This document shows, one piece after another, positions 1-56,352 of a DNA stretch of 56,352 bases. Position numbers and translations under genes: made by a program. The stretch comes from a virus (lineage: Duplodnaviria > Caudoviricetes), in IMG/VR virus record IMGVR_UViG_3300017911_001056, positions 1-56,352 of that record, one strand, 5' to 3'. The notes under the pieces were generated by a model. It made no database searches. It worked only from the letters and a program-made list of their open reading frames with translations, and was not told where the DNA came from. How positions within the stretch are numbered: the first letter of the stretch is position 1; every line of letters starts with the position of its first letter.

Positions 1-105
1 AAAGGTGCAGAAATTTTAGGCGACATGGCAGGTGTATATTTTATTGCAGTTGCTGGTATTGTTGCTGCCTTCTTTGGTGCACAAGCATGGTCAGGTAAGA
101 AGTAA
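1..105 (+). CDS. 3' end of a membrane protein (partial, runs in from the left edge)
   Basis: Own translation, frame 1: KGAEILGDMAGVYFIAVAGIVAAFFGAQAWSGKK*, one hydrophobic helix followed by a basic tail; TAA at 103-105. Confidence 0.6.
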   Translation, partial: KGAEILGDMAGVYFIAVAGIVAAFFGAQAWSGKK

Positions 106-106
106 T

Positions 107-418
107 ATGGCATTTATAAAACACTTTGCAAGAATGTTAACTAGGGAAGAACTCTCAGATGAAGATGTTATAGTTTATTATGACATTGTGCAAAGTGTTG
201 TGTCTACTAAGTTAATCACAGCATACGATGACGAAAAGCAACAAGTGGGCGTAGAAGTAATGGCCTACACATCAGAAGACGACGATGGCGAAATGTGGAT
301 ATATGAAATCGTTCTCGATGAAGAAATTGATGCTGATGAAGGCGACACTATTTCCGAGCAACTATTTGAAGAATTTGATGACGTCCAATTTACATTCGAG
401 GCTTCCGTAGAAATTTAA
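107..418 (+). CDS. Highly acidic hypothetical phage protein
   Basis: ORF 32..418; the likelier start is ATG 107 (MAFIKH), directly after the upstream stop; D/E-rich. Confidence 0.7.
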   Translation: MAFIKHFARMLTREELSDEDVIVYYDIVQSVVSTKLITAYDDEKQQVGVEVMAYTSEDDDGEMWIYEIVLDEEIDADEGDTISEQLFEEFDDVQFTFEASVEI

Positions 419-628
419 ATGTTAGTCACAGTTCATTATGTAGGCAATCAATTTGTTGCATATGACGAACAGGGTAAACAAATAACCAACAGACAAATAC
501 TCCAGCAATTGGAGTTTGAACCTTTCACAGGCACAAAACAGACAGTGTACGTGGAGGTTGACAATATCAGTAATGATGCTATAATACAACCATTAGAAAT
601 AAATATTGACATAAACACACAGAGGTAA
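419..628 (+). CDS. Hypothetical protein
   Basis: 69-aa ORF abutting both neighbours. Confidence 0.6.
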   Translation: MLVTVHYVGNQFVAYDEQGKQITNRQILQQLEFEPFTGTKQTVYVEVDNISNDAIIQPLEINIDINTQR

Positions 629-630
629 TA

Positions 631-894
631 ATGGCATTTAACAGAACATTCAACCAAGAAGAACAAGCACGTCTAAAGCGTTTAATCGAAGAGGGCATGC
701 AAGTTACATTCGAAATCGAAACTCTCAAAGAAGGTCTTCGCGACACAGTGAAGGCAATTTCAGAAGAGATGGATCTTAAACCAGCAGTCGTAAACAAAGC
801 AATCCGTATTGCACACAAAGCAAGTTTCCAGGAAGAATACGACAAGTTTGACGAACTAGAAACAATCTTAGAAACAGTTGGTAAGACTCTTTAA
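631..894 (+). CDS. T4 DsbA-like double-stranded DNA-binding protein / transcriptional regulator
   Basis: 87-aa helical protein (EIETLKEGLRDTVKAISEEMDLKPAVVNKAIRIAHK), GAGG RBS, upstream of DNA polymerase. Confidence 0.65.
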   Translation: MAFNRTFNQEEQARLKRLIEEGMQVTFEIETLKEGLRDTVKAISEEMDLKPAVVNKAIRIAHKASFQEEYDKFDELETILETVGKTL

Positions 895-950
895 TAGCCA
901 CAAATAGTGGTCGTATAGTGCCTAGCGGCATATATATTAGTGTAGGTATT

Positions 951-976
951 GCGTCAGCCGAAAGTGATGCTTGGAG
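951..976 (+). promoter_or_regulatory. RNA hairpin immediately 5' of the DNA polymerase Shine-Dalgarno (candidate translational operator)
   Basis: GCGTCA-GCCGAAAG-TGATGC stem-loop at 951-970, then GGAG at 973-976 and ATG at 987. Confidence 0.45.
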
Positions 977-986
977 AAAAAAATAA

Positions 987-3680
987 ATGAGTTACGTGGA
1001 TGCGTATCTAAATAAAAGCAAAGACGTTATACATGTCGCTGAACGTGTAGACGGTAAACGTTTAATTCAAGAGCTCAAGCCTGAGTATAACTTTTACATA
1101 CTAGATCCCAAAGGCAAACATCAAACTATACATGGTCAGTCTGTGACTGAAGTGCGTAGTAAGAATGCCAAAGACTTCAAGAAGAATGTTGCTATCAATC
1201 AGCACAACACAACATTCGAAAGTGATATCAAGCCACTAAACAAAACTCTAGCAAAGCATTACATAAATGCTGAACCACCTAAACTACACACAGCATTCTT
1301 CGATATTGAGGTAGACTTTGATCCTCAACGAGGATACAGTTCACCTGAGGATTCATTTACACCAATCACATCTATTGGTGTTTATCTACAATGGATGGAT
1401 GCAATGATTTGTTTGGCAGTGCCGCCTAAAACATTGAGTTGGGGGCAAGCACAAAACATTGCAAGCAAGATGCCAGAAGTTGTGTTGTTTCGCACAGAAG
1501 CAGAAATGCTTAAAACATTCTTAGAAGTCATTGAAGACGCAGACATATTGAGTGGCTGGAACAGTGAGGGCTATGATATTCCTTACACTGTGAACAGAAT
1601 TATTCGTACTATTGGCAAGTCAGAGTTGCGTAAACTGTGTTTGTTTGACCAAATGCCCATGAAGAAAACTTATGAGGCCTTCGGTGCTGAACGTGTAACA
1701 TATGATCTTATAGGGCGTGTACACTTGGACTATATGCAACTGTATCGCAAATACAACTATGAAGAGCGACACAGTTATAGACTAGACTACATTGGTGAGA
1801 TGGAAGTAGGCGAGAAGAAGGTAGCCTATGAAGGTTCACTGGATAGACTTTACAATCATGACTTTGAAAAGTTCTTAGAGTATAACATTCAAGACGTTAT
1901 GCTGTTGGATAAACTAGATAAGAAACTACAGTTCATTGACCTTGCTAACACTATTGCACATGATAACACTGTGTTACTTCCTGTGACAATGGGTGCGGTA
2001 GCAACCACAGAACAAGCAATCATCAATGAGTCACACAGACGTGGATACATTGTACCTGATCGCAAAAAGAACAGAGACGAGGATACACAAGCAGCAGGTG
2101 CTTATGTTGCGTTTCCTAAGAAAGGATTCCATGAATGGGTAGGATCAATGGACTTGAACAGTCTATATCCAAGTGTGTTTAGAGCACTGAACATGGCTCC
2201 GGAGACTATTGTTGCACAGATAAGACCCGAGTACACAGATGAAGAAATACAGAACGCACAGCGACTAGAAAAGAAATCATTTGCTGATGCTTGGTTAGGT
2301 AAGTTTGGCACTAATGAGTTTGAACTTGTACAAAACAAAGACATAAACAAACCGCTTAAATTAGATATGGTTGATGGCACCACAGTGGAATGCACTGGTG
2401 CTGACATATATAATCTAGTTTTTGAAAGCGGACAGCCGTGGAACATCAGTGCTAACGGTACTATCTTTAAAACAGACTTCCAAGGCATTGTTCCTGGTCT
2501 ACTAGAACGCTGGTATGCTGAAAGACAAGAACTGCAAAAGAAAAAGAAAGAAGCAACCACTGATGCCGAAAAGGCTTTCTATGACAAGCGACAGTTGGTT
2601 AAAAAGATTAACTTGAACAGTTTGTATGGTGCGATACTTAATCCACACTGTAGGTTCTTTGATAAACGTATAGGACAGAGTACTACACTTACTGGTCGTG
2701 CTATCACTAAACACATGGGGGCAGAGACTAATCGCATGCTCACAGGCAAATATGATCACACAGGAGACTGTATGATATATGGTGACACTGACTCTGTTTA
2801 TTTTAGTGCTGTTCCTGCTTTACCTGATGGACAAGAACTGGATATGGATAGTGCAATCAAACTGTATGATCACATATCAGATACTGTTAGTGATACGTTT
2901 CCGCAGTTCTTAGAAGATACATTTAATGTGCCTAAGAGTTTTGGACAAGTTATGAAAGCAGGTCGTGAAGTAGTTGGACGTTCTGGTTTGTTCATCACTA
3001 AAAAGAGATATGCTATCCAAGTGCTAGACTTGGAAGGTTGGCAACCAGAAGGCGGTAAACTGAAAGCAATGGGCCTCGATTTGAAGAGGTCAGACACACC
3101 AGAGTTTATACAAGACTTCTTAGAAGAAATACTTGTTGATTGCTTGAATGGTCACACTGAAGAAGAAGTTATAACCAAGATTAAGGATTACAAAAAATAT
3201 TTCAAAGACTTGCCTGCTTGGAATAAAGGTATGCCTAAGCGTGTAAACAACCTTACACTGTATGCATCTAAGATGGCTGACAAAGCAAAAGTGAATGCCC
3301 CAGGCAACTACAGATTGCATAAACTTAATGCTGTGAAAGAAGAAGGTAAGAAAACAGTTACTATTCCTGGTCACGTTAGAGCAAGTATCAATTGGAATAA
3401 CTTCAAGCAAGCAATGGGTGACAACTACAGTATGACTATCACAGATGGTATGAAAGTTATTGTGTGTAGGTTAAAGAATAACTCAATGGGTTATGACAGC
3501 ATTGCATATCCAACAGATGAAATGCAACTGCCGGATTGGTTTAAGGATTTGCCATTTGACGAAGAGGCAATGGAGAATGCTGTACTCGACAAAAAGGTAA
3601 GCAACGTTATTGGACAAATGGGGTTTGACTTAGACAAAATAAATGAAAGTGAAACACTACAACAATTTTTTGAGTTTTAA
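987..3680 (+). CDS. Family B DNA polymerase with 3'-5' exonuclease (gp43-like)
   Basis: ExoI FDIEVD, ExoII NSEGYDIPY, ExoIII YNIQD; polymerase motifs DLNSLYPS, KKINLNSLYG, YGDTDS, KKRY. Confidence 0.97.
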   Translation: MSYVDAYLNKSKDVIHVAERVDGKRLIQELKPEYNFYILDPKGKHQTIHGQSVTEVRSKNAKDFKKNVAINQHNTTFESDIKPLNKTLAKHYINAEPPKLHTAFFDIEVDFDPQRGYSSPEDSFTPITSIGVYLQWMDAMICLAVPPKTLSWGQAQNIASKMPEVVLFRTEAEMLKTFLEVIEDADILSGWNSEGYDIPYTVNRIIRTIGKSELRKLCLFDQMPMKKTYEAFGAERVTYDLIGRVHLDYMQLYRKYNYEERHSYRLDYIGEMEVGEKKVAYEGSLDRLYNHDFEKFLEYNIQDVMLLDKLDKKLQFIDLANTIAHDNTVLLPVTMGAVATTEQAIINESHRRGYIVPDRKKNRDEDTQAAGAYVAFPKKGFHEWVGSMDLNSLYPSVFRALNMAPETIVAQIRPEYTDEEIQNAQRLEKKSFADAWLGKFGTNEFELVQNKDINKPLKLDMVDGTTVECTGADIYNLVFESGQPWNISANGTIFKTDFQGIVPGLLERWYAERQELQKKKKEATTDAEKAFYDKRQLVKKINLNSLYGAILNPHCRFFDKRIGQSTTLTGRAITKHMGAETNRMLTGKYDHTGDCMIYGDTDSVYFSAVPALPDGQELDMDSAIKLYDHISDTVSDTFPQFLEDTFNVPKSFGQVMKAGREVVGRSGLFITKKRYAIQVLDLEGWQPEGGKLKAMGLDLKRSDTPEFIQDFLEEILVDCLNGHTEEEVITKIKDYKKYFKDLPAWNKGMPKRVNNLTLYASKMADKAKVNAPGNYRLHKLNAVKEEGKKTVTIPGHVRASINWNNFKQAMGDNYSMTITDGMKVIVCRLKNNSMGYDSIAYPTDEMQLPDWFKDLPFDEEAMENAVLDKKVSNVIGQMGFDLDKINESETLQQFFEF

Positions 3681-4475
3681 ATGAAAGAAAAACATAAATT
3701 ACTAGGAGCCGCAAGAGCATTTAACTTTGGTAATCCTACACAGGACATACAGGAGTTTGCTAAATTTGCAAATGACTTGCACATTTGGATACACAGTTCT
3801 AAGCAAGAGATTAAAGGACTGCCTAAAAAACGTTATATTGTGAGTGGAGTCACTGATGCATTCAATCAGTTGTACGGACTGTACAACAAAATTGGAGTGT
3901 TCGAGGGCGAGTACTATTACCATTACAATGTGTTAGGGCCAGAGCGTGTAACAACAGATTTGCGTGAAGCGGACTGTATTGTGATAAGCCACCCATTCTC
4001 TGGGGACGGCGAAAGTTCTCATGACAGATTACGAGAAGCAAACAGTTACGGTGTGCCTATCTTTGTTGATTGTGCACTGTTTGGTATATGCAAAAACATT
4101 GATTTTGATTTCAAACCATACAAGAATATTCGCAGTGTGTGTTTTTCACTGAGTAAGACTTTTGGTACAGGTTTGCGTAGAGTAGGATTACTTTACACTA
4201 AAGATAAGTTTCCTTGTTCAGTATATAATGAATGGCAGTATCCGTTGATTGCGGGTGCTGATCATCATTACCAATTGATACACACCATTGGTCCCGATGA
4301 CTTGCCAGCAAAGTATGAACAGAAACAACTGAGAGTGTGTCGCAGACTAGGACTCAAACCTTCCTCTACTGTTATTTTTGGAACTTCGAAAGCAGAAAAG
4401 TATAATGCATTCAAACGTGGTGATACTAACAGAATGTGTATCACTAGATATTTGGAAGAGGATGACGAAGAATGA
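3681..4475 (+). CDS. Compact PLP-dependent transferase-like protein (fold type I)
   Basis: SGVTDAF, PIFVDCA (PLP-pairing Asp), FSLSKTFG...RVG (Schiff-base Lys motif). Confidence 0.6.
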   Translation: MKEKHKLLGAARAFNFGNPTQDIQEFAKFANDLHIWIHSSKQEIKGLPKKRYIVSGVTDAFNQLYGLYNKIGVFEGEYYYHYNVLGPERVTTDLREADCIVISHPFSGDGESSHDRLREANSYGVPIFVDCALFGICKNIDFDFKPYKNIRSVCFSLSKTFGTGLRRVGLLYTKDKFPCSVYNEWQYPLIAGADHHYQLIHTIGPDDLPAKYEQKQLRVCRRLGLKPSSTVIFGTSKAEKYNAFKRGDTNRMCITRYLEEDDEE

Positions 4476-4738
4476 AAGGTAAGTTTCCATGGCAAGCATT
4501 CAAGGAAGCCTGCGTGGACACAGGTATAGCCACAGTGATAAACTTTCCCATAAACATATTGTTGCTGTACATTGCCTCTAACACATTTATATTGTGGCTA
4601 GATTCGCAAGAGAAAGAAATCTTTTGGACTTCTGTGTACCTAACTGTGTGTTTTGGAACTATAGCAATAATAAGAAAAACAATCATCAGGCATTACTTTG
4701 ATAAAAAGAATCGAAAAAAAGAGAGATTAAATGCTTGA
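4472..4738 (+). CDS. Small two-helix membrane protein
   Basis: Two hydrophobic segments and a basic C-terminus; ATGA overlap. Confidence 0.6.
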   Translation: MKGKFPWQAFKEACVDTGIATVINFPINILLLYIASNTFILWLDSQEKEIFWTSVYLTVCFGTIAIIRKTIIRHYFDKKNRKKERLNA

Positions 4739-4763
4739 CTTATCTAAATACTTAAAGTATAAT
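4735..4763 (+). promoter_or_regulatory. sigma70-type promoter
   Basis: TTGACT-N17-TATAAT; the spacer also contains TAAATA (4745-4750). Confidence 0.8.
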
Positions 4764-4789
4764 TATGCAATCAAACTGGAGAAATTATA

Positions 4790-5545
4790 ATGGCAACAAA
4801 TCATATTAAAGACATTCTCAAAGATGTACTAAAGCACACACATGGCTTGGGCATCTTTGAAATGGTTAAGATCACAGGCGACTTAGAGCAGACAGAAATA
4901 CAAACTGTTGATCCTGAGAAGACTGTTATCTTCAAAGGTAAAACTGTTAACCCAGTGCCTGACTTTGTAGATGCAACGTTGGGTCTAAGCAGAATGGGCG
5001 TGTTACAAGGTTACTTGAACTACCCAGGTTTTGATAACGAAGATGCAACTGTAGAAGTTGTTAAGCAAGAACGTAATGGCGAAGAAGTACCAACTGAAGT
5101 AGCATTCAAAAGCACAGATGGTAACGATGCTAACTATAGATTCATGCTTGCAGATGTTGTTAATCAGCAGATGAAAGACATCACTTTTAAAGGTGCAGAG
5201 TTTGGTGTAAACATTGTGCCCACTGCAAAGAACTTAAAAGACTTAAACTACTTCAATGGCATCTTAGGTGCATATGAAGCAACGTTTTCACCAAAGACTG
5301 ATGGCACAGATTTGACATTCCACATTGGTGATGGTGTTAGTGATCGTGCTAAAGTACACATCAACGGTGATATCGATGGTAGCATTACAAGAGATTGGAA
5401 ATGGCCACTAGATATTGTGTTAAAGATTTTACGTTTAAGTGACAGTGCAAACTGTGTTATGAGTATTAACGATCAAGGCTTGATGCAGATTAAAGTATTA
5501 AGTGGACTTGGCGAGTACACATATCTATTACCTGCTAAGGGCTAA
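4790..5545 (+). CDS. Probable DNA polymerase sliding clamp (gp45/PCNA-like)
   Basis: 251 aa, alternating alpha/beta pattern with two similar halves, C-terminal YTYLLPA, near the polymerase; inferred from size, pattern and context. Confidence 0.6.
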   Translation: MATNHIKDILKDVLKHTHGLGIFEMVKITGDLEQTEIQTVDPEKTVIFKGKTVNPVPDFVDATLGLSRMGVLQGYLNYPGFDNEDATVEVVKQERNGEEVPTEVAFKSTDGNDANYRFMLADVVNQQMKDITFKGAEFGVNIVPTAKNLKDLNYFNGILGAYEATFSPKTDGTDLTFHIGDGVSDRAKVHINGDIDGSITRDWKWPLDIVLKILRLSDSANCVMSINDQGLMQIKVLSGLGEYTYLLPAKG

Positions 5546-5548
5546 TGA

Positions 5549-5731
5549 GTGATCACTGCGAACGATACAGTGTTGTGCAAGTATGTGCACAAACTGGCAG
5601 ATGTAAGCAATAAGGATGCTTGGTTTACTGAGATGTTACCTTTTAGAGAAATAGACAAACTAATAGAGCAAGGGTATGTAGTATCAGTTGAGCACAAGCG
5701 TCAAGTAATGAATACAGAGGATAATGAATGA
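5549..5731 (+). CDS. Hypothetical protein
   Basis: 60-aa ORF, GTG start, ATGA-coupled to the next gene. Confidence 0.5.
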   Translation: MITANDTVLCKYVHKLADVSNKDAWFTEMLPFREIDKLIEQGYVVSVEHKRQVMNTEDNE

Positions 5732-7290
5732 AAGATTTAGGCAAATCACAACGAGACTACGCAGTATATCTGCCAGCCATTAGTAGTTTCTATGTAAAAC
5801 AAGTTGATAAAATTATCAACAAAGTGCCCCAAGAGAGCAGAACTCCTGCAGGTTTTGAGCACGGTAACGAAGGCCTAGACTTCCTCAAAGACAAAGACAC
5901 ATACTTTCATTATCCATATGGATTGTATTCAGCAGGACATGCTCACTTAGACATCGACAAGAGTCATGCTGATGAGCCCATGATACAAGAGCGTGATCGC
6001 AACACTGTAAAAGTGATACTAGGGGATTCAGGTGGTTTCCAGATTGCCACAGGTGTTATGAAACTTGACTGGACTAATGCCAAAGATCCTAACGATCCTG
6101 CTCGCACAAAAATGTGCGAAAAAATACTACGTTGGTTAGAGCATACAGCAGACTGGAGTATGACATTAGACATTCCGGCCTTTGCCGCAGTAGAGCCATT
6201 GAGCAGTAAAACAGGACTAACAGAGTTCAAAGACACATTAGATATCAGTTTACTTAACTTGCATTACTTTGTGCAAAACAGAGTACCAGGTGCAACCAAG
6301 TTCTTAAACGTACTAAGTGGCACTGACGAAGCAACAAGTAAAGAATGGTACGACCAAGTTAAAAACTTTAGTAACCCAAGTTTTGTAGAGCAAGCATATG
6401 GTGATGCAAATCGCACACTAGAAGGTTATGCATTTGCTGGTATCAACATGAAAGACATGAAGTGTGTGCTCAATCGTATACTAGACTTGCGTGAAGATGG
6501 ATTGTTAGAAGGCAAGGATTGGATACACTTCTTAGGCACAGGTAAACTACAGTGGGCATGCTTCCTAACAGCAATACAGCGACAGTTACGCAAACATGAT
6601 AATCCTAACATCACATTGAGTTTCGATGCCGCTAGTCCATTTGTTAACACAGCATATGGACAAACTTATGCACACAACTTCTTTGAGCCTGGTAAGTTTG
6701 GTTACTTCATGGATAGAGCATTCGATCAACAAGACTTAGTTGGCAGTGATATGCCAGCACCGTTTGGTCATAGTCCTATCATGGAAAGACTCACTATGGG
6801 AGACTTATGCACAATGGGTCCTGGTGATCAAGACAAGAACGGTAACTTTAAGTTCAGTGAGGGTCAACCACTAACAGACAAGCACGGTGAACCTAAGTTA
6901 GACAAAGATGGTAACCAATTGTATGCAGAGCGTGATAGCACCACGTGGGACACACAAAGTTATTTGTATTACATGGCTCACAGTGTTTACAATCATATTG
7001 ATGCTGTACAAGAAGCAAACAGACTTGCTGATGTAGAGCGTTACAGAGATGTAGCAAACTACAAAGGTTGGCAGAAGGCTAAAAAGAACAGCAAGGCACA
7101 AGAACTGTCTCCGTATGTACCAGTTAATATATTAATGTTCCAGAGATTTGCAGAGGATATACTTGATCCGGCTAATCCTAATCCTAGACAAATGCTAGTT
7201 GATTATGATGAGTTCTTAACAGCAGTTAGTTTTGCAGGTGACGAAGGAACTACTAAGGAGGAGGTAATAAATGACTTCTTTGAATTCTAA
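5728..7290 (+). CDS. TGT-fold guanine transglycosylase, DpdA-like (probable DNA 7-deazaguanine insertase)
   Basis: TGT catalytic motifs GDSGGFQ, MTLDIP, WIHFLG, SFDAASP; lacks the CxCxxC zinc motif of bacterial tRNA TGT; folE and queE are in the same arm. Confidence 0.75.
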   Translation: MKDLGKSQRDYAVYLPAISSFYVKQVDKIINKVPQESRTPAGFEHGNEGLDFLKDKDTYFHYPYGLYSAGHAHLDIDKSHADEPMIQERDRNTVKVILGDSGGFQIATGVMKLDWTNAKDPNDPARTKMCEKILRWLEHTADWSMTLDIPAFAAVEPLSSKTGLTEFKDTLDISLLNLHYFVQNRVPGATKFLNVLSGTDEATSKEWYDQVKNFSNPSFVEQAYGDANRTLEGYAFAGINMKDMKCVLNRILDLREDGLLEGKDWIHFLGTGKLQWACFLTAIQRQLRKHDNPNITLSFDAASPFVNTAYGQTYAHNFFEPGKFGYFMDRAFDQQDLVGSDMPAPFGHSPIMERLTMGDLCTMGPGDQDKNGNFKFSEGQPLTDKHGEPKLDKDGNQLYAERDSTTWDTQSYLYYMAHSVYNHIDAVQEANRLADVERYRDVANYKGWQKAKKNSKAQELSPYVPVNILMFQRFAEDILDPANPNPRQMLVDYDEFLTAVSFAGDEGTTKEEVINDFFEF

Positions 7291-7489
7291 AATTAGTATA
7301 GTACCCATTGAAGGTTGCTATATGTTTGAAGGGCACGAAGTGTTAATGCAGCACTCTATACAACAAGATGGTCATGTGAGGATCACTGAAATAAAAGATG
7401 GCGTACCTGGTGCATCTAGTGTAGTGCCATATGAAACTGCTTGCGAAAAAGCAGAAGAATTATTGTCTTTGGGATACATGAGGTACTAA
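7271..7489 (+). CDS. Hypothetical protein
   Basis: 72-aa ORF with strong GGAGG RBS. Confidence 0.6.
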   Translation: MTSLNSKISIVPIEGCYMFEGHEVLMQHSIQQDGHVRITEIKDGVPGASSVVPYETACEKAEELLSLGYMRY

Positions 7490-8001
7490 TGGACAGAGAA
7501 GGACACACAGACGACACTAAATTTTTCATTGGCACTGAAGTAGAACATAGTCCTGCTTACGGTCAGAGAACACTTTTTGTTGTTGGTAAACAGAATCCTA
7601 AAGAGATACTTGCTAGAGCTTTGACACATGACTGCCCACACATTTACTTGGGTGCTAATCAAAGTTTTGCTCCTGACTTTACAGATGAGGATAGTAAAGA
7701 ATGGGATCACATCATTATGACTTTGGTCAAAGAAGGTGTGTGGACCACACTAGACTTTGATGTAGCAGACACAGAATGGGTATTAGAAAGTGGTGCAACA
7801 GAGTACGATAATTTTATCCCAATGATCAGTGTTAAAATACCTTATATCAATCAATTGAATTACAATGCTACACTTAAAATTGATGATAAAGATTTTAAAG
7901 CAACCAATCCAGGTGTTTGGTGCCACAGCGTACATGAATTGCAAACTAGAAAGACTTTTACTGATTGGACCAAATATACCAAGGACGAGGTAATAGACTA
8001 A
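7489..8001 (+). CDS. Hypothetical protein adjacent to the TGT-like gene
   Basis: ORF 7441..8001; the likelier start is ATG 7489 (TAATG overlap); enzyme-like segments GTEVEHSPAYG, HIYLGANQSF, KIDDKDFKATNPGVWCH. Confidence 0.7.
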   Translation: MDREGHTDDTKFFIGTEVEHSPAYGQRTLFVVGKQNPKEILARALTHDCPHIYLGANQSFAPDFTDEDSKEWDHIIMTLVKEGVWTTLDFDVADTEWVLESGATEYDNFIPMISVKIPYINQLNYNATLKIDDKDFKATNPGVWCHSVHELQTRKTFTDWTKYTKDEVID

Positions 8002-8177
8002 TGGATGGAGTAATTTTAGTAGCAATACTGGTACCGGCAATTATAGCAATGTTTACATTTTTAGTACAGTTGTTGAATAACCATGCAGGTACAAAAGGTA
8101 TTGTCGACAAACCGTACACTACAAAGAGTGGTGTTACACACACCGCACGTAAGAGCAGGGAGCAACACATAGTATGA
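8001..8177 (+). CDS. Small membrane-anchored protein
   Basis: MDGVILVAILVPAIIAMF... from ATG 8001 (TAATG overlap). Confidence 0.55.
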   Translation: MDGVILVAILVPAIIAMFTFLVQLLNNHAGTKGIVDKPYTTKSGVTHTARKSREQHIV

Positions 8178-8338
8178 AGAAAGCATGGACAATATGGAAA
8201 TTTGCTTTAGGAGGGTTTTCAGATGACAAGACAGAACCGTATGATGATTATGTGGCTTTGCTTCGTACTGTCATTGTCGGCATTAATTTTATTACCTGTT
8301 TTTTTATCATGGCTAACGTAATACACAACTGGAGTTGA
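8174..8338 (+). CDS. Small membrane protein (54 aa, below the ORF-track cutoff)
   Basis: Own translation MKKAWTIWKFALGGFSDDKTEPYDDYVALLRTVIVGINFITCFFIMANVIHNWS*; ATGA overlap. Confidence 0.65.
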   Translation: MKKAWTIWKFALGGFSDDKTEPYDDYVALLRTVIVGINFITCFFIMANVIHNWS

Positions 8339-8340
8339 AA

Positions 8341-8754
8341 ATGGATTTTTTAAAAGAATTATTGAAAAAAGAAGATAAGTTACACTGGACAACAGTGCTA
8401 ACTGAACGTGCAATTATTGCACTTGCTGGTATATGTACACTGTTTGCAGTAGGTGACTATGTGCTGGGCATGTGGATTGCTAGAAGTGTTGTACTTGCAG
8501 ATTTGTTCATGCTGTTTATCTTTGCAGAGGTTGTTGCAATGATCGGTGCATTTTATAGTACAGAACGTATTCCTGTAACACTGCCTATCATTATTGCTAT
8601 CACAGCACTATGTAGACTTATTGTGCTACACAGCAAGGAAATGGAGCCATTAGGACTGTTAGCAGAGGGTGGTGCAATTTTAATTCTTGCAGGTGCAGCC
8701 TATTTGATGAGCCTCAAAGACAAACTGAGTTTAGAAAAACTTAAGGATAGATAA
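8341..8754 (+). CDS. psiE: Phosphate-starvation-inducible PsiE-family membrane protein
   Basis: Four TM helices; LFMLFIFAEVVAMIGAFY and RIPVTLPIIIAITALCRLIV are typical of PsiE. Confidence 0.8.
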   Translation: MDFLKELLKKEDKLHWTTVLTERAIIALAGICTLFAVGDYVLGMWIARSVVLADLFMLFIFAEVVAMIGAFYSTERIPVTLPIIIAITALCRLIVLHSKEMEPLGLLAEGGAILILAGAAYLMSLKDKLSLEKLKDR

Positions 8755-8757
8755 AGG

Positions 8758-8786
8758 TTGACTTATATAATTGGTCAGCGTATAAT
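8758..8786 (+). promoter_or_regulatory. sigma70-type promoter
   Basis: TTGACT-N17-TATAAT. Confidence 0.8.
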
Positions 8787-8795
8787 AGTATAACT

Positions 8796-8984
8796 ATGCA
8801 GATTAAATTGAGCGGCACAAGAGGCCGGACAGAAATCAATACCGTTATTGAAGTAGACAACTTGTCTGACGAAGAAAATCTACAAGAGTTTGTTGTGGGT
8901 ATTATGGACTTTGCAAAAGCAATGGGTGCAGAATTGCCAGACGAAATTGAACAGATGATTGAGGCTTATAATGGAGATTATTAA
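8796..8984 (+). CDS. Hypothetical acidic protein (possibly a near-leaderless mRNA)
   Basis: 62-aa ORF whose ATG is only 9 nt after the -10 box, with no SD. Confidence 0.55.
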   Translation: MQIKLSGTRGRTEINTVIEVDNLSDEENLQEFVVGIMDFAKAMGAELPDEIEQMIEAYNGDY

Positions 8985-9129
8985 TTTTATTTTAGGTGCT
9001 GTTCTTACTCTCGCTATGGGTTATTTCGCATATATGAGCAGTGTACTTGTAACTGAAAAGAAAGCAAGATATAGAGCAGGAACACATGACTATTACGATA
9101 ATCTTATAAAGGATAAGGACAAGTGTTAG
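8971..9129 (+). CDS. Small single-TM protein (52 aa)
   Basis: Own translation MEIINFILGAVLTLAMGYFAYMSSVLVTEKKARYRAGTHDYYDNLIKDKDKC*; GAGG upstream. Confidence 0.55.
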   Translation: MEIINFILGAVLTLAMGYFAYMSSVLVTEKKARYRAGTHDYYDNLIKDKDKC

Positions 9130-9218
9130 AGACTTTGGTATGGAGTCTGTTAATAGTTACTTGGTTAAGTTATGGTCTTTATGTAATGAAAGAGTATGTA
9201 AGGGCTCGTTTAAAGTAG
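9123..9218 (+). CDS. Very small single-TM protein (31 aa)
   Basis: GTG start after AAGGA: MLETLVWSLLIVTWLSYGLYVMKEYVRARLK*. Confidence 0.45.
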   Translation: MLETLVWSLLIVTWLSYGLYVMKEYVRARLK

Positions 9219-9227
9219 GAGAACAAT

Positions 9228-9635
9228 ATGAACACAAGAGTTAAAAAGCCTAGTTTTTTTAGAACAGCAGTGATGAACACTGTATGGCTGTGGAGACGTG
9301 TAATGAATCTCAAATATAATCCACTAGGTAAGATCCCAGATCCTAGTTTGCAAACATACTTTATGCTGATATTGTTTACAGCATGGAGTGTGTACTTTGG
9401 CTTCTTGGCTGCAAACTACTTAGGTTGGTTTAACTACAGCACAGTAGCAAGTATTATCATTCATGTTGCTGTACTATTGCCGTTGGCATTTACTAATGCA
9501 ATCTTTATTGATGCAGAACGTGATGGGCACAATTGGCTTAAAGAGTGGAAAGAAGAACAAAGCAGATACAAGTTGGTTACCAACAGGCTTAAAAATAAGA
9601 ATATCACTGTATGGGATCCAAGGAACGAAGCATAA
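9228..9635 (+). CDS. Membrane protein, two TM helices
   Basis: AGGAG RBS; hydrophobic core LQTYFMLILFTAWSVYFG... Confidence 0.7.
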   Translation: MNTRVKKPSFFRTAVMNTVWLWRRVMNLKYNPLGKIPDPSLQTYFMLILFTAWSVYFGFLAANYLGWFNYSTVASIIIHVAVLLPLAFTNAIFIDAERDGHNWLKEWKEEQSRYKLVTNRLKNKNITVWDPRNEA

Positions 9636-9766
9636 TGGGTATGCTTAGAAAATGGTTCCGCAGAAAGATTGATAGAATGATCGAGAAATCATTTCAAAGA
9701 CAAGCGGACAGATTATTTTATAAGCATCACGTAGTCAGAGACGGCACAAGGATGAAAGACAAATGA
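9635..9766 (+). CDS. Small basic protein (43 aa)
   Basis: Own translation MGMLRKWFRRKIDRMIEKSFQRQADRLFYKHHVVRDGTRMKDK*; TAATG and ATGA overlaps. Confidence 0.5.
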   Translation: MGMLRKWFRRKIDRMIEKSFQRQADRLFYKHHVVRDGTRMKDK

Positions 9767-9939
9767 AAAAAGTAAAACAAAAGGTTAAACTGTTCAGAGA
9801 TAGGCAGAACAGAAAGAACCATAAAAGAAAAGCAGAACGTAATGCTATCCGAAAGGCTAGAGTAGCCGCATTGCGTAAGCCTGTTTATTACATACCTCAA
9901 CCTGTTACTGAGGCCGCTGAGGAGACAGTAACATTATAA
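9763..9939 (+). CDS. Small, very basic protein (58 aa)
   Basis: Own translation MKKVKQKVKLFRDRQNRKNHKRKAERNAIRKARVAALRKPVYYIPQPVTEAAEETVTL*. Confidence 0.55.
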   Translation: MKKVKQKVKLFRDRQNRKNHKRKAERNAIRKARVAALRKPVYYIPQPVTEAAEETVTL

Positions 9940-10006
9940 TGGAATTAGAAGTTAAAACAGAACAAGATCTTAATGATTGGATTAAGGGACAACTAGGATT
10001 TGGAAC

Positions 10007-10411
10007 ATGAGAAGTATTTGGGTAACGTTTAGCAAAGAGGGTATTCACAAGTACCCTGCCGCCTTGGAAGATCCTAATCTAGCAACAGGCGATTGGGACG
10101 ATGTATCCTTTTTAGGATATCCACACAGACACATCTTTCACTTTAAGGTATGGCTTGAAGTGTTTCATGATGACAGAGACGTAGAATTTATACAGTTCAA
10201 GAGATGGTTAGAACGACTGTACGCAGAAGTAGATGGCCGTTTCAGTGTACTAAAATTAGATCACAAGTCATGCGAAATGATCGCTGACGATTTAGCGAGA
10301 GAGATACAAGCAAAGTATCCTGATCGCTGGTTAAAGATTTCGGTAGCCGAAGATAACGAAAACGGTTGCGAAATGGAGTACCCGGTAAATTATATGCCAG
10401 GGTCTAAATAA
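10007..10411 (+). CDS. T-fold QueD/PTPS paralogue with LxxxHRHxF motif (DpdL-like)
   Basis: EGIH...FLGYPHRHIFHF...KSCEMIA...VAEDNENG follows the QueD layout (HGH replaced by HRH, PTxE by SCE, terminal E); no CxxxHGH. Confidence 0.7.
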   Translation: MRSIWVTFSKEGIHKYPAALEDPNLATGDWDDVSFLGYPHRHIFHFKVWLEVFHDDRDVEFIQFKRWLERLYAEVDGRFSVLKLDHKSCEMIADDLAREIQAKYPDRWLKISVAEDNENGCEMEYPVNYMPGSK

Positions 10412-10421
10412 GGAGAATAAA

Positions 10422-10601
10422 ATGACTGAGAATCATTTACAAATAAAAGCTCTTTTCGAAGAGTACTTAGCAGAGAACGACAAGTTTGAGAACGGTGGTG
10501 TTAAAGCTGCTGCAACTCGTGCTCGTAAAGCTCTCGGCGAACTTGGTAAACTTACAAAAGAAAGACGTAAGGAAATCCAAGAGAAAAAGAATAACATGTA
10601 A
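10422..10601 (+). CDS. Histone H1-like (Hc1-type) small nucleoid protein (59 aa, below the ORF-track cutoff)
   Basis: Own translation MTENHLQIKALFEEYLAENDKFENGGVKAAATRARKALGELGKLTKERRKEIQEKKNNM*; KAAxTRARKA signature; AGGAG RBS. Confidence 0.75.
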   Translation: MTENHLQIKALFEEYLAENDKFENGGVKAAATRARKALGELGKLTKERRKEIQEKKNNM

Positions 10602-10665
10602 AGACCATTGAATCTTTATATGCAGTGTAGAACATTGAATATAAAAACAAGAGAGTGTAGAGTAC

Positions 10666-10809
10666 ATGAATTCTAAAAAAACTGAAACAACAGATCAAAA
10701 AGATCTAAATAAGAGTGATGAAGGAAACTTACACGAGCCAATAACTAAAATTGTTGACTATGGTGAGATTCCAGAAAACACACCCAAACAATCGGAGGAT
10801 AAGGAATAA
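10666..10809 (+). CDS. Small hydrophilic hypothetical protein (47 aa)
   Basis: Own translation MNSKKTETTDQKDLNKSDEGNLHEPITKIVDYGEIPENTPKQSEDKE*; ends 2 nt before the next ATG. Confidence 0.4.
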   Translation: MNSKKTETTDQKDLNKSDEGNLHEPITKIVDYGEIPENTPKQSEDKE

Positions 10810-10810
10810 C

Positions 10811-12013
10811 ATGCGTAAACTATTTTATATGGGACTAGAAAGTTATGAAGCCCGTTATACATTGCAGTTGCAAGACTGGAATGAACGTGTATTCAAGTCA
10901 CGCGGTATTGACTATGAAATCATTACTGGTGAAGAGTTAGACAACAGTAAGGCTATTGTAACTGGTAGTGTACTTGATGCACATGGTCGCAGTTATTATA
11001 GTTTAAGTCAAACCATGAATCTTGTACAAAAGATGAAGAATGGTGAGATCACAAGCAACGATGTTATTTTTTACGAAGATATGTTTACCCCTGGCCTTGA
11101 ATGCCTGCCATATATTATGGATCAATCACCACCTGAGTATAGACCCAAAGTATACCTCAGGTTCCTTGCACAGACTACTGATCCAGACGACTTCCTCATA
11201 AGGGAAGGTATGTTTAGGTGGATGCGTAAGTATGAGGAAATGGTTGATGAATTTGTAGATGGTATTATTGTAGCAAGCGAAGAGTTTGTTGCTCATTTGC
11301 GAATTGCAGGTATCAAGTGCCCAATTTATGTTTCAGGACTACCGTTTGGTAAGGATGAAGTAAAAGAGCGTGTACCAAATCTCAAAACTCTTATACAACG
11401 TGAAAAGCGTGTAGGTTTTGCTGCACGTTGGGATGATGAAAAGCAACCGCACTTTTATATGGATCTAGCAGAAGCATATTACAAAATTGACCCAGAAGTA
11501 GAGTTTGCTATATTCTGCGGACATCCTGAACTTAAAAGCAATGATCCAGAGTATGTACAACGTGCTATGTCATTACAAAGTTTTGGTGAAGGCAGAGCAA
11601 ACTTCAAAGTGTACACAGGTTTAAAGAAGAATGATTATTACAACTTGCTTGCAGACAGTCGTGTGCTATTTAATTGTGCATTGCAAGACTGGGTAAGCAA
11701 CACTGTAAGCGAAGCAGACACAATGGGTACATTAACACTGTATCCTGCATACAGAAGTTTTCCAGAAGTATTTGCAAACAACGGCAACCATTTGTATGTT
11801 CCGTGGAGCATAGAAGATGCTGTCAATAAACTGCAAAATATGTTTGTTTCGATTGACAACAATGATCTTACCAAGTATAATATTGGAAAGATTAGCGATT
11901 ACCAGAATGGCACAATCGATAGAACAATTGACATTCTGCAAGGAAAAGGAGACGAATGGTTGAGGAACGACTGGAGTTTCCGTAAGCATGTAGCAAAGGC
12001 AAAATATGAATAA
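10811..12013 (+). CDS. GT-B fold glycosyltransferase (GT4-like)
   Basis: Start ATG 10811 (MRKLFY); FAARWDDEKQP and LQDWVSNTVSEADTMG...YRSFPE (D/E-x7-E donor-binding region). Confidence 0.75.
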   Translation: MRKLFYMGLESYEARYTLQLQDWNERVFKSRGIDYEIITGEELDNSKAIVTGSVLDAHGRSYYSLSQTMNLVQKMKNGEITSNDVIFYEDMFTPGLECLPYIMDQSPPEYRPKVYLRFLAQTTDPDDFLIREGMFRWMRKYEEMVDEFVDGIIVASEEFVAHLRIAGIKCPIYVSGLPFGKDEVKERVPNLKTLIQREKRVGFAARWDDEKQPHFYMDLAEAYYKIDPEVEFAIFCGHPELKSNDPEYVQRAMSLQSFGEGRANFKVYTGLKKNDYYNLLADSRVLFNCALQDWVSNTVSEADTMGTLTLYPAYRSFPEVFANNGNHLYVPWSIEDAVNKLQNMFVSIDNNDLTKYNIGKISDYQNGTIDRTIDILQGKGDEWLRNDWSFRKHVAKAKYE

Positions 12014-12974
12014 GAAAGAAGATAAAACAATACTAGTTACAGGAGGCAGTGGATACATCGGCGGCATGGTATGTCGATTGTTGGTCGCTTCAGGATACAA
12101 CGTAATTAATATTGATAGGGTAAAAAAAGAAATACCTGGCGTAACACAGTATCCATTTGATTTAGATAATCATCAAATGAAAGGTGTTATTAAACTAACT
12201 AAGCCACATGCAATCATGCATTTTGCTGCTGATCACGAAGTAGGCAGAAGCGTCACAGAGCCAGGAGTGTTTTATGAAAACAATGTTGGTAACACTATCT
12301 CCTTGCTTAATTCTGCTGTAGAAGCAGGAGTTGAAAACTTCATCTTTAGTAGTTCAAGTTCTGTGTACGGCGACATCAAAGACTTTCCTACTACAGAAAT
12401 CACACCAACTAATCCTGTTAGTTGCTATGGACTAACAAAGAAAATTGTTGAAGATATTCTTCCAGACTACGATCGTGCATATGGTTTGAAGTATGTTAAT
12501 TTGAGATATTTCAATGCCGCAGGTGCAGACCCAGAATTAAATCATGGTTATACACAAAACCCAGCAAGCCATTTGGTACCAATCATCTGTCGTGCTGTTT
12601 TAAATGATGAAGAGATTCAAGTGTTTGGTAACGACTATAATACAGCAGATGGTACTTGCGAAAGAGACTACACTCACGTGTACGACATTGCAACAGCACA
12701 TTTAGCCGCATTACATTATTTAGAAGATACGGAGGTCAGTAACACGTTTAACCTTGGACAATCTACTCCTAATAGCGTGTTGCAAGTCATTGAAGCATTT
12801 GAACGTGTTACTGGCATAACTCCTAAATATAAAATTGTTGATCGACGTCCAGGTGATCCACCTAAGACTTATGCAGATATCACACAAGCAAAAAGTTTAT
12901 TAGGATGGGAACCAATCTATGGACTGGATGAAATTATTGAGCATTCATTTGCATGGGAGAAAAAGAATAAGTGA
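12006..12974 (+). CDS. galE: UDP-glucose 4-epimerase
   Basis: ILVTGGSGYIG, HFAA, FSSSSSVYG, YGLTK, LRYFNAAGA, DGTCERDYTHV, RRPGD. Confidence 0.92.
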   Translation: MNKKEDKTILVTGGSGYIGGMVCRLLVASGYNVINIDRVKKEIPGVTQYPFDLDNHQMKGVIKLTKPHAIMHFAADHEVGRSVTEPGVFYENNVGNTISLLNSAVEAGVENFIFSSSSSVYGDIKDFPTTEITPTNPVSCYGLTKKIVEDILPDYDRAYGLKYVNLRYFNAAGADPELNHGYTQNPASHLVPIICRAVLNDEEIQVFGNDYNTADGTCERDYTHVYDIATAHLAALHYLEDTEVSNTFNLGQSTPNSVLQVIEAFERVTGITPKYKIVDRRPGDPPKTYADITQAKSLLGWEPIYGLDEIIEHSFAWEKKNK

Positions 12975-13459
12975 ATAAGTTATTCTACTCCTATGATAAT
13001 CTTGTAACTGACTTACACACCATCGTTCGCGACATGACTTTAAAAGGTTATCGTCCAGACATTGTTATTGGTCCTGGCAGAGGTGCATACTTTATGGGAG
13101 TAATGTTGAGTCATTACTTTGATGTAGAGTTCAAAGGCTTTAACTGGCAGACACGTGACGGCAGTGATTTTGACAGAGATGTATTAATTAATATTGTATC
13201 AGCAAACAGAGATAAAAAAATACTGTTAGTCGACGACATTAACGACACAGGCAAAACATTGCAAAGCATTGAAGATGAAATGTTTGCATGGGCAATAGAT
13301 AATGTGGTTGACATTGACGTAACAACTGCTACACTATTAAACAAATCACAGAGTGAGTATGATGAAGTATCATACTATGCGAGAGAACTTACCCCAGACA
13401 ATGATCCGTGGGTAGTTTTTCCGTATGAACAATGGTGGAATTTTGACAACAAGGAGTGA
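12971..13459 (+). CDS. Purine phosphoribosyltransferase (Gpt/Hpt-like)
   Basis: PRPP-binding loop ILLVDDINDTGKT, GPGRGA, C-terminal WVVFPYE. Confidence 0.85.
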   Translation: MNKLFYSYDNLVTDLHTIVRDMTLKGYRPDIVIGPGRGAYFMGVMLSHYFDVEFKGFNWQTRDGSDFDRDVLINIVSANRDKKILLVDDINDTGKTLQSIEDEMFAWAIDNVVDIDVTTATLLNKSQSEYDEVSYYARELTPDNDPWVVFPYEQWWNFDNKE

Positions 13460-13463
13460 GACA

Positions 13464-13673
13464 GTGAGTCGTACAGCAAAAATTCGTAAAGTAGCATGGG
13501 CAGGAAATGGTAGTAGTGGACCTGATACCTGTTTTGTAGTTGACTTGTATGAGGGTTCAAGGCTAATGGAAAGTCGTGAGCTATTAGGCAAAAGCATCTA
13601 TTATGCAGAAGATGTTGCTGAGAATTGGGAAACAGGAATAATTCAATTGGGAGAGACAAATGAAGAAACATGA
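13464..13673 (+). CDS. Hypothetical protein
   Basis: ORF 13425..13673; probable GTG start at 13464 after AGGAG. Confidence 0.55.
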   Translation: MSRTAKIRKVAWAGNGSSGPDTCFVVDLYEGSRLMESRELLGKSIYYAEDVAENWETGIIQLGETNEET

Positions 13674-14349
13674 AGAAATAATTCAGCGTTGTAAGAACGC
13701 AGACAAACGTTATTGGGCTGGAGACAATATTTCACGCCTGTTACAGGAAGGTGAAAAAGAGCAACTGATTGACGAAGCCACAGAAGCATTTGAAAAAGTT
13801 TTAGACACGTTAATCATCGACAGGCACACAGATCCTAACAGCCACGGCACTGCAAGACGACTTGCTAAAATGTACTTTAATGAAATCATGAGTGGTAGAT
13901 ATGAGCACATGCCTAATGCAACTGCTTTCCCTAACCATGTAGAAGATGGATACAAAGGCATGTTGGTTGTGCGTAGCGAATTGAAGTCGATGTGTTCTCA
14001 CCACCATCAGCCAGTTGCAGGTGTCGCATACATCGGTATCATTGCAGCAGACACACTTATTGGGTTAAGCAAGTACACTAGAATTGCACAATGGTGTGCA
14101 AGACGTGGTACTTTACAAGAAGAATTGTGCAACGACATTGCTCGTGAGATTATGAAAGCAACAGGCAGTAGTGACGTTGGCGTGTATATTCAAGCAACAC
14201 ACGGGTGTTGTGAGAACAGAGGTATTATGGCAACAAGCAGTCTAACACAAACAACTGTGTTAGAAGGTGCATTCTTTAAAGACCCTGCAACAAAGAAAGA
14301 GTTTATGGATAACATACAACTCCAGCAACAGTATGCGTGTGGTAAGTAA
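13660..14349 (+). CDS. folE: GTP cyclohydrolase I
   Basis: TARRLAKMY, SMCSHHHQP, IGLSKYTRI, LQEE, ATHGCCENRG. Confidence 0.93.
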   Translation: MKKHEEIIQRCKNADKRYWAGDNISRLLQEGEKEQLIDEATEAFEKVLDTLIIDRHTDPNSHGTARRLAKMYFNEIMSGRYEHMPNATAFPNHVEDGYKGMLVVRSELKSMCSHHHQPVAGVAYIGIIAADTLIGLSKYTRIAQWCARRGTLQEELCNDIAREIMKATGSSDVGVYIQATHGCCENRGIMATSSLTQTTVLEGAFFKDPATKKEFMDNIQLQQQYACGK

Positions 14350-14852
14350 TGGCTATCGAAACCAGAGGACACGATAATATTTTAGTTGTATCCGGCAGTG
14401 CTGTACCTGTTGATGACATTGCTAATTCGGTAATTGAACGAAAAAAATTAGATTGGATTTGTAATAGGTTTCCGGTCACAGTTGACGAAGTATTCGAATG
14501 TATTGACACTATTGCAGACAACGCACCGTCTGCTTCATTCAAAGGTGGTATCACACTGTATAACACTGGTAGTCCAGATGATATGCAAATTGAAACAATA
14601 AGTGTCAATGATACTGTTTACTTCAGTTTAATATCTTATGGTCATACACTTGATCCTGCTGGATTAGATTTTGATGTGATTTATAATAAAGGACTAGTGG
14701 GTGTCATCAAAGACATCTACACCGACTTGGCACAAAATGCAGACTACTTTGAAAGCAGTGATTTACACAGTTGCGTTTACGATTCTATCCTAGCAGAAAT
14801 AGGCCATGTAGATGCAGCACAAGTACTTGAAAGTTTAACAGGAGAATCATAA
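14349..14852 (+). CDS. Hypothetical protein with possible N-terminal DUF433-like HTH
   Basis: VSGSAVPVDDIA...ICNRFPVTVDEVFECI resembles the DUF433 pattern. Confidence 0.4.
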   Translation: MAIETRGHDNILVVSGSAVPVDDIANSVIERKKLDWICNRFPVTVDEVFECIDTIADNAPSASFKGGITLYNTGSPDDMQIETISVNDTVYFSLISYGHTLDPAGLDFDVIYNKGLVGVIKDIYTDLAQNADYFESSDLHSCVYDSILAEIGHVDAAQVLESLTGES

Positions 14853-15172
14853 TGGGACCAGAAGTACCGTCTAAACTGTTCAGTGTTATCGAAAACATTA
14901 GAACATGGCATCACGACAGAAACTTAATTGAAGGGGCAACAGACAAAGATCAACTTTGTAAACTTGTACAAGAAGTAGGAGAACTCAGTGATAACATCTG
15001 CAAAGGTCGCGATGTATCTGACGATATTGGTGATTGTATTGTGGTGCTTATTAATATTGCAGAGCGTAATAATCTCAACCTAACACACTGTTTGGAACAG
15101 GCATGGAATGATATCAAAGATCGCAAAGGCAAAATGGTCGATGGCGTCTTTGTAAAAGAAGCAGACTTATGA
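14852..15172 (+). CDS. MazG-like nucleotide pyrophosphohydrolase
   Basis: KLVQEVGEL...DDIGDCIVVL...CLEQAWNDIKDRKG. Confidence 0.85.
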   Translation: MGPEVPSKLFSVIENIRTWHHDRNLIEGATDKDQLCKLVQEVGELSDNICKGRDVSDDIGDCIVVLINIAERNNLNLTHCLEQAWNDIKDRKGKMVDGVFVKEADL

Positions 15173-15531
15173 CACTTGCACTAATCACACTGTTGATTAT
15201 CAAACACACTATTGCAGACTACTTTATGCAATACAGTTGGATGATCAAAGACAAAAGCACATATGGTGCTTGGGGCGGTATTGCACACAGCGGGTATCAC
15301 GGACTACTGACATTTGCTGTACTATTGTTGTTTCCTATTCCAGTAGTGTATGCATTACTACTAAGTATTGGTGATAGTGTTATCCATTATCATGTAGACT
15401 ATGCTAAAAGCAATTTTTGGAAAGATAAAAAACTAACAGCAATGGATCAGCAGTATTGGATAGCACACGGTATTGACCAACTTCTTCATATGTTGACTTA
15501 TGTAGTGATTGTAATTTTATGTACAACATAG
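15169..15531 (+). CDS. DUF3307-like membrane protein
   Basis: KHTIADYFMQ, HSGYHG, HYHVDYAK, DQLLH histidine pattern. Confidence 0.75.
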   Translation: MTLALITLLIIKHTIADYFMQYSWMIKDKSTYGAWGGIAHSGYHGLLTFAVLLLFPIPVVYALLLSIGDSVIHYHVDYAKSNFWKDKKLTAMDQQYWIAHGIDQLLHMLTYVVIVILCTT

Positions 15532-15541
15532 AGGTAACAAA

Positions 15542-16258
15542 ATGTACACAGAGAAAGTATTAGAAGTCCAGCATTACAGTGATAGGCTGTTTAGTTTTAA
15601 AACAACAAGAGACCGTAGTTTTAGATTCAAAAACGGCGAGTTTGCTATGATTGGATTAGATGCTTCGCCTCGTCCTATCTTTAGAGCATACAGTATTGTG
15701 AGCACTAATTACGACGAACATTTAGAGTTTTTAAGCATCAAAGTAGAAGATGGTCCTTTGACCAGCAAACTTAAAAATATTGTGCCGGGTGATGAAATAC
15801 TTATCAAACCCAAGTGTACGGGTAGTTTGGTTATAGATTATTTGAAACCAACTGAGAACTTGGTGATGCTATCAACAGGCACAGGTATTGCACCATTTAT
15901 GAGTATTGCTAGAGATTATTTAACATACGAGCAATACAAGAATGTCTATCTGTTTCACACAGTTAGAGAAAAGAAAGAACTATCCTATCGTCCAGAACTT
16001 GCATTGCTCGAAGGTGACTTACCTTTTAGGTATATAGAAAGTGTTACCAGAGAAGAGTATCCACGTAAGGGAAGATTTTGGGAACATATCGAAGAGTTTT
16101 TGCCTGGTGGTTTAACACTTGGGCGAGATTCTGTGATGGTCTGTGGCTCACCAGACCTAAATAAACAATGTCGGGACCAGTTTACACAATCCGGGTGGGT
16201 TGAAGGAAACACAGGCGAGACCGGCGACTTCATGTTGGAGAGAGCATTCGCCGACTAG
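15542..16258 (+). CDS. fpr: Ferredoxin/flavodoxin-NADP+ reductase
   Basis: FKNGEFAMIGL, RAYSIVS, GPLTSKL, STGTGIAPFMS, VMVCGSP, ERAF. Confidence 0.92.
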   Translation: MYTEKVLEVQHYSDRLFSFKTTRDRSFRFKNGEFAMIGLDASPRPIFRAYSIVSTNYDEHLEFLSIKVEDGPLTSKLKNIVPGDEILIKPKCTGSLVIDYLKPTENLVMLSTGTGIAPFMSIARDYLTYEQYKNVYLFHTVREKKELSYRPELALLEGDLPFRYIESVTREEYPRKGRFWEHIEEFLPGGLTLGRDSVMVCGSPDLNKQCRDQFTQSGWVEGNTGETGDFMLERAFAD

Positions 16259-16294
16259 GAGCAATAAACATCCGCTCCGAGGAGGTACGTTATA

Positions 16295-16708
16295 ATGGAA
16301 TTCGATTGGAAAAAGCCCACTACTCAGATGTTAGGTAGATGGCAACCGTGGCATGATGGTCACACAGCACTGTTCAAGAAAGCACTTCTTGAAACAGGTC
16401 AAGTTTGCATACAGATTCGCGATGTTGGAGGAGTAGTTGGTGCTGACGCAGGCGGCGGGAGAACTGCGGCGCAAAACGACAATCCGTTTGAATACGATGA
16501 AGTAATTGCAAACATCAAAGAAGCACTAAGCAAGGAAGGATTTGAATACAATCAAGAGTATACTGTGATGTTGGTGCCAAACATTGTTGATATCAGTTAT
16601 GGCAGAGGTGTTGGTTATACATTCACAGAGCACGATCTTGGTGAGGATATTCATAACATTAGTGCAACAAAAATAAGAGAACAATTAAGGAAAGAAGGAA
16701 AACTTTAA
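16295..16708 (+). CDS. Cytidylyltransferase-like (HxGH) nucleotidyltransferase
   Basis: GRWQPWHDGH and ISATKIR motifs. Confidence 0.8.
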   Translation: MEFDWKKPTTQMLGRWQPWHDGHTALFKKALLETGQVCIQIRDVGGVVGADAGGGRTAAQNDNPFEYDEVIANIKEALSKEGFEYNQEYTVMLVPNIVDISYGRGVGYTFTEHDLGEDIHNISATKIREQLRKEGKL

Positions 16709-16709
16709 A

Positions 16710-17762
16710 ATGAGAATTAACTACAACATACACTTAGACTACTCTGATGTATTACTACAACCTAAACGTTCAACACTGAGTTCACGCAAGGAAGTAGATA
16801 TACTAAGAGAGTTTCACTTTAAACATGCTGACAGAACGTTAAGTTATGTGCCTGTTATGGCAAGTAACATGGACGGAGTTGGCACATTCTCTATGGCTAG
16901 AACTTTACAGAAGTTCAAAATGATGACAGTGATCAGAAAGCACTACACATTTGATAACTGGAAAGCAGCCATGGGAAATGGTTTGGAGTTAAAATATCTA
17001 AGTGCGTGTGTAGGTACTGGAGCTCTATGGGACGAAAATGCTGTAGACTATCAGACTCTCAAGCAGGTTATGAAGGCTTGGCCCGATATTCCTGCAATCA
17101 CTATTGATGTTGCTAACGGGTATCATCAATCCTATATCGACTTTGTGCAACGCATTCGCGAAGAATACCCAGATAAAATCATTATCGCAGGTAATGTCGT
17201 CACTCCTAATATGACAGAAGAACTAATTATAAAGGGTGCAGATGTTGTCAAAGTTGGTATAGGTCCCGGTAGTGTGTGCACAACTAGATCACAAACAGGT
17301 GTTGGTGTACCACAGTTCAGTGCAATTGTAGAGTGCTCAGATGCCGCTAATGGTGTTGGTGGACATATTATTGCTGACGGTGGTTGTACACAACCTGGCG
17401 ATGTAGCAAAAGCACTAGCAGGAGGAGCACACTTTGTGATGCTAGGCGGTATGTTAGCAGGACACGATGAAAGTGAAGCGGCTACTGATATAGATGGCAA
17501 CAGAGTATTTTATGGTATGAGTTCGCAAACTGCACTGGATACACATGGTGCTAGGAAAGATGGGTACAGAGGCACAGAAGGAAAAACTATTTCTATGCCA
17601 GACAGAGGACCTGTTGCAAACACAGTAGAACAAATACTAGGTGGCGTTAGAAGCACATGCACATATATTGGTGCAACAAGAATCAAAGACATGCCCAAGT
17701 GTGCATACTTTGTTAGAGTCAACAACATCATAAACAGAGTTTATGATCGTTATGAAGTGTAA
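16710..17762 (+). CDS. guaC: GMP reductase
   Basis: LDYSDVLLQPKRSTL, ASNMDGVG, IDVANGY, KVGIGPGSVCTTR, IADGG, FYGMSS, GGVRSTCTY; no CBS domains. Confidence 0.92.
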   Translation: MRINYNIHLDYSDVLLQPKRSTLSSRKEVDILREFHFKHADRTLSYVPVMASNMDGVGTFSMARTLQKFKMMTVIRKHYTFDNWKAAMGNGLELKYLSACVGTGALWDENAVDYQTLKQVMKAWPDIPAITIDVANGYHQSYIDFVQRIREEYPDKIIIAGNVVTPNMTEELIIKGADVVKVGIGPGSVCTTRSQTGVGVPQFSAIVECSDAANGVGGHIIADGGCTQPGDVAKALAGGAHFVMLGGMLAGHDESEAATDIDGNRVFYGMSSQTALDTHGARKDGYRGTEGKTISMPDRGPVANTVEQILGGVRSTCTYIGATRIKDMPKCAYFVRVNNIINRVYDRYEV

Positions 17763-18025
17763 TGCCTATGCCTGGAGAAGGTAATTCGGTTGCAGACTTT
17801 TTGCATTCACCGGATAACTTAGAAGTAAGCGAATGGAAGAGAAAGTTTGTACTGTGGCCAAAGACTAGTATAACCAAACAACGCATTTGGTTGCGTTATG
17901 CTTTTACAAGAACTGTTAAGATGAGAGTGGAATTACCTCAACTGCCAGTAGATAGTTCTCGTAGAGTTGAATGGGCAACATGGGAAGAAATAGTACAGAA
18001 AAAGTTGTCAGGAGAATGGGCTTGA
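17762..18025 (+). CDS. Hypothetical protein
   Basis: 87-aa ORF, W/P-rich (WKRKFVLWPK...IWL). Confidence 0.6.
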   Translation: MPMPGEGNSVADFLHSPDNLEVSEWKRKFVLWPKTSITKQRIWLRYAFTRTVKMRVELPQLPVDSSRRVEWATWEEIVQKKLSGEWA

Positions 18026-18050
18026 CAACTGTTTCTTGTTGTTGTATAAT
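18022..18050 (+). promoter_or_regulatory. sigma70-type promoter (perfect consensus)
   Basis: TTGACA-N17-TATAAT upstream of queE. Confidence 0.85.
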
Positions 18051-18079
18051 AGTGAATATTATTGGAAAGAGTACAGGTA

Positions 18080-18964
18080 ATGAATTTAAAGTACAGTGAA
18101 ACATTTTTTAGCCCGCAAGGCGAAGGCAAGTATGTGGGTATTCCTAGTCTGTGGATTAGGTTTTTTCTGTGCAACTTGCAGTGTAATGGCTTTGGACAAG
18201 ATAATCCTACTGACCCAGAAAGTTGGGAATTGCCTTACGAAAAGATTGATATCAGTGAAATAACTGATGTTATGGATCTGCCTGTATTTGAAAAAGGCTG
18301 TGACAGCAGTTATACATGGGCCAAGAAGTACAAACATTTGATCACAGATCGCACAGTAGATGAATGCGTCGATGAACTAACTGCACATTTGCCCACAGGA
18401 ACATTCATACATCCTAAAACTTTACAAACATTTGATATGTGTTTCACAGGCGGCGAGCCTATGCTTAAAAACACACAACCAGGTATGGTTGCAATTATGC
18501 AAGAGTTTGAACGTAGAAATAATGTTCCAAGTCGTGTTACTGTGGAAACAAATGGTACCAAGCCCTTAGAAGATGTATTAGAAACTTACATTGAAAAATA
18601 TGTTTACATGGACTCCAAGGAATGGTTTTGGAGTGTAAGTCCTAAACTGTGGAGCACAGCAGGAGAAGCACCTAAGAAAGCAATCAAGCCCGAAGTGGTT
18701 AAACAATATTTTGATGTTAGTTCATACGGTCAACTTAAATTTGTTGTTAACGGTAGTGATGAGAGTTGGCAAGAAGTAGAAGAGCATGTGAAGGCGTTTC
18801 GTGATGCAGGTGTACCATGGGACGTTTGGATTATGGGTGTTGGCGGAACTGTAGAAGGTCTTAAAATGACCGAAGCAATGATTGCAGATGAAGCAATACA
18901 ACGTGGGTATTTTTACACAAGTCGTGTACATGCTCACATCTATGGCAATGCTATAGGGAAATAG
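18080..18964 (+). CDS. queE: 7-carboxy-7-deazaguanine synthase (QueE-like radical SAM)
   Basis: SETFFSPQGEGKYVG, RFFLCNLQC...GCDS, FTGGEPM, VETNGT, SVSPKL, LKFVV, RVHAHIYG; start ATG 18080. Confidence 0.88.
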   Translation: MNLKYSETFFSPQGEGKYVGIPSLWIRFFLCNLQCNGFGQDNPTDPESWELPYEKIDISEITDVMDLPVFEKGCDSSYTWAKKYKHLITDRTVDECVDELTAHLPTGTFIHPKTLQTFDMCFTGGEPMLKNTQPGMVAIMQEFERRNNVPSRVTVETNGTKPLEDVLETYIEKYVYMDSKEWFWSVSPKLWSTAGEAPKKAIKPEVVKQYFDVSSYGQLKFVVNGSDESWQEVEEHVKAFRDAGVPWDVWIMGVGGTVEGLKMTEAMIADEAIQRGYFYTSRVHAHIYGNAIGK

Positions 18965-18972
18965 GAGATATT

Positions 18973-19509
18973 ATGAAGAAGAAAACAAAACTTCCATTTA
19001 GTATGATGCCTGCAAGTTGGGGTCTTAAAGGTAAGAGTCGTGCTATTGCTGAAGCAGAATACTACTACGAAGGCGAAGACTTAGAAAAAGCATTAGCAAT
19101 GATTGATGCAGAAAATGAAGTTGACAAAGAGATAGCACAACTTGAAGTAGACTTCAAGCATGAAAAGATTGGCAAGATTGAATACGAGAAAAAAGTTGCT
19201 GAAATAAAAGAAGAGCCTTGGGTAAACGTATTAGAGCTTGGTGTTAATCCTGAGAATGCAAAAGCAGGATATATTGAACTTGATTGGAATGATCACTTTG
19301 TTAAGATGCTACACACAAACGGTTACACAGGACAAAGTGACGAAGATGTGGTTAACAAATGGTTCAACGATGTGTGCAAAACAGTGCTGTTACAAGAACG
19401 TGCAGACTTAGACTATGGACTACAAGAACAGGAGAGAAATGATGTCATCAAAGCAAACCCCGGAGACAAGAGCGAAGGAGAAGTTGGCACGTCTAGTACG
19501 GATGATTGA
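18973..19509 (+). CDS. Hypothetical phage protein
   Basis: AGGAG RBS; EPWVNVL...GYIELDWNDHFV...GYTG..DEDVVNKWF. Confidence 0.75.
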   Translation: MKKKTKLPFSMMPASWGLKGKSRAIAEAEYYYEGEDLEKALAMIDAENEVDKEIAQLEVDFKHEKIGKIEYEKKVAEIKEEPWVNVLELGVNPENAKAGYIELDWNDHFVKMLHTNGYTGQSDEDVVNKWFNDVCKTVLLQERADLDYGLQEQERNDVIKANPGDKSEGEVGTSSTDD

Positions 19510-19669
19510 CGGAGTTGTTACCAAAGAAATGGACAACTTTAAAGTGGACGAAGTAAATTTTATACTTGAAAACTATGCACAGCATCTCAAATATGACTTG
19601 GGCAGAGACTTTGAAAAACGTAGAACAGCCAATCTCAAAGAATCACCGTTTGATGAGCTTTTCGACTAA
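19439..19669 (+). CDS. Hypothetical protein
   Basis: ORF 19415..19669; GGAGA RBS before ATG 19439/19442; overlaps the upstream gene. Confidence 0.55.
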   Translation: MMSSKQTPETRAKEKLARLVRMIDGVVTKEMDNFKVDEVNFILENYAQHLKYDLGRDFEKRRTANLKESPFDELFD

Positions 19670-19718
19670 TTTACATGATATTATTATTTTTACACACAGT
19701 AAGGTAGGCTAAATAGAA

Positions 19719-20765
19719 ATGCTAAATTTAGACATTAAACAAGAGACAAACAACGTAGGCACAGACACTATGCAAACTTTTTTATTAGTAGACAGTATGA
19801 ACATGTTTTTCCGTGCAAAGCATGTTGCTCGTGGTAATGACATGGACATGAAAATTGGCATGGCAATGCACATCATGTTTAATTCAGTTAAGAAAGCATG
19901 GAGAGACTTTGATGGTACTCATGTTGTATTCTGTTTAGAAGGCCGTTCTTGGCGTAAAGACTTTTATCCTCCTTACAAAGCAAATCGTAAAGTTATTGCA
20001 GATCAACGTAGTGTAAAAGAACAAGAAGATGATGAATTGTTCTTTGAAGCATACAACGATATGATTGACTTTTTATCAAACAAGACTAATGCTAGTGTTA
20101 TTAGACAAGGTAATGCAGAAGCAGACGATCTAATTGCTACTTGGATACAACAGCACCCTAACGATCAGCACATTATTGTCAGCAGTGACAGTGACTTTTA
20201 TCAATTGATTGCAGAAAATGTAAAGCAGTATGACGGTGTACAAGATAAAGTTATTGCTATTAATGGTATCACCAGTGGCAAAACAGGTGAGCCTATTATC
20301 AACAAAAAGACAAAAGAGCCTGTGGAAGCACCCAATCCTGAATACATCCTTTTTGAAAAGTGTATTAGAGGAGACACCAGTGACAACATCTTCAGTGCGT
20401 ATCCTGGTGCTAGAACTAAAGGTACTAGAAACAAAACTGGTATTCTAGAAGCATTTGAAGATAGACACACAGGGGGTTTTAACTTTAATAACTTTATGTT
20501 GCAACGCTGGGTTGACCATAACGAGGAAGAACACAGAGTCAAAGACGATTACGAGCGTAATCGTATACTGATTGATCTAACTCTACAGCCAGATGAAATT
20601 AAAGAAGAAAGTAAAAGGATTGTGGCTGAAGCAGTAAACAAAGAACAAGTAAGTCAAGTGGGTATACACTTTATGAAGTTTTGTGCTAAATGGAACTTGC
20701 AACGTATGAGTGAACACCCTGGAGACTACTCGGAGTTTTTGAATGCACCCGCTAGAGAAGGCTGA
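19719..20765 (+). CDS. RNase H / 5'-3' flap exonuclease (T4 Rnh-like)
   Basis: LLVDSMN, SWRKDFYPPYKANR, EADDLIA, IVSSDSDFYQL, GDTSDNI; alternative start at 19770. Confidence 0.92.
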   Translation: MLNLDIKQETNNVGTDTMQTFLLVDSMNMFFRAKHVARGNDMDMKIGMAMHIMFNSVKKAWRDFDGTHVVFCLEGRSWRKDFYPPYKANRKVIADQRSVKEQEDDELFFEAYNDMIDFLSNKTNASVIRQGNAEADDLIATWIQQHPNDQHIIVSSDSDFYQLIAENVKQYDGVQDKVIAINGITSGKTGEPIINKKTKEPVEAPNPEYILFEKCIRGDTSDNIFSAYPGARTKGTRNKTGILEAFEDRHTGGFNFNNFMLQRWVDHNEEEHRVKDDYERNRILIDLTLQPDEIKEESKRIVAEAVNKEQVSQVGIHFMKFCAKWNLQRMSEHPGDYSEFLNAPAREG

Positions 20766-20961
20766 AAAAATACTTCGAGGCATTTGGCCCAAGAACGGTG
20801 TTTGGATATATGAATCACCAGACAAGGGTAAAACAGTCTATCGTAGACTGAGCACATTGAAGCCAAGGCAGATGATATGGGCCGAAGGCAAACGTGTTGC
20901 ATGTGATGCAACACTAGACAAACAGTATATCGAAATTTTAGAAAGAGGTAATTATGATTAA
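20743..20961 (+). CDS. Hypothetical protein
   Basis: IYESPDKGKTVYRR motif; GGAG RBS. Confidence 0.6.
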   Translation: MHPLEKAEKILRGIWPKNGVWIYESPDKGKTVYRRLSTLKPRQMIWAEGKRVACDATLDKQYIEILERGNYD

Positions 20962-21460
20962 ATCAAAGGCAAAGTTACAACCTATAAGTGACGAAGCATG
21001 GATTGTACAACGAGGTGACGAACGTATTGGTATTTTAAATAAGAATATACAAAACAGATACACTTTTATAAGTGGTAAGACTATCGAAGTGTTTAACACT
21101 GACACAGAAGTTCGCAAGCACTTTGGTAATATTTCACTTTTTGAAGAGCCTATTCAAGCAGACAAGTCTACACCAGATGAGTTTTACATCAAAGGACACT
21201 TAATTGATTACCCTGATCCAATTCCGGTAGATACCAGCGACCCTAATTACAGAGATGATATTCCACTGTATCTAAAAACTGAAGGTAGTGAAGTATACTA
21301 TGCGGCAGGTTGGTACTGTATTAATTTCGAAAAGGGCTGGAAACAAGGCCATGGCCCTAAACTAAACACATTGTTGCATTATGGTTACGAAGGTCCGTAT
21401 AAAACTAAACTGGAATGCAAACAACGTATGCGTGTCTTGAACAAATTAAAAAATGGATGA
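20954..21460 (+). CDS. Hypothetical phage protein
   Basis: 168-aa ORF with GAGG RBS. Confidence 0.7.
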   Translation: MIKSKAKLQPISDEAWIVQRGDERIGILNKNIQNRYTFISGKTIEVFNTDTEVRKHFGNISLFEEPIQADKSTPDEFYIKGHLIDYPDPIPVDTSDPNYRDDIPLYLKTEGSEVYYAAGWYCINFEKGWKQGHGPKLNTLLHYGYEGPYKTKLECKQRMRVLNKLKNG

Positions 21461-21641
21461 GTTTGATAAATTTGTTTCGCATGTTAGAAACTTAAAAAAA
21501 GATGGTATAAAGCAAGCAACGTTTGATGTAGACTACTTAGAAAAAGTCTTAGAACGTTATAAGCCTACACCTGCTACAGTAAGAAAAATAAAAACACAAC
21601 AAACTATCATCGGCGATGGTGGCAGGTTCGGTGACGACTAA
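21453..21641 (+). CDS. Hypothetical protein
   Basis: 62 aa, ends IIGDGGRFGDD. Confidence 0.55.
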   Translation: MDEFDKFVSHVRNLKKDGIKQATFDVDYLEKVLERYKPTPATVRKIKTQQTIIGDGGRFGDD

Positions 21642-21897
21642 CCTTGAACTACCTGAGGATTGCGGGTATAACAAACAATACTCACACAACTGGAAAACAC
21701 CAGTAGAGGGCTTGGGTATGCATTTGATTCCAAAAATACACGATTTGTGTACAGGCAAGTGGGGATGGTACTTTATACCACACAAGGACTCCAACTATTA
21801 TGCTGATGACTGGTATAAAAAACAAAATTTAGTCCTAAGTTTTGAAAACAAGTGGGACCTAATTATGTGCAAACTAATCATAGACATTAATAAATAG
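21616..21897 (+). CDS. Hypothetical protein
   Basis: 93 aa (GKWGWYF); start uncertain. Confidence 0.55.
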   Translation: MVAGSVTTNLELPEDCGYNKQYSHNWKTPVEGLGMHLIPKIHDLCTGKWGWYFIPHKDSNYYADDWYKKQNLVLSFENKWDLIMCKLIIDINK

Positions 21898-21916
21898 AAT
21901 AACATAAGGATATACA

Positions 21917-22153
21917 ATGAAAGTAGAAATTTACAGTAAACCACAATGCCCATATTGCGATATGGCTAAAAGACTAGCAGAAACAGAACAACACGACTTC
22001 AGTGTAAAAATGCTCGATGTAGACTTTAACAGGGAAACACTGATGGAAACATTTCCAGGTGCTAGAACATTTCCACAGATTATAGTCAATGGTGAAAAGA
22101 TTGGCGGCTTCCAAGAGTATGCTAAGTTAGTAGGAGAAAGCAAGAAAAATTAA
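21917..22153 (+). CDS. Glutaredoxin
   Basis: IYSKPQCPYC, ARTFPQI, IGGF. Confidence 0.93.
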   Translation: MKVEIYSKPQCPYCDMAKRLAETEQHDFSVKMLDVDFNRETLMETFPGARTFPQIIVNGEKIGGFQEYAKLVGESKKN

Positions 22154-22174
22154 CGTATGTTTTAATGGTGTTTT

Positions 22175-22193
22175 TTGATAAATATATGTGTAC
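22175..22193 (+). promoter_or_regulatory. Candidate late-type promoter (TAAATA core)
   Basis: TTGATAAATATATGTGTAC, 18/19 identical to the - strand copy at 56019-56037. Confidence 0.6.
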
Positions 22194-22207
22194 AGGAGAC
22201 ACATATA

Positions 22208-22519
22208 ATGAGCAGACCAAAGCCAAATATTTTATTGGAATCTATCAATAAACACACATACAAATCCGAACAAGTGCTCAGTGCTGGAGCAATCTTTAGT
22301 GTATACTATCAAGGCAATCCAATTAACCTAAGAATATTAAACACACTAGTGAGCTATCCAGGACCTAAATACAAGAAAGTTTCATTTTCAAATCCAGGAC
22401 ATGCATTCAATCTTGCTGAAAGACTCAATAAGCAGTTCGATACCGATGAGTTTAAAGTTGTTAGATTGTTAAAGGGTGAAGAGGTAACGGAGGATGAAAT
22501 TAAAAATCACAAAGAATAG
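22208..22519 (+). CDS. Hypothetical phage protein
   Basis: Start ATG 22208 (MSRPKP) after AGGAG; YPGPKYKKVSFSNPGHA. Confidence 0.75.
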   Translation: MSRPKPNILLESINKHTYKSEQVLSAGAIFSVYYQGNPINLRILNTLVSYPGPKYKKVSFSNPGHAFNLAERLNKQFDTDEFKVVRLLKGEEVTEDEIKNHKE

Positions 22520-22883
22520 TCCTGTACAATATCAAATAGCAGACTATATCAAAGAGCATTCTTCACACTACAAGTTGAATTTCAATGACATGGAACTACT
22601 TGAAATATGCTACGCAATATTTAAAAACTTTCGTATATCTAATAACAAGCCACACGGACTAAGACTCACAACATTAGGCAATACCTATATGGGGAGATTC
22701 TTTGAAAGACATCAATTCAATTTAGAAGAGCCTTTAGTTGGTATTGTGCTAATTAACTTAGATAAAGCAATGTCAAGACCTTACTACCTAACCAAAAAGC
22801 AAGTTGTATTTTATGATTCCAACGATGCCGCTTGGTTCAAATTAGGTGGTCATAATTTAAAATACTTTGCAGGTAACTTATAA
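22494..22883 (+). CDS. Hypothetical protein
   Basis: GGAGG RBS; GLRLTTLG...LDKAMSRPYY. Confidence 0.7.
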   Translation: MKLKITKNSPVQYQIADYIKEHSSHYKLNFNDMELLEICYAIFKNFRISNNKPHGLRLTTLGNTYMGRFFERHQFNLEEPLVGIVLINLDKAMSRPYYLTKKQVVFYDSNDAAWFKLGGHNLKYFAGNL

Positions 22884-23296
22884 TGCAACTACCACACACA
22901 GGACAAATACTGTTAATCGACAACCACAACTTTGTGAACAATGTAGACATGCTGGCAACATACACAGTGCCTGCAGACCACCCAGTGCTAGAAGGACACT
23001 TCCCACACATCAAAATTTGGCCCGGTGTATACTTAGTTGAAGGCATGAATCAATGTGCAGGTTTACATGCTATGTATCTTGCAGAACATGCAGGGCTGAC
23101 CACTAATAACAGTTTCACAGCAATGGTTACATCTGTTGATAAAGCAAAGTTTAGAAAGCCAGTATTTCCAAATTCCTTGCTAACATACACTGCTAGTCTA
23201 GTTAAAAGACGTAAAAATCACCTGATCTATGACTGTGAAGTACTGTGTAATGGTGAAAAAGTTGCCCAAGCAACTGTGGGTTTAACTGCTAGGTAA
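22883..23296 (+). CDS. fabZ: FabZ/FabA-like hot-dog-fold dehydratase
   Basis: LPH...LLID, GHFP...PGVYLVEGMNQ, AKFRKPVFP. Confidence 0.8.
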   Translation: MQLPHTGQILLIDNHNFVNNVDMLATYTVPADHPVLEGHFPHIKIWPGVYLVEGMNQCAGLHAMYLAEHAGLTTNNSFTAMVTSVDKAKFRKPVFPNSLLTYTASLVKRRKNHLIYDCEVLCNGEKVAQATVGLTAR

Positions 23297-23297
23297 C

Positions 23298-23312
23298 GTA
23301 AGTTATTGAATT
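23298..23312 (+). promoter_or_regulatory. IHF-like box upstream of promoter (copy 1)
   Basis: GTAAGTTATTGAATT; near match to YAANNNNTTGATW; TAA begins 41 nt before the -35. Confidence 0.5.
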
Positions 23313-23339
23313 TATTACACTTTTTTATTATTTTTTTGC

Positions 23340-23367
23340 TTGACATAGCCTGTGTATTTGCTATAAT
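23340..23367 (+). promoter_or_regulatory. sigma70-type promoter with T-rich UP region
   Basis: TTGACA-N16-TATAAT with extended TGn -10. Confidence 0.75.
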
Positions 23368-23395
23368 ATACACATAAACAAGTTAGGAGTAACTT

Positions 23396-23902
23396 ATGAA
23401 AAAATCTTTAATCGCAATTGGACTGGTAGCTGCTAGTTCTCCTGCATGGGGTGCCGATGCGTATGTTGTGGATGTATATCCTCAGACGCAAGAGCAAGCC
23501 AGATACGAAAGTGTACCAACTCAACAGTTGGTATGTGGATATGAAGCCCAACGTGGTACTGGATATGTTGAACGAGGTGTCAATGGCATCTTTGGCAGCA
23601 CAGAAGGTCTGTTAGGTGCAGCAGTTGGTGTTGCTATCGGCGACAAAATTGGTGGTGGCAGTGGTAACGAAGCGGCCAAAGTAATTGGCGGTGTTTTGGG
23701 TAACAAAGTTGGTAACAATGTTGCTCGTAACAGGGGTGAATCCTGTAGGGAAGTTACCAGAATGGTACAGCAACGTTATACCGAGACCGTGGTCACTGGA
23801 TATAATGTGTTGGTAGAGCTTGATGGCGAACAGTATTGGATCAAGCGTGATTATGAACCCCAAGTTGATTCTTACATTCCTGTAAGAGTTACTGTACGAT
23901 AG
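23396..23902 (+). CDS. Secreted glycine-zipper 2TM protein (YcfJ-like)
   Basis: Signal peptide MKKSLIAIGLVAASSPAWG; LLGAAVGVAIGDKIGGGSGNEAAKVIGGVLG. Confidence 0.8.
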   Translation: MKKSLIAIGLVAASSPAWGADAYVVDVYPQTQEQARYESVPTQQLVCGYEAQRGTGYVERGVNGIFGSTEGLLGAAVGVAIGDKIGGGSGNEAAKVIGGVLGNKVGNNVARNRGESCREVTRMVQQRYTETVVTGYNVLVELDGEQYWIKRDYEPQVDSYIPVRVTVR

Positions 23903-23910
23903 GAGTAATT

Positions 23911-24096
23911 ATGTCTATTTTTCAGTCAGATCAATTCACTTTTGTCTGGGAAGACAAAAAATCTGTAAGTCAAAACTTTACAGAATGGTACACACTTAAC
24001 TGCGAAGAGCGTTCTGCGTATAACGAAGATCATATGAGCCGCGAAGAGGCACAGCAAGTCTTTGAAAATCTTTACAAAGTTAAGGTTGACAAGTAG
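23911..24096 (+). CDS. Hypothetical protein
   Basis: AGGAG RBS; NFTEWYTLNCEERSAY. Confidence 0.65.
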   Translation: MSIFQSDQFTFVWEDKKSVSQNFTEWYTLNCEERSAYNEDHMSREEAQQVFENLYKVKVDK

Positions 24097-24114
24097 GGTA
24101 TATCTTAGTATAAT
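24086..24114 (+). promoter_or_regulatory. sigma70-type promoter (perfect consensus)
   Basis: TTGACA-N17-TATAAT. Confidence 0.85.
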
Positions 24115-24149
24115 ACTAGGGTAGGTTAAACAAACAAGGTAGGTATTAA

Positions 24150-25259
24150 ATGGAAACTTTACAAACTCGTCCAGCTCAGGTACAACCAATTGTAGTCCGA
24201 GCTATGCAAGCAAAACGTCCCATCTTCTTGTGGGGTGCACCAGGAATTGGTAAATCCGAACTCGTTGAGAATATTACATACAATATTCTTCCTGGTAAAA
24301 ACTTAATGATTGACATGCGTCTTGCTCTTATGGAGCCAACTGACTTGCGTGGATATCCTTTCCGTAACCCAGATAACAATCAAATGGAGTGGGCTCCTCC
24401 TGCAGATCTTCCTACACAGGAAACTGCTTCTGAGTACGACACCATTGTGTTGTTCTTAGACGAGCTCAACTCTGCACCTCCAAGTGTGCAAGCGGCTGCG
24501 TACCAGTTGGTTCTCAATGGTAAGATTGGTCAATATGTGTTGCCTAGTAATGTGCGAATTGTTGCAGCTGGTAACCGTGACACAGATCGTGGTGTTACTT
24601 ATCGTATGCCTGCTCCGCTGTCTAACAGGTTCCGTCATATCAACATGGAAGTGAACTTTGAAGATTGGCAGCAATGGGCTGTGAACAATAATGTTCATCC
24701 TGATGTAGTTGGTTACCTTTCGTATGCTAAGGCTGATCTATTTGACTTTGATCCAAAGTCCAATTCACAGGCTTTTGCTTCACCACGTTCTTGGACGTTT
24801 GTCAGTGAGATCTTGAATGTACCAGAATTTGATGAGGCTTCTGCAAAAGAGCAGTTGGCTGAACTTGCTGGTGCAGTAGGTGAAGGTATGGCTATTAAAT
24901 TTGCTGAGCACCGTAAGGTTGCAGGGCACTTGCCTAACCCAGAAGATGTACTAGATGGCAAAGTCAAGAAACTTGACTCAGAAGTTGCTAACGAAATTTC
25001 AGCAAAGTACTCTTTGGTAGTGAGTTGTGCATACGAAATGAACGAAGTATACCAAGAGGTCAAAGAGGTCAACAAAGATGTTGGCGAAAAATTGAACAAC
25101 TTGATTCGTTTTGCGTTCAACAACTTTGAACCTGAAATGGTTATCTTTGCACTGAAGACGCTGATGAAGGACTATCAGATTGTGTTCAACTTCCGTAAGG
25201 TATTGGACAAAGATGTCCAAACTACTTTCAACGACAAGTACCTCAAGTATATTGTCTAA
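24150..25259 (+). CDS. MoxR-like AAA+ ATPase
   Basis: Walker A GAPGIGKS, Walker B LFLDELN, AAGNR, NRFRH, SPRSW. Confidence 0.9.
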   Translation: METLQTRPAQVQPIVVRAMQAKRPIFLWGAPGIGKSELVENITYNILPGKNLMIDMRLALMEPTDLRGYPFRNPDNNQMEWAPPADLPTQETASEYDTIVLFLDELNSAPPSVQAAAYQLVLNGKIGQYVLPSNVRIVAAGNRDTDRGVTYRMPAPLSNRFRHINMEVNFEDWQQWAVNNNVHPDVVGYLSYAKADLFDFDPKSNSQAFASPRSWTFVSEILNVPEFDEASAKEQLAELAGAVGEGMAIKFAEHRKVAGHLPNPEDVLDGKVKKLDSEVANEISAKYSLVVSCAYEMNEVYQEVKEVNKDVGEKLNNLIRFAFNNFEPEMVIFALKTLMKDYQIVFNFRKVLDKDVQTTFNDKYLKYIV

Positions 25260-25266
25260 AACGGTT

Positions 25267-25339
25267 TTGCTCTTGTGCACCTACCTATGTTACTCCCTAC
25301 CTAGCACAGAGCAATTAGAACCCCCCTTAAGGGGGGTTC
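25267..25339 (+). ncRNA. Candidate small structured RNA with a C/U-rich anti-SD-like loop, followed by a GC hairpin
   Basis: 11-bp stem TTGCTC(T)TGTGC / GCACAGAGCAA around a 25-nt loop ACCTACCTATGTTACTCCCTACCTA; then the perfect palindrome GAACCCCCCTTAAGGGGGGTTC. Confidence 0.45.
25318..25339. terminator. Perfect 22-bp inverted repeat (terminator-like hairpin, no clear U-tract)
   Basis: GAACCCCCC-TTAA-GGGGGGTTC; a second palindrome CCTTATATAAGG at 25341-25352. Confidence 0.5.
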
Positions 25340-25356
25340 ACCTTATATAAGGCACT

Positions 25357-25371
25357 GTAAGTCATTGAATT
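25357..25371 (+). promoter_or_regulatory. IHF-like box upstream of promoter (copy 2)
   Basis: GTAAGTCATTGAATT; TAA begins 41 nt before the -35, the same spacing as copy 1. Confidence 0.5.
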
Positions 25372-25398
25372 ATATAAATATTTGTACTATTAATTTAC

Positions 25399-25427
25399 TT
25401 GACTTATGTGTGAAATCCACGTATAAT
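25399..25427 (+). promoter_or_regulatory. sigma70-type promoter
   Basis: TTGACT-N17-TATAAT. Confidence 0.8.
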
Positions 25428-25454
25428 ATACATATTAGTTAGGGAAATAGGTAT

Positions 25455-26768
25455 ATGAACAACATTTTATTTACAAAAGACGACACTTCAGTTAACGACA
25501 AGCCTGCTGTTAACGTACCTGAAACAAACAAAACATCTGCTGAAATCGAAGACATCTTAATCAAAGCTCGTGTTGACATGTTGATGAATGCACCTTTCTT
25601 TGGTGCTTTGGCTACACGACTAAAATTGATTGATGCTACTGAGTGGTGTCCAACAGCCGCAACAGACGGTAAGCATTTTTATTACAATCGTAACTTTACT
25701 GCCGCACTTACAGAAGACGAGTGCATTTGGCTTATGGGCCATGAAATTTTACACTGTGTTTATGACCACATGGATGTTGACAGACGTGGTGACAGAATCC
25801 CTCAACTTTGGAACGTGGCGAATGACTATGTTATCAATCTTGAACTTGAACTTGCTAGGATAGGCAAGCGAATCCGAAAAGAAATCATTGAGGTATGCTT
25901 CGAATACAAATATCAAGACATGACATCAGAAGAAGTATACGATGACATTTACAAAGAAATGGATGAACAAGGTCGTATCAAACAGGTGAGTTTTGATATG
26001 CACTTGGATCGTGATGAAGGTGATGATGCTGGCAGTGGTCCTGCAGGCGAAGGCCAAGACAGCAAAGATGGTAAAGCAGGTCCTGTGCCAATGACTGCTG
26101 ATGAGAAGGAAAAGGCTAAGCAAGAATTTAAAAGTGCTACAGTGCAGGCTGCTAAAGCAGCAGGTGCAGGTAACTTACCAGGTGGCGTTAAACGTATGCT
26201 GGACAAGATTCTCAATCCTCAATTAGATTGGAGAACACTACTTGCTATGCAAATCCAAAGTGTTATCAAGAACGACTACACTTTTAGAACACAAAGCCGT
26301 AAAGGTGCAGACAGCGGTTACTGGTTACCTGGCATGGACTATGACACAACCATTGATGTTGCTGTTGGCCTTGATGTAAGTGGTAGTATCTTTGATGAAA
26401 TGCTAAGAGACTTTTTAAGCGAAGTTAAAGGTATTATGGATCAGTACACTAACTACAAGATTCATTTGTTCTGCTTTGACACTGAAGTGCATAATCCACA
26501 AGAGTTCACCGACAGCAACATGGACGAGTTCATGGATTATGAAATTGTAGGCGGTGGCGGCACTGAGTTTGATTGCTGTTTTGAATACATGAAAGACAAC
26601 GGTATTCAGCCTAAGAAGTTTATTATGTTTACAGATGGTTACCCCTGGGGTAGTTGGGGAGACGAAAACTATTGTGACACACTGTTTATTGTACACGGCA
26701 CAAGAGGATTATCTACACCAACTGCACCGTTTGGTATCACAGTTCCATATTCTAGGGAGTCAGAATAA
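25455..26768 (+). CDS. Metallopeptidase-like + VWA domain protein (DUF2201-type), partner of the AAA+ ATPase
   Basis: PTAATDG, HEILH (HExxH), WNVANDYVIN; MIDAS DVSGS, GGGGT, FTDG. Confidence 0.88.
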   Translation: MNNILFTKDDTSVNDKPAVNVPETNKTSAEIEDILIKARVDMLMNAPFFGALATRLKLIDATEWCPTAATDGKHFYYNRNFTAALTEDECIWLMGHEILHCVYDHMDVDRRGDRIPQLWNVANDYVINLELELARIGKRIRKEIIEVCFEYKYQDMTSEEVYDDIYKEMDEQGRIKQVSFDMHLDRDEGDDAGSGPAGEGQDSKDGKAGPVPMTADEKEKAKQEFKSATVQAAKAAGAGNLPGGVKRMLDKILNPQLDWRTLLAMQIQSVIKNDYTFRTQSRKGADSGYWLPGMDYDTTIDVAVGLDVSGSIFDEMLRDFLSEVKGIMDQYTNYKIHLFCFDTEVHNPQEFTDSNMDEFMDYEIVGGGGTEFDCCFEYMKDNGIQPKKFIMFTDGYPWGSWGDENYCDTLFIVHGTRGLSTPTAPFGITVPYSRESE

Positions 26769-27058
26769 TGTCAGAAATCACACCCAGCAATCCTGTACAA
26801 CTAACAGATTTTGAATTCGAAGCACTGGTTAAATCTGGTGCTGAGATAGTCGAACCAATGATTATGCAACGTGTTCGAATTGTTGACAACGATGATCTCA
26901 TCGAAGATGTTTACGATTACCTCGATATTAATCTTCGTAGCACTTTTTATGTGCGTAAATTGTATCGTGCGGCAACCATTTACTTTGCAGATCCAATTGA
27001 AATGGAAAACGTGCAGCGTCTATTGCACACACTCAAAACAGCCAAAAATCCTAATTAG
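26768..27058 (+). CDS. Hypothetical protein
   Basis: 96-aa ORF, TAATG-coupled. Confidence 0.6.
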   Translation: MSEITPSNPVQLTDFEFEALVKSGAEIVEPMIMQRVRIVDNDDLIEDVYDYLDINLRSTFYVRKLYRAATIYFADPIEMENVQRLLHTLKTAKNPN

Positions 27059-27109
27059 TAATTAAAACATCTGTTAAATACTTGTATAAACTATTTTAGG
27101 AGTTTACAA

Positions 27110-27412
27110 ATGGCAAAAAATAATGCTAAGAAAAAGGAGCAAGATACAATGGCAGAAGACCAAGTAACCCAAGAAGCACCAGCAGAAGAAACTGCTGCAA
27201 ATGCACAACCTGAGAGTGTTAATCTAACTGATTTAGGTACACTATTACAGATTGTTGATTTAGCAACACAACGTGGTGCATTCAGAGGTGCTGAACTCAG
27301 CCAAGTAGGCGCAGTATTTGATAAGTTGAATGCGTTCTTAAGTTATGTACAAGAACAGCAGGCAGCACAAGCAGAAGCAGAAGGTGAAGAATCCGACGCT
27401 TCAGAGGAGTAA
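27110..27412 (+). CDS. Small acidic phage protein
   Basis: AGGAG RBS, TAAATA upstream (27075-27080); core LTDLGTLLQIVDLATQRGAFRGAELSQVGAVFDKL. Confidence 0.7.
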   Translation: MAKNNAKKKEQDTMAEDQVTQEAPAEETAANAQPESVNLTDLGTLLQIVDLATQRGAFRGAELSQVGAVFDKLNAFLSYVQEQQAAQAEAEGEESDASEE

Positions 27413-27416
27413 TAGA

Positions 27417-28079
27417 ATGGCAGTTGCAATGAAACACGTAGGCAAAGTTGGTGAGAAACCAGTTGTAGTACTTTACAGAGAAGTACCAGGCGAACCTGAA
27501 AATGCACTTGTTGTAAAAACAGATGTTTTACCTGACGTACAACACGATGCCTTAATGAATGTAGTACAAAGTACAGAAGCACAAGAATCAAATGATATCG
27601 CTGATGTTCTAGACCGTAGACAATTTGCAGACGGGCAAAATATGTTACAAGCATTACACTTTGATCGCAGAATTGAAAAAGTGTCTGTTAGTTTAGTAAC
27701 ACTTACCCCTACACCATCAGCAAGTGTATCGCTTGCGGAAGTTAATGCTGAGATTAGAAAGATCAAGAATAATTCTAATCCTCCTCTGAACACAGAAGTT
27801 GATCCTTCAACTTTACGTGAGTCAGTGGAACAGCCTGTAGTTGAGCCTGCAATCGAAACTGATCCAACTCTAGCACAGGAATCTATTGTTGTGCCTGAAG
27901 TTGCTTCAGCAGATGATGAAGCACAGATTGCTCAAAACTTACTTGCACAGGCAAGTATTCTGGAAGACGATGCTGCGGCATTGATGCGTGATGCTGATGC
28001 TAAAAAGCAAGAAGCATATCGTTTGAATCCAGATTTAAAACCAAGAAAAGGTCCTGGCAGACCTAAAAAGTCAGCATAA
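27417..28079 (+). CDS. Hypothetical phage protein with C-terminal AT-hook-like GPGRPKK
   Basis: Start ATG 27417 after GAGGAG; KHVGKV N-terminus. Confidence 0.7.
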   Translation: MAVAMKHVGKVGEKPVVVLYREVPGEPENALVVKTDVLPDVQHDALMNVVQSTEAQESNDIADVLDRRQFADGQNMLQALHFDRRIEKVSVSLVTLTPTPSASVSLAEVNAEIRKIKNNSNPPLNTEVDPSTLRESVEQPVVEPAIETDPTLAQESIVVPEVASADDEAQIAQNLLAQASILEDDAAALMRDADAKKQEAYRLNPDLKPRKGPGRPKKSA

Positions 28080-28107
28080 TAAAACAGATATAATATAGGG
28101 ATCTTTT

Positions 28108-28437
28108 ATGGTAACTAGCGGCTCAGCTCGTGTAGTTCTGATTGGCAAGTCAAAGAACAAAAACAAAACCCAATCAAACATTCTGCAGGACATCAATCCA
28201 ACAGAAATACCCAAAGAGTTTATTGATAAAATAACTCTAACATTTGAAGGTGATCAAGAAATTGAGTTTGATCCGGCTGGTTTGAAAGAAAACTTTACTG
28301 TCGACGGTATGTCTGATTGGCTGTCTAAGGTAGATAAAAAGGGCCATGTTAAACTGGTTGAAATAACACTAGATCTTGATTTAATTATGCAATCCTTACA
28401 AAAAGGTTCAGACAGTATTTTTGCCAAATACTTCTAA
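28108..28437 (+). CDS. Hypothetical protein
   Basis: 109-aa ORF, last gene of the + strand arm. Confidence 0.65.
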   Translation: MVTSGSARVVLIGKSKNKNKTQSNILQDINPTEIPKEFIDKITLTFEGDQEIEFDPAGLKENFTVDGMSDWLSKVDKKGHVKLVEITLDLDLIMQSLQKGSDSIFAKYF

Positions 28438-28581
28438 TGCTATAGCAGCAATCATGTCTTTGCATTTACAACATTGTTTGCAAGCACCTGATTGCTGTTT
28501 ATAGGTCTTAACACATTGTGTTTTAATTAAACCTTCTCTAACTTTTTGTTCGTTTTGATTAGCACAAATACAAACGATCAT
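28408..28581 (-). CDS. Bfd-like [2Fe-2S] ferredoxin (57 aa, below the ORF-track cutoff)
   Basis: Own translation MIVCICANQNEQKVREGLIKTQCVKTYKQQSGACKQCCKCKDMIAAIALEVFGKNTV*; CxC...CxxC as in Bfd; ATGA-coupled. Confidence 0.7.
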   Translation of the reverse strand: MIVCICANQNEQKVREGLIKTQCVKTYKQQSGACKQCCKCKDMIAAIALEVFGKNTV

Positions 28582-29102
28582 AACAGTTCTAATATCCTTC
28601 CTACAGTTTTATCGTTTACATCGAGTGATAGATACGGTACGTTTAAGTCAATAAGTATTTTTAGTATGTGAGCATCAATGTGCTTGCTTACTTCTAGATC
28701 TTGTGCTCTACCTACATCAGTGAACTCTGTTGTGCGATTGAGAAACACATCAATGTTGTCGTACATGTTGTAGCATTCAAGTGCTAATGTATCAATTGCT
28801 TCTGTATACATAGGACCGTCATACACTGTTCTGTATGCAATACTGAGCAACACAGGGCTGTCTGTGATAATGTAGTCTACTTTATCCTTTAGTCTTACTA
28901 ACTTTCGATGCTGGTGTGCTAATACCCATAACTGATCTTTGAGCATTGGTACATTTCCTTCCCACACGCACTCTTTAGCAAACTCATTAACTAACTCTAC
29001 ACTGTAACCATGTTGTTTCATTCTGTAAAACAAGCCGCTGGCCTGAGTACTTTTACCGCTTGAAGGTCCGCCGTATAAGTTAATTACTTTTGTTTTTGAC
29101 AT
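28578..29102 (-). CDS. P-loop kinase (NadR/AAA_28-like)
   Basis: INLYGGPSSGKST, EFAK, ITDSPV; start ATG 29102. Confidence 0.8.
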   Translation of the reverse strand: MSKTKVINLYGGPSSGKSTQASGLFYRMKQHGYSVELVNEFAKECVWEGNVPMLKDQLWVLAHQHRKLVRLKDKVDYIITDSPVLLSIAYRTVYDGPMYTEAIDTLALECYNMYDNIDVFLNRTTEFTDVGRAQDLEVSKHIDAHILKILIDLNVPYLSLDVNDKTVGRILELL

Positions 29103-29205
29103 CTTGTAATTCCTTTTCTGCACACTCACTACTACACCAAAGAACGTTGGGGCTCTTGATGATAACTTTAAATGTTTTGCCGCAATACTGACATTGCCTG
29201 GTCAT
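29080..29205 (-). CDS. Small zinc-ribbon protein (41 aa)
   Basis: MTRQCQYCGKTF...WCSSEC; TAATG overlap. Confidence 0.55.
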   Translation of the reverse strand: MTRQCQYCGKTFKVIIKSPNVLWCSSECAEKELQDVKNKSN

Positions 29206-29867
29206 TATTTGTATCCTATTTGCATGAACCGTGAATATACAGGAGTAACCATTTCTCCCGCATACAAGCATTTACTCATTGGGTAACGCTCTTTCATTTC
29301 TTCCACAGTATAGCACACATTTATATGCCCGTCAAACTCTGTGCTGTTATTTGTTTGCATCACAATAAGTTGACCGCTACTTGCAGTTTCAAACCATTGT
29401 GTATCCATGTGTTCGCAACTGGTGTTAATAACCACAGCAGGTTGTGTTTCAATTAGTTGACCTGCAGTTTGAAATTCCATATTGCCTGTTTCTAAATACG
29501 ATAAATCTTGTACAACTCCCTTGAATCGCCAGTCGGGTAAGAATCTTTGATTGAATACTTCTGCCTTGCTAATAGCAACAGGATCCATGTCGAACCCATA
29601 TATGCGTTCTATACTAAATTTTTTGTGTAGCAAAGGAACAAGACTGCCTATCCAGCAACCTAATAATGCCCATGTTTCATTTCTTGGCACAGTCTGTACT
29701 TGTAAGCAATTAAGTAACCAAAACTTGCTTGCTAACTGTCCTAAACTAAATGCATCTTTAGGAAATAATCCACTATTGACTTGCTCAACAAACGTGGGAG
29801 GCAGTGTGCCATATTCATCACACCACAGCCTAACATCTTCCCAAGTCTCTAAATTAATTTTGCTCAT
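29205..29867 (-). CDS. Class I SAM-dependent methyltransferase-like protein
   Basis: DAFSLGQLASKFWL, LLGCWIG (motif I-like), GFDMDP, VINTSCEHM. Confidence 0.7.
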   Translation of the reverse strand: MSKINLETWEDVRLWCDEYGTLPPTFVEQVNSGLFPKDAFSLGQLASKFWLLNCLQVQTVPRNETWALLGCWIGSLVPLLHKKFSIERIYGFDMDPVAISKAEVFNQRFLPDWRFKGVVQDLSYLETGNMEFQTAGQLIETQPAVVINTSCEHMDTQWFETASSGQLIVMQTNNSTEFDGHINVCYTVEEMKERYPMSKCLYAGEMVTPVYSRFMQIGYK

Positions 29868-32800
29868 AGTATTCTTTTAGCCAACTAAAGTTGTTGATGT
29901 TCAACAGCATTTCAGCATTGTCTTTGTGCTCTTTTGCAAATGCGACTGCCTGTTCAGCGCCACGTTTAGCATCAGCATTAAAGTCTGCATCTTGGTTAGG
30001 ATTAAGCCATGCATCTAAACGCTCTGCACTCTCAGTATCATCCTTGAGTGATAGTTTAACACACTCTCTAAAGGCGCTTCTCCACGTGCTGTAAGCGTCT
30101 GTGTTGAACTTTGTGTAACAACTAATATCAGGAATAGCCTTAAATCTACTGCTAAGTCCTGTTGTAAAGTCTAGTCCCCAACTGGTAGCATCTCTGACCA
30201 TTTGTGTAGGAAACAGTTTAACACCACCGTAACCATACTCTAATCCATTAACCAAGTTAATGCTGTTCCACACATGAACCACGTCCTCATCATAAACGTC
30301 AGGCAAATATGTGAAGTCAAAGTTTTTAACTAGTTCAGCGTCACCATCTATTACCCAAAACATTTTGCTTTCTACACGATTAGCGGCATGCTGGTGAGCG
30401 TTGAAGATGCCTTCGATGTCTTTTACCCATATTAGGTTTGGCACTCTTTTTGATACTGTTGCTATTTCGCTAACTTTTTTCTGTAGTGCTTCAAATCTCT
30501 CTGGTGCATTTGGTTCATTATAACTTAAAAATACTATATCAAACATCTTTGTAATACTTCCTTGTTCTCTAACATACTGGACATTCTTAATCTTATTTAA
30601 TCGCAACGCTTCTGAAGTCAGTTTAGAGTAATCTCCATTTGTTGGCCACAGTCTTAAGCCACCATATCCGTGTGTTTGATTAGTTTGATCATTAACTTTC
30701 TGCCAACTGTGTACTTTGTGTATATCAGATACTTTAGGTGAGAATCCAAGTTTTACAGGCGAACCTTGTATGTCTATGTCTGCATCTGGGTCCACTGACC
30801 ACACAAAAGGCACTGGTTCTCCTGTTTCATATCCGTCTCTATAACTTTCTAGATCCTGTAAAAATTCATTTTTGTTATACGAATCTAGTCTAATAATTGG
30901 CCATTTAGGACGTAAACTAGCCTCTACTGTCATTAGTTTTAGGTTGCCTAAACTGTTGTTTAGTATCTGTTCGTCGGTGTATTCCCATTCCTCAAACAGT
31001 TCTTTGGGCACCAATCTAACATTCTTATGCTCGCCATCCTCGTTTAAAAACACATGCATATAACCTATATCGTACTGCGTAGGGTAGTAACCAAAGTCAA
31101 AGTCTGGTGATAATTGGGTATGTAAGTCTACTACCCAGAACATTTTGGCGTCTGTGACCGCACACAAGCGTCTGTAAGCGGCGTCTAGTGATCCAGTATA
31201 ATCTGATGCTTCTAAATGATAAACAGGGTATTTGCGTTGCGTACACGCTGGCTCGCGTATGAATTTGGGCCTACCTTTTTCAGCAGGTTGTTTGTGACAC
31301 AGTTTTACACCGCTGTAATCATATTGTCTACCAGTAATAGGATTAAGTTTCTGCCATACATGTGTTTTGCCTTTATCCCAAACCTTAGGCACAAAATTAA
31401 GTTCAAAGTCTGGTAATAGATCAACGTCCTCATCAATTACCCAGAACCAACCAGTTGTAGACTTCTTACGTCCTTCTTCTTCGGTAGTAAATACTTCAAA
31501 CTTTAATGCATCGCCAAATGGTGTAACATCATGTATTTTGATTTCTACATCATTGTTATTCCCCGGAACCCAACGTACACCTCCCATTGCTTCTGGAAAC
31601 TTGTGATCCAATTGACCTCTGACATGAAACGTGTGTATCATTTCACGTTCTTGCTCGTTTTGATACGGAATGACATTTATGTTTTCTTCGATCTCATATT
31701 CATTATCCACTAACCAGCATGCTTCTGTTACACTGCTAAGATCATTTACATTGTCAACAAAGTAAACAGGATATTGATTAACTGGCAGTCGTAAAGGATC
31801 ATCATGTACTTTTATTTCGTAACCTTCTTCGTTACCAGGCCACCAATATACACCACCCATGTTTTCTGTGTACTTGTTGGTTAACTGATTATGCACATGA
31901 AATACATGTACTTTATCTTTGTCGTAATCCCCTGGTATCCAATTAATGCTATCATGTATTCTATAAGACTGATCAACTAACCACTGTGGTTCGTTTGTGC
32001 TTGGTGGGTGTGATGGATCTTCCACAAACTTAACCGGATATGTTTTTTCTACGTTGTCTAATGTTTCATGCACAACATAATTACCATCCCATTCAAGCGG
32101 TACCCAACGTACACCTCCCATGCTTTCTGGATATTTGTCTCTGAGCTGATCTCCAACGTGGAATGTGTGCATACTTGTTTTTTCAAATACACTGGGCATC
32201 CAAGTAAGTTTACTGTCTTCAATTTGATACTCTTGGTCTACAACCCAGCAATCCTCTGTGATAGATTTCAAGTCATCTACATCTTCGACACGTAGAACAG
32301 GGTAACGTTTGTAAACTTGTCCTAAAGTACCTTTATACTTGATCTGCGTTTCTTCACTAGCACTTTTAGGAATAAGATATATGCCCCCTTCTTTTTCTGG
32401 ATATTTGTGCTTTAACTGATCAACTTGATAATTTAGAATAAATTTTTGTTCGTGTTTAGGTACTACAATTTTAAAATCATTGTCTAATTGATATTCACTG
32501 TCAATTAGCCAAAACATTTTTGTTTTGCTTTTACGAGCAAATGTACTGTACTGCTTTGGATCGTCTGTGTAAAATATATCATACTTAACAGGCACTATGT
32601 CTTCTTGATATTTGTGCTTGGTCATGTCAAATGTTTTACTAACAAGTCTAACACCACCACAGCGATTGTCCCATGGCTCAGTGATGTCTGTGGGATAACG
32701 TTCTTCCAGCATGCCAGGTACTTTGAAAACATGTATGTATTCTAATTCATGTTCTTGTGGAGTAAACAGCAACTTACCATTGAAGTCATACTCTCTGTCT

Positions 32801-33789
32801 ACTACCCAAAACCATTCTGTTTTACTACGCTCTGCAAGTTCTGTGTAAGTGTCAGCAGTAAAGTCATCCTCGTCTACATAATAAACATCATAAGAGATAT
32901 CATCAATTGGACAATCTTTGTGTATGATAACTCCGCCACCTTCATGGCCGCCTGTTGCCTTACGCCAGTCTTTGGGTACTAATCTAATACCGCCTAGTTG
33001 TCGATTATCTGTTTCGTGCTTGTAACTCCAACTCTTTTCTTGCAACTGATTTGGCATTCTGAAACTGTGAATGTATTCTTGCTCAAATGGGTTAGGAACC
33101 CAGTCAATTGTGCTTTCATCTATTTGATATTCTTTGTCTATTAGCCACACATAATCCTCACTATACACATCACGTTGTGTGTAGTCTTCAGGATCATCTA
33201 CTAACATTACAGGATACTTTGCACTAGCATCTAAGAATGTATGGTATTTAACTGTTGCGTTTTTCCAGTCTCTAGGGTATAGTTTGATGCCTCCTTCTTC
33301 AGCAGGATACTTGTGTTCTAGTTGCCCACGTAGATGAAATGTGTGTATAAAATTAGGTTCAAAATTACTAGGAGCCCAGTCAATATCATCGTTTAATTTG
33401 TATTCCTTATCCACACACCATACGTGAGTTGCATAAGGATTTTTTTCAAAATATTTGCCGGGGGTCTTTGTGTTAAGTATGTCAAACTTTTTTCTGCACA
33501 CAACTTTGTTTACTTCTTTGATTCCCAAAGAAGATGCACTTGGCAGTAAACGTAATCCACCATAGTTTACATTGTCCCATTTCCATACATGTTCGTATTG
33601 CTGATCGTGTGAAGGAGGCCTGTATTCTAGTACATCAAAGTTGTTGAGCTCAATGTTTGGTTCTATGACCCAAAACATCTTTGTGTTTGGTTTAGCCGAA
33701 GATACAGAATCTACCTGCTTTGCAAATGGTAGTTGAGTTTCTAGTTGTTTATTTTCGCCAATATAAAATATATCAAACATGTTAATCAC
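29854..33789 (-). CDS. Large protein of ~12 tandem GT-A-like repeats with an intact C-terminal glycosyltransferase-like domain
   Basis: 12 recurrences of W-x-[VI]-[DE] followed by GG[VIL]x[LW]xP-type motifs; C-terminal FDIVFLSYNE, FWVIDGD (DxD), WRSAFRECVKL. Confidence 0.7.
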   Translation of the reverse strand: MINMFDIFYIGENKQLETQLPFAKQVDSVSSAKPNTKMFWVIEPNIELNNFDVLEYRPPSHDQQYEHVWKWDNVNYGGLRLLPSASSLGIKEVNKVVCRKKFDILNTKTPGKYFEKNPYATHVWCVDKEYKLNDDIDWAPSNFEPNFIHTFHLRGQLEHKYPAEEGGIKLYPRDWKNATVKYHTFLDASAKYPVMLVDDPEDYTQRDVYSEDYVWLIDKEYQIDESTIDWVPNPFEQEYIHSFRMPNQLQEKSWSYKHETDNRQLGGIRLVPKDWRKATGGHEGGGVIIHKDCPIDDISYDVYYVDEDDFTADTYTELAERSKTEWFWVVDREYDFNGKLLFTPQEHELEYIHVFKVPGMLEERYPTDITEPWDNRCGGVRLVSKTFDMTKHKYQEDIVPVKYDIFYTDDPKQYSTFARKSKTKMFWLIDSEYQLDNDFKIVVPKHEQKFILNYQVDQLKHKYPEKEGGIYLIPKSASEETQIKYKGTLGQVYKRYPVLRVEDVDDLKSITEDCWVVDQEYQIEDSKLTWMPSVFEKTSMHTFHVGDQLRDKYPESMGGVRWVPLEWDGNYVVHETLDNVEKTYPVKFVEDPSHPPSTNEPQWLVDQSYRIHDSINWIPGDYDKDKVHVFHVHNQLTNKYTENMGGVYWWPGNEEGYEIKVHDDPLRLPVNQYPVYFVDNVNDLSSVTEACWLVDNEYEIEENINVIPYQNEQEREMIHTFHVRGQLDHKFPEAMGGVRWVPGNNNDVEIKIHDVTPFGDALKFEVFTTEEEGRKKSTTGWFWVIDEDVDLLPDFELNFVPKVWDKGKTHVWQKLNPITGRQYDYSGVKLCHKQPAEKGRPKFIREPACTQRKYPVYHLEASDYTGSLDAAYRRLCAVTDAKMFWVVDLHTQLSPDFDFGYYPTQYDIGYMHVFLNEDGEHKNVRLVPKELFEEWEYTDEQILNNSLGNLKLMTVEASLRPKWPIIRLDSYNKNEFLQDLESYRDGYETGEPVPFVWSVDPDADIDIQGSPVKLGFSPKVSDIHKVHSWQKVNDQTNQTHGYGGLRLWPTNGDYSKLTSEALRLNKIKNVQYVREQGSITKMFDIVFLSYNEPNAPERFEALQKKVSEIATVSKRVPNLIWVKDIEGIFNAHQHAANRVESKMFWVIDGDAELVKNFDFTYLPDVYDEDVVHVWNSINLVNGLEYGYGGVKLFPTQMVRDATSWGLDFTTGLSSRFKAIPDISCYTKFNTDAYSTWRSAFRECVKLSLKDDTESAERLDAWLNPNQDADFNADAKRGAEQAVAFAKEHKDNAEMLLNINNFSWLKEYYEQN

Positions 33790-35293
33790 TTATATGTACA
33801 GGAACACCGTATTGTTTTGCAAACAGTGCAGCGTCCTCTACGTCATTAACAATAGGCTGACCTTTAATATTTAAACTGGTATTCAGTATCATTGGACAAC
33901 CTGTTCTTTTATAAAACTCTCTTAACAACATGTATAGACCTGGGTGTTGCTTTTGTGTTACTGTTTGTACTCTGCTTGTACCGTCTTTGTGTACAATAGC
34001 AGGAAAGTCTTCAGGGAATTTACAACGTGCCACATATTGCATGTATGGACTTGCATCTACTGGCATATCAAAATAGTCATGTGCAAATTCTTCTAGTATA
34101 ACTGGAGCAAAAGGTCTAAACTCTTGTCTCTTTTTAATTTCGTTAACACGATCTTGTATTTCGTCCCCACGTGGATCTGCACATAAACTTCTGTTACCTA
34201 ATGCACGTGGTCCAAACTCTGCTTTGCCATTTGCAATTCCAAATATTTCACCTTTTTCTAAACTGTTTAATGCTGCTTGCACAGGATACGAACCAGGAAT
34301 ATTTTTACCCAAGTAAGGTGTAAACTGTTTAATTTTACGTCCTGTTTGATGAAAGTACTCTAATGCCGCGGCACCTAAACTACTGCCTGCATCACCTGGA
34401 TTAGGCATGATATGTAAATTTTCAAAACCTACTTCTTTGAGTCTACTGTTAGCAACACAGTTCAATGCAACGCCTCCCATGAACACTAAATTATCAGAGC
34501 CTGTTAGTTGTTTTGCATGTTCTGCGTATGCAAGTATTCTTTCCTCAACTTGCATCTGTGCTGCCATTGCAATATCAAAATCGCCATAGTTTGCATACAT
34601 CGAAGGCCTCATGCCTTTGTGTAAGTTCTTTTTCATTTTAACTGCTTCTGCAGGTTTGCTCCATGCCCACTCATGCTTGAAGAAGTCTTTGCCCATCTGT
34701 CTACTGAGTCGTCTAGCCTTCACTGGGTCACCATAAGCAGCCATACCCATTAATATGTACTCATCTTCGTTAGGTTTTAATCCAACTCTGTGTGTGCATG
34801 CGGTATAAAAAAGTCCTAAACTGCTAGGATATGTTGTGCTGTGCAACTTTTTAAGTTGTTTGTCCTTCCAATGCCATATAGTTGCAGTATCCCATTCACC
34901 AATGGCATCGATTACCATAATCGCTGATTCATTAAAGTCACTTGTGAGTATGCCTGCAGCAGCATGTGTTTCATGATGCCAATACTCTTTGATAGGAATA
35001 CCTGCTAACTGTGGATAAAACTCTTTGATCCATTGTGCCTGCGTAAACTCTTTGTACTCGTTAAAGTCTCCTGCTCGTAAACTACGCAATTTCTTTGCTT
35101 TGCTGTTTTCATGTAACACAATAACATCTGGCTTGCCGTGCTTGAGTGCAGCATTAATTAGTTCTTGATTCAACCATGGATCATTTTTCTTTTTGCTGTA
35201 TCTTTCTGCATGTCCTGCAAATAAGATCTTACCACTTTTCACAACTGTTACCGCAGCGTCATGAAAGCCTGAACTTATTCCTAAAATTATCAT
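33782..35293 (-). CDS. O-carbamoyltransferase (NodU/CmcH/TobZ family)
   Basis: GFHDAA, ERYSKKKN, HHETHAA, DAIGE, EYILMGMAAYG, GGVALNC, GDAGSSLG, EFGPRALGNRS, FRPFAP, HKDGTSRVQTV, LNTSLN. Confidence 0.95.
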   Translation of the reverse strand: MIILGISSGFHDAAVTVVKSGKILFAGHAERYSKKKNDPWLNQELINAALKHGKPDVIVLHENSKAKKLRSLRAGDFNEYKEFTQAQWIKEFYPQLAGIPIKEYWHHETHAAAGILTSDFNESAIMVIDAIGEWDTATIWHWKDKQLKKLHSTTYPSSLGLFYTACTHRVGLKPNEDEYILMGMAAYGDPVKARRLSRQMGKDFFKHEWAWSKPAEAVKMKKNLHKGMRPSMYANYGDFDIAMAAQMQVEERILAYAEHAKQLTGSDNLVFMGGVALNCVANSRLKEVGFENLHIMPNPGDAGSSLGAAALEYFHQTGRKIKQFTPYLGKNIPGSYPVQAALNSLEKGEIFGIANGKAEFGPRALGNRSLCADPRGDEIQDRVNEIKKRQEFRPFAPVILEEFAHDYFDMPVDASPYMQYVARCKFPEDFPAIVHKDGTSRVQTVTQKQHPGLYMLLREFYKRTGCPMILNTSLNIKGQPIVNDVEDAALFAKQYGVPVHISD

Positions 35294-35463
35294 TCGTATC
35301 TATCTCTGTATATGTTTCTGTGTCTAAGCATAAGCATAATATTCTTTTTCTGCTCTTCGCTAAATTTTGTCCAGTTTGTAATTTCGGTTATTGTGCGTTT
35401 GCATCCTTTACAATACTGGCTGTCAGGAGTGATATTACATTTCTTCACACATGGTGATTTCAT
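35290..35463 (-). CDS. DUF1289-like four-cysteine (predicted Fe-S) protein (57 aa, below the ORF-track cutoff)
   Basis: Own translation MKSPCVKKCNITPDSQYCKGCKRTITEITNWTKFSEEQKKNIML...; SPCxxxC...CxGCxRTxxEIxxW; ATGA overlaps at both ends. Confidence 0.8.
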   Translation of the reverse strand: MKSPCVKKCNITPDSQYCKGCKRTITEITNWTKFSEEQKKNIMLMLRHRNIYRDRYE

Positions 35464-35642
35464 TTGTAAATAAAAGGATCTCTCTTACGCAACTCTTCAA
35501 TACGTTTTTTTAGTGCTTCTTCTTTTTCACGTTGTGTTGCTTCAGCAGATTGATCTTCGCCGTATCGGCCTCTGTCTCTATTGCCGTCGCTGTTAAGCTC
35601 AGTAAGATCCTGTTGCTTATCTTTGTAATTTTTTTCAGTCAT
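35460..35642 (-). CDS. Small charged protein ending RKRDPFIYK
   Basis: AAGGAG RBS and TAAATA upstream; first gene of the carbamoyltransferase unit. Confidence 0.7.
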   Translation of the reverse strand: MTEKNYKDKQQDLTELNSDGNRDRGRYGEDQSAEATQREKEEALKKRIEELRKRDPFIYK

Positions 35643-35665
35643 AACAACTCCTTCTAGTTAACTAT

Positions 35666-36907
35666 TTATTTCCATGCTCGGTATAAATTTGCTAAGTATG
35701 GATTGTCTCTTACACATTCTACTGCTTTATAATTACGACCATTAGAGTCAATGTATGTTAACCAACTACCGTTATTTGGGCTGATATGATCTATTTCATT
35801 GCCACCATTATTAGGTAATGTTTGTTTCCACATTCTCGGCCCTAATTTTGAAATTATACTTGGAAGGTATTCATCATTGTGTAATAGATCAATGTATCTG
35901 CAAATGTTGTGCTCTAATTTAGGCAATAGTTGCTGTGTAACATTGTTCAAATCTAAATTTAAACTTTGTAAACGTTTTAATTCTTCTGCTAATGCTATTG
36001 TACGCTCTCTGGGAGAAGCAATATCGTCAAATGAATAATCAAAAATTTCGTCGTATAACACAAACCCAAACTTTTGCAAGTCTCTGTTTTGATATTGTGC
36101 ACCATGTATGAGAAAAGGTTTCATGTACACAATAGGCCACACTGTTTTTTCTGTGTAAAAATGAGAGGTGATATTTGTTTCTGATACAACTTCCATGAAA
36201 GTACTTTCCCAGCCTTGTGGCTGTGTGTCGTATATAGGAAATTCTGGATTAAGATGATTTAAATTTTTACGCTCTCCATCAAAGTGTTCTGCACCAACTG
36301 CTTCCATCTGTTCTTCCAGACAGTTATTTGGATCTAAACAAGTGTAAACATTATTTTCTAGTAGATTGCGTTTGGCTAACTCGTCTAATAACAGTATCCT
36401 GTGTGCTTTTGCTTGCCTGACCTTTAATATAAACAGTGTGCTTTTCTGTACATTTATTGCACCAGGTACACGATTATAAGAATTTCGAAATATTTTAAAA
36501 CCATCCCAAGTTAAGAAAAAATTAGGCCAGAGAAACACTTCGTCTATAATTCCTCTGTCAACTAATGTTTCAAATAAAGGTTTGTTTGGATTATATCGTT
36601 CTAAATTATCATGTCTAACTTTAACAGTATCATCTACCACAAACTGCGTTGATGCTTGTTTATAGTTGCCTATTATTAAATACACTCTGTTGCCGTATTT
36701 GGCATTGTGTTGTGCTACTTCTTGGAATTTATTACTTTGTTCATCTGGATCTAAAGCATCTTCTCCGCCATTGAATATACTGCTTTCTCTGGCCACATCA
36801 AACACAATGTCTGTGTTTTGATATTGTAAACAAAAGTTAAGTACTTTTGGTATGTTAAGTGAGTCTCGCCAAACTTCGTAGTGTGCTGTTTGTCTTTCTG
36901 AAATCAT
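35666..36907 (-). CDS. GT10-like (fucosyltransferase-motif) glycosyltransferase, paralogue 4
   Basis: EVVSET...FYTEKTVWPIVYMKPF...GFVLYDEIFDYSFD. Confidence 0.55.
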   Translation of the reverse strand: MISERQTAHYEVWRDSLNIPKVLNFCLQYQNTDIVFDVARESSIFNGGEDALDPDEQSNKFQEVAQHNAKYGNRVYLIIGNYKQASTQFVVDDTVKVRHDNLERYNPNKPLFETLVDRGIIDEVFLWPNFFLTWDGFKIFRNSYNRVPGAINVQKSTLFILKVRQAKAHRILLLDELAKRNLLENNVYTCLDPNNCLEEQMEAVGAEHFDGERKNLNHLNPEFPIYDTQPQGWESTFMEVVSETNITSHFYTEKTVWPIVYMKPFLIHGAQYQNRDLQKFGFVLYDEIFDYSFDDIASPRERTIALAEELKRLQSLNLDLNNVTQQLLPKLEHNICRYIDLLHNDEYLPSIISKLGPRMWKQTLPNNGGNEIDHISPNNGSWLTYIDSNGRNYKAVECVRDNPYLANLYRAWK

Positions 36908-36927
36908 AGAGTGTGAAAACCTTTGTC

Positions 36928-36952
36928 GATAAATACTGTTTTAATATTTATC
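36928..36952. promoter_or_regulatory. Pair of opposing GATAAATA late-type promoter motifs
   Basis: GATAAATA on + (36928-36935) and on - (36952-36945) in the 60-nt gap between divergent genes. Confidence 0.5.
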
Positions 36953-36966
36953 ACAGGAACACACAC

Positions 36967-37575
36967 ATGAGCTTTAAAACTGTTAGAGAATTTGAAAAGT
37001 CTATAGCAGATTTTTATGACGCACCTTATGCTGTGGCAGTAGATTGCTGTACACATGCAATAGAACTATGTTTGAGGTATAACACTCCTACTGAAAGTGT
37101 AGGAGTTCCTACGCACACATATATCAGCATTCCTTTTGTTTGCGAAAAACTAGGAATTGAATGGCACTGGAATGATTTAGAGTGGGAAAACTATTACACT
37201 CTAGAGAACACTGATATTATTGATGCCGCTGTGCATTTTAAACATGGAGGATATATACCTCTAAGTTTTATGTGTTTAAGTTTTCAATTTAAAAAACCCC
37301 TGAATTTGGGCAGAGGAGGTGCTATACTGTGTCATCACAAAGAAGACTATGATGCTTTAAAACAAATGAGCTATGATGGCAGAGTAGATGACGAGCCGTG
37401 GGCAAAGCAAGCAATAACCAGAGTAGGGTATCACTACTACATGACACCAGAAACTGCACAGATGGGCATAGACAAATTGCCCGACGTAGCACGTCAACAA
37501 TGGCCAGAATGGTCCTATAAGGATTATCCTTATTTGCCTGATATGCCTGTATTCAAAGGAAAAACACATGGATAA
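36967..37575 (+). CDS. Short DegT/DnrJ/EryC1/StrS-family PLP sugar aminotransferase
   Basis: EFEKSIADFY...YAVAVDCCTHAIEL, IIDAA, CLSFQFKKPLNLGRGGAI, GYHYYM; only ~202 aa; start ATG 36967. Confidence 0.8.
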   Translation: MSFKTVREFEKSIADFYDAPYAVAVDCCTHAIELCLRYNTPTESVGVPTHTYISIPFVCEKLGIEWHWNDLEWENYYTLENTDIIDAAVHFKHGGYIPLSFMCLSFQFKKPLNLGRGGAILCHHKEDYDALKQMSYDGRVDDEPWAKQAITRVGYHYYMTPETAQMGIDKLPDVARQQWPEWSYKDYPYLPDMPVFKGKTHG

Positions 37576-38308
37576 AATATTATTAGTTGCTGGTTGTAGT
37601 CATACAAGTGGTTCAGAGATTGACGGGTCACAAGACAGCGAATACAACAGAGCAAATTGTTATGGTGCTGTACTAGCAGATAAACTAGGCAGACGTCAAA
37701 TTAACATTGCAATGGTTGCTATGAGTAATCGTGCTATTGCTCGCAGTGTGTTAAATTGGTTTGACACAGAGTACAATGCAGACACAATGGATGTTATGGT
37801 ACTAATAGGCTGGAGTGAAAACATACGTTTGGACTATCCCAATGAGCCAGGCACCATTGACTACAAACAAGCAAATCCTGCCGCACATTATTATACAGAA
37901 ATCAATGAACATTTTATGCAAATCAATGCTGGATGGGCAGGCGGAACAGATTATGAAAGAAGTGTGATACCTTATTGGCACGAGTATCAAGCAAGACATG
38001 AATACATGTGCGAACTAGAATGTATTAACACAGTGTTACAAATGCAATACTTCTTTAACAGCAAAAACATTGATTACCTGATGTGCAACACAATGAAAAT
38101 GTTCTCGCCCGAAAACAAACATTTGAGTTTCTACATAGGGCTAGTAGATCAAAAAAAATATATGGATATGCTAGACAACGATGCTAGTTTCTTTTGGTAT
38201 TACAGAAATGCAGGTTATGAAAATCCTAAAGCACAGTATTGGCATCACAATGAAGAGCCACATAGGCTGTATGCTGAGAAGTTATACAATTTTAAAGCCG
38301 TTGAGTAA
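37568..38308 (+). CDS. SGNH/GDSL-like hydrolase or acyltransferase
   Basis: VAGCSHTSG (block I), NIAMVAMSN, IGWS, C-terminal WHHNEEPHRLYAE. Confidence 0.6.
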   Translation: MDKILLVAGCSHTSGSEIDGSQDSEYNRANCYGAVLADKLGRRQINIAMVAMSNRAIARSVLNWFDTEYNADTMDVMVLIGWSENIRLDYPNEPGTIDYKQANPAAHYYTEINEHFMQINAGWAGGTDYERSVIPYWHEYQARHEYMCELECINTVLQMQYFFNSKNIDYLMCNTMKMFSPENKHLSFYIGLVDQKKYMDMLDNDASFFWYYRNAGYENPKAQYWHHNEEPHRLYAEKLYNFKAVE

Positions 38309-39172
38309 ATCAATAAAACAATCATCAGTCCACAAGTCAGTGTAGATTTTATGCGTATATGATTTTCGCTCTCGATAATGAAGATCTATTAACTTTTCAA
38401 ACTGTACATCTTTGTTTATTGGTTTAGTAGCATCTTGATTCACACACCACCTGAAAAGTTTTCCTTGCCATCGCAGTGCATAAGCAACTGTGTCTTCGTC
38501 TAATTCAAAAGAGGTGCACTCTTGAACATATCTCAAATGATCGCTAGGCAATGGGTGACCGTCTATGTCCATTAAGCGTTTTAATGGGTCGGTTTGTCCT
38601 TCTGAATTTACAATTATTTTTTCCCAATCTTGGCCCATGTTCCAGGTAGCATGAATATACTTGTCGTATATCTCTTCACCTATATCTTGCCGATCTTTAT
38701 CCTCATTGGGACCTGGTTCGTGTACAGGAATACTGTCTTCGTGTGTTATGTTAAAGCATTTTCGTGCACTGTTGATTGCAACAATGTTCTTGACAATATC
38801 GTTTTCTAGACTCCAATATTTTAAAAAGTTGTTATCAAAGATTTGATTACCTTTTGGGTCTGCCATAGTTGTGAGAATGTTTCCTTCCTTGGTCCATCTT
38901 CCTCGTCTTTGAGCACCGGTCCAGTGATAGTTTACTATGTATCTATCTTCTCGAGTCCAACTACTCCACATCACCAAGATTATATCATCTGATTGGAATT
39001 TATATTTTTGATCTGCCATAAACAGAGATGCAACGATGTATTGGTTACCTCCGCCACTGCTGGCAAAGTTATAATATTTGCCACCGTTGTTGTGAGCTGT
39101 TTTGCCAATCAAATCTGCCCATGTAGGCCACAAATAGTCTGTGAGACTACAACCAAATGCAAAAACTCTCAT
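38282..39172 (-). CDS. SGNH/GDSL-like hydrolase or acyltransferase
   Basis: FAFGCSLT...WPTWAD, NFASSGGGN, VMWSSWTRED, DGHPLPSDH. Confidence 0.6.
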   Translation of the reverse strand: MRVFAFGCSLTDYLWPTWADLIGKTAHNNGGKYYNFASSGGGNQYIVASLFMADQKYKFQSDDIILVMWSSWTREDRYIVNYHWTGAQRRGRWTKEGNILTTMADPKGNQIFDNNFLKYWSLENDIVKNIVAINSARKCFNITHEDSIPVHEPGPNEDKDRQDIGEEIYDKYIHATWNMGQDWEKIIVNSEGQTDPLKRLMDIDGHPLPSDHLRYVQECTSFELDEDTVAYALRWQGKLFRWCVNQDATKPINKDVQFEKLIDLHYRERKSYTHKIYTDLWTDDCFIDLLNGFKIV

Positions 39173-40569
39173 TTGTTAAATTCCTCTTTGCTCCACTCGC
39201 TGTCCCAACTGATAGAAACAGCATTGTCTGGATCTACTGCTTCACTGAGAGTGCCTGTTTGTGTGTTGTCTACTGCATTCCAAAAGTTATGCTCTAGTAT
39301 AGGAATCATTTCTTGATGCATATCAAACAACTGATCGTACGACAATGACTCAATGTAATCTATGATTTCCACAATCTTTTTAAATCTAATCATGTGATTG
39401 TGTTCTAAATCGTAACTTTCGTCCCACCATCGATCAAATGTCTTATATCCTGCTTCCTTCATGCATTTGAGTGTTTCTGGAGGAGCAACAATCACAAATG
39501 GTGTTTTGTACTGTACTGCTTGTATTACTTTTTCGCTCCAGTTTCCAGTAGGCTGTGCAAATCTACTTTCTGCTTGTATGCTTAAAAATGTATGGCTGTA
39601 CATTTCCTTCAATGGCTGATGTACTTCATTGATGGCAATTGGGTTCATGCCTTCTTCTAATTTATTATTCACTAAATGTTGTGGATAATGATGTGCCGCA
39701 CCATCCGGTATATGCGTTGCTTGTGTTGCTTGTATATCAAGACACAACGGAGATAATTTGTTTAAAGATCTTGCACCAGTGATTACCCTTTCGTATAAGT
39801 CTGGTGCATATTTGTCAAAATCTTTTTTGGTTGCCCATGTACTGCCTTCGCCAAAGTTTTCTCCTGCGGCAAAATACCACGATAGGTAACAATCAGTTTT
39901 GTTTAAGATTGTGCTCAGTAACCATCTTGCTGTTGAATAACGCCATGTAGGACAAATTGTTTTTTTAGTGATTTCTTTTTTATAACCAGTGCCCACATTG
40001 TCATATATACGCATGTCTCGTAAAAACAAATCATCATATATCACATTCATATAATCGTCATACAAAGTGTAATACTCATTGACGTTGTAATCACATGTAG
40101 CCACAGTTACATTAGTAAGAGCATTTTCCCTAACATATTTGAATATGCTGTCCAACTCTTTGCTGCGAATGCGTTTTGTTTCTAAAGGCTCGTTGTAAAA
40201 TTCACTGTAGAATCCAAAGTTAAAATTGTGATAAAACTGACTTCCTTTTGGGTCATCTACTATGTGAGAACACAATGGCTCTGTGAGAAATATTTTTAGA
40301 CCGTGCTTGTTTAAATATTTACGTTCTGCGACTGTGTGCGTTTGTCTTTCCAGTGGACGTATTGGACCGTTAGAATAATATGCATACACAATCTGCTTAG
40401 GATCAGACAACCGTAAAGTACCCAATCTATCGTAACTTTTGTATGTGAGAGTAAGAAACTCTTGTGTCATTACATTGGGTATTTCCTTGAGTACCCAAGG
40501 TGCATTGTGTGCAAATAAACTTGTAGATGGTTGAAAGTAATCTACATTGTTATCATTTGTGTCTACCAT
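39169..40569 (-). CDS. GT10-like glycosyltransferase, paralogue 3
   Basis: SIQAES...WSEKVIQAVQYKTPF...GYKTFDRWWDESYD. Confidence 0.55.
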   Translation of the reverse strand: MVDTNDNNVDYFQPSTSLFAHNAPWVLKEIPNVMTQEFLTLTYKSYDRLGTLRLSDPKQIVYAYYSNGPIRPLERQTHTVAERKYLNKHGLKIFLTEPLCSHIVDDPKGSQFYHNFNFGFYSEFYNEPLETKRIRSKELDSIFKYVRENALTNVTVATCDYNVNEYYTLYDDYMNVIYDDLFLRDMRIYDNVGTGYKKEITKKTICPTWRYSTARWLLSTILNKTDCYLSWYFAAGENFGEGSTWATKKDFDKYAPDLYERVITGARSLNKLSPLCLDIQATQATHIPDGAAHHYPQHLVNNKLEEGMNPIAINEVHQPLKEMYSHTFLSIQAESRFAQPTGNWSEKVIQAVQYKTPFVIVAPPETLKCMKEAGYKTFDRWWDESYDLEHNHMIRFKKIVEIIDYIESLSYDQLFDMHQEMIPILEHNFWNAVDNTQTGTLSEAVDPDNAVSISWDSEWSKEEFNK

Positions 40570-41062
40570 TTATAAGTGTACCTGTTATCTGTAGTGCGTA
40601 TCTCAAGTCAACACCAATGTTGGAACTTGAATGTGGAGCGTCTGCACTCCACAGTAAATAGTCTCCTGCTTTCCAATTAACAATAGGATCGCCTTCAACA
40701 TCTAAATATTGTCCTGGTTTCCAGTCTTCCAAAAACAACAGAGCTCTATATACATCTTCTCTGTTTACTTCAAATACTTTTGTGTATGTGTTAAAATGAT
40801 CTACATGCTCGGGCATGATATCAAGTGTGCTCATTCTGTAAAAAACATAGCCACAGTTTTCTAATCCAATTTGTTCTGCAACTGTGTTTACCCAATCGGG
40901 CATTGGATTTCTGCTGTCATACATGTCACCAGAAAAACTTTCATGATAGTATCCCAACGAACGCCACTTAGTGATTTCTTCATCCATTAATGGCTGCTTT
41001 GTGTATTCAAAGTCTTTGTAATCGTCGTTCCAGCAAATATCTATGTTACCTAGTTTGTGCAT
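40553..41062 (-). CDS. 2OG-Fe(II) oxygenase-like (HxD...H) protein
   Basis: MPEHVDHF, LEDWKPG, APHSSSNIG..RYALQITG. Confidence 0.7.
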   Translation of the reverse strand: MHKLGNIDICWNDDYKDFEYTKQPLMDEEITKWRSLGYYHESFSGDMYDSRNPMPDWVNTVAEQIGLENCGYVFYRMSTLDIMPEHVDHFNTYTKVFEVNREDVYRALLFLEDWKPGQYLDVEGDPIVNWKAGDYLLWSADAPHSSSNIGVDLRYALQITGTLINGRHK

Positions 41063-41514
41063 TTTTCAACCTCAGTTTCTGTTCCATGATTCCACATGTA
41101 CCAAGAAACATCATTATTGTTGTCCTTAAAATCTTCATAAGGGTAAGCCATACAAGCATTAACCAGTATACCCACATCAATTGTGTTATTCAATTCACGT
41201 AATTCTCTGACATACCTTTGTATGCATCTACCCATATGAAAACCACAAAATCTTATGCATTCATATGTATCTATGTCAAATTCAGATATTTTTTTTATTA
41301 CACGATCCTTTTGTCTGTGATCAATAGTTGGCATCACATTATCTCTGCTAGGACATATATACCATATGTCTGTGCCTGCAAATCTTTCTGCAGTAATAAT
41401 TCTGTTTAAGTAAACACCAAACGCATAACTGTCATCTTTCATAAATGGATAGTATTCGAGATCATGCGGCATTAGATGACGCCATGCATCAGACACTAAT
41501 AATGCTTTACGCAT
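41050..41514 (-). CDS. Cysteine-hydrolase (isochorismatase)-like protein
   Basis: ALLVSDAW at the N-terminus; FCGFHMGRCI. Confidence 0.45.
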   Translation of the reverse strand: MRKALLVSDAWRHLMPHDLEYYPFMKDDSYAFGVYLNRIITAERFAGTDIWYICPSRDNVMPTIDHRQKDRVIKKISEFDIDTYECIRFCGFHMGRCIQRYVRELRELNNTIDVGILVNACMAYPYEDFKDNNNDVSWYMWNHGTETEVEKCTN

Positions 41515-42481
41515 TGCCTCTCTCCAAATCTAGTGTAACACAATGGAATCCACCGCCTAGTGTTCTTTGATGTCTAGTAGGCAACATTGCACAATCTATG
41601 TTGTACTTTTCTAATTCTTTTCTTAAACTGTGTTGATTTTCTTCTAACACTATTAAGTTTTCATTGATGCTCATCATGTTCATGTTAATCCATACACTAG
41701 CATTATTATAGTTACCATAGTAACCAATGTCTGTAGGTTCTGGACACATGATATAATCCCACTTGTTAAACGGTGCAGGAAGCACGTTAACGTCTTTTAT
41801 TCTAGTAGGGTTCAACAACATTAACCCTTCTCTTAAAAACGCTACAGTGCTGTCTATGTGCATGTAAGAGTACACTCCTTCTAGTAGTCTCACAGTCGCA
41901 GTGTTACCTAATTGTTGTTGTAGGTATTCAGCACCTTTTTTGTTACCTGAGTTACTGACAAGATACAGTATTTCATCGTTTGCTCTAATAGCATTAGCGG
42001 CATCAAATGCAGGATATTTTTCATTGAGTGCAAGTATGTCTGGGTCGCCTACGCAACGATGATCAAACTTGTCTACGCCATTGTGTCTTGGAGCAACTAA
42101 AAATTCATCACCAAATGCATGTCTTATATTACTGAAGTTAAACTCTCTTGCTTTGATAGGCATAGGTGTTGCAATAGCATTCTCACCATGTACAAACACA
42201 ATGTCTCTAGGACAGTAATCATAATAGTGTACTGGAGAAACTGGCTGAGGACGTACTACTTCTATGCCTTCGCCTTTGAGGAAATTTGCAAATGTTTCTA
42301 AATCTTCATTTGCTTCGTCTACGACTATTTGAGGATAAGGTCCGTGTTCAATAGTACTCATGTCTTGCACGTCTGCGTAGTTTACATAACGTACACTGTC
42401 ATCAAGTGTTGGTACTCTTGCTCCTGTTGCTGAACCTACAATAACTCTTTTTAAAGGTTCCCATTCATTTGTTGCATACAT
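41507..42481 (-). CDS. Amidinotransferase (glycine / inosamine-phosphate type)
   Basis: NEWEPLKRVIVG, CPRD, FDAAN, SGNKKG, HIDST, GGGFHCVTLD. Confidence 0.9.
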   Translation of the reverse strand: MYATNEWEPLKRVIVGSATGARVPTLDDSVRYVNYADVQDMSTIEHGPYPQIVVDEANEDLETFANFLKGEGIEVVRPQPVSPVHYYDYCPRDIVFVHGENAIATPMPIKAREFNFSNIRHAFGDEFLVAPRHNGVDKFDHRCVGDPDILALNEKYPAFDAANAIRANDEILYLVSNSGNKKGAEYLQQQLGNTATVRLLEGVYSYMHIDSTVAFLREGLMLLNPTRIKDVNVLPAPFNKWDYIMCPEPTDIGYYGNYNNASVWINMNMMSINENLIVLEENQHSLRKELEKYNIDCAMLPTRHQRTLGGGFHCVTLDLERGNA

Positions 42482-44760
42482 TAGTCAATCTCTTTTACGT
42501 TTATTCTTGATACGTCAGAGACTTTGTCTGTGGCTGCGTTAAATGCTTCCTTACTGTTTAAGTGTACGTTGTCTTTGTTTACACCTGTTGAAATCTCATC
42601 TGGTACTTCTATTTGTGCTTCATTTCTTTCCCATTTGCCGGTGCCTACGAATTTATGTTCAAATGAGAAATCAATGTTTTCATTTAAAAACTTTTCTTCT
42701 TCGAGCAGATCATTAAAGTCAATATCATCACGCCCTTTCTTTTTATCCCATGTTGGCTTTGCTAATGCTCTTGCTCTTTGTGCTGCGTTTGATTGCATAC
42801 GTGAATAATCTTGTGCGAAAAATGGTCCTTTGCGTTCTGGTGCTCTATTGTCGTATGGATTATCCACTTGATCAAACTTGTATTCAAAGTTTGCTGTCCA
42901 TGCACCGTTCGCATTAATTCTAAACTTGTACACACCTGTAAACATACCTGGACCAAACTGCGAGCCAAACTCTTTTAAATCAATCTCAGGGTTAAATTTG
43001 ATCTCTGCTGTGTAACCTCCCTTAGTTAACCATAACAGTCTTAAGAAAGGCCAAATCTCATTTACCAAGTGATCGGCAAATGGTGATATGTTAGGCTTAA
43101 TAATCATGTAATCAAAATCGTCATACTCGATTTCGTATTGAGCGCCTGGATCATCTAGTTTGATATCGTAATGCTCTATTGCTAAGTTTCTACGAACAGG
43201 ATAACCAAAAGGTACTTCTGTTGAGTCTGATATTAAATCTAAGAACATGTGAAAGAACTTAACACGATGCATAACGTGTGTCCCACCAATAGAGAAGTCA
43301 TTTGCTATCCAATGATTTTGATATTTGTGCCAACTCACATTATATTTGTGTGGGTTCTGTCCTACAATAGTTTCTGGGCCTACTGCCATTCCTACGCCAG
43401 CACCAACATTGTTGATATTCATGTTTCGATTACGCCATAAGAATGTCATACTTTGTGCAAAGTCAAGATGCTTCTCTGTAGGAAAACCAACAATCCAGTT
43501 AGTTGCAGCCATTACGCCGTATTTCTTACCCCACTTAAAGTTGTCTTCCATCTCTTTGATAGTAACACCTTTGGCCATGTCATCTAACACTCTTTGCGAA
43601 CCACTTTCGATACCGTAGTTAAACATGATACAGCCGCCTTCGCCGGATATATCTCTGAAGTATTCTTCGTCCATGCGTCCATCACAACGTGCATATCCCG
43701 TCCAACGCATAGGAATCTTTTTAGCTCTTAGTGCAAGTGCAAATGCTCGTAACTCATTAGGGTTACCATTTACAAGCGAATCAATAAACCACATAATGTC
43801 TGCACCTTTGTTGTAGTACAACCATTCTGCTTCTGTGATAACATCAACTGCTTGTCGTTGTCTGTATTTCCAAAAGTGTGTTTCTTCGCAGAACGTACAC
43901 TTAGCAGTACAACCACGTGAGAATTCTGAAGTTACTCCATTAGGCACTTTGTAATCATTAAAGTCTAAACCTGTGTAGTCTGGCATAGGCATACCATTGA
44001 TGTTAATACGCTCAGTGTTAGACTGTTTCATGATGTAAGGTTTTTCTTCGTGCTCAATGCCGTTTTCAACATCATCTAATATTGCTAAAATAGCTGCTTC
44101 GCCTTCGCCTGCTACAACATAATCATATATGCCTCTGTGGTCAAACCAATCCTTATGTACATTACTTCCACCTACTGCTAACTTAATATGCGGCGCACGT
44201 TCTTTGATCTGCTTTGCCATCCAGTTAGTAGGTTCTTCTGAAATGTAATATTGACTGAAACCAACCACTGTAGGATTCTTTTCGATAATCTGTTCTATGG
44301 CTTCTTCTAGTAAAGGTTCAAGCAACGGGTGCACATCGTTCATGTATGTTTCACCAAGCCAGTGCCAACTTGCACTAGGATCCCACAAACGGAAAGGAAG
44401 TTTACCTTCTGGTTGCCATTCTGTTTGATGTAAGTTGTATGCTTTTACATTCAAGTCCATGATCTCAGTTTCGTATCCTGCACTCTTACATATACCAGCA
44501 AGTCTTGCTAAGTTGAACGGAGGGAACTCTGGAGCCCATTCTGGGCACATAACTAGTACAATACTTGACTCTCTTGTTTTGTAGTCAACATATATACTGG
44601 TCATGTTTTTTTGCTGTACAGGTTTTGCGTACTGCTTAATAACTTCGTGCATAGACTGATGTCTTGCATCTTCGACACTTAGTTCAGGTTTTTCAGGTAG
44701 TTCTGTTTTTTCTTTTGCTAAGTTATTTAAATTAAAATCTATGGGCTGCTTGTCTGCCAT
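42481..44760 (-). CDS. Cobalamin-dependent (class B) radical SAM enzyme, probable methyltransferase
   Basis: N-terminal B12-binding region (PPFNLARLAG, DLN, VVGFS, AVGG, GEGE), SRGCTAKCTFC, GIESGSQRVL, IVGFPTE. Confidence 0.88.
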   Translation of the reverse strand: MADKQPIDFNLNNLAKEKTELPEKPELSVEDARHQSMHEVIKQYAKPVQQKNMTSIYVDYKTRESSIVLVMCPEWAPEFPPFNLARLAGICKSAGYETEIMDLNVKAYNLHQTEWQPEGKLPFRLWDPSASWHWLGETYMNDVHPLLEPLLEEAIEQIIEKNPTVVGFSQYYISEEPTNWMAKQIKERAPHIKLAVGGSNVHKDWFDHRGIYDYVVAGEGEAAILAILDDVENGIEHEEKPYIMKQSNTERININGMPMPDYTGLDFNDYKVPNGVTSEFSRGCTAKCTFCEETHFWKYRQRQAVDVITEAEWLYYNKGADIMWFIDSLVNGNPNELRAFALALRAKKIPMRWTGYARCDGRMDEEYFRDISGEGGCIMFNYGIESGSQRVLDDMAKGVTIKEMEDNFKWGKKYGVMAATNWIVGFPTEKHLDFAQSMTFLWRNRNMNINNVGAGVGMAVGPETIVGQNPHKYNVSWHKYQNHWIANDFSIGGTHVMHRVKFFHMFLDLISDSTEVPFGYPVRRNLAIEHYDIKLDDPGAQYEIEYDDFDYMIIKPNISPFADHLVNEIWPFLRLLWLTKGGYTAEIKFNPEIDLKEFGSQFGPGMFTGVYKFRINANGAWTANFEYKFDQVDNPYDNRAPERKGPFFAQDYSRMQSNAAQRARALAKPTWDKKKGRDDIDFNDLLEEEKFLNENIDFSFEHKFVGTGKWERNEAQIEVPDEISTGVNKDNVHLNSKEAFNAATDKVSDVSRINVKEID

Positions 44761-44782
44761 TATTAATATCCTATTAGTGTAC

Positions 44783-44790
44783 TATTTATC
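44783..44790 (-). promoter_or_regulatory. Candidate late-type promoter GATAAATA
   Basis: In the 38-nt gap, ~23 nt upstream of the B12-rSAM ATG. Confidence 0.5.
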
Positions 44791-44798
44791 GAGTACTT

Positions 44799-46403
44799 TT
44801 AGTAAGGTCTATCGTTCCTGAGTATCTCTAACATGTTTAAGTTTTTAACAATAAGGTTTTTATTCCTGCAGAGTGTGTCAAAATTATGCTGAAGTGTTGG
44901 AATCATTTCTTCAATCATACGACACCACTCATCGTCAGACAAGTTTGTTAGCCTTTCTATTTCTGCTACACACATTTCCATTCGCTTGTCATCATCGGGT
45001 TCGTTGTCATAACTTTCGTTTATCCATTTGTCAAATGTTTTATATCCGTACTGTTTGAGATAACTTAGTGTTTTATCCACGCCTAGCACCACAAAAGGAT
45101 GTTTGCATGCTAACGGTTTGAATATTTTTTCACTAAGGAATACACTGTCTGTGGGTGAGATATCAAGTAGGTCTTTGTACTTGTAATCAACTTTGTAAAA
45201 CAGTGTTTCATTGATCACACTAAAATATGTGTTCTCAAAATGAGCAAAGTCATCTTTTTTGATGTCTACAGGGTTCCATCTTTTCTCAGTTTTGTTTAAC
45301 TTATAATCATCTAAGTTTGGAAATATATGCTCAAAGAAATACTTAAACGTGGGCAGCCAATGCGAGTCTTGGTGGGGCAATGTTTGAAATTTTCTCCACC
45401 ATACATTACTTAAAAATCCATCTTCGTTGTGAAAACTAATTAGTGCCTGCCTGTGTAAATCTTTTTTGTGTAACTCTGTGAGCATTTTGAGACGGTGCAA
45501 TCTTGGCATGCGATTATAACAAAGAAATTTGTACGGACGAGGCTGTGTGCTGATCTCATAGTCTAATTCTTCATGATGCCATTGTAGTCCATTATCTAAC
45601 ATCATGTCCTTTGCAACACTTTCAAATCTTGCACACGGTATCATTTGTAATAAAGGCTCTTCGTTGTGTTGTTCACACCAGCGAGCATATATTTCTTCAG
45701 CATTAAGAGCAGATGTCATAAAAAAGAAACTGCCGGGTGGTACTATCTTCAGAAGACGTCTAGCAACACTGTGCACTTTGTAAACCCTGTGCCAAAAAAT
45801 TGCTTCGTCTTTGTCGTCAAACATGATGCGTTCGTAACCCAAGTACAAGCCTTGCTTGATATGCTCAACTAAATCCAATGTAGGCAATTTGTCTATAGCA
45901 TATTCTTGTATTGGTCCAGCAAACACTGGAAACATTATTTTTTCATCAGCGTAAGGCTTTAATTTTTTAAAACTGAGATCAATAGCGGTATACCATGAAC
46001 TCTTTCTGTCTGCAGGATCACACAAATCTAATATGGTTTTTTGTTTCATACCAAAATTAACAAATGTGCTATCATTCCATAACCATCGATCTTCTGTTGT
46101 TGCCCAGTGTCGACCTTCGTCAGTGTGATCTTTTTTGCCTACTACTAACACTGTTTTAGGATATTCATCTTCATGATGTCTAGTGCTGGTGTTTAACAGC
46201 AACACAACATCGTAATGAAAATCTATGTGTTGCTGATATTCGTCTTGATTACGTTTTACATACTGTATTTGTTGTTTGTCTAATTCGTTGCACACATCAA
46301 TCAACATTTGTGTGTATTCAGGTTTTTCCTTTGTGTGATTATGCACCACAACAATATGATCGCCAAATCTTTTTATTTCTGTGACTAGACTTTGTATGTT
46401 CAT
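44799..46403 (-). CDS. GT10-like glycosyltransferase, paralogue 2 (extra N-terminal domain)
   Basis: KFLCYNRMPRLHR, FSVINET...FLSEKIFKPLACKHPF...GYKTFDKWINESYD; likely start ATG 46403. Confidence 0.55.
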   Translation of the reverse strand: MNIQSLVTEIKRFGDHIVVVHNHTKEKPEYTQMLIDVCNELDKQQIQYVKRNQDEYQQHIDFHYDVVLLLNTSTRHHEDEYPKTVLVVGKKDHTDEGRHWATTEDRWLWNDSTFVNFGMKQKTILDLCDPADRKSSWYTAIDLSFKKLKPYADEKIMFPVFAGPIQEYAIDKLPTLDLVEHIKQGLYLGYERIMFDDKDEAIFWHRVYKVHSVARRLLKIVPPGSFFFMTSALNAEEIYARWCEQHNEEPLLQMIPCARFESVAKDMMLDNGLQWHHEELDYEISTQPRPYKFLCYNRMPRLHRLKMLTELHKKDLHRQALISFHNEDGFLSNVWWRKFQTLPHQDSHWLPTFKYFFEHIFPNLDDYKLNKTEKRWNPVDIKKDDFAHFENTYFSVINETLFYKVDYKYKDLLDISPTDSVFLSEKIFKPLACKHPFVVLGVDKTLSYLKQYGYKTFDKWINESYDNEPDDDKRMEMCVAEIERLTNLSDDEWCRMIEEMIPTLQHNFDTLCRNKNLIVKNLNMLEILRNDRPY

Positions 46404-47206
46404 AATGTTTCGTACCATTTGTGTATATACGGTAAGTCGTCTGTGCTAACAATACTTTGTGTGTGTTCGTCGCACTGCTTTGTCCATTCTTTAGTTGGTG
46501 TTGTTAATCTAAATCCAATGTTTATCAAATATTCAAAATAGGTTGATGTTTTGGGATGATAATCAACAAAGTCACTGCCGTCATCGTTTTTAAAAGTAAA
46601 TGTTTCCGACCAGTGTCCATTGCATCCGTTGCCTAACAGATCAGGTAAAATATCATTGTCTAAATCCTTGTACAGTAATTCTACGTCTTTCCAATTCTCT
46701 TCACATTCTGGGTGTTGACTTAATCCGTAATAGTTTTGCAACTTGGGTGACACTCCCCACATAGCAACAGAATCAAACTCTGCTGATTTAAACATCTGTG
46801 TTGTTATGTCTATTAGTGCAAAGTCATTGATTGCAAAGCCTCTGGTATCGTTGAGATAGTTAAGCAACACATCATGAGGAACCATATCCTGTGAGTAAAT
46901 ATTTCCAGGTGTACTCCAACGCATATCTCTGTATGAGTCGTGCCTGTAAAAAGTACTCCACATCACAGTAACTAGATCATCTTTTCCTATGTTAAAATAA
47001 CGTATTGCTTGACTGATGTGTGCAGCAATAAAGTTATTACCAGCACCAGGCATTGCCCTGTTATTATAATCTGCTTGTGGATTTTCATGTGCAATTATGT
47101 CAGCCCATGTTGGCCATCGATAGTTTGTAAAACTGCAACCAAATGCAAATATTCTGTTGTATTTTTTTACATCTAATGTTTGTATATTATCTTTATTGTA
47201 TATCAT
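46400..47206 (-). CDS. SGNH/GDSL-like hydrolase or acyltransferase
   Basis: FAFGCSFTNYRWPTWAD, GAGN, VMWSTFYRHD, DYHP. Confidence 0.6.
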   Translation of the reverse strand: MIYNKDNIQTLDVKKYNRIFAFGCSFTNYRWPTWADIIAHENPQADYNNRAMPGAGNNFIAAHISQAIRYFNIGKDDLVTVMWSTFYRHDSYRDMRWSTPGNIYSQDMVPHDVLLNYLNDTRGFAINDFALIDITTQMFKSAEFDSVAMWGVSPKLQNYYGLSQHPECEENWKDVELLYKDLDNDILPDLLGNGCNGHWSETFTFKNDDGSDFVDYHPKTSTYFEYLINIGFRLTTPTKEWTKQCDEHTQSIVSTDDLPYIHKWYETL

Positions 47207-48416
47207 TGTAGTGTGGGAATGAAAATTCCTTTTTGTTCATTAGTGTGTTATAATTGTGTTCTGTTATCTTTCTGCCATGCTTGAGGAAACTCTCAAGTGC
47301 CTCTCCTCTTAATTTGCACAGCCTATCTATTTCTTTTACAATGGCTATCATACGTTTACTGTTATCTTCTATACTGTCATAACTTTCATCGATTAACGGA
47401 GAGAAAGTTTTGTACCCAATTGATCTGAGATACTTTAGTGTGTTAGGAGTTGCAACTAAAATAAAAGGGTGCTTAAACATTATTGCTTTAAATACTTTTT
47501 CACTGAGAAAGCATGAGTCTTCCCAGTCGCGATGATTACTAAAGTAAATTGTTTCTGACACAACACTGAAATAAGTATCCTCATACATCTGTTTCAACTT
47601 AGGAGTCATTTCAGCATAAGCATAATTAACTGTCATGTCATCTTTGTCTAATGTTAAAGGTCCCATATTTTCAATGTCTTTTCTATGATGCATCAGTGTG
47701 TTTCGTAATCCATCATGTTCTCTGACAATTTCTAATATATGATCCATTTCTGTTTCCCAGCCTCGGTTATCATCTGAACGAGCTAAACTAACATAACCTT
47801 TGTGTAGAAGATTAGTTACTTTCAACAGTGCTACTAATAATGGCCGATGTGAACGCCAGCGTCTATTAAAGTTTATGTACTTTTTCTTGTACTTTTTAGT
47901 TTGCAGTGTCCTAGGCAAGCACTCCTCGCCTTGTTCAAACAGTATATCATCACGCATTCGAGACTGAGCAGCTAGTTCAAATTCCAACATGCTCTCAAGT
48001 TTAAATGGTTCTACTTTGTACTTTTCCACGTGAGCATCTAGTTTTTCTTGTATGTCAAGTGCACCAGAAAACAATATAACTTTGTGTGCTGGTATTCCGT
48101 ATCGAGTAATCACACAATCGTATATTTGTTTAATAATATTAGTAAAACCTTCGTGGAAATTTTCTAATATCAAATAGCAGTTGTCTTCATCAGTTTTTAT
48201 GCGAGACAAAATTTCAGGAGGAATAATTGTGACTAGATTAATACGCTCTATTGCTTTGATTGCTTTAAACTCAATGAGATAATAATCATCTGGTACATTT
48301 TCCCAATCCTTAAGACGCATGAACATTGAGTTAGTGCGTAACTCTTTTATTAGCTCGCTGTTATTAGGTCCTTGTGTGTCAAAGTACCAATAGTTGTTAT
48401 GATTCAGCAGTGGCAC
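47193..48416 (-). CDS. GT10-like glycosyltransferase, paralogue 1
   Basis: KYINFNRRWRSHR, FSVVSET...FLSEKVFKAIMFKHPF...GYKTFSPLIDESYD. Confidence 0.55.
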   Translation of the reverse strand: MPLLNHNNYWYFDTQGPNNSELIKELRTNSMFMRLKDWENVPDDYYLIEFKAIKAIERINLVTIIPPEILSRIKTDEDNCYLILENFHEGFTNIIKQIYDCVITRYGIPAHKVILFSGALDIQEKLDAHVEKYKVEPFKLESMLEFELAAQSRMRDDILFEQGEECLPRTLQTKKYKKKYINFNRRWRSHRPLLVALLKVTNLLHKGYVSLARSDDNRGWETEMDHILEIVREHDGLRNTLMHHRKDIENMGPLTLDKDDMTVNYAYAEMTPKLKQMYEDTYFSVVSETIYFSNHRDWEDSCFLSEKVFKAIMFKHPFILVATPNTLKYLRSIGYKTFSPLIDESYDSIEDNSKRMIAIVKEIDRLCKLRGEALESFLKHGRKITEHNYNTLMNKKEFSFPHYNDIQ

Positions 48417-49431
48417 TTGTATCAGATTCCTCAGTAGATATATCTTTGACAGGTATCTCTTCTAATTTTCTTTTTGGAATAATGATGTCTGTACCACAGT
48501 GACAATGAAACTTATCACATATCACTGTCCTAGGTTCTACATAGCGTACATCTTTCATAATGTGTCCAACAGGCCCGCTAACTCCGCAACTTGCTAAAGT
48601 GATTTGTCCTGTGGGAGAAATAAAGATACTGTCACCTATACGACACTCCCAACCTTCAAAGAAGTTTTGTCTGCGTACAATAACATCATTACTGTTGCAT
48701 GCTTCTTCAGAGCCGTCGTTGTACACTGACCAACTTACTGCTTTACTTTCTTTGTAAGGTTTAGGAATAGTGAACTCCATTTCACAACTGTGTGTTTCAA
48801 TGAACTTCTCTTTGTCTTCGTCTTCGTATTTCCATGGCCCTGCATTAACTGTCATTTCGTCGTACAGAGGAGTCCACTCAATAAAATAATTAGGCATTAC
48901 TTTTTTAAGTTCTTCGCCGTACTCTACAACTTCCCAAAACTTCTCATCATGTAACAATAATTTTGTACTTAGGTAATTAACTTTGTCACATAGAAATAAA
49001 TTCTTTTCTTTATAACTGTCTTTGTCTGCAAACTCTACATGGAAACTAGCAACAATGTCATCAAACAAGTGTACATGTTTCTGCCACCATGCAAGAGGTC
49101 TGCTTAAATTAGTGTTTACAGCAATAGTTGCTTCTGGTAATTTTTCTTTGAGGTATTCAACAATAGGAATAAAATGCTTCCATGCTGTAGGCTCGCCGCC
49201 ACTGAAGAAAAACTTGTAGTGTTTGTAATCTTCTGCTTGATACTTTTGAATAATTTGATCTAGGTTATCCAAGTATACTTGCAAGTCGCCTTCGTTGCGG
49301 AAATCTCCTAACCAGTTTCCTGGGTTACAATAACTGCAACTATAGTTACAGAAATTATTAACTTGCCAAGTAACACTAAGGTATTTCTCTTTTGCTTGTA
49401 CTTCGACAAGTTCTAATTCTTTTCTATCCAT
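48397..49431 (-). CDS. Radical SAM protein with C-terminal SPASM/Twitch-like cysteine cluster
   Basis: CNYSCSYC, FSGGEPT, NTNLSR; C-terminal WECRIG...ASC...ICDKFHCHC. Confidence 0.88.
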   Translation of the reverse strand: MDRKELELVEVQAKEKYLSVTWQVNNFCNYSCSYCNPGNWLGDFRNEGDLQVYLDNLDQIIQKYQAEDYKHYKFFFSGGEPTAWKHFIPIVEYLKEKLPEATIAVNTNLSRPLAWWQKHVHLFDDIVASFHVEFADKDSYKEKNLFLCDKVNYLSTKLLLHDEKFWEVVEYGEELKKVMPNYFIEWTPLYDEMTVNAGPWKYEDEDKEKFIETHSCEMEFTIPKPYKESKAVSWSVYNDGSEEACNSNDVIVRRQNFFEGWECRIGDSIFISPTGQITLASCGVSGPVGHIMKDVRYVEPRTVICDKFHCHCGTDIIIPKRKLEEIPVKDISTEESDTSATAES

Positions 49432-50756
49432 TCTCTTACCTCTTGTAGTTTAGGTGTGATTTCACCTAAGTCTTCGCCACGCATTTTATCCATAATGTCA
49501 TTTTCTTTAAAGAACTCGTTTAGCAACTCTCTGTTCTCTTCGCCATTACGCAGAGTCATCATAATCATTTTAAATGTGTCATTCATTTCTGTATCTTCAG
49601 GGCGTGGAAATTTTTCGTAATACAGTCTAAACTCACGCATAAGATCAAGTCTAAATTTCTCTGGTAATATAGAAATATTTGCCCAGTCTGGTGCTGTTAG
49701 CATATTCAATCTTGGAGGATTCTTAATATCAGTAAATCCATTCTCAAACATCCAGTCAAACATTTCGCTGTAGTGCCACACGTTCCACAAACTAATAGTA
49801 GGAGTAATACCTAACTTTATTTGCGGTGCACGTTCTCTGATAGCAAACATGTTTTTCTTAACACGTTCCCATCTGAATCCTTTACGAATCATGTCGCCTG
49901 CTTCACCAATAGCATCGATACTTGCCCACATTTCAATATGCGGAAAGTGTTTCCAGAGATCAAATAAATCACGCTCACCTTTGACTTTGTCTTGGTATGT
50001 GATTTTACTCATGTTAGATGTATAGTTCAATCTAACTTTGTCTGCCATACCATTTTCAATCCAATAATCTAAGCATTCGTAATGTTCAGGGTGTACTAAT
50101 ATTTCACCACCTGCAAAGTATACTTCTTGTACATCAGCAAGGAACGGCTTTAAACTTTTCATAAAGCCGCCGTCTTGGTTAATGCTCATTAGTGTGTCTC
50201 GGCCTTTTCTATTAATCCAAACACCTTCGTCGACTAGTTTAATTTTTTCTTCGCCCCACAGATTACTACAACCTGGTCCGCAACTGCGACACTTGAAGTT
50301 ACACAAATTACTGAAACGTATGTCCATGTACTTCATTTTAAAGTCATCAATACTGCCGTCTTCGTTTGTGTCTTTGAGCATTTGAATATTTTCTTCAACG
50401 TTCTCTATACTGCGGTCCTTGTTAGTTTGTTGTGTATTTTGACTGATACGCAAACTCCAAGTACCAACTTTTTCTAAATCATAGCAACGTTGACATGGTG
50501 CATACGGTTCATCTGCTAACATTAATTTTCTCATCTTTTTGTATTCGTCTGAGTTCATAATGTCCATGATATCCATGCCTGGTTCAAATTCTGCTACTGG
50601 AGTACTACTTTCTGCAATACAACAAGGCATCACACGATCATCAGGCCAACCATGAAAGTGAATCCACGGAAGGATACAAAAGTGTTTGCTGTCAGCAATG
50701 TTTTTAATTACATCACCTTCTTCTGTTATATTAACTGTTTTTATCTGTTCTGACAT
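49413..50756 (-). CDS. N-terminal Twitch-domain radical SAM protein
   Basis: FCILPW...PCC...CQRCY; RFSNLCNFKCRSC; YFAGGE; YTSN; SIDA. Confidence 0.9.
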   Translation of the reverse strand: MSEQIKTVNITEEGDVIKNIADSKHFCILPWIHFHGWPDDRVMPCCIAESSTPVAEFEPGMDIMDIMNSDEYKKMRKLMLADEPYAPCQRCYDLEKVGTWSLRISQNTQQTNKDRSIENVEENIQMLKDTNEDGSIDDFKMKYMDIRFSNLCNFKCRSCGPGCSNLWGEEKIKLVDEGVWINRKGRDTLMSINQDGGFMKSLKPFLADVQEVYFAGGEILVHPEHYECLDYWIENGMADKVRLNYTSNMSKITYQDKVKGERDLFDLWKHFPHIEMWASIDAIGEAGDMIRKGFRWERVKKNMFAIRERAPQIKLGITPTISLWNVWHYSEMFDWMFENGFTDIKNPPRLNMLTAPDWANISILPEKFRLDLMREFRLYYEKFPRPEDTEMNDTFKMIMMTLRNGEENRELLNEFFKENDIMDKMRGEDLGEITPKLQEVREWIEKN

Positions 50757-51994
50757 TACATATCCTGTAGTGGTTGTAGCTCAGGGAAAACTTTAAAGAA
50801 GTCTTCTCCACGCAGCTTATTTAATCTATACGTCATGTGAAAGAAGTCTTTTTTGACATCGTCCCATGTGTCATTTAAGCCAGCAAATTCAACACCACTC
50901 TTAATTAATTGATCTACTGCTCTATCACCTTGATAGCCTGACATAAGTTTTTGTGCTGCCTGCTGTTTCATATGTTTTGGCAGTGCCTGTGCACAATAAT
51001 ATTTTGGGTTGGCCGCCAAGTACAAACTGTTATAAAAATCTTTGTCGTAATCAAACAAGCCAACCCCACTCATGTATTCAAAGAACTCATGTAAAGTATA
51101 GTAATTCATAATACTTAACACAGTGTTCATTTGAAAACTTACATAATCTAAACTCCTGAATGTTTTAAGGTTTCTTTCTACTCTACCCCAATCAGTACCG
51201 TGTCTCATCATTTCTGCTCTTTGCCCAAAGTGATCAATACTGCAACTCAGTTCTACTTTGTCAAAGTGTTTCCATAAATCAAAGATGTCTTTGTCTTTGT
51301 AGGACACTGTACTGGCGTTTGTGTTATAACGCAATATTGTATCTGTTTTACCTAATCTTATTAACTCCTCTAGTATAACATAATGTTCAGGTGTAATCAA
51401 CGGTTCTCCACCTGCAAAGTAAGCAATGTCTATGTATTCTACTTGTTCGAGTATTTCCTTAAGAATTCCTCCTTCTTCGTTGTCAACGTGCATGATAATA
51501 GGGCCATCTGGATTCCATGTCTTTTTATCTTCTAGGGCCCACTGACTGCTAAACTCACTTCCACAACTGCGACACTTGAAATTACAAATATTACTAAAGC
51601 GTATATCAAAGTATCTCATTTTGAATTCATCAACATGCCCATCTTCTCGAGTCATTGCTAAACTCTCATCAAAGTGTTTGCCAAAGTGTTCTATGCTGTA
51701 CCTTCTAAAACTGTGCGGGCCTGCTTCTTCGTGTGCATAACAAAAGTTACATATTTCATGCTTTCTTTCGTTCAACATATCTAGTCTTAACTTTTTCATA
51801 TAATCACTGTTGAATGCTTCGTTCAGCGTCATATCTTTTGTGTTGCCCAGAGGTGCTGTGTAATCGTTACTACAGCAAGGAAATATATTACCTAGAGGTG
51901 TTGCATTCAAATGTGTCCACGGATACATGCAGAATGTTTTGCTCTCGTTCAACAAGTACTCCTTGTCAAAATCTTTTATGTGATCATTCTTCAT
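50756..51994 (-). CDS. N-terminal Twitch-domain radical SAM protein
   Basis: FCMYPW...PCC...CNFCY; RFSNICNFKCRSC; YFAGGEP; YNTN; SIDH. Confidence 0.9.
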   Translation of the reverse strand: MKNDHIKDFDKEYLLNESKTFCMYPWTHLNATPLGNIFPCCSNDYTAPLGNTKDMTLNEAFNSDYMKKLRLDMLNERKHEICNFCYAHEEAGPHSFRRYSIEHFGKHFDESLAMTREDGHVDEFKMRYFDIRFSNICNFKCRSCGSEFSSQWALEDKKTWNPDGPIIMHVDNEEGGILKEILEQVEYIDIAYFAGGEPLITPEHYVILEELIRLGKTDTILRYNTNASTVSYKDKDIFDLWKHFDKVELSCSIDHFGQRAEMMRHGTDWGRVERNLKTFRSLDYVSFQMNTVLSIMNYYTLHEFFEYMSGVGLFDYDKDFYNSLYLAANPKYYCAQALPKHMKQQAAQKLMSGYQGDRAVDQLIKSGVEFAGLNDTWDDVKKDFFHMTYRLNKLRGEDFFKVFPELQPLQDM

Positions 51995-53267
51995 GTATTA
52001 GTCTCGTTAGTTCAGGGAACACTTGTGAAAAATCTTCTTTCCTACGTCCATCAATTTTTCTCACTTCTGTTCTAAATTTTAGTTTTTGCTGTTCCCAATT
52101 ATCTTTTGTTTTTGCTAGTGTACCTAATTGCTGTAGTTGATTCATCAACAACTCTACTTGTGCAAACATGTTTGACTTTGGATCAATCTTTTTTAATCTT
52201 TCCATGTATTCAGTTTGTTGAGCAATAACTTCATCTTTTAGTTGTGCTGGTAATGTTTGAAAACTAAATTCTTCTGGACCATATATAGGATTGATCTGCC
52301 ATGCACCTCTGTTGTTCATTGTCCACGGTGCTATGTTGTTATCAATCAAATAGTCAAAAAAGTCTGTTAGTGTTGGCCAGTTAAACAGTGAAACACTTGT
52401 GGTAATACTTAACTGTGCAGCATCTGATTGATGTAACACTTTGTAGTTTTCAATCACTTCGTCCCATTTGGTTCCGTGTCTGATGTATTCTGCTTTCTCA
52501 CCAAAATGATCTAAACTTGCATATACTTGAACTTTGTGTTTAAACTGTTTCCACAACTGCATGAGATCTTTGTCTTTGTAATGCAGTTTACTGATGTTTG
52601 TGTTGTATGTGAGGAATATATCTGTTTTACCTTTGCGAATCATTTCTTCTAACAGTATGTAATGATCCTCTGTAATCAATGGCTCTCCGCCTGCAAAGTA
52701 TGCTTTCTTTAGATTAGGCAGTTGATCCTTTACTTCCTCAAACACCACTGATTGATTTATATCGTTAATAGGATCATTGTAGTGGTGTCCAAATTTAGCA
52801 TCTTCTATTTCCCATTGCGAACTGTATGCACTACCACATGTCCTGCATTTCATGTTGCACAAGTTACTAAAACGCATATCTAGATAACGCATCTTGAAGT
52901 CGTCTAAACTGCCATCTACATTTGTGTTAGCAATATTATCTTCAATAAATTCGTCGTACTCACGCAATGTTGTCTTTCTAAAACTTTCCATACTGATTTC
53001 TTGATGGTAACATGTTTTACAGGCATTAGGTTGCTTGCCTGCTAACATGTCAAGTCTCATTTTTTTCATTGCATCAGAATTCATCCAATCCATAATGCCA
53101 TCTTCTTTTGTGCTTCTAATATCGTCTACATTTTCCATATTAGCAATACAGCAAGGCATTATGTTTTGATCAGGTGTTACATGTATGTGCAACCACGGCA
53201 ATGCACACAAAGACTTTTCTTTGATATGCTCCATGTCTATTTGCTTTACATCAATTTTGTCTTTCAT
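51984..53267 (-). CDS. N-terminal Twitch-domain radical SAM protein
   Basis: LCALPW...PCC...CKTCY; RFSNLCNMKCRTC; YFAGGEP; YNTN; SLDH. Confidence 0.9.
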   Translation of the reverse strand: MKDKIDVKQIDMEHIKEKSLCALPWLHIHVTPDQNIMPCCIANMENVDDIRSTKEDGIMDWMNSDAMKKMRLDMLAGKQPNACKTCYHQEISMESFRKTTLREYDEFIEDNIANTNVDGSLDDFKMRYLDMRFSNLCNMKCRTCGSAYSSQWEIEDAKFGHHYNDPINDINQSVVFEEVKDQLPNLKKAYFAGGEPLITEDHYILLEEMIRKGKTDIFLTYNTNISKLHYKDKDLMQLWKQFKHKVQVYASLDHFGEKAEYIRHGTKWDEVIENYKVLHQSDAAQLSITTSVSLFNWPTLTDFFDYLIDNNIAPWTMNNRGAWQINPIYGPEEFSFQTLPAQLKDEVIAQQTEYMERLKKIDPKSNMFAQVELLMNQLQQLGTLAKTKDNWEQQKLKFRTEVRKIDGRRKEDFSQVFPELTRLIHEE

Positions 53268-54657
53268 ATTCTTCCTTGCACAGGTTCCAGAAGTTTTCCA
53301 TCTCTGGGAAAGTATCTAAAAACGACACATCTCTTCTTTTATCGTATTCAGAAAACCATCCATAAAAGTCAGCACGGCCTTCTTTGATACGTTCTTCTGG
53401 GTATTGCTCGTTAGCAAAGTAGTCACGTACTCTGCGGAATCTTTCATATTCTAATTCACTGAACATTGTTCTATCATCTTCAACAACGTTCTCTCTGATA
53501 AAGTCTAGTATCTTATCAAAATAAGGTAAAAATTCTTCTTTAGGTAATATATGCATGTCGTACTGAATAGGTTCCTTGAGGTATGGCGTATCAAATCTAA
53601 TCTTGCGAACATTTTCATCTGTGCCTAAATTATTAGGTATAACATCTTCGTAAGTTTTTCTCCACTCCAGTATCTTCTCTAAGAAGTCTATGAAACTTGT
53701 TACACTTAGTATATTAAATGTTACCATGTGCGTGATATGACTCTTTACTCCACGTAAATAAATGTCTTGATTCTTTTCCCAAGTTTCAACATCTAATCCT
53801 GTGCGTAAATACTCTGCACGTTTGCCCCATGTATCCATAGAACTAAACATCTTAAATGCTTTAATAGAATTATTTTCACGCATCTTGTTCACAGTATCAA
53901 CAAGTTTTTCCATACGTCTCGGAGTATATCCCATGTTAGTATTGATGTTTATCTCAATGCTGGGTCTAGGATTTTCAATTAGATATTCAAACATGCCCCA
54001 TGTTGTTTTGTGCAACAAAGGTTCGCCTCCAGTGATACGCAAAATGTTCAATGTCTTACTTACTTCAGGCCACCACTTCCACCATGCTTCAATATAAGGG
54101 TTACCTTCCTCGCCATACACATCAAACCAATCAATATCGTTTCTGTGATTCTTAACGGTTTCGTAAGGGCCATGCTTTTGAATTTCTTTGTGATACAAAC
54201 TACTGTGCATAGGGTGACAGTAACCACATTTGAAATTGCACTCATTACTGAATGCAATCTCAATGTACTCCGGGTTAACTTTAAAGTCTGGCGGATTGTT
54301 TAAAATTTCTTCTAAACGTTCCGGTTTGAAAATACTAGCATTTCGCTGATGCCTATCACTTACATGATCGTCCCCCATGTTTTCAACATTCCAACAATAT
54401 TGGCAGCCTTCGCATTGTTCGCCGTTGAACATTTGAATACGCTCGTCAATTTTTGTTGGAGTATTGTGCAACACGCTTGGATCCCACTTTAGTTCCTGCA
54501 CAGGAATGTCATGCGGCTTAGGCTGATAACAACTGTGTGTTTGCCCTCTGTGTAAGTAGATCGTTGTATGATGCCATTTAGCCAAACAGAATGTAGGGCT
54601 AACTTGGTCAGTCATCATTGCATCAACTATTTTAATGCGTTCTAATCGTTCACTCAT
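53251..54657 (-). CDS. N-terminal Twitch-domain radical SAM protein
   Basis: FCLAKW...HSCY...CEGCQYCW; FSNECNFKCGYC; ITGGEP; INTN; SMD. Confidence 0.9.
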   Translation of the reverse strand: MSERLERIKIVDAMMTDQVSPTFCLAKWHHTTIYLHRGQTHSCYQPKPHDIPVQELKWDPSVLHNTPTKIDERIQMFNGEQCEGCQYCWNVENMGDDHVSDRHQRNASIFKPERLEEILNNPPDFKVNPEYIEIAFSNECNFKCGYCHPMHSSLYHKEIQKHGPYETVKNHRNDIDWFDVYGEEGNPYIEAWWKWWPEVSKTLNILRITGGEPLLHKTTWGMFEYLIENPRPSIEININTNMGYTPRRMEKLVDTVNKMRENNSIKAFKMFSSMDTWGKRAEYLRTGLDVETWEKNQDIYLRGVKSHITHMVTFNILSVTSFIDFLEKILEWRKTYEDVIPNNLGTDENVRKIRFDTPYLKEPIQYDMHILPKEEFLPYFDKILDFIRENVVEDDRTMFSELEYERFRRVRDYFANEQYPEERIKEGRADFYGWFSEYDKRRDVSFLDTFPEMENFWNLCKEEYERQN

Positions 54658-54666
54658 AAATTAACC

Positions 54667-55986
54667 TTATCTTATAGCATCCTTTCTGGTATTACCATAG
54701 TGTACTACTTGAACTCCTTCGAGCCTAGGTGTTTTACGCCATGGGTCAACAATAACACTACCTTTTGCAAAGTCTAACTCTGTACCATTTGCTGTTGCAA
54801 CTGTGAGTGCTTCGTCTGCTCCTGTGACACGATGTTCGTCATACCAGCCTTTTACAAAGTCTAATTGATCACCGTAAGTTACTTGTGGATTATGTGCTAA
54901 CAAATATACTGCTGGCTTATTTAAAATATCCTGTGGAGGAACTTCGCCAACAACTTCATCATAGTAATAAAGTTCGATACCTGCTTCAGCAACATAATGC
55001 CCGACTAACATACTGCTAGAACCTGCTTCATATGGAACAAGAGGCTTGTATGCTTTACCAATAATTACTACTGGCATTGGCGGTACATTGCCTGCTCCTG
55101 CTGTTGCAAGTTCAACTAATTGCTTTGCCATGTTTTCTGCTTGAACTTCACGTGATAACATCACAGCATCAAATAAATCGTAACCTAGTTCTAAGTTATC
55201 TGCCATCCAACGTAGAGCAATATTATCTCTGGGGTGACATGCACCACCATCGCCCATACCTGGCTTCATATAACCTGGTCCCATAATACGTCTGTCTGAA
55301 GTAGCAAGTGCATCACACACAACTTCTGCGTTGATATTGCCTTGCTTTTCTGCAACGTCTTGTATCATGTTTACTAGACTTACTTTTGCTGAAATGAATG
55401 TGTTGTAGAAAACTTTAATACATTCGCATTCGTCCCAAGTTCCAATAACGTAACGTGGATCATTCTGCATGATTGTTTTATAAAAGTCAACAAGTTCTTT
55501 TGCATCACCTGTTTCACTTCCATCCTCAGTTCCAATCATAACCATTTCTGGATTAACCATGTCCCACTTCACAGTGCCCATAGCAATCAAATAAGGGTTA
55601 TACACAAAACGTGCATTTGGAATAAGAGGTATAAGTTCTCTTCTAACTGTTCCTGGTAATACTGTTGAAATTAGTACTACTAGTTGGTCTTTGGTCGCAA
55701 CAGCATTTACCTGGCTCAGAACTTCTTTTACAATCGTGTAATCAAAGTCTTTGTTTGGCAAATGGCTGGTTGGTGCCTTTCCATCATACTGAGGATCGTG
55801 CGGTGTTTGTACAGCAACAAAAACAATGTCTTGTCCTATTACTGCTTTTTCCACACTATCAACCATTGTAAAGTTTTCAGGCTCTACAGGATTGATATCA
55901 TATCCTACAACATCATGGACCTCGGCGACCATTTCGGCACAGGCTTGACCTAACTTACCTACGCCTACAAATCCGATCGAGGCCAT
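54667..55986 (-). CDS. UDP-glucose/GDP-mannose 6-dehydrogenase family protein
   Basis: IGFVGVGKLG, VAVQTP, ISTVLPGT, YNP, KVFYNTF, GDGGACHPRD (catalytic Cys), AYKP; start ATG 55986 after AGGAG. Confidence 0.92.
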   Translation of the reverse strand: MASIGFVGVGKLGQACAEMVAEVHDVVGYDINPVEPENFTMVDSVEKAVIGQDIVFVAVQTPHDPQYDGKAPTSHLPNKDFDYTIVKEVLSQVNAVATKDQLVVLISTVLPGTVRRELIPLIPNARFVYNPYLIAMGTVKWDMVNPEMVMIGTEDGSETGDAKELVDFYKTIMQNDPRYVIGTWDECECIKVFYNTFISAKVSLVNMIQDVAEKQGNINAEVVCDALATSDRRIMGPGYMKPGMGDGGACHPRDNIALRWMADNLELGYDLFDAVMLSREVQAENMAKQLVELATAGAGNVPPMPVVIIGKAYKPLVPYEAGSSSMLVGHYVAEAGIELYYYDEVVGEVPPQDILNKPAVYLLAHNPQVTYGDQLDFVKGWYDEHRVTGADEALTVATANGTELDFAKGSVIVDPWRKTPRLEGVQVVHYGNTRKDAIR

Positions 55987-56018
55987 TTGTATTCTCCTAA
56001 TTGTAGTTCGTACATTAA

Positions 56019-56037
56019 GTACGCATATATTTATCAA
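56019..56037 (-). promoter_or_regulatory. Candidate late-type promoter heading the glycan island
   Basis: TTGATAAATATATGCGTAC on - strand; near-identical to 22175-22193. Confidence 0.6.
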
Positions 56038-56223
56038 CCATATTGAGCATGTTTGATGTATAATGGCTGGTTGATTCACAACTCATATAATTCTTCACAC
56101 AGTTGTCATAAATACTTTTGTAACAAGAATGTAACATTAAGTTTGCATAAAAGTAACAGTCTCAATGGAGAAAAGTTACTAAAACAAGATGCTACATCTT
56201 TTATAACATACAAGGAGAATATT

Positions 56224-56352
56224 ATGGCGAAGCCACTAGGAATAGTAGCCATGTTGACTCTGCTCATATCCAGCGGAACAGCATTGGCTGAAGAAAGAAT
56301 CCTCATGCGAGGAGTCAGTGACATTCAGGTCACAAACACAAGCAAGATAATT
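56224..56352 (+). CDS. 5' end of a secreted protein (partial)
   Basis: AAGGAG RBS; MAKPLGIVAMLTLLISSGTALA/EERI signal peptide; CATAAATA at 56107-56114 upstream. Confidence 0.6.
   Translation, partial: MAKPLGIVAMLTLLISSGTALAEERILMRGVSDIQVTNTSKII

Follow-up and report, generated by a model that had tools for sequence, protein, structure and literature searches.

To our knowledge, few regulatory 3' UTRs have so far been described in bacteria, and phages have hardly been explored for them. RsaE and RNAIII of S. aureus are sRNAs that use C-rich loops against Shine-Dalgarno (SD) sequences, OxyS and fhlA form a kissing complex, and CisR, from prtV, is reportedly a bacterial trans-acting sRNA derived from a 3' UTR. 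Many large phages carry a MoxR-like AAA+/VWA gene pair. In icaR of Staphylococcus aureus, according to the part of the report drawn on here, pairing of the 3' UTR with the SD sequence prevents initiation and provides RNase III with a substrate (PMC3868564). In hbs of Bacillus subtilis, again as described in the part of the work used here, a 14-bp pairing of the 5' UTR with the 3' UTR affects RNase Y cleavage within the leader (PMC5737220). As for giant phages, the sections we draw on from a report on the jumbo phages 201phi2-1 and phiKZ, both Pseudomonas chimalliviruses, describe 11 sRNAs, eight derived from 5' UTRs and three intergenic (PMC11512511).

The element described here is a new conserved RNA motif, and its carriers are uncultured marine giant phages. 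It was found in a 56,352-nt stretch of viral DNA (IMG/VR record IMGVR_UViG_3300017911_001056, hereafter the window), where it lies 8 nt 3' of the stop codon of an AAA+ gene (24150-25259), in the 3' UTR of that gene. The locus consists of the following parts:

24086 to 24114, + strand: sigma70-type promoter of the AAA+ gene, TTGACA-17-TATAAT, 12/12
24120 to 24126, + strand: leader block 1, GGTAGGT, roughly the 5' end of the AAA+ mRNA; complement of the 3' CCUACCUA repeat of the loop
24137 to 24144, + strand: leader block 2, AGGTAGGT, overlapping the SD position, 6-13 nt before the ATG; complement of the loop's 5' ACCUACCU
24150 to 25259, + strand: MoxR-like AAA+ ATPase gene, 369 aa, Pfam AAA_5
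25267 to 25278, + strand: 5' arm of stem P1, TTGCTCTTGTGC, with one bulged T (from folding; the arms covary in relatives)
25279 to 25303, + strand: loop ACCTACCTATGTTACTCCCTACCTA, 25 nt, C/U-rich, single-stranded in the predicted fold
25304 to 25314, + strand: 3' arm of stem P1, GCACAGAGCAA (from folding and covariation)
25318 to 25339, + strand: GC-rich hairpin GAACCCCCC-TTAA-GGGGGGTTC (from sequence and folding)

The initial annotation had proposed a stem-loop followed by a GC hairpin at this place, and both were recovered. The stem-loop spans 25267-25314, its arms of 12 and 11 nt forming 11 pairs with one bulged T around the 25-nt loop, which contains two CCUACCUA repeats with UGUUACUC between them. 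The RNA of 25255-25350 on the + strand folds at -32.6 kcal/mol, against -19.2 +/- 3.0 after shuffling (z -4.5), an energy that none of 200 shuffles reached; the minus strand folds too (z -3.15). Both copies of CCTACCTA in the window are inside the loop, with 0.73 expected, a count of two being reached by 16 of 100 shuffles. No model of Rfam 15 (4,227 models, phage antisense RNAs included) matched anywhere in the window at gathering thresholds. Among matches at E up to 10, six weak ones fell on the GC hairpin or downstream of it (25317-25434) and none on the stem-loop, the best being sroH at 21.6 bits against a threshold of 80. A scan of the window for tRNA and tmRNA genes found none. A small coding ORF in the loop was rejected, since no codon position varies in it and the clades are told apart by a 1-nt indel (CCC/CC). 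No description of the motif was found in the literature searched.

The 24-nt core of the loop (25280-25303) is invariant in relatives. An identical 24-nt loop occurs in at least 116 marine metagenome stretches, with 30 distinct stems among the 80 metagenome loci examined, and the exact loop is absent from the genomes of 185,579 prokaryote species. Related viral loci have the element after the AAA+ gene in 32 of 52 cases, at AAA+ identities of 53-79%, and in 57 of the 58 metagenome loci whose upstream DNA sufficed for this check, an ORF of AAA+ length ends at most 90 nt upstream of the element. Whole-region MAFFT alignments (A1, A2) left-justified the 3' arm, and RNAalifold on A1 gave the terminator only. 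Because these alignments misplaced the 3' arm, the covariance model (R1) was seeded from six sequences of equal length (A3), and covariation was counted in a structural alignment made with it (A4). R1 gave 29 matches in 51 sources, with exactly one copy per element-bearing locus, and no match in the 10 element-lacking loci searched; a 340-kb relative, 91% complete, also carries a single copy. In P1, changes on both sides were observed in 10 of 10 pairs, and 88.6% of cells were paired, against 63.2% when shuffled (0 of 500 as good) and 30-50% when slid. The check that had been proposed, conservation and covariation in relatives, was therefore answered by a stem that covaries around a loop that does not vary. 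A second model (R2) matched loop types C and D weakly (L017, E 0.01; L016, 0.33; L021, 0.86), and in these clades P1 rests on MFE folds with no formal covariation count. Independent hairpin insertions are present within the loop in some clades. Some relatives also have an SD-like AAGGGAG hairpin at the stop codon.

In cultured phages the element was not found, the only matches being of 18 nt, at chance level, in a CDS of a Nonlabens phage (E 5). The closest cultured relatives of the window's AAA+ gene belong to the PA5oct group (49.7% identity) and have no more than a plain terminator at this place; in PA5oct, where it follows the ATPase gene, the leader is without the motifs. The element resembles the sRNAs of 201phi2-1 and phiKZ in being a conserved small structured RNA beside a conserved gene of giant phages, the targets of those sRNAs being given as unknown, but the sections of that report drawn on here do not mention the complementarity between loop and leader that is found in the window (PMC11512511).

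That complementarity is strongest with the leader of the element's own gene. GGTAGGT and AGGTAGGT match the two CCUACCUA repeats in the same order, and on the + strand of the whole 56 kb GGTAGGT occurs at 24120 and 24138 only, both in the AAA+ leader. RNAduplex gave -24.6 kcal/mol for the window's loop against the AAA+ leader, the second-best non-self site of 22,526 windows scored (mean -6.3, sd 3.3), and exact-complement coverage equal to that of the AAA+ leader was reached by 0.012% of 112,406 windows. Among 29 relatives, the AAA+ leader ranked first by RNAduplex in 10 and in the top 2.2% in all, with some coding windows matching leaders in energy. When 40-nt windows were scored for exact 6-mer complement coverage, the AAA+ leader had no equal in 13 of 30 loci; windows equalling or beating it made up a fraction of at most 0.001 in 18 of the 30 and at most 0.07 in all. 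An independent metagenome set showed an exact complement of at least 7 nt in 30 of 30 unique AAA+ leaders and of at least 14 nt in 19 of them, whereas 4.6% and 0.15% of 3,443 background windows reached these lengths. In 20 of 30 loci the RNAcofold ddG was better than for all but at most 5 of 100 shuffled leaders, a weak control only, because the program must open P1 and does not model kissing between a loop and a linear strand. C/U-rich loops are inherently biased to purine-rich SD regions, and complementarity has to be read with this in mind; that of the loop to ribosome-binding leaders exceeded the level of shuffled loops. Most of the tests that the initial annotation had named as able to refute it thus left it standing.

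AAA+ relatives without the element are also without the leader motifs. AAA+ leaders scored 0-12 in element-lacking clades (n=12) and 11-31 in element-bearing ones (n=29), a difference with a Mann-Whitney p of 5e-7 when kinship is ignored, the independent clades being few. Complementarity between the two ends of a transcript is not a general habit of these phages, since at least 8 nt was reached by 5 of 62 cognate pairs in the window and, in relative G001, by 19 of 340, against 6.6% and 7.8% of non-cognate pairs. Nor is the motif a general ribosome-binding site: GGAGTAA accounts for 7 of 112 GGAG sites in G001 and 3 of 24 in the window, and GGAGTAAC and GTAGGAG were rejected in this role as well.

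As in icaR, a C/U-rich motif of the 3' UTR is complementary to the SD sequence of the same mRNA (PMC3868564). The icaR motif, in the part of the report used here, is UCCCCUG, set in a long 3' UTR that exceeds 100 nt (PMC3868564); here a 25-nt loop is carried on a covarying hairpin that lies 8 nt 3' of the stop codon. Unlike that of icaR as described there, the present element is encoded by a phage, has two pairing blocks, one of them at the very 5' end of its mRNA, and is known from sequence alone. It shares with hbs a long-range pairing of the two UTRs of one mRNA near the 5' end or leader (PMC5737220); the hbs pairing, as far as the cited part describes it, acts on RNase Y cleavage and stability and not by SD occlusion, and is not displayed on a conserved hairpin loop (PMC5737220).

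Since the dominant partner is the leader of the element's own gene, the data point first to pairing of the 5' and 3' UTRs in the AAA+ mRNA or between copies of it. Because the loop complements the leader in which the same gene has its ribosome-binding site, control of translation by base pairing is the most likely function, and we hold, with somewhat better than even confidence, that this conserved 3' UTR element may control AAA+ translation by anti-SD pairing with its own 5' UTR in the manner of icaR, perhaps also in trans. The covarying stem would keep the invariant C/U-rich loop single-stranded just upstream of the terminal GC hairpin, and the loop would pair with the short AAA+ leader, one block at the very 5' end of the mRNA and the second over the SD sequence. 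Such pairing, possible within one molecule or between molecules, would probably block 30S binding and may form a substrate for RNase III or protect the 5' end.

Complementarity by its nature makes leader and loop inverted repeats, with about 1.1 kb between them, and they could on that account be the DNA-level repeats of a mobile or invertible AAA+ cassette; equally, an active purine-rich RNA of the minus strand could serve as a decoy, as the initial annotation had suggested, given that the minus strand folds and that the GC hairpin scored as terminator-like on it in the window. We consider this pair of explanations very improbable. The repeat blocks are short (7-11 nt) and their register differs between relatives, and constant terminal repeats with a nearby recombinase, as expected of a cassette, were not found, the neighbouring genes scanned including no recombinase. 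The stem covaries, and P1 read on the + strand has 17 G-U pairs against 6 A-C mismatches; the T-run of the relatives is also on the + strand, as are both flanking genes, and the minus-strand promoter match was at chance level only (9/12), so the decoy finds no support.

The invariance of the loop raises another question. Different leaders match different parts of the same loop (through GGTAGGT, GGAGTAAC(AT) or TAGGTTG), and a loop that served its own leader only could drift with it, so total invariance implies a further constraint, either several targets or a protein. Across eight loop types, the cognate type was the best partner of the leader in 6 of 30 cases when coverage was the measure and in 9 of 30 when energy was, with 3.75 expected, and co-evolution of loop type and leader was judged unconvincing. 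Many type-A leaders (GGAGTAAC) fit CUCCUAC loops better than their own CUCCCUAC, which leaves a bulged C. This lack of fine co-evolution would be expected if the loop were mainly a binding site for a protein (an RNA-binding protein of phage or host, a ribosomal protein or an RNA chaperone) governing stability or 3' processing of the AAA+ mRNA, with complementarity as a by-product of composition. The identity of 24 of 24 nt among phages with AAA+ proteins of only 71-79% identity and with wholly different stems is typical of protein or tertiary contacts, the loop has repeated CCUAC units, and the hairpin insertions tolerated within it suggest modular single-stranded recognition units. However, a protein site predicts neither that the leader of the same gene should be the best complement in the locus nor that leader motifs should be missing from AAA+ genes without the element, and no candidate protein is known. 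We judge this explanation quite unlikely.

The other possible source of constraint is a set of further targets. The following sites in neighbouring leaders are the candidates:

23386 to 23393, + strand: GGAGTAAC, within the leader of the glycine-zipper gene 23396-23902, whose promoter is at 23340-23367; complement of loop GUUACUCC
23902 to 23908, + strand: GGAGTAA before the 61-aa ORF 23911-24096
25440 to 25453, + strand: TAGGGA and ATAGGTA in the leader of the DUF2201 gene (metallopeptidase + VWA-like), which has its own promoter at 25399-25427; both complement the loop
26753 to 26760, + strand: TAGGGAGT before the 96-aa ORF 26768-27058; complement of loop ACUCCCUA

The seven sub-sequences quoted in the initial annotation all lie exactly where it placed them, and the four sigma70-like promoters are real as consensus matches, with 12/12 at 23340 and 24086 and 11/12 at 25399. 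The complementarity of the AAA+ leader clearly exceeds chance; the other leaders are weak singly and modest jointly (P 0.002-0.03). Among the 55 leaders of the window, 8 contain an exact complement of at least 7 nt, against 3.55 for shuffled loops (P 0.03), and at 6 nt or more there is no excess over shuffled loops (P 0.71). Five of these 8 belong to consecutive genes, starting at 23396, 23911, 24150, 25455 and 26768. The non-AAA leaders of 18 relatives reach at least 7 nt in 19 of 227 cases, with 10.9 expected (P 0.006), and at least 8 nt in 10, with 2.7 expected (P 0.002). In the 340-kb relative, two 12-nt complements fall exactly at ribosome-binding sites of small genes, at 221760 and 245786 on the minus strand, far from the element. 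Targets beyond the AAA+ leader are not consistent between relatives, that of DUF2201 included. Read antisense, the DUF2201 leader also gives a weak match to the covariance model of the element.

The 3' end of the transcript bears on whether the element could act on such targets as a separate RNA. The GC hairpin is likely the 3' end or terminator of the AAA+ transcript. In the window it is a perfect hairpin with the tail UUCACCUUAUAU and a poor U-tract (UUCACCUU), though the tract is good in most relatives, and the terminator scan lists the window's hairpin for the minus strand only. The relatives have 5-8 T after it on the + strand, and a strict pattern of hairpin plus T-run was found in 58 of 80 metagenome loci. 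Between the promoter at 24086 and the element, the + strand has no terminator-like site except a weak internal match. Seven seawater RNA runs contain 5-12% of the sampled words of the window, and contigs of four of them were aligned to it. Logan RNA contigs nearly identical to the window cover AAA+ coding sequence over 308 nt (X1) and 208 nt (X2), with one differing letter each, while over the loop (25272-25303) the only cover comes from two contigs of X4, which belong to a relative with different flanks; contigs from RNA libraries attest the presence of a sequence only, their strand and ends being unreadable and DNA carry-over possible, so that uncovered parts, depth and contig ends say nothing on expression. 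Contigs also span the AAA+ promoter (X3, 23940-24302; X4, 24024-24295) and may reflect read-through from upstream or DNA carry-over.

P1 is followed directly by the GC hairpin, and the element has the stable 3' structure of 3' UTR-derived sRNAs and, like them, would share the terminator of the parental mRNA. A seed hairpin and then a terminator is the architecture of known sRNA 3' ends, and the likeness to 3' UTR-derived and C-rich-loop sRNAs extends to a seed upstream of the parental terminator, C/U-rich loops directed to ribosome-binding sites and two-site kissing. The element could be a trans-acting sRNA of about 75 nt (P1 plus terminator), released by an RNase upstream of P1, whose multi-target anti-SD seed would shut off a small regulon of promoter-driven early genes, the AAA+ leader being one target of several. 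The whole 24-nt loop is invariant while leaders use different sub-blocks of it, which fits several simultaneous targets; the complements of at least 7 nt from the five consecutive genes of the window jointly tile the loop; and the enrichment of non-AAA leaders at 8 nt or more and the distant 12-nt sites in the 340-kb relative favour this explanation too. We nonetheless regard it as unlikely. The promoter scan gave no sign of an internal promoter, nor did the RNA contigs, with their unreadable ends, of a processed 5' end. The element is never away from an AAA+ gene (57 of 58 loci), no other partner comes close to the AAA+ leader in consistency, the DUF2201 match is inconsistent and the excess across the window is weak. 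Unlike in 3' UTR-derived sRNAs, the best target here is the parental mRNA. Of the RNA that the initial annotation had proposed to shut off early genes, what stands is a loop that complements leaders beyond shuffles; its consistent partner is its own AAA+ leader, the rest being statistically modest.

The structure, its conservation and covariation, the strict linkage to the AAA+ gene, and the complementarity with its statistical excess are established here, and from them we infer pairing in vivo, translational repression and, possibly, a processed sRNA. Because the pair of hairpins is very stable, a 3' fragment could outlive the mRNA and might act in trans on the leaders of the glycine-zipper gene, the 61-aa ORF, the DUF2201/VWA gene and the 96-aa ORF. 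More tentatively, and with considerable doubt on our part, the element may be a translational timer of an early regulon of marine jumbo phages, in which the loop would close on its own 5' end and SD sequence, and an accumulating nuclease-resistant 3' fragment would then titrate related sigma70-driven leaders. In the relatives with a stop-codon hairpin, AAGGGAG could mask the loop until a terminating ribosome unfolds the hairpin, which would couple repression to finished translation.

For a widespread motif absent from Rfam, analysis at the level of sequence has thus yielded a specific and testable partner, its own 5' leader. If borne out, this would be the first conserved 5' UTR-3' UTR circuit, or 3' UTR-derived sRNA circuit, in a giant phage, and it would suggest that the MoxR-like AAA+/VWA gene pair is under tight control of dosage or timing. 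The promoters and ribosome-binding sites look sigma70- and SD-type, and the circuit is therefore testable in E. coli reporters despite the uncultured host.

A general disturbance of ribosomes or of their assembly, through pairing of the loop with the 3' minor domain of 16S rRNA or mimicry of the anti-SD sequence, is hardly credible. The type-A loop of the window has a best match of 9 nt, in a variable region (P 0.15), and five other types were non-significant; one or two matches at P 0.01 are close to what chance gives among 8 types, and the 16S rRNA used was that of E. coli, from which that of the host may differ. Loop types B and B2 (L014, L164) do have an exact 11-nt complement to E. coli 16S rRNA at 1497-1507, with P of about 0.01 per type against shuffled loops.

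The element in the 3' UTR of the AAA+ gene begins 8 nt after the stop codon and consists of a stem-loop, P1, followed by a GC hairpin. The C/U-rich stem-loop proposed in the initial annotation is present with its 11 pairs, and every one of the leader sub-sequences listed there was found in place. The features concerned are the following.

24086-24114, + strand: perfect sigma70-type promoter of the AAA+ gene
24120-24126, + strand: leader block GGTAGGT, at about the 5' end of the transcript
24137-24144, + strand: leader block AGGTAGGT, at the Shine-Dalgarno (SD) position
24150-25259, + strand: MoxR-like AAA+ ATPase, 369 aa, Pfam AAA_5
25267-25314, + strand: P1 hairpin, arms TTGCTCTTGTGC / GCACAGAGCAA, 11 pairs and one bulged T
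25318-25339, + strand: GC hairpin GAACCCCCC-TTAA-GGGGGGTTC, three bases after P1
25455-26768, + strand: DUF2201 protein (metallopeptidase plus VWA-like domain), downstream of the element, with its own promoter

The P1 loop has 25 nt (ACCTACCTATGTTACTCCCTACCTA) and contains two CCTACCTA repeats, a sequence with no further copies in the window, and the predicted folding energy of 25255-25350 as RNA is -32.6 kcal/mol (z -4.5), a value that none of 200 shuffles equalled. Rfam 15 gave zero matches at gathering thresholds over the whole window, and a permissive search of 25200-25460 gave weak matches on or downstream of the GC hairpin and none on the stem-loop. The motif was not met in a full-text search of the literature, supplementary files being outside its reach. 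Judged by these comparisons, the element is outside every described RNA family.

Searching viral contigs with the AAA+ protein as query yielded 52 loci. A homologous hairpin directly follows the stop codon in all 32 loci with AAA+ identity of 53-79%, where the core GTTACTCC(C)TAC is kept and the arms are completely different, and it is missing from 17 of the 20 loci with identity of 46-51%, the other three sequences ending too early to judge. The annotation had proposed to look in relatives for a conserved loop on a covarying stem, and this is what was found: in a structural alignment of 24 distinct rows, 10 of 10 P1 pairs show compensatory changes on both sides, and 88.6% of P1 cells are paired versus 63.2% after shuffling (reached in 0 of 500) and 30-50% with the partner slid by 1-3 columns. 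A covariance model seeded with six equal-length copies and searched against 51 sources (430 kb) gave 29 matches, exactly one per element-bearing locus; the 10 element-lacking loci among the sources gave no match. At least 116 metagenome stretches contain the exact 24-nt loop, and no genome from 185,579 prokaryote species does. Examination of 80 metagenome loci showed 30 distinct stems, and where the upstream sequence extended for 1,250 nt or more (58 loci), an AAA+-length ORF ended at most 90 nt upstream of the element in 57. In G001, a 340-kb relative that is 91% complete, a model search with E up to 10 recovered a single copy, behind the AAA+ gene. In two clades the conserved loop is interrupted by an additional hairpin of 16-35 nt, the insertion site differing between the clades (L019, L020, L025, L026, L027 and L023, L024; about 4110-4190 in each locus), with the flanking single-stranded segments retained, so the loop appears to behave as modular single-stranded segments and not as a compact fold.

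The AAA+ leader of about 30 nt reads GGTAGGT, ten bases, AGGTAGGT, five bases, ATG, and its two blocks are complementary, in the same order, to the two CCUACCUA repeats in the loop. On the + strand of the window, GGTAGGT is confined to this leader. RNAduplex placed loop and leader at -24.6 kcal/mol, a value bettered by a single non-self site among 22,526 windows from both strands (mean -6.3, sd 3.3). When RNAduplex sites were ranked in 29 unique viral loci, the AAA+ leader came first in 10 and never fell outside the top 2.2%. Scored by coverage with exact 6-mer complements, it was unmatched by any other 40-nt window in 13 of 30 loci; the fraction of windows scoring equally well or better was no more than 0.001 in 18 loci, 0.01 in 22 and 0.07 in all 30. 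An independent set of metagenome leaders gave an exact complement of at least 7 nt in 30 of 30 unique sequences and of at least 14 nt in 19, versus 4.6% and 0.15% of 3,443 background windows. Separate leaders match separate stretches of the one invariant loop, as in L010/L220 (ACATAGTTAGGTA plus GGAGTAACAT, 24 nt in total), L099 (TTAGGTAGGC plus GGAGTAACA) and L028 (TATGTAGGTAACAT plus TAGGAGTA), with the SD-proximal block always a few bases 5' of the ATG and the distal block at or just past the expected transcription start. Complement coverage was 0-12 in AAA+ leaders of loci lacking the element (n = 12) and 11-31 in those bearing it (n = 29; p 5e-7, uncorrected for phylogeny); the PA5oct AAA+ leader is without these motifs. 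The antisense of two leaders scored weakly against the covariance model. GGAGTAA was rejected as the general ribosome-binding site of the phage (7 of 112 GGAG sites in G001, 3 of 24 in the window), as was cognate 5'/3' complementarity as a general habit of these genomes.

The strict AAA+ linkage, the single copy per genome and the co-occurrence with leader motifs favour a cis or self-directed role, and on balance these sequence comparisons suggest that pairing with its own AAA+ leader, with or without targets in trans, is probably the main function of the element. Read most economically, it would be an anti-leader element like that of icaR, whose mRNA has a C/U-rich 3' UTR motif that base-pairs with its own SD region, blocking the initiation complex and forming an RNase III substrate (PMC3868564); here too a C/U-rich 3' UTR motif is complementary to the SD region of its own mRNA. 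The loop would pair with the SD block of the same AAA+ mRNA, and the distal leader block would add a contact near the 5' end, resembling that of hbs (PMC5737220). In its mode of action the element would fall among the 3' UTR anti-SD elements and 3' UTR-derived sRNAs already described, and not in a category of its own. It is distinctive for its strong covariation, its unusually long invariant loop and a partner identified from sequence analysis alone, and it is directly testable in E. coli reporters.

The whole loop is invariant even though leaders use different blocks, which points to additional constraints, most plausibly a stable 3' fragment that acts in trans on several targets, or alternatively a protein partner. 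The claim of the annotation that the loop is complementary to all flanking leaders stands in part. The four flanking genes and the 96-aa ORF at 26768 have 7-8-nt complements that jointly tile the loop, but the excess is modest (at least 7 nt in 8 of 55 window leaders versus 3.55 for shuffled loops, P 0.03) and the DUF2201 match is inconsistent among relatives. The AAA+ leader itself is clearly above chance. With the threshold lowered to 6 nt, the window leaders as a set are not enriched (P 0.71). By a rough post hoc estimate, five consecutive matches would arise with a probability of ~1e-3 if 8 fell randomly among 55 genes. Among 227 non-AAA leaders of 18 representative relatives, 19 reach at least 7 nt (10.9 expected, P 0.006) and 10 at least 8 nt (2.7 expected, P 0.002), mostly behind TATAAT boxes, and G001 has two 12-nt loop complements exactly at ribosome-binding sites of small genes distant from the element:

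G001 245786, - strand: TAGGAGTAACAT, 2-3 nt before the ATG of a 95-aa ORF; directly after an apparent tRNA 3' end
G001 221760, - strand: TGTAGGAGTAAC, 2-3 nt before the ATG of a 50-aa ORF

A purely trans-acting, multi-target sRNA would account for these matches, but with the strict AAA+ linkage described we consider it unlikely.

Loop types (eight sequence variants; the window has type A) and leaders show no fine co-evolution: the cognate type is the best partner of a leader in 6 of 30 cases by coverage or 9 of 30 by energy (3.75 expected), many type-A leaders are predicted to pair better with a CUCCUAC variant than with their own CUCCCUAC, and some coding windows reach RNAduplex energies similar to those of the leaders. 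The lack of fine co-evolution would suit a protein site with incidental complementarity to leaders, which, given the matches in all 30 metagenome leaders, we regard as even less likely than the sRNA. Pairing with 16S rRNA is very improbable; type B and B2 loops (L014, L015, L164) have an 11-nt exact complement to E. coli rrsH (L305) 1497-1507 (P ~0.01 versus shuffled loops), but in the loop of the window this stretch contains an additional base, and its 16S match is not significant. The annotation had also considered a minus-strand decoy RNA. The + strand is favoured because 5-8 T follow the GC hairpin on that strand in relatives, 29 distinct stems read on it hold 17 G-U pairs versus 6 A-C mismatches, and the flanking AAA+ and DUF2201 genes both lie on it; DNA-level or minus-strand readings are accordingly given very little weight.

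Near-identical pieces of the AAA+ coding region occur, as contigs, in four seawater metatranscriptome runs. In one of these (X4), two contigs of a relative cover the loop, one exactly and one with a single mismatch, and their flanks diverge; their strand and ends are unreadable and DNA carry-over is possible. Contigs of X3 (363 nt) and X4 (272 nt) extend from the upstream ORF across the promoter to AAA+ coding sequence (window 23940-24302), which is compatible with upstream read-through transcription or DNA in the library.

The 56,352-bp IMG/VR record (38% GC) is estimated to be 16% complete, which makes it part of a jumbo phage genome of roughly 350 kb. The nearest cultured relatives of the AAA+ gene, at 49.7% identity, are in the Pseudomonas PA5oct group; those in Rak2-like and other giant phages are more distant. 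The gene lies in a compact + strand cluster of five consecutive genes (23340-27058), in the order glycine-zipper 2TM protein, 61-aa ORF, AAA+ ATPase, DUF2201 metallopeptidase/VWA protein and 96-aa ORF, with three near-perfect sigma70 promoters inside 2.1 kb and TAGG-rich leaders, to which the leaders of the remaining consensus promoters of the window (558, 4735, 18022) are unrelated. Just upstream are a FabA-like dehydratase/thioesterase-fold protein (22883-23296), unusual in phage, and a 5'-3' exonuclease with a resolvase-like N domain (19719-20765). The minus strand at 29854-56079 holds a long series of large, tightly packed ORFs, one of 1,311 aa; these probable structural or late genes converge on the early-looking + strand block.

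Many type-A relatives, though not the window itself, have a small hairpin across the AAA+ stop codon, between it and P1 (L007, L008, L010, L012, L078, L093, L108, L152, L153 and L167; e.g. L008:4095-4125). Its loop, (T)AAGGGAG or AAGGAG, is SD-like, and the big loop contains the complement CUCCCU(A), which extends to 9 nt in L010. In the MFE folds of L009, L010, L012 and L153 the SD-like sequence pairs with the big loop and P1 is not formed. Such a hairpin could be a cis mask unfolded by the terminating ribosome.
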